From Stylophora pistillata (lineage: Eukaryota), in the NCBI RefSeq assembly GCF_002571385.2, contig NW_019217784.1:2881780-2945779 (forward strand): a DNA stretch of 64,000 bases, in the 5' to 3' direction. The notes beneath the pieces are model-generated. The model was not told the origin of the DNA. It worked only from the letters and a program-made list of their open reading frames with translations, and did no database searches. Below, one piece after another: positions 1 through 64,000 of this stretch; the first letter of the stretch is position 1; every line of letters starts with the position of its first letter. Both the position numbers and the translations under genes were made by a program.

Positions 1-11900: not shown

Positions 11901-14900
11901 ATAATTTATTGTAGAGGTGAAAATCGTCAACTCTCACTGTACTTTTAACCCTTTCACTCCCATGAGTGACCAAGACAGAATTTCTCCTTACAATATCAAT
12001 ACAATATCAAGCAGACAAGTGATGAGAATATAGAAGAATATCAGTTGAGGAAGGATTATTAGTTGATCCAATACCAAATTCACATAACTAACATCATGAG
12101 AATTGTGTGGTAGATTACAGGAAGAATTTCTTGGGAGTTAAAGGGTTTTAAAATAGAATTATGAGAGATTTTCCGGGCCAAAAATCTTTAGAATTTTTTA
12201 TTGCCTCTTTCCTTTTGCTCTTTGTTGGTGCTTGTTTAAACTTGCCTTTTTTTCAATCAAATTGAATAATTACTTAAAAAAACCATTGGAAACAAGGAAA
12301 AAAAAGTAGCAGGGAGGGATTGAAGATTAAAGAGAAATAAACAAATAAAACGTTAAGTTGATTTGATAGGAATTAACAGAGGTTTTGTTTTGATATATAT
12401 ATTTCACTGTCATGATTGTTTTAGATGACTGGGCATTTTTTGGAACATCATTATTTTTAGATACATTACTGTCAGTTAAAAGTGAAAATAATGTCAAACC
12501 TGAAAAGCACGTTAACTAACTGTATTTAAGATTTTATGGTTTAATCTATTTTTTCTCATTTCATTTCTTTCTATTTCACTTGCACATTGATACATTAATT
12601 CATTTGTCCTGTTTTTTATTACTTTAATCATTTCTTCATGTTTTCAGTCATTCGTTATTCTCTCAATGCTCTGTTGCTCTGAAATCCACGTAGAAGTTCT
12701 AACGAGGCTTTAGATTAATTTTCAATTTTTTACTTACCATTTATAGAGTCATGTTCACTACCTTTGTTCAAAGTTGTCACCTGTAAGCATCTTCATATTG
12801 TGAAGAATTAAGAACTACTTTAATTTTTTAAGTCTACCATTTGCTAGAATTCGTAGTGTGTGTGGTAACACAGTTTCAATTCATGTGAATATTAGACACA
12901 AATTGATTTATGAAGTAGATTTTAAGGCATGACCAGTGCTTTTGAGCATTTTTGTTCTGAATCTTTTGGTGTTTATAAGAACAAATAAATTATGCAAAAG
13001 GTGGGTGGGTGGGTGCCATTGGAATGCCAAAAACTGTAACTTAAACAATCCTGATTTATTTGTGTTCAGCTGATGTTGGAGATACTGGTGCTGAGTTTGA
13101 CAGAGGGTTTCTACAAGAGCTGAGAGATCTGAAGGTGTTTGTGAATGACAGAGAGATTGTGGACGAGCACAAAAGGTTTGTTCAACAACTTCAAACAAAT
13201 TTGCAGTTGCTTTTCTTTTAAGAAAGTTGTTTTACTGAAGCCTCACAAGGTGATGGTTTACAAGCTGGACCTCAAAACAATTCTAATGGCCAGAAGAACT
13301 TTACTGTTTTGAAATTGTAACAACAGGATCAGACAGAAAACTGCAAGGGCAAAGGTGCCTCAGTTCATAATTTTTTTTTTATATATATATATTTAAATAA
13401 TTTCAAACATTTCAAGAACATGGCTATAATTAGGAAATGTTTTTTTTTTTGTTTCAGCTTGGTTTGCAATGATATAGCTAAGCGGTTCACTAAAAAGTTG
13501 GCCAAATCTGTGGAGAGCAACTTCAAGGTATTCTATTCAATTTCTTTCTGGCCTCCTTACCTAACATCCAACAAAGTTTGCATCTTTTTTTTTCTTTTTA
13601 AGTAAAACAAAATCTTTCTTTACATCAGAGTACCATGAATCACAATAGGGACCTTAAGCAACCACGACGGCGACGGCAACGAGGACGTGGAAAAACAAGA
13701 GATCTAATTGGCAGTACAATAGCTCAGCNAATCAAAACTGAATTTTTTGATGCCAGTCACACAACGTGTTCCGATCCATCAAGCTCTGATCCATTACCCG
13801 AAAAATAGACGAGGTCAGAACTCTTCTTCGGCAGTGTAACCGGGTTTATTGAAAATAAACGTTTAAGGTGAAACGAGAAAGCGTATTCACCGGAGCACCT
13901 ACAAAATTACAGTTTTCTATTTTTTGACAGCATGCCTCCACAATGCTTAACGAACAATACGTGAAAACGTGTAACGCAACGAGTTACACGCGACTGAACA
14001 CGCGTACCCTTTCAATGTAAGGTAATGACTAAGTGAGCATAGAGTATTAAAGTGAGCATAGAGCAGATAAGTGAGCAAGAAGCTAGAGTCGCTCTTGGCT
14101 ATCGCCTTGAGCGACTCTTACGCTTCTTTCGTGCTTAGCAACCTCCCGCGTGCAACCATAACTCAATAGTGTACGCTGTGGTGTTAAATAGAGCCCGCAT
14201 GTAACCAGTTATATCATAAAAGGAATAGACCGCATCTTTTGCGGGCTCTATAACTTGATAAAGCCACTTGGGATGTTGGGAGAACACTCGGAAAGCCGAT
14301 CAATTACTCCCCTTCGGCTCGGGATTTTTAAGCTTTCCTCGTGGAACATCCTGCGTGGCTTTACCACATTAGAGAGCCCGCGAAAATGTCCTCTATCACT
14401 TTCTCTATAGAGTCTTTGTCGAGGTCTCCTAAATATTGCCGCCGGTCTCATACACAGTAAAGAAGTCAAGGATGTTTTAAGTGACTTTGTAGAAAAGGTA
14501 ATTGGAAGTAAGCTGTGTTGTTTTTTCATGGATGACTCTTTGTGGAATGTCTTCCAGGTTGAAATTAAAGTCTGGAGGTATTTTTTTCTTTTTTGTCCTT
14601 TTTAGTTGATTTTGTTTCGTTTCGTTACCTTTCGTTTAATTTTTTTATGTGTTGTTTTTACTTTTTTGAGGGTGTGCGCGTACGTGCGCGTGTACATGCG
14701 TGCGTGCGTGTGTATATGCGTGCGTGCGTGTGTGTGTGTGTGTGTGTGTGTGGAGGGAAGAAACCAGAGAAGCCTTGAAAAAAAAAAATCCAAGCACGGA
14801 CAAACAACCAACAAGAAACTAAATCTACTGGTGACGTCAGGTCTTAGAATCGAATCCAGGCCAGAGCGAGCAGATGTGATGGCTCTCACCCCGGCACCAT

Positions 14901-15946
14901 GTCTCTGCAGCCCAGATTAGTCTTCCTTACGTTTTTTTTTTTTCTGTTGTTGTTTTTTTTTTTTGTAGTTTATCGAATCGTGCAAGCAGCAAGAGTGGGT
15001 TGCGAATGAGACGGACATTTTTCTCGGTTCTTTGGTGGATACCTGCGGCAGATTGGAATCTTTGCACAGGTATATGCACTAGACATGTATACGGACGCTG
15101 AATGATAAAACCAATAGAATCACTTTCTACGGCACAGAGAATCTCTTGTAAATATCCAATGAACGCGATGAATGCAGGTGCAAATCGAAAGGGCGTCTAC
15201 TAGAGAGCGTCTGTGACAGGTGGAAAAGAGAGATTGACCATATTTGGACTTAATTTCAATTTAATGAGTGTTAGATAAAAGCAAGACGCCACCTCAGAAA
15301 TGAGATCAAGGAAAGTTGCTTTGAAATATTCTGGGTAAAATTGCAGATCTTCATACAGAAGTTTACGCTCGGAGAACTGTTTCGTGTCGAAAGCGATACT
15401 GTGGCTCTGAAAGAGAAAGTTATCATTCGACGAAAAAAAACTTTGATCCACACTCACATGCGTCCATTTTTGTGTGTGTGTTTCGCGCGTGCAAAACGTA
15501 GAATTGCACGCATGTCAAGTGCGTGTAATGCTGCGGTACACGAGAGCGACACAGCAAAAGATAGCTGGGGTAAACAAACGCGAAAAGGGAAAAAAAAACA
15601 AAAAGAGAACAAGAATAATTTAGGGTGGGGAGGGTATTTAACATGGATTTATACCGATAAGATTGATAAATTAGAGATAGATTTTGTGTAGACACACAGC
15701 ATGAGGTAGCTCTGTTGGCAGCGCTCATTTTCAAGTTTCTTTCGCCGTAAGATTGATAAATTAGAACTAGATTTTGTATAGACACACAGCATGAGGTAGC
15801 TCTGTTGGCAGCACTCATTTTCAAGTTTCTTTGACCGTAATCTTGGCTCTTTACTTTACAGAATTAGTCTGGAACGCTTGATCCCAGTGTATTCACGTTA
15901 CATGACCGTCTGCCAAAAGTGCATCGTGAGAATGTACCATGACTGA
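8911..15946 (+). CDS. FIBP: Acidic fibroblast growth factor intracellular-binding protein; exons 8911-8992, 9606-9804, 10023-10149, 10286-10389, 11309-11365, 11754-11842, 13070-13175, 13458-13527, 14411-14497, 14969-15069, 15862-15946
   Basis: GT-AG, phase-consistent exons translate to [27 protein letters not shown]...[21 protein letters not shown]...KSCRRQFDN...[20 protein letters not shown]...RMYHD*, colinear with vertebrate FIBP as I recall it (ends RLYHD). Confidence 0.95.
14670..14752. repeat. (TG)n/(TGCG)n microsatellite in a FIBP intron
   Basis: Alternating purine-pyrimidine tract. Confidence 0.95.
15655..15840. repeat. About 92-bp tandem duplication just before the last FIBP acceptor
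   Basis: taagattgataaattaga...agacacacagcatgaggtagctctgttggcagc...ttcaagtttctt occurs twice. Confidence 0.9.
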
Positions 15947-16534
15947 ATGAAAAATTTAATGTCTCAGAATGTTGCAAGGTAGAAGACGTGCAGCTCCTTC
16001 CTTCAGCTCAAGGGAACCCGATATGCAAACATCTAAAAACGAGAAATGAGTTTCCCATGAAAAGAAGCACAACAGCTGCTCTGAAAAGGGAGATATGTTT
16101 TGGTGGATAAAAGTCGATTCTCTGTCGCAAATTCAGCTATTGCCGCCGACGAGAACACTTTGGGATTTTGCCCGAAAGAGGCAGCTATGAAGAGATCAGC
16201 GTAGCATCTGATTGACTGGTTCTTTAAAATTCCTGAGTAAGTCGCAGCCAATCAGAGAACTGCCTAGAAAGAAGGTGCGGTGCCGAGTTCGAATTCGAGG
16301 GTTCAGTTTTTATTTACGATTACCAGCCGCTGATCGATGAATGAGCCGACGGTCCTCCCTTGAAGAGGAGAGATTCTTTCGAGAGGATTGAAGAACGGCG
16401 GAGATAGAGCTTAATCAATTTTTTGTATTAAAGTTTCTGGAAAAATCATAATTTTGACAACAAACAACATTGAGTTAACTTTAGACCAACCCATGAACAT
16501 TTGACGATTAAAATTAAGGTAGTATTGACTATTG

Positions 16535-17383
16535 CAGGGCTCGACACTAACTTTTCAACTTACTATTCAAGTGGCTAGTGACATCTTAGATGTTTTTACA
16601 TGGTACGACAATTTCAGTTTGTTTACTTGCAGTTTGTTTATCATTGGGCTTGCTATAGAAAGCTAAGAAATAGGGTTAATTGCGAAGTCAAGGCAGCAAA
16701 ATCCAGGTATTATTGTGACTTGATTCTACTGAGAGGCAAAGGGGGATTCAGGGAAGATCTGGAAGGCGGTGAATGAGGTGTCTTCTCGCGAGACTAAATC
16801 CTCGAGCCCACAATGTATCGTAGCTGATGGTGTTGAACACACCACTCCAGCCTCTATTGCATCCGTGCTCAAATATTATTTCGCTTTCATTAGCAGAAGT
16901 CTTGCAATTAAAATATCAGATGCTGTTATGTTCCCAGTCAGATCGGCCACGAAATTACAGTATTTCTCGCTTTACGAAGTTGACGAGGAAACAGTACTCA
17001 AGCATCTGCTTTGTCTGAAGACAAATAAAGCTATTGGCTGGGACAGCATCAGTGCGAGACTCTTAAAGTGTGGCGCGCGTGTTATTTGTCCCTCGATCAC
17101 CAAGTTACTGAATCTCTCTATTCGCACTGGCAATTTTCCTGAAATATTGAAATGCTCGAAAGTGGCTGCACTGGAGATAGGACAGATGCGTGAAATTATC
17201 GCCCAATTTCTATTCTGCCAACGATGAGTAAAATACTGGAAATAGTCGTCCACTTCCAATGCTATGACTTTCTAAATTCAAATAACCTCATTTCAAAGTC
17301 ACTAGTGGAAATTGAAAACCACTAGCCAAAACTGAATTTCTACTAGTCTGTGGCTACTGGGCTACCGTTAGTGTCGAGCCCTG
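16535..17383. mobile_element. hAT-like MITE with CAGGGCTCGACACTAAC termini, interrupted by the LINE fragment
   Basis: TIRs cagggctcgacactaac / gttagtgtcgagccctg; related short copies at 54279-54464 and about 52178-52346. Confidence 0.75.
16640..17300 (+). mobile_element. Degraded CR1/L2-type LINE ORF2 fragment lying inside a hAT-like MITE
   Basis: LKTNKAIGWDSISARLLK...SITKLLNLSIRTGNFP, then frameshifted NYRPISILPTMSKILE. Confidence 0.85.
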
Positions 17384-17452
17384 GTATTGTAAAAAGTTTC
17401 AAATTAGAGTCAATCAGAGGCACAAAACCTTACTATGCCACATTGTATATAC

Positions 17453-17605
17453 CGGTGGCGGATCTAGGGAAGGGATACGGGGGGGCCCGCCCCCCTCCCT
17501 TATTTTGGGTAAAAAAATTAAACGCAGAGGGAAGAAAAGCCGGCAGGAAAACACACTCAAACAAAAACGTCTCCCTTCTTAGCTCAAGGTCTAGATCCGC
17601 TACTG
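17453..17605. mobile_element. hAT-like MITE with 5-bp TSD (tatac)
   Basis: tatac-cggtggcggatctag ... ctagatccgctactg-tatac. Confidence 0.7.
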
Positions 17606-18356
17606 TATACCTCGGACTCAAACTTATATTTTAACACCTCTGGTCTGTGTTCGAGAAAACTATCAACTGCAGCAATTCTCCATTAAACCGGACAGCGCAT
17701 CTAGGATATTAGACATTTAATTTTATCTTTGGGAACTGGGAACCCCATCGAATACTAAGCTGAAAGATTTTAGACTGCGCCTGAGAAATAAAAGTAAGTC
17801 ACAAATCGATTACACACTCGAAACTGTAAAGATTGCAAAGGTGTTTGCCTGTGCCAACGAACAACACAAAGGGCATTTAGGGGTATGGGCATGGCGAGGT
17901 GAAAGATAAACCCCTTTCCCCACAACGTTTCAAAACGCCCCACAGTAGTGCACATGGCAGTACAATTTGGCAATTTGCACGCAAGCAAAACTTTGTATGT
18001 GGCGCATGATCTAGATTGCGCTAAAAAAAAAAAAGAGGATAAAGCCTGCCTTTGTTCAGCGTAAAATAAGTGAGACTCCCAACTTGAAAAACTTGCCAAA
18101 CTTTTGTAAATTCCCAAATTTTCGGCAAAAGGATTCGATGTACTGCTTCGAAAACTTCTAAATTTGGCAAGGCAAACATTCATGTTTTTTTAACCGGCAA
18201 GTTTCACAAATTAGGAGTCGCACTGAAAAAAATTATTCTCCCATGTCCAATTTCCCATTCCTCAATATCCACTCCCGCTTTAAAAGTCACGTCCTAAATT
18301 TTATTTCTATTCCCCTATTCTTGTAATTCCGAAGAGTCTGATAATGCAAACGGCGA

Positions 18357-18396
18357 GTAATTTCCCCGAAACTGGGGATTCCCCGAATCGAAATTG
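18357..18396. promoter_or_regulatory. NF-kB (p50-type) site GGGGATTCCCC with an adjacent kB-like half site and IRF-like AANNGAAA motif upstream of the protease
   Basis: GGGGATTCCCC at 18374-18384, GTAATTTCCCC at 18357-18367 and GAATCGAAAT at 18385-18394, about 135 bp 5' of the ATG. Motif match only. Confidence 0.5.
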
Positions 18397-18519
18397 GAAC
18401 AATGGATCATTGATCAACGTATGTCGCGTGACTAACCGTGGGTCATTCGCTCACGGCACGGCAAAACTAAGAAGTAGCAGCGACGATACCAACATTTCAA
18501 GTTCGTTTCAGTTAATGCG

Positions 18520-20415
18520 ATGAGTCTTGGAAACGCCGCAGCATCAAACCAAGGTAAGAAAAGCATTAAAATCATTGTGAATTATCATTCCTCGGAATTT
18601 CAATTTGCGATCGAAATGTTTTACTCTGAGTTGTGCCACTCTGTCTTAAGCGTCAAGAGATACCAAAGGGCTCATTTGATAAAGCTTTTGCTTATTCATA
18701 TCGCAAGCGCCTAAAATCCACTATTTCTATGCTGAGTGAATCGTTTTTGACTGCTTCGGAGTAAATCTTGAGAGCATGGGAATTTATCGAAGATTAAATA
18801 TTCATGATGTTGCAAAAGAAAAGAATCGAAAGTTCAGTGTTTACCGATGGCTGGCGGCTTTCGGTCTGTCCATTTCCGGTCCATGTCTAAGAACGAGACT
18901 TTTGCCTATCAGAATCGTACTTTTGGTGCTTCGGTTTAGCTGACATAGACTGAAACTAGGAATTCAATCGAAAGAAGGAATCAAGGCGGAACTTGGGATT
19001 TCAATCGCGTGATCTTCTTTCATAGGATTAAAATTCTTTTCTTGTTGCGATCCTTTGTCACGCGATCCTGCAGTCGTTACGCCGTCATGACTTTTACCAT
19101 CTATTTTCCCATTTCAAGTAATTTGAGGTGAAAAATTCTCCACTTTAATTTCCAGGGGCAAATGATGGCGAGGATGAGGTCGATGCCATCTTAAGGTAGG
19201 TTTGTCCTTATCGTCTGTGATTTATCATTTTTCAGCGCGAAAAGCGGAGTTAGATTGCGTATCAGTCCTCGCCAATTTTAGTCATAAGTGAGCTAAGCGG
19301 GAAGCACGCAAAGGCATGGGGTTTAAGGGAGAAAACAGTTCATAGGTTAATTGTGGGAAGAAGATTTTCCAAAATACTCCTTTCTCACATAGCCAATTGT
19401 CTACTGCGATTTGTACCGCAATAGACCATTTTTTATAAGAGCGAGTTCTACTCACCCTGTCTGGAGCAGATATTTTGAGTTTTTCGTCTTTACTTTTAGG
19501 CACAGCGAAAAACGCTTTCATGAGGCACACTTGGGGATCCTCGATGCTCTGCGGGAATTGGTCAACCCAACGCGCAGAGCAGTAGAGGAGGAAGCCCTGT
19601 TCAATGGAGAGCTACAGAGCAGCCGCTTTCTCTACGAAGGGAATAAAGCTTGCAAGTTTGTGGGAAAGATATTCCTGCAGAACGGAAATCAAGGAACGGG
19701 TACATTGTTGTCCGAAAGGGTCCTGCTGACAGCTGCACACATTTTCAACAATTGTAAAGAGGGCGAGGTGTCGTTTGAACGAGTCGATCCTGACCGAAGC
19801 TTCTATCAGATGTCAGAGGTGAAATTTGCTCTGGAACCGGACACTTTTTTCCTGAAACATCCAGATAAAGGTCTCGACATTGCATTGATTGCCGTGTCCG
19901 AGAGATCGCTTGACGGTGAAACACCCATCCGTGAAATGGGTTTCTGCAAGAAGGTGTTGCCGTCGATAGCACCAGGCACGCACGTGAATATCATTCAGTA
20001 TCCCGAAAATGGCAACCAAATGGTGGTGCTGCGACAGAACCACGTCCTGCACTATGATGAAAGTTTCCTGAAGCTCTTTTCCAAGGACTTCGTCGAACAC
20101 CACCGCTACGAGACACGGCGATGTGCAGTGAAAAAGAACTCGTGGAAGTTGCCATTTAAAAGGGCTCGAGAAAATGTGGCTTCGTCGGATACCAGTTCGC
20201 CATTTCTGCATTACAGAGCAGACACCAAGCACGGTTCCTCGGGCGCGCCATGTTTTGACGACCAATGGAATCTTATTGGTTTCCATCACTGCGCACTCTT
20301 AGTGGAGCACAAGAAGAAACCAAATATGTTTACTTATGAGGCTAACGAAGGTGTTAGAATTAATGTTGTATTTGAATGGGCTGAAAAGGTTGAACTTGAT
20401 GGCTTCGACTTGTAA
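18520..20415 (+). CDS. Trypsin-like (Trypsin_2 / V8-like) serine protease resembling bacterial effector-associated proteases; exons 18520-18553, 19156-19195, 19500-20415
   Basis: Triad motifs LTAAH, GLDIAL and DTKHGSSGAP, plus GTGTLL, VNIIQYP, FDDQWNLIGFHH and NEGVRI. Two small 5' exons splice in phase (MSLGNAAASNQ-G-ANDGEDEVDAIL-R-HSEKR). Confidence 0.85.
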
Positions 20416-20675
20416 ACCCGTCACCGTGAAGGATATGGGAACTATTTGGAGGAAAATAAATTAACTTAATTGGACAACAGGTCTCAAAATTCTAAATTTA
20501 GAATTGTGGTGATGTCAATTGAAAATTATCCCTAATCATAGAAAACAAAATAACCACGCTTTTATCTTTAAAGATGACGTAAGAAATAACCTGACGTCAT
20601 TCCAATAGAAATTTATAGTTTACTTATTAAAAATAGATAGACTATACACTTCTAAGCTTTATATATATATATATA

Positions 20676-20984
20676 TCTTATTAACCAAGCGCGAGGGCCG
20701 TACTGGGAGAATATCGGCCCGAGGTCTTGACAGTACGGACCGAGCGCAGCGAGGTCCGTACAAAAAAGACCGAGTGCCGATATTCTTCCAGTACGGTCCC
20801 GAGCAAGCTTGGTTAATAAGAGATTTATTATACGACTGAAGTTCAAAGGGACACAAGTGCGGTATCATCCGGGACCATTAGGGACAGTGCCCGGTCCAAT
20901 ACTGAGAGACTATTGACCGGCAATAGAGCATTTTGATTGGTTGATTTTAGTTATTGGCCCTGTGACTGCCCGAGTCGTGTATTA
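20676..20984. repeat. Twin-hairpin interspersed repeat (family B); fragment also at 51419-51465
   Basis: Dyad tcttattaaccaagc...gcttggttaataa, spacer gagatt, dyad tattatacgact...agtcgtgtatta. Confidence 0.75.
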
Positions 20985-21508
20985 AAATTGAGTAACTCAA
21001 ATCACTCGCCCTGCATTCCGTTGTTACCAACTTCAGGCTATCATACAACTCTGCTGCAGCTAAGCCAGAGTGAGTCTGAAATATCCATTGGTCACGGAAA
21101 TTTTGGTGAGTAGCTAACTTTTTTACGCATTCTTGAATTCTGAAAGCTTTTCGAAAGCATTTCTGAACTTAATGAATCTAATTAAAGGATCATGATAAAT
21201 GATTTAGTAAGTTTGTACCATGATTCTCAGTTTAGATAAAGCTTTGCAGTTGAACTGCAGAAAAGAAACCCAATCAAAACAATTCTGGCTTCGACGAGAT
21301 TCGAATCCGTGCCTCACAGATACTTGTTGGAAAGTTTTGTGGGGTTCTTCATTCCCGTGGGAGAATCTCCTCGGTTTGTTGCCCGCGATTTAGACTGAAG
21401 GGTGTCGAAAAAACCTTTTTTTACTGTGTACAAATAGAAAGTGTTAAAAGCTACTTCACCTTGTTAATTTCGCTTATTTGCAAATCTTATACAATTAATT
21501 TAACAAAG

Positions 21509-21830
21509 TATTATATGGCTGCGTCTCACAAGAACTGGGAACTTCCGAATTCACGAATTTGATTGGCTGAAATCAATACTGAAAGCGGTCTAGATTTTCC
21601 CATCTAGACCGGCATCAAGACCGGTCTAGAAAAAACCGTACAAATAATAAGAAAAGTTGGCATATAAGACACAGCCATATAATAAACATCTTATTAACCG
21701 AGCTAGGTTTGCATGAGACAATCTTGACCTCGGTCGCTTAGACAGACCTCACTGCGTTTGGTCAATACTGGCGACCTCAGTCAAGATTCTCCCATACAGA
21801 CCTCCCTTTCGGTTAATAAGAACTAATTAT
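21509..21830. repeat. Twin-hairpin interspersed repeat (family A), copy 1
   Basis: Closely similar to 42600-42928; dyads tattatatggctg...cagccatataata and ttattaaccga...tcggttaataa separated by aacatc. Confidence 0.85.
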
Positions 21831-21896
21831 TTGCCAATTATACACGAAATAAATCATATTATGACCAGAGAATGAGTCACGAATTGATTGATCCTT

Positions 21897-21979
21897 AAAG
21901 GCTTTATAAAATGACAGACGTTGAAGGCTTTATAAAATGACAGACGTTAAAGGCTTTATCAAATGACAGACGTTGAAGA
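21897..21979. repeat. 25-26-bp tandem repeat, about 3.3 copies
   Basis: aaggctttataaaatgacagacgtt repeated. Confidence 0.9.
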
Positions 21980-22603
21980 GGATTTAGACTTAAGAACTGT
22001 GTTGTTCATGTAACCATGTGTATTACATTTCCACGATGTGTCAGAAAAAGCAAAGGGGAACATTTTGCTTACTTGTTCTGTCGTCCTTGAAGAGAAAATA
22101 ACGTACTGCCAACACTGACAATAATAACACTTGACGATGACTGACGCGTGAGACAAACAATTATAAATACAACTTTATCTTTTCTATGAAACCACCAAAA
22201 AAAACAAAAATTGCCGTATCTTTCATAACAAGTTTAATTGCCTGTGTGCATTAGAAGCCCGATGATTCCACCGCCGTCTAATGGACGACCTTTTTACTTT
22301 GGCTACGTGCCAAACTCATCCGTGTCAAAACCCAACAACAATCACAACTTGGTCGCACGCGTTTTACTTTCCCGCGCTTTGAACTGGTCACGTGAAGCTT
22401 TAAAGACTTCTGATTTGACAGTTTTTCTCCCTAAACGTTTGAATTGTGGCTTCGGAGAGATTTAGGAAAAGAAATAGTTCCAATCAACTTCACGGAAAAG
22501 AAGCGCGACCATGCATAAATACCCATCGTAAATATTTAGTCCGAGTTATATTTACATGAACATTGTTATCTTGAGGTATTTCTCAAGGACAAGAATAGCG
22601 GTG

Positions 22604-48067: not shown

Positions 48068-51000
48068 ATGAGTGGTTCGCGGAGACAGCGTCTTGCAGAT
48101 GAGGCAAGCGCAGGAAAGCCGCGAAAGGTGAGGAATATCCGTCAAATAATTATGTATTGTATCTAAAACTTCGGACGTCCAGCATTTCAAAAGACTTCCA
48201 GTCTCAGACAAGAGCAAGCATTGTTTCGGAAAACTCCATAAAAGATTGAAAACTAGTCTGGTTCACAAAGGTTATGAGCTTGAATGATAGAGAGGCCGGC
48301 ACGCTTTTCATGCCTGGGGTCGGAGTGGCTTTACAAAACTTTGGCTATCTCCCTTCAAAAAATAATGACTCTTTACTTTGTTTGGCTACCCAGGGTCAAT
48401 GAATATCTGTAGATCATTTTCACTAGACAAACCTACTTATGATACCGTTTTTCCGTTGCATGTGGCTTACCTAACTGACTCTATTTTCCTTTCACATATT
48501 TTCCTGTACATTATTAGTTTTAGCTAATGATTTTAAAGCTCAGCCAATTTTAAAGACAAAAAGTATACTGAGATATATTTGCCATGAATTTTACCTGTAT
48601 TTCATAATTTGGAGTACACTTTGATAAAGCCAGACAAAATTCATTAAAAAAAGAATCAATTTTTTTTGTTAGAGAGGTCACAATTTAATCCAGTTGTCCA
48701 AAGCCCTTTCTTATATTCTTCGTCATGGTGCTTCGAAAGAGGGTTTGCAAATGTCTGAAGGTAAATGTTTCTAGAATGTATTATTACAGTTATTGTAATA
48801 TATGTTTATGGTTTTTGCAGATAGTACACATCGATCTAGGTGCATGTTCTTAAGTTTTACCTCGCACTCTAGTAATTAGGAATGTAATCACAGGCAGTCA
48901 ATCTACTTGTGACTTAAGTTTACCTGTGAAATGAGTAGGATTGAAAGCCCGATTATTTGAGCCATGCTGGTTCCCTTTGCTGCAGCAATGTCTAAACTGG
49001 TACTGACTGAATGATCCAAGCCCAAAACAAAACCAGCTAACTTTGTTGAAATCCTCATTCAGTACATGGCAATCAAAGGAGCCTACAGAAGATAGTTGAG
49101 ATTCCAGAATTTTGTTAGTGGGATCTCAGGGCCTGCTCACCAAGGATTTGATTCATCTGCAGGCCAACTTTAAGCATACCATTATGAAGCCCAGCGTACA
49201 TCATGTGGCCCTTGGAACAACGTTAAAATCTGAATTCACGCACAAATTTGTAGACCTGCGAGACATAAATTATTGATGCTGCAACAGTACAATGTCAAGT
49301 GGAAAAAAAATTGATAAGAAAAAAGAAAATATCAGTTAGGGGATTATTCAATTACCAAATTATCAGTACTAGCATCATGAGAACTGTATGGCAGACAGTA
49401 AGGAAAATTACTTTAGAATGAGGGCATATTGTAAAATATGGACTGGATTGGATTTGTAAGACATGGACTGGATTTGTAAAATGTGGACTGGATTTGTAAA
49501 ACATGGACTGGTTTGTAAAACATGGATTTGTAAATNNNNNNNNNNNNNNNNNNNNNNNNNNNNNNNNNNNNNNNNNNNNNNNNNNNNNNNNNNNNNNNNN
49601 NNNNNNNNNNNNNNNNNNNNNNNNNNNNNNNNNNNNNNNNNNNNNNNNNNNNNNNNNNNNNNNNNNNNNNNNNNNNNNNNNNNNNNNNNNNNNNNNNNNN
49701 NNNNNNNNNNNNNNNNNNNNNNNNNNNNNNNNNNNNNNNNNNNNNNNNNNNNNNNNNNNNNNNNNNNNNNNNNNNNNNNNNNNNNNNNNNNNNNNNNNNN
49801 NNNNNNNNNNNNNNNNNNNNNNNNNNNNNNNNNNNNNNNNNNNNNNNNNNNNNNNNNNNNNNNNNNNNNNNNNNNNNNNNNNNNNNNNNNNNNNNNNNNN
49901 NNNNNNNNNNNNNNNNNNNNNNNNNNNNNNNNNNNNNNNNNNNNNNNNNNNNNNNNNNNNNNNNNNNNNNNNNNNNNNNNNNNNNNNNNNNNNNNNNNNN
50001 NNNNNNNNNNNNNNNNNNNNNNNNNNNNNNNNNNNNNNNNNNNNNNNNNNNNNNNNNNNNNNNNNNNNNNNNNNNNNNNNNNNNNNNNNNNNNNNNNNNN
50101 NNNNNNNNNNNNNNNNNNNNNNNNNNNNNNNNNNNNNNNNNNNNNNNNNNNNNNNNNNNNNNNNNNNNNNNNNNNNNNNNNNNNNNNNNNNNNNNNNNNN
50201 NNNNNNNNNNNNNNNNNNNNNNNNNNNNNNNNNNNNNNNNNNNNNNNNNNNNNNNNNNNNNNNNNNNNNNNNNNNNNNNNNNNNNNNNNNNNNNNNNNNN
50301 NNNNNNNCTGACTTTACATTAATTTTGTTTCTTCTCCTGTGTTAAAGATGAATAAAACACTGGAGTCTATCTAAGTGCCATGTACTTTAAATGTTTTCCA
50401 GATTTGTTATAANNGTAACTGTACATATCTGGACCGAGCTTTTTCAGTTAACTCAAAAATGTGAAAAAGTGAATACTCTGCATCCAGCAAACACGTGAAA
50501 AAGAGTGAAGAAGGTCGCGAGAAAGAAATTAAACACGGATAATTTTTAGTGTTTGAATTGGTAGCTAAAAATCCATGTTTTACAAATCCGTGTTTTACAA
50601 ATCCATGTTTTACAAATCCATGTTTTACAGATCCATGTTTTACAAATCCATGTTTTACAAATCCATGTTTTACAAATCCATGTTTTACAAATCCATGTTT
50701 TACAGATCCATGTTTTACAAATCCATGTTTAACAAATCCATGTTTAACAAATCCATGTTTTACAAATCAAGTCCATGTTTTACAAATCCAATCCAGTTGT
50801 TTTACAATATGCCTAGAATGAGATCTTAAGAGTGAGAGTATTAATATTAACTCTTTCACTCCCAACTAAGATAGAAATAAAAAACCTTTGCACTGTCTGC
50901 CACATTTCTTATATCTGAGAACTAGGTGCCAAATGAAACAATTTATTACATTGTGTGTATACTGGTATTATTTTTTTCCTACCTTTCATCACTTTTCTGT

Positions 51001-54000
51001 TTGAAAATGTATCAATACCCTTGGGAAAAATGAAGTATTAAATAAATATCAAAAGGAAACGGAATTTTACTTTTTGGGTCAGGCACAAAAGGACTTTAAT
51101 GATTATTGGATTATATTTTATCAACACTTATTCCTGTAGGATTTGTCTTTGTTGATGAGCTGTTAAAATTACAACAATTGAAAAGGTATTCTGAGAGTGA
51201 CATCAAAAAAGTTGTTGATGAGAATGACAAGAAGAGGTTTGCCCTAAGACTTGATGCAGCCACAAACAGGCTGCAAATCACTNNNNNNNNNNNNNNNNNN
51301 NNNNNNNNNNNNNNNNNNNNNNNNNNNNNNNNNNNNNNNNNNNNNNNNNNNNNNNNNNNNNNNNNNNNNNNNNNNNNNNNNNNNNNNNNNNNNNNNNNNN
51401 NNNNNNNNNNNNNNNNNNGGGCTGATATTCTCCCAGTATGGCCCTCGCGCTTGGTTAATAAGATATATGTATTGCAAGGGTAAGGATGTCCAAATCCAAA
51501 CAAGAAAGCTCTTCATACAATCATGAGGCAAGGGTTCAGTTTTTATGTTAGTTTGAAGTTTTGACCTTTAGGGCTTACAATCACAGTATCAAGCAGACAT
51601 TAGTGATGGTGATGAGAATGGTAAAAAAAAATGTCAACAACTGAAGGGGATTATTGTCTTATTCAAATTTAAATTCTCAGTACAAAATTTATAAGAGATG
51701 TAGGGCAGACAGTAAAGAGAATTTTCATCAAGTTGTTGGAAGCGAAGGGTTAATGAGTGTAGGTTTAACTGATGCTAATTTTTTTATTAAATAAATTTTT
51801 TTTGCATTTTAGGTTGATGATCTTGAACTGGATCCCATCACAGATCACTCTGATGCACCAGTTGTTGTCCATGGCACCTACAGTGAGTGTTGGGAGCTAA
51901 TAAAATCTCAGGTGGGTATTTTTACTTTTTTTGGCATTTTTTTTTTTCATTGTTTTTTTCATTAACCCTCATCTGGCTATGTTGTTACTTGCAAAACACT
52001 TTTTTTCTCTTACCAGGGTTTGTCAAGAATGAGCAGAAATCATATTCATTTTGCAACAGGAGAACCAGGAGAAGAGGGAGTCATCAGTGGTCAGTAAATG
52101 TTTGTAAATAAATGTTTTGCTTCTGCTAGTGGTTGTGCAATACATATTGTATCTGTATTTAAGATACTTTACAAATATTAATAACGGTAGCCAACTAGCC
52201 ACAGACTAGTAAAAATTCAGTTTTGGCTGGTGGTTTTTGATTTCTACCAGCCAGTTTGGCTTAGTAAGCGAACTAAAATTGTTGTAACATCTAAGTTTTC
52301 ACTAGCCACTCTGCTAGTAAATTGAAAAGTTAGTGTCAAACCCTGATCAATGATGATGACTCCACTGTTAGCCTCAGTGGCAAGTCCCTTTCAACAACTC
52401 ATTGTAACACTGTGCCTTACTTTTGGTTTACATGTCATTATGCACTACTGGTTGAGAAGGCTAATTAAAAAGCCAAGAACTCATTTTAGTATTAATTTTT
52501 AGATAATCTTCATCATTACCGTGTAGTGATAAGTNNNNNNNNNNNNNNNNNNNNNNNNNNNNNNNNNNNNNNNNNNNNNNNNNNNNNNNNNNNNNNNNNN
52601 NNNNNNNNNNNNNNNNNNNNNNNNNNNNNNNNNNNNNNNNNNNNNNNNNNNNNNNNNNNNNNNNNNNNNNNNNNNNNNNNNNNNNNNNNNNNNNNNNNNN
52701 NNNNNNNNNNNNNNNNNNNNNNNNNNNNNNNNNNNNNNNNNNNNNNNNNNNNNNNNNNNNNNNNNNNNNNNNNNNNNNNNNNNNNNNNNNNNNNNNNNNN
52801 NNNNNNNNNNNNNNNNNNNNNNNNNNNNNNNNNNNNNNNAGTGGCTTTACAATTAGTGCTAGTCAGGAATGTAACATGATAAGTTTCGGGAAAATTCAGA
52901 ACCCTGAATTTTTTTCACAACATGTAAATAAAGTGACGTTATCTTATCTCAACATGTGTCTGTGAGTCAGTACGATATTCTAATTGTTTTCTTTTATTTA
53001 ACATCATTTATAACATAACCAAAGTAAAGCGCACACTCTGATTGGTCAGTTTAGCATCCCCCATTTGCCCATGGGTGTACGCTGCTGACATGAGCAAATG
53101 CAAAGACTATTTTTCTGCGCGCGCTTGTTTTTTCTGGTCGTGTAAGATTTGTTAAATAAAAGGGAACTCTTTAGCTACAATGTATCAATGTTATGTTATA
53201 AAACAAATGATAAACACCACAGTGTATACGATTGAGTTATGGATGCACTCGAGAGGTTTGCTAAGCACTCGAGAAGCTAGAGTCACTCTCGGCTATCGCC
53301 TCGCACGAATCTTACGTTTCTTTCGTGCTTAGCAACCTCCTGCGTGCATCCATAACTGAATAGTGTACACTGTGGTGTTTATCATTTGTTAATTATATTC
53401 CTTTAGGAATGCGTTCGAGCTGTCAAATCCTGGTGTTTATCAACCTCAAAAAGGCCTTAAGCGGTACAGTAACTTAGAATTAGTTTAAATTTATAAAATA
53501 TAGTTGACTTGTGACTAATTAAATGTCCCATTCTTGTTTAATAGTTTAATTTTCCTGTTTTTGTTTTGGTTTTGGTTTCTTTTTACTTTTTACTGTAACA
53601 GTTTTTTTTTTTCAATACTTGAATCAGCCACACTGCTTCCATCAGTACAAGTCATGAATTTAGTTCACCAAAGGTTCTATGGCTCAGCAGTAATACAGTG
53701 TCTCATAGATATGTAGAATTTTAACTTTTTCTCCTGCTTGTGATTGAACCAAAAAAAATTTCTCTACATGAAGTAATGTTGGTTTAACTTTTAACCCTTG
53801 AACTCCTAGAAGTGATTAACCTGTAACTTCTCCCTATAATATCCATACATGATCCAGCAAACAGGTAATGAGAATACTCAAACTTATCAGGTGAGAGTTG
53901 TTACCTTGATTGAACACCAAATTCTCATAACCAATTTACAAGGAAATGTATAGCAGTTAGAGGGGAGAATTAACAATCAGATCTAGGGAGTTAAAGGGTT

Positions 54001-54558
54001 AATGGCTAAGGCCACAATGCAAAGTGTTCTTGAATCAAAATACCTGCCTAGAATTAATTTATACATTTCTTTTTTCATTCAGATGGCTTCAGATTTTATC
54101 TATCAGCCAACAATGTGATTCTTTGTCCTGGTAATGAACAAGGATTTCTCCCACCTCAATACTTTGAAAAGGTTGTACAGACTAAACCCAGTAAGTATGT
54201 GATTTTCATTTATTTCATAAACAAACAGACTGTAGATGCTAGTAGAGAAAAAGCCATGTAACAGTCAGAACTTAAACTCAGGGCTCAACAATAACAGTAG
54301 CCCACTAGCCACAAACTAGTAGATATTCAGTTTTGGCTAGTGGTTTTCAATTTCCACCACCCAGTTTGGCTAGTAAACAGACTGAAATTGTCGTAACATC
54401 TAAAATCATCTACGATGTCACTAGCCACTTGGCTAGTAAGTTGAAAAATTAGTGTCGAGCCCTGAAACTATGCTGGTTTGTGGGAATGTAATGCTGTTTA
54501 ATGTGGCTTTGTCTTGTTTTTGTTTTCAGAAAGACAACTACTTCTTTCTGCCAACTGA
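48068..54558 (+). CDS. TRPT1: tRNA 2'-phosphotransferase 1 (Tpt1/KptA); exons 48068-48127, 48673-48760, 51140-(gap at 51283), 51813-51911, 52017-52089, 53407-53463, 54083-54191, 54530-54558
   Basis: [57 protein letters not shown]; the RANQGHS segment should fall in the N-gap. Confidence 0.92.
49423..50813. mobile_element. Mutator/foldback-type element with minisatellite arms, in TRPT1 intron 2
   Basis: 9-bp TSD tagaatgag (49414-49422 and 50814-50822), TIR ggcatattgtaaaa / ttttacaatatgcc, and a 15-bp tandem unit aaatccatgttttac in inverted arms. Confidence 0.85.
49536..50307. other. Assembly gap; others at 51283-51418 and 52535-52839, with short Ns at 13729, 50413-50414 and 62954
   Basis: Runs of N. 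Confidence 1.
53008..53390. repeat. Twin-hairpin interspersed repeat (family D); half copy at about 14070-14186
   Basis: ttataacataac...gttatgttataa, spacer aacaaa, tgataaacaccacag...ctgtggtgtttatca. Confidence 0.75.
53791..54002. mobile_element. piggyBac-type MITE (TTAA-CCC...GGG-TTAA), abundant family; other copies at about 611-810, 9382-9577, 11945-12150, 26603-26814, 33438-33651, 45713-45860, 46561-46775, 51570-51752, 57016-57228
   Basis: TTAA target duplication, ccctt/aaggg ends and shared internal motifs (atgagaata, accaaattctc, gagaatt). Confidence 0.8.
54279..54464. mobile_element. hAT-like MITE, uninterrupted copy with 5-bp TSD (aaact)
   Basis: aaact-cagggctcaacaataac ... ttagtgtcgagccctg-aaact. 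Confidence 0.75.
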
Positions 54559-54913
54559 TCATAAAATGTACTATAATTATTCATTATGAAAGTATATGTT
54601 AAGATGAAACAAACAAAGTTTGTGATTAAAATATTTCTTTGGTTTGAACTTTTTAAAAAGCAAAGAAAATGTACATGTAAACCACAAGGTATGTTGTACA
54701 TGTATGTGTTGGTGAATAAAAAGAGATACCAGTCATAACTTTATAATTGTCATTTAATTTATAAATCTGGCAATAATGAGAAGATTGAGAAATCAATGAC
54801 TGACCAGTTTCACTAAATACATGTAAGAAAAAAAGGAAACCAGGCAAAAATTAATTTTCATGCAATAAATAGTTGTGCCTGTGAACATGGTTAGTATGAA
54901 ACTCTGAAACCCC

Positions 54914-57496
54914 TCAACCAGTTCCTAAAGCAGTAATTGGTATCCCTGTGTCTGCAAAGTTTTGTTTCCAGATATACTCAGTTTGATATGAACTTCCATC
55001 ACCACAACTTTGAGCACAAGTGTACACAAGTAATGTTCCCCAATCAGCACTTTCTTCAAGACTGTCCACATGCAAATAGTTTAGCAACTGAGGCATAATC
55101 TGAAAAGGAAATTAAAAAGCAATCTTTAATAAGATCAATGAAAGAAAAAATAACAATCATTACTAAGATCAGTAAAAGAAAAAAAAATGTAGTATTGACC
55201 TGACAATTTTCTTATCAAAAAACTGATAGAAATACCAGTAATTGCTATCACCAACATCACAGTGGGTTTTTTTCCAAACCTTTAAGCTCCCTGAGGTGGT
55301 TAACAAGTAAATTTTTCCTCACCATATTGTTGCAATATTCAGCCAACATCAGGGGAAGAAATATTTAATCTCTTATCAACTCCATGGTGTTAACCGAACA
55401 AATATTTGTACAATACTGAATTGCAATATTGGGAATTATGAATCAATGCTTTCAAGTTCATTAATGATTTTCCCAGATGAGCTGCAATTGAATAGAACTG
55501 CAGAAAAGAAGTCAGGTTTTCTCAGAATTGGGAAATGCTCCCCACAGATACTAGTTGAGGGTTACCATCAACCGAGTTGTATAAAGCCACCTGCTGGGTG
55601 AAAGGAAAATTTTAGTGGGTTCTTCATTCCTGTGAAAGAATTTTCTGTATGCAATATTATTTATTAAAAAAAGAGAATTTTCCGTTTAAAACATTGGCCA
55701 CAACAAAACACACTACATGTGCAGAAAGAGTTAAAGAGTTAAATCAGATTTTGTTTTAAATACCACATATAAATTGTAACACACAGTACTATTATCAAGG
55801 TTTCCAAAGGGCACAAAATAATGTTACCATCATTATCACCTGAAATTCAAACACCCTTTCAGACCCACATTTACATCTTGGAATGTCATCTTTGCTGGGC
55901 TTGCCTTCATCAGAGACCCAGAGTGGTTCACCATTTTGGTGATAGCGCAAAACCTAAAGGACAAAACAGGACAACTATCACAAAATGTTTTGGTGTTTTA
56001 CTAATATAAGCTCACCAAAGAAATTCCCATTTAAAAGGGTTGAATTCCAAGCATTCTCACATGTGCTCTGACTGAGTAATATTTACACTACTTCATCTTT
56101 CAAAGGTGATTGATATGGTGAGGGAAAAGGTACTGTAGTCTGGAAGATCTGCCTCTTAAACAAGATGGTTAAAAAGGGAAAAGTCAGCAGTAATGCCAAG
56201 ATGCTCACAATGCCAGTGCTTATCCCAGCATTCGTTGCCAAAAGCGTCTGTGAGAATTGTTACTCCCTCCAAAAAAGTGAGATGTTATTCCCATGCAGGT
56301 TACTACCCTACCCCTCCCCCCTCAGTATTGTATTAAGTTTTGCCCACAGGAAGAAGAGCACATTATATAGTGGGGTTTTAGGGAGAAACAAGCGAAGCTG
56401 ATCAAGTATAACGTGAGGGAAAACGTCTTTGGGCTGCGTGCTTTAGACAAGAGATAAATTAATATAAAATACAGTAAACACCTGCATATAAGAACACATA
56501 ATTTTGGAGGCCTGGCTGATCAGGTTCTTATTTATCGGGTGCTTAGTGAAAAATCAGCCAGAAGGTGTTCTTTAATTTTTCTTAAATTTTGTTGTTGGAA
56601 TTCAGAACTGTAACAATGCAAAACAATGCTTGAGATTAAATTAGCATATTTAATGAAAAAGAAAATTAATAAATATCGTGACATTATTGTAACAATTAGC
56701 CTGCAAAATAAAATCAGCCTTATTGATAGTTAACTAGTGAACAGAACAAGAAAATACATCTAACATGAAGGGCATGTTAATGTCTTATCCATTTTATAAG
56801 AACATTTTATATTTCCAGGCTGATTTTGTTCTTATAAAAATGGTGCTTTATTTGCAAAATTTCAGCCTGATGTTCTTAATCCATGCATTCTTATATGCGG
56901 GTGTTTACTGTATCTCTGCAGCCCAAAAACTAATTTACAGACTTAACCAGGTACAACAAACAAGTGCTCAATGAAGGTAGAGGGGGAGTTGTTCAATTTT
57001 TTTCTTGCTCTCTATTTAACTCTTTAATCCCCCAGAGTGACCAACATCAAATTTCTCCTAACAATATCACCCCTCAATCACATGTTAATATTATGAGAAT
57101 AAAGTAGGTCATCACCAACCAAAGAAGCTCTTGATTGTTCAACAAATTCACCTTGTCATCATGTTAGGAAATGTATAGAGAACAGTAGGGAGAATTTTGG
57201 TTACTGATAATAGTGTGGAAAGGGTTAACAGACCTGTTTGGGTTCTCTGGCAATTCTCTTTTTGAATTTCCTAAACTGTTTATCGGCAAGTAAAGCTTCC
57301 TTTCCAAGGGAAGCTAAGGATTCTAATTCTTTGTCACTTCCCATATCTGTGAGCAGCTCATTTGTTTTCATAAACTGTTTGAATTCATCTAATCTGTCCT
57401 TTTCACTTTTCTCAATTTCCTCATTTTCATCTGGTTCTGTCTCAATTACTAGTTCATATTCTGGAAAGAGAATTTTACTGTTCCCACGCTTGTCAC
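54914..57496 (-). CDS. PDCD2: Programmed cell death protein 2, C-terminal exons only (57496-57234, 55953-55840, 55099-54914)
   Basis: LFPEYELVIETE, FRKFKKRIAREPKQ-VLRY...PLWVS...[24 protein letters not shown]...DWGTLLVYTCAQSC (PDCD2_C domain). N-terminal and MYND exons were not found in the window. Confidence 0.9.
56472..56910. mobile_element. Tc1/mariner-type MITE
   Basis: TA-cagtaaacacctgcatataagaa ... ttcttatatgcgggtgtttactg-TA. Confidence 0.8.
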
Positions 57497-59381
57497 CTGA
57501 AAACAAAAATAAATGAATAAGAAGATCAATTAAGGATATAACAAGAACAAACTGATAAAATCACTCAAAAGCCCCAATCAACCTTGATAAACTTTTAGGG
57601 ATATGTTGGAGACATTTAAAGGGTTTGATATTTTCCAAGTAAATATTTTTATTGGTACATGTCTCAGTAACTTCTACAGTTTGATGATCATTGTTGCTGA
57701 AAGTTCTTAGTTTTTTTTATTTTTACATCAAAGCCCAACATAACCTGCTGTGACATTCAACCATTACACACATTGAGACTTGAGAAATGTATGCTAATAA
57801 CTGTTGTCGTCATTATTTCAACTGTTTCAAGTGAATATGCAGATCAATAATTACACATCCAGGAGAGATTTTCCATACAACCTTGTACTTCATTATGCAA
57901 ACAGTTATTGGATAAAGAAAATAATGATGAAAATGATAAATTGCCCTTGGGACTAAGGCTTTGATTTAAAATTAGATGGGGTTAAACTTAAAACTTTCCA
58001 GCAACTGATTTAGTACAATTGTACATTCACGTACTGTATAAGAGAAAAAAGTGATGAAAAAGTAAATGATCCTACCAAATGGGCCTCCATCACACATCTT
58101 TTCTGACTGAAATCATTGGACAAAAGTTATAATTATGTACTCTACATGTATTTTTGTCCTTTTAACTCCGTTGGGGAAAATGTTGGAATAATAACATCTT
58201 ACCACTTCTGCTAGGTCAAGCTATATGTATTCAATGCATTCAAATTAAAAAAAAATGTGACTAAAAACCAATGATGATTTGAGAGGGTAAATTTAATTTT
58301 TCACAGATTAAATCTAACACCCTATAGTTTTAACACAATACCTATTAAATAACTGGACAACAATATACACTCATTCGTGTACCATTTTATAGTCATGTAT
58401 TTACAAAGTGATGATTGAAGTATCAACAACCTACAAAATACATTTTTCTATATGTAATTGCATGAATTTTAATGGTTAGTATTACATTGATTTCTCCACA
58501 TACTAACAACAAATTCAAGTACTCAATAAATACAGCGGTAGTCATACTTCCCTACTAAGGAGGAAATGCATTCACAACGAATACAGTGACATACTTTTAT
58601 AACTACATCAACAGAATGTATTTTGTTCTCTTTTTGCATCTTAGTAAGTTTATCACAACTTTCAAAAGTACCTCATATTAAATTTCAATCTACATATATG
58701 TAGTAATTTGAATATATCAACAACGTTGAAATGGTAAATTGGCCACTGTTACAATTATAAAAGCTGACATAACGGTGGCCAATTTACCATTTCAACTTTG
58801 TTGATATATTCAAATTATTTCGTTACCCCTACCGATGCAGCCCCAAACAGTTTCTTTAGAAACTATCAGCCTTTTTACATATATGTAGGATAAAAGAACT
58901 TAAAATGATTTACGAACACAAAAACTTAAATGAAGCCTGAGAAAGCAGAGACCATTTTTGCAAAAGAAAAGACCTCTACTCTGTTCTAAAAGGATACCTC
59001 AGATAATCCATACAAATAGTTTAAGTAGTAACAGAAGCATATGAGCCAGCTAGGTTATAAGCTTCCAGTAGTTATAGCATGGCTTATTGACAAAAGTTAC
59101 TAGTACATGTCTAGGGCATTTAGTTAGTCATCTTTCATTCAAAGCTAGCACCTTGTCTTATTTCAGGCTATTTCTCTGAGTGGTTTCAATAAGTTTGCAG
59201 CTAAGGAAAGTGCAATTTTTATTCCAGTGTTCTTAATTTCATAAGGGGGGCAACATGGTTAGATATAATTTATACAGTGAATTTTGCCCCTTGTTGGCTG
59301 ACTGATAGAAATCCCAATATCTACTGGCTACTTTTTGTATTTGTGCAGTCTTTACATTCATCTAGAACATGTAACTTTAGT

Positions 59382-60903
59382 TTAATCAAACCCTCCTCCA
59401 TCATCAAAGCCTCCCCCATCAAATCCACCACCATCATCAAATCCACCACCACCATCAAACCCACCCGTGTCACCATAATGTTCATGATACTCAGGACCTC
59501 CATAGTGATGGTGCTCATGAAAGTGATCTCCCCCGCTATGGAAGTGGTCATGATCATGTATGTGGATTTGTGACCCATGCCCGTAATAATGAGGTCCGTG
59601 TAGAGCATTTGCCATTACTGCACCAGCTGCCATTCCAACCAAGAGGTCTCCACCTCTATCTCTGTCCTGGACCACAACTGTCTGGGATTGCTGAATGACC
59701 CCAGGGGTTCCATATCCCACAGGCTGACCAGGATAACGCTGGCTGTAGTAAGGTGGTGGTGGTCCACGTTGTTGGGGTTAGACTGCTTGTTGTGGGTAAG
59801 ATGATGGATATTGCGCTGAAAATGGATAAAAAAAAATTAATTTAAGATTTAAAAAATGGTCCTGAATGAAACAGTTGATTTTGTTTCTTGAGAATATCAA
59901 TGTTTCCTGAGTGAGGCAGAAGGTGAGACAAACAGAATAATAAATTTTTCCACAGGAAACAATTAAATTTAGATGATTTGTTATATAGCATAACAGGGGC
60001 ATTACTGGACAAAATGTGAAAACAAATGGAAATTTTGCTGATAAATTTCATGTAAGTCCATATGCATACTAGTGAAAAATACCACTGTGCTAAAAACTAA
60101 ATGCTATATTCAATCACACTCAGTTCACATGCAATAGCCATTACTGGCCAACATTTTCCGGTAACAGTGTACTGTTACCCTCTGATATCAGCTGATTTTG
60201 CGGTCTTGCCCACGAGTAAAGATTTTTGATCAGAAACAGTTTCATACCTACTTTCAAAAAGCTTACTAACAGTTAACATGGGGAAAAATATTCGAAAAGT
60301 TGGTTGTACCAACCTACAGTTTGAGTTCCATTATACTGTGGTGTGACCACGGTCGATTGCTGAGTTGTTATCTGATGGTAAACAAATCAGAAATATCAAC
60401 ATGATTCATATAATAGAACTTACTAATCCTTTTTAATAGTTCTGAGAATCCAAAAAACGAGCATGACTTTTCTAAATCAGTGGCTTTCAATTCCACCTCC
60501 ATCATTAACGAGCAAGATATACAGATATAGAAAAGTTTAAATGGGAGAAAATTTAAGGAATAAATAGAGGGAAGGATGAAGCAATTCACGTTAACAAATT
60601 CACTATGGGCTTTGGTGGTTTAGATCTCCTAAGGTTAATTACGCTTGTTTTCCTTACTTCCTGATTAATTAAACGGTACCGACTTCAGCTTAACACAACA
60701 ATTCTAGCGTTCTTTTTGATAATTATCTACCGAATGTTCTACAAAAAAGCCTCAAAACAAAAATTATAACAAATCTCCAGTCACCTGGGTGAGAGCAATT
60801 AAGGGAAGACAGTCAATCGAACGATTGCACCGCAGAGAAAAGATGATTTCAGACTAGTTTGTACACTTACCACAGCACCCGACGAAGAACTACCACAACC
60901 CAT
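59382..60903 (-). CDS. Small low-complexity protein (MGCGSS acylation motif, PPPPY, GMAAGAVMANAL helix, His-rich and GGFD tail); exons 60903-60871, 60371-60314, 59815-59382; in-frame TAA at 59780-59778
   Basis: Three GT-AG exons in phase give MGCGSSSSGAV-ITTQQSTVVTPQYNGTQTV-AQYPSSYPQQAV*PQQRGPPPPYYSQRYPGQPVGYG...GGFD*. Confidence 0.7.
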
Positions 60904-61916
60904 GAAGAACCAGTTATAAACGAAAAGGAAACATGGTGGAAATCATCCACATCTACCTGAATCGCGAAAATAATCGAGAGCGCCTGCGTCTTACGTGCGG
61001 GTTCCATGGTAACGATAGCAACGAAAACAGCTGGGACATATCGGGTGAGAAACATGAAGTAGTATTTTGGAGAAACGAACAAAAAAATTCTCAATGTCAG
61101 AGATTTCTCTCACATCAGAAGCACGTCCATCAAGGGGAACGCTAGCTCATTAACGAGTGTTTTTTTATTTTTTCAGTGGCCAACTCGAAGCTTTTCAGTG
61201 GCCAACTCGAAAGCTATGCTAGTTTGGTCACTGCACATTTTACTTTTGATTATTGATGTGATTATATTCTAACTTTTATAATCTGTGGTAACCTCTTGAA
61301 ATAGCGCGAATAAAGAGTTTCCTTCAGATTATTGAATTGAGCATCCGGGAAATTCAGATTTATTTTATTGACGTCACGTACTCGTGGCGAACGAACAAAA
61401 ACTTTCTTCAACTGCCTGATTCGGCCGAGTTTGAAAAGTATAAACAGTTTCAAACTGAACTTAAAACAAAAATTGCTTCTGTTGACGTTTCTTCTTGTGC
61501 AAACCCGCTCAAGGTGGTAGCATGTGGCCGAAGCTGTACATCTATTTTAGACACTACTCGTGCTGTTGTTGTAGTTGTTATCGTTTTTTTTTTTTTTCAT
61601 TCGGACCGTTATTGATTTAAGTCGTTTGTTTGTTGGTGCTGTTGATGTTTCCTTGTCAATCTGCCTTTTCCCCCCGCCGGTAACAATGATCGGGTGTATA
61701 TAATGACGCGTTAGAGCTGTCAAAACTAGTGGAAAATTTACACTTAGTTTTTTTATTAGCTCTAATGATTGCTCAAAATTATTCGGATCACATCTACAAG
61801 CCGTGGCAATGAAGTTTACAATATCACATGCGACTTTATTTACTGCGGTCATACGAAGGAGTCAATACAAATTTGTAAAACTTTTAAAGGCCCGGTCACC
61901 CTCACGAAGTGTAACG

Positions 61917-62953
61917 TTAAGCCACACCATAACACTTAAGTTTTCCCAATGTATAATATCCTTTTTCGTGCGGGTCATTCAGGTCTCCGAGTCTAATTTG
62001 TGTCACAGGTAGAACAGACTTGTCTGTCAACAGACCGCCATCCTCTTTCCAGCCACTGAAACGGCCTCTACAATTACACATGAAACCGCTGGAACAAGAA
62101 TTTGTTACTCCGCATGCGCACTTATTGTCATGTCCTGTAGCTCCTCCCCAATAGTTCATCCGCGTTCCACTCCGTGACACCCACCAAGCAACACCTGTCT
62201 CGAAAAATCCCACACCAGCGGTACACTCAAAATTAAGAAACTGTTCGCAATTTTGTGAGACTCGAGTTAGTGCTGCCAATTGAGCGATGCTGACTCCAGT
62301 GTATCGTACATCTTTACTGTAACATCCTTTCCCGCGACATCCACCCGATTTGTAATCTACAAAGGTTCTTCTCTCAGTATCGTGACTAATGAGCGTTACA
62401 CCAACTCCACCTTTGTCAGTCATATCACAGTACACCTTGAAGGGTGTCACTCCCCCTTTACGATCGGGGTCAATCATATAGGTTCCTGATGTTGTTGCTC
62501 GATTGAGTGTTTTCATGTCACTACAAGATATCGGTCCTTGAATCTCAAGCACAGTAGTTGCTGTGATGGAGCGATAAAAATTTCTCGCGATGCAAGTGTA
62601 CGATCCAGAATCATTTGGGGAAACATTCTTAAGAAGCAGGGAGCCATTTGAATGAATTACGTGACCTGAAGGCAGACCTTGTGCTTTCCTCTGCCACACA
62701 ACTTCTCTTGCCCCTTGTGCTTCACAAGTCAGTAACACGTTTTCTGAGGTTGTGGCTTCGCTTTTACTAGGTGGAGGTAATGTAAACTTAAGTTCGTCGA
62801 ACACCATAACTTGCGCATGGGCTGATTCCATGCTAAGAACGTTCTTAGCAGAACATATGTAGTCTCCACCGTCTGTTTTAGTCACATTGACCAATTCCAG
62901 TCTTCTATCAAGAATTCTTGATATTTCCTTTGACATGTGACCAACTGCCTTTA
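61917..62953 (-). CDS. Extracellular protein fragment: partial Ig + Ig (I-set) + fibrinogen-C/contactin-associated-protein-like domain; 5' end lost at the N at 62954
   Basis: DGGDYICSAKN, LTCEAQG..W..LLLKNVSPNDSGSYTCIARN, then SCSDMK..SGTYMIDPD..PFKVYCDM..CEQFLNFEC..YWGGA..CACG..LPVTQIRLGD..LGKLKC. Confidence 0.85.
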
Positions 62954-63822
62954 NTGAACAGTGGGAACCCTCTGAGTCACAAAATAAATCTGAAAGTTGA
63001 AGGTATGCATGGTAATACACATGGTACATATATGTTTGACTGTAAAGTCAACTCTTTTGCTACGGGACACCCTTGGGAATTGGATGTCCACCATGATGAA
63101 TGTGCATGGCCATAATAAATGTGGCACTACCACTGTTATATTGGACTACTGATAATACCAAATGAATGGACAGTTTGCTTTGCTGAGATGTGGAAATTTG
63201 ATAGACACAGTTCCTACTGTTGTGTTCTGCTAGAGGTAGTATTTTTGTTGATTGGAAATTTAAAAACAAATTTCAGTGCAAAAGTAAATTATTATGTATT
63301 GTGTGTCTGCATGCTTACGAGAGAGCATGTATAAACAAAAGAAAAATCCAATTTCTACTTTCGGAAATGCCCCTGTCTGCCGGCTCATGAGAGATTATCT
63401 GCTTACAGGAATGTGTAAATACTTACTAGACTTAAACATTTAAAATAGTGTAAGCAACATGTACTGTAGGCACAACTAAAAAAATATAAATGTAATGGGG
63501 GTAGAGAGCACACCTTTGAGAATTTTAGGACCCCCTCCCCTCCCCCCTCTGGTGTTTAACATTATTTTTACACATAAGTATTCTCCTTAGATTTTGAGCC
63601 AAAATTTCGATGTGACAAATTCGACAACAATTTGCCAAAATCGTCAAATCCATGAACATTCACTTGGTTTGATTAAATTTTGTCAAATCTGCCATTTTTG
63701 TTAATGTGTGCATTTCGGGACATAAGTGCTCACAAGGAGTGAAAGAGTTAAAGAAGGCCATGGAAACATAGAAAAAAGTACTTAACATCAGTATGCATAT
63801 TCTCCATACTCTGAAATATACC

Positions 63823-64000
63823 TTATCCTTTTTAGACATCAAAGTTTCAATTGAAGGTAACGGTTTAAGCACTAGTGTGTATGACAAACCTACAGACTCG
63901 CATAATCACTTGTTATATTCGTCTTCGCATCCATCTCACGTTAAGAATTCCATTCCTTTTTCTCAGTTTCTAAGACTTCGTCGTTTATGTAGTGATGACT
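63823..64000 (+). mobile_element. Penelope-like retroelement RT C-terminal fragment (runs off window)
   Basis: LSFLDIKVSIEGNGLSTSVYDKPTDSHNHLLYSSSHPSHVKNSIPFSQFLRLRRLCSDD. Confidence 0.85.

Follow-up and report, generated by a model that had tools for sequence, protein, structure and literature searches.

The Stylophora pistillata gene LOC111340559, whose 329-residue product is named "y4fB-like", is a genuine, single-copy and expressed stony-coral gene, and it represents a well-supported case of an old gene transfer from bacteria to corals. This origin was assigned because the gene is spliced, expressed and placed between animal genes, and because its close relatives are exclusively bacterial fusion proteins. 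LOC111340559 is a real, domesticated bacterial protease module and is probably active. The complete explanation, in which a bacterial protease module was horizontally transferred, lost its nuclease, was inherited vertically and now constitutes an S1B-like protease, is in our judgement likely to be correct.

The gene lies on the forward strand of the window, the 64-kb stretch of DNA analysed here, and has three coding exons (18520-18553, 19156-19195 and 19500-20415), the same splice pattern as the NCBI model (P0001, 329 amino acids), to which exon 3 is 100% identical. The features of the transcript are as follows.

18452-18553, forward strand: exon 1, with a 5' untranslated region from at least 18452, the ATG at 18520 and a coding part (18520-18553) of 11 codons plus 1 nt
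18554-19155, forward strand: intron 1, 602 nt, GT..AG, its joint seen in X1 and X11 RNA contigs and in a single raw X22 read
19156-19195, forward strand: exon 2, 40 nt, 13 codons, preceded by AG and followed by GT, its peptide ending in DEVDAILR kept among corals
19196-19499, forward strand: intron 2, 304 nt, GT..AG, its joint seen in X1 and X11 RNA contigs
19500-20415, forward strand: exon 3, 916 nt, with the pre-protease helix, the Trypsin_2 domain and the stop codon TAA at 20413-20415
20416-20650 (at least), forward strand: 3' untranslated region, followed to 20650, where an abundant repeat starts

The reading frame is unbroken across the splices, with 34+40+1 nt making up the 25 codons ahead of the first residue of exon 3. 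Both GT-AG junctions were carried by RNA contigs of two studies, X1 (2014) and X11 (polyA RNA-seq, 2021), and the transcript spans at least 18452-20650; the first X1 record starts at 18452, joins 18553 to 19156 and ends at 20650. An earlier note, made from the DNA letters alone, had described two tiny 5' exons with GT-AG borders and a catalytic domain confined to one 916-nt exon, and had proposed RNA reads across 18553/19156 and 19195/19500 as a check; coordinates and structure hold, and both joints are spliced in the X1 and X11 contigs. Unspliced RNA contigs for intron 2 were also present, at low depth. The whole stretch is contained in DNA runs, and a genome search detected no second copy of the family in S. 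pistillata. Among transcript variants both indels are in frame, and the substitutions comprise 7 synonymous and 10 non-synonymous changes; together with the invariant catalytic triad, these were counted as signs of constraint. The motif D-x-x-DAI(L/I)RH of exon 2 is conserved in the aligned sequences P0010, P0005 and P0192. The two short exons, which the earlier note had regarded as newly acquired, plausibly are an N-terminal addition, their peptide being conserved among corals and having no evident bacterial counterpart.

LOC111340559 shares a 2.97-Mb contig with two recognizable animal genes.

9611-13194, forward strand: exons of FIBP, the upstream neighbour, with three Pfam FIBP (PF05427) matches (G000:C1:2891390-2894973)
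25145-25291, reverse strand: exon of a TAF6-like gene, the downstream neighbour, with a Pfam TAF6_C match (G000:C1:2906924-2907070)

The placement between FIBP and TAF6L proposed earlier stands for FIBP; the downstream gene is TAF6-like, and we only infer the name TAF6L rather than TAF6 because another TAF6_C locus, on a different contig, gives more numerous and stronger matches. Bacterial contamination or an assembly chimera would have to coexist with this setting and with the removal of two spliceosomal introns from polyA RNA. The assembly does include at least one contig of probable bacterial origin (C2372, 8.4 kb), whose DegP-type open reading frame carries two PDZ domains, but LOC111340559 sits between animal genes on its 2.97-Mb contig, its orthologues in other coral genomes sit on Mb-scale contigs, and its exon GC content (0.48) is unremarkable beside that of the introns (0.39). 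The splicing of both introns in the RNA contigs refutes contamination, to which we assign a negligible probability.

Exon 3 encodes a Pfam Trypsin_2 domain (PF13365) matched at 57.9 bits (E 2.5e-15), above the gathering cut-off of 27.6, and without any NCBIfam match. Its catalytic residues and two family features were located as listed.

19621-19653, forward strand: family-specific helix, exon-3 residues 41-51 (FLYEGNKACKF), ahead of the first beta-barrel
19738-19740, forward strand: catalytic His, CAC, His80 of exon 3 and His105 of the full protein, an invariant column
19876-19878, forward strand: catalytic Asp, GAC, Asp126 of exon 3 and Asp151 of the full protein, an invariant column
20065-20202, forward strand: clade-specific insertion, exon-3 residues 189-234 (214-259 of the full protein), separating the LRQN and FLHY strands
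20239-20241, forward strand: catalytic Ser, TCG, within GSSGAP, Ser247 of exon 3 and Ser272 of the full protein, an invariant column

The triad, in the order His/Asp/Ser, does not vary in any of three alignments (31, 90 and 22 sequences); the intact triad read in the earlier note is retained by all 90 relatives of the largest alignment. An AF2 model of exon 3, with a mean pLDDT of 82, adopts the double beta-barrel fold of chymotrypsin-type proteases (Foldseek probability 1.00; VIA Z-scores of 21-23 to DegS, DegP, FAM111A and Spl). Residues 41-51 are helical in this model (pLDDT about 94) and align with the bacterial motif FLExGxxAARxVGRI, and the insertion at 189-234 consists of a helix (195-211 in the model) and a basic disordered loop, with pLDDT below 50 at 213-227. 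Six cysteines are found in exon 3, at residues 51, 85, 149, 208, 251 and 264. About 60 residues precede the protease domain and about 20 follow it. As read from the sequence, the N-terminus is acidic and has no hydrophobic core, and on these grounds a signal peptide is absent, in line with the earlier note. The product of LOC111340559 is most likely an active intracellular serine endopeptidase.

The relatives of this protease in sequence searches are overwhelmingly bacterial. An exhaustive phmmer search returned 2551 matches at E<=1e-3, of which only three clusters were coral-like; bacterial family members scored 77-100 bits, and single-sequence identity between the coral and bacterial proteins was 25-37%. 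A profile built from the eukaryotic sequences only, compared by hhalign with one built from the bacterial sequences only, aligned over 216 columns with an E-value of 1.7e-50 and a probability of 100%, the pre-protease helix included. The 80 named bacterial loci span more than 10 phyla. Of the nearest named members 70 were scanned, and 59 of these are fused to a nuclease (30 Endonuclease_1, 29 Endonuclease_NS), often under the annotation 'endonuclease G' or 'DNA/RNA non-specific endonuclease'. The latter name also predominates among the 51 plasmid records, and no match to the protease family was found in phage records. Fusions to EAD1 and EAD11 occur among more distant family members. The kinship with bacterial Trypsin_2 peptidases carrying nuclease or effector-associated domains, suggested previously from the order of motifs, is thereby borne out.

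The bacterial protease-nuclease fusions (NucA/EndoI-trypsin), which include rhizobial y4fB-type plasmid genes, possess the same protease module and pre-protease helix as the coral protein and share with it the motifs GTGxL, LDxxLxAV, VNIIQxP, LRxN, FLHYxxDTxxGSSGxPxFxDxW, HH and ANEGVR. In contrast to them, the coral gene is spliced, has two extra 5' exons and a 46-residue loop insertion, and encodes no nuclease; part of the bacterial insert that comes after the HH motif is also missing. The protease is the last domain of the coral protein, a tblastn search with full-length bacterial proteins (E<0.1) detected no nuclease remnant in the window, and Endonuclease_1 had no match anywhere in the S. 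pistillata genome.

A 'NucA-trypsin' conflict system was predicted by Kaur, Burroughs, Iyer and Aravind in 2020 (PMC7159879), and it is on such published predictions that the label "defence system" for the bacterial family rests. The bacterial neighbourhoods, analysed at 33 loci, are not conserved, and their 131 neighbouring open reading frames included three Trypsin_2, three AAA_16 and one nSTAND1. Operon partners (trypsin paralogues, EAD1 proteins, STAND NTPases) are sporadic even in bacteria and do not apply to an animal gene. PADLOC yielded weak matches confined to the protease domain, namely RT-Protease_XI (E 4.8e-8), PDC-S45, LmuA and PDC-M35A. Of the earlier description of a prokaryotic defence protease, the prokaryotic kinship is supported, and the defence function is a published prediction.

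Structural comparison alone would allow a different ancestry, in which LOC111340559 is a divergent, vertically inherited eukaryotic protease of the FAM111 or HtrA type and its bacterial likeness goes no further than the superfamily. In Foldseek the protease domain of FAM111A ranks first (E 1.9e-11), and a FAM111A cluster heads the ESM Atlas list (0.97), level with bacterial clusters. Since structure search and language-model features rank both level, FAM111A and bacterial proteases are indistinguishable at the fold level; the VIA Z-scores are likewise tied across DegS, DegP, FAM111A and Spl. Sequence profiles separate them: FAM111A reached 25.6-52 bits, below the staphylococcal S1B enzymes, against the E-value of 1.7e-50 for the bacterial family, and with the coral-clade profile it scored 25.6 bits (E 4.4e-5) compared to 39 bits for SplB. 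With the single exon-3 sequence as query, FAM111A gave no match. FAM111 membership was consequently rejected despite the Foldseek and ESM Atlas ranks.

Domain architecture points the same way. In vertebrates, FAM111A and FAM111B are Trypsin_2 proteases whose site of action is DNA-protein obstacles; like the coral protein, they are intracellular. Their long N-terminal region contains UBL-like domains and a PIP box, whereas the coral protein has about 60 residues there and no further Pfam domain. HtrA, DegP and DegS have the same fold (Z up to 22.9), but the C-terminal PDZ domain or domains of HtrA and DegP have no counterpart in the coral protein, in which no PDZ match was found, and sequence similarity is weak, MucD being matched by the family profile at E 0.0025. 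The remaining Trypsin_2 genes of the coral genome are HtrA-like, with matches of no more than 22-23 bits; their kinship with LOC111340559 beyond the superfamily was rejected. Vertical descent from either eukaryotic family is accordingly very unlikely, and the greater proximity to bacterial Trypsin_2 proteases claimed in the earlier note is upheld by these scores.

The protein does not belong with animal S1A trypsins either. These carry a signal peptide, a zymogen N-terminus and conserved disulfides, and the N-terminus of the coral protein is acidic and non-hydrophobic; in profile searches the Pfam Trypsin match was weak (27 bits) and S1A chains scored about 12-19 bits. The nearest solved structures by sequence profile were SplB (E 1.2e-15), V8 and ETA (both about 1e-14). 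The S1B enzymes (V8, Spl and exfoliative toxins) and the coral protein share a Thr before GxSG and a His in the xxH strand, which shape the S1 pocket. The corresponding coral residues, Thr242 and His262, are invariant, align with those of SplB and, because they align with Thr190/His213 of V8, Spl and exfoliative toxins, mark the pocket as S1B-like. From this alignment and general knowledge, a Glu/Gln-like P1 preference is suggested for the coral protease. V8, Spl and exfoliative toxins are secreted enzymes with signal and pro-peptides and N-terminal activation; the coral protein differs from them in being intracellular, in lacking a signal peptide and in its N-terminal helix and inserted loop.

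The eukaryote-like sequences cluster together. Their 14 rows formed one clade with support 95/96 in a careful 55-row tree, and all 30 formed one clade with support 97 in a quick tree. Its members comprise corals, including Oculina patagonica and Desmophyllum pertusum, and the groups P0032/P0033 and P0054/P0251-P0254. The loop insertion is common to this clade and absent from every bacterial hit, the spacing from NIIQxP to DTxxGSSG being 50-78 residues in the 30-sequence clade and 30-44 in bacteria. One clade and a common insertion were counted in favour of a single origin followed by vertical descent, to which these sequence features would point. The bacterial backbone collapses into a polytomy in this tree, so that nesting of the clade within bacteria is weakly supported and a bacterial donor cannot be assigned.

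The transfer may be older or wider than the stony corals, or may have passed through another eukaryote, in which case the family would be anthozoan or older with many losses, and the P0032/P0033 and P0054 groups would belong to other cnidarians or other marine eukaryotes. Both groups join the coral clade (support 95-97) and have the insertion site in common with it; P0032 and P0033 run into an apparent intron right after GSSG, P0032 being on a 626-kb contig, and the P0054 group is found on contigs of 1.6-2.9 kb that resemble transcripts. However, no named non-scleractinian eukaryote was among the matches, and the exhaustive search gave only three clusters at E<=1e-30. We regard this wider history as possible but less likely than not.

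Seriatopora is a close relative of Stylophora, and trypsin-like peptidases are commonly mis-annotated as '2-alkenal reductase'. By its name and the kinship of its host, Seriatopora_22596 may correspond to LOC111340559 and was retained as a candidate match. This sequence is entry 12 in Table 1 of Bhattacharya et al. 2016 (PMC4878875), listed as a coral-specific 2-alkenal reductase of bacterial source with support 92, and it was left undiscussed in that work. A literature search for y4fB or LOC111340559 found nothing relevant.

Under the favoured explanation, exon 3 would trace back to the protease module in a bacterial family of fusion proteins of the predicted 'NucA-trypsin' type, in which an N-terminal helical region is followed by Trypsin_2 and then by Endonuclease_NS or Endonuclease_1. 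The horizontal transfer would go back at least to the ancestry of the robust stony corals, and possibly to an earlier ancestor, cnidarian or otherwise eukaryotic. Of the transferred protein, the catalytic domain with its pre-protease helix would have been kept and the nuclease lost; a pair of short 5' exons and an inserted loop of about 46 residues would have been gained, and inheritance would have been vertical since. With the nuclease gone, the protease would have to act on coral or microbial proteins, and the inserted loop and the N-terminal helix would be its likely control points.

A role in innate immunity or regulated cell death, with NF-kB/IRF-type induction and cleavage of host or pathogen proteins, can be proposed only tentatively, and we consider it unlikely. 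The family of its bacterial relatives is predicted to form conflict systems (PMC7159879), is often plasmid-borne and has more distant members fused to EAD1 or EAD11, and the coral protein is predicted to be cytosolic. The 64-kb window has a single kappaB-consensus site, GGGGATTCCCC at 18374-18384, and the transcript end furthest to the 5' side is about 70 bp downstream of it; yet the window-wide count is not above chance, being reached by 38 of 100 shuffles. Pfam detected no Death, TIR or NACHT domain in the protein, the PADLOC matches of the bacterial family are weak and domain-level, and its neighbourhoods are not conserved. A more specific scenario, in which a conflict-system protease was captured, its nuclease discarded, and a new regulatory loop and a putative NF-kB-responsive promoter turned it into an intracellular immune or cell-death protease, is more doubtful still.

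Transfers of such conflict or immune modules from bacteria to animals are few, and each shows how immune toolkits assemble. If the immune role were true, LOC111340559 would count as an effector protease of bacterial origin within animal innate immunity, distinct from the examples of caspases, gasdermins and STING; if not, it would add a further case to the domesticated bacterial enzymes documented in corals, a modest finding. In either case it offers a clean and testable system, being single-copy and expressed and comprising only the protease half of the bacterial fusion, and it is shared by distantly related stony corals, among them a deep-sea species that lacks algal symbionts. The gene is also a marker for dating gene transfer in anthozoans, and study of the coral protease could reveal which targets its bacterial counterpart recognises and what is contributed by the new loop and the N-terminal exons.

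The gene under study, LOC111340559 of Stylophora pistillata, has three exons and occupies 18520-20415 on the + strand of the window (C1:2881780-2945779, C1 being contig NW_019217784.1). Its exons and neighbours are arranged as follows.

9611-13194, + strand: exons of the upstream neighbour FIBP (Pfam FIBP match)
18520-18553, + strand: coding part of exon 1, from the ATG, with GT directly after
19156-19195, + strand: exon 2, between two GT..AG introns
19500-20415, + strand: exon 3, with TAA at its end
25145-25291, - strand: exon of the downstream neighbour (TAF6_C match)

The reading frame is unbroken over the joints (34+40+1 nt, or 25 codons before residue 1 of exon 3), and the predicted 329-aa product is identical to NCBI LOC111340559, annotated as 'uncharacterized protein y4fB(-like)'. 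The spliced animal gene proposed in the earlier note was borne out in its coordinates, exons and GT-AG joints, and the spliced RNA to be looked for across 18553/19156 and 19195/19500 was found at both joints in contigs of two unrelated studies, X1 (2014, k-mer depth 22.9) and X11 (polyA RNA-seq, 2021, depth 32.5). A single 1313-nt RNA contig covers 18452-18553, exon 2 and then 19500-20650, and one raw read from a 2026 run (X22) crosses the first joint in the strand expected for a + mRNA. Faint intron coverage was present in a random-primed library, and the whole stretch was contained in three DNA-type runs. Contamination was excluded, as both introns are spliced in the RNA of two studies and FIBP and TAF6_C exons flank the gene. 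The flanking genes named previously stand as FIBP upstream and a TAF6_C exon downstream; because TAF6_C matches are stronger and more numerous at a second locus, on another contig, the downstream neighbour can only tentatively be called TAF6L.

An interspersed repeat begins directly past the 3'UTR (20636-20800). It reaches depths of tens of thousands in RNA contigs, has numerous loose ends that continue into different contexts, shows one inverted joint, and probably represents a mobile element that is abundant and transcribed. A 152-aa ORF (16769-17227, + strand) lying between FIBP and the protease resembles the N-terminal portion of a reverse transcriptase from a retroelement and had no Pfam match (E<=0.01). 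The CA/TG dinucleotide microsatellite at 14602-14920 gives rise to 'THTHTH' and 'CVCVCV' ORFs on both strands.

Exon 3 served as the search query, exons 1 and 2 being too short for that purpose, and matched the Pfam family Trypsin_2 (E 2.5e-15). The His/Asp/Ser triad had been described as intact, and His80/Asp126/Ser247 (His105/Asp151/Ser272 in the full protein) are indeed invariant across all alignments. The absence of a signal peptide was likewise confirmed, the N-terminus MSLGNAAASNQGANDGEDEVDAILR being acidic and without a hydrophobic core; this is therefore not a secreted protein. An AlphaFold2 model from 90 aligned sequences (mean pLDDT 82; both barrels >90) placed a confident helix ahead of the first barrel (exon-3 residues 41-51) and resolved an insert into a helix (195-211) and a basic disordered stretch (213-227). 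Thr242 and His262 are invariant and align with the Thr and His lining the S1 pocket of S1B peptidases, an alignment that suggests a P1 preference of the Glu/Gln type.

Searched exhaustively with phmmer, 1.84 billion representatives yielded 2551 matches at E<=1e-3, only three of them at E<=1e-30: a coral cluster and the eukaryote-like clusters P0032 and P0033. All other matches share GTGxL, LDxxLVAV, VNIIQHP, LRxN, FLHYxxDTxPGSSGxPVFNDxW, HH and ANEGVR, together with a pre-protease helix, ERIxGxxDLxxxxFLExGxxAARxVGRI, whose coral version is EEEALFNGELQSSRFLYEGNKACKFVGKI. Scanning prokaryotes at one genome per species gave 587 confirmed loci, the best 80 of which belong to Planctomycetota, Myxococcota, Actinomycetota, Chloroflexota, Acidobacteriota, Cyanobacteriota, Bacillota, Pseudomonadota and other phyla and have open frames mostly of 600-750 aa. 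The proposed kinship with bacterial Trypsin_2 peptidases joined to nucleases was upheld: a nuclease lies C-terminal of the protease in 59/70 scanned bacterial members (Endonuclease_1 in 30, Endonuclease_NS in 29), and eukaryote-like-only and bacterial-only profiles aligned over 216 columns, starting at the pre-protease helix, with a probability of 100% and E 1.7e-50. The effector-associated domains EAD1 or EAD11 are carried by more distant bacterial relatives. Matches were found in 51 plasmid records, including rhizobial symbiosis plasmids and Bacillus megaplasmids, the majority annotated as 'DNA/RNA non-specific endonuclease', and none in phage records. At the bacterial loci L008-L087, Endonuclease_NS and Endonuclease_1 couplings are about equally frequent and a subtilase or alpha/beta hydrolase is coupled to the protease module in single cases, which looks like an effector swapped behind a constant protease.

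A rival reading, as a FAM111-like or HtrA-like protease, could draw on Foldseek, where the FAM111A protease domain ranked first (E 1.9e-11), and on the ESM Atlas feature list, which opens with a FAM111A cluster at 0.97, a value that bacterial clusters equal. However, VIA Z-scores were tied (21-23) for DegS, DegP, FAM111A and Spl, so the fold does not discriminate between them. Sequence does: FAM111A was not detected in a PDB search with the coral protein alone, a mixed family profile placed FAM111A (6e-13) below SplB, V8 and exfoliative toxin A (E about 1e-15 to 1e-14), and a eukaryote-only profile gave SplB 39 bits and FAM111A 25.6 bits. The coral genome has at least 24 other Trypsin_2 matches, and those proteins examined were HtrA-like, at 22-23 bits to the coral protease. 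FAM111 or HtrA membership was therefore rejected, in agreement with the earlier claim of a closer bacterial affinity. By sequence, the nearest characterised relatives are the S1B peptidases SplB, V8 and exfoliative toxin A, which have the S1-pocket Thr/His in common with the coral protein.

Among the other Trypsin_2 loci of the coral assembly, a tandem array (G000:C49:618680-679320; L089, L090, L094) comprises seven or more open frames without interruption, and the three examined are ~700 aa long. In each, an HtrA-like Trypsin_2 domain at the C-terminus follows ~430 N-terminal aa that match no Pfam family; these proteins are related to the coral protease at superfamily level only. Similar frames occur on contig C109, and C48 has one frame with two Trypsin_2 stretches. 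The 8.4-kb contig C2372 (L088, 7396-7824) carries a 502-aa DegP-type ORF with Trypsin_2 and two PDZ domains (E 1.5e-35), and looks like a bacterial contig inside the coral assembly.

Coral homologues at 54-80% identity include those of Oculina patagonica and Desmophyllum pertusum, the latter living in the deep sea and free of algal symbionts. Three trees, built on 178, 146 and 55 domain sequences, each had the corals as one group, joining P0032/P0033 (support 97-98) and then the P0054/P0251-P0254 group (95-98), with a stem to this eukaryote-like clade of ~1.0 substitutions per site. One loop is longer in 30/30 clade members, its extra residues occurring in no bacterial match, and 50-78 residues separate NIIQxP from DTxxGSSG in the clade versus 30-44 in bacteria. 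Both P0032 and P0033 appear to run into an intron directly after GSSG, which indicates eukaryotic genes. The P0054/P0251-P0254 group, sister to the coral clade, consists of stand-alone proteases of 320-380 aa on 1.6-2.9-kb contigs, with the same loop but a shorter insertion, HQG for HH and GNYG for ANEG.

The backbone of the bacterial tree was a polytomy and therefore points to no particular donor, and the clade was nested in bacteria with weak branch support and solely upon rooting on the EAD-fused relatives. The distribution, with thousands of bacterial sequences from >10 phyla, often on plasmids, versus a narrow eukaryotic clade, points to transfer from bacteria and supports the bacterial origin suggested earlier. 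No nuclease remnant was found in the 64-kb window, nor any Endonuclease_1 match in the coral genome. GC content is unremarkable (exon 0.48, introns 0.39), as expected for an old transfer. Corals share a conserved exon-2 peptide and the intron-2 acceptor position, and transcript variants, with two in-frame indels and 7 synonymous versus 10 non-synonymous changes, are a rough sign of moderate constraint.

The bacterial fused family corresponds to the NucA-peptidase system, for which Kaur et al. (PMC7159879) predicted a conflict role, with proteolysis setting the nuclease free; that role is still a prediction. PADLOC gave weak matches confined to the protease domain (RT-Protease_XI, LmuA, PDC-S45, PDC-M35A). 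No conserved partner was found among the two nearest ORFs per side at 33 bacterial loci, whose 131 neighbour ORFs included Trypsin_2 (3), AAA_16 (3) and nSTAND1 (1). Whereas the nuclease is the defining feature of the NucA-peptidase system, the coral protein has none; it is derived from the bacterial family and is not a member of that system. An immune or cell-death role of the coral protease is speculative. The one hint of it is a kappaB-consensus 11-mer, GGGGATTCCCC, at 18374-18384, between GAAA-type repeats; the most 5' end of any transcript contig (18452) lies ~70 bp downstream of this 11-mer. The 64-kb window has no other GGGRNWYYCC site, but this count is not above chance (38/100 shuffles reach it). 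A role of the coral protein in defence or immunity is thus not proven.

Trypsin-like peptidases are commonly mis-annotated as '2-alkenal reductase', and Seriatopora_22596, which bears that label, may therefore be the same gene. It appears as 'Seriatopora_22596, 2-alkenal reductase', coral-specific and bacteria-derived, in Table 1 of Bhattacharya et al. 2016 (PMC4878875); two Aravind-laboratory papers, PMC7159879 being one of them, make no mention of this protease in cnidarians. What stony corals have in this gene is a genuine, domesticated protease module of bacterial origin. The gene product would be a catalytically active endopeptidase inside the cell, with a pocket of the S1B type, and its clade-specific loop and N-terminal helix are probably regulatory.
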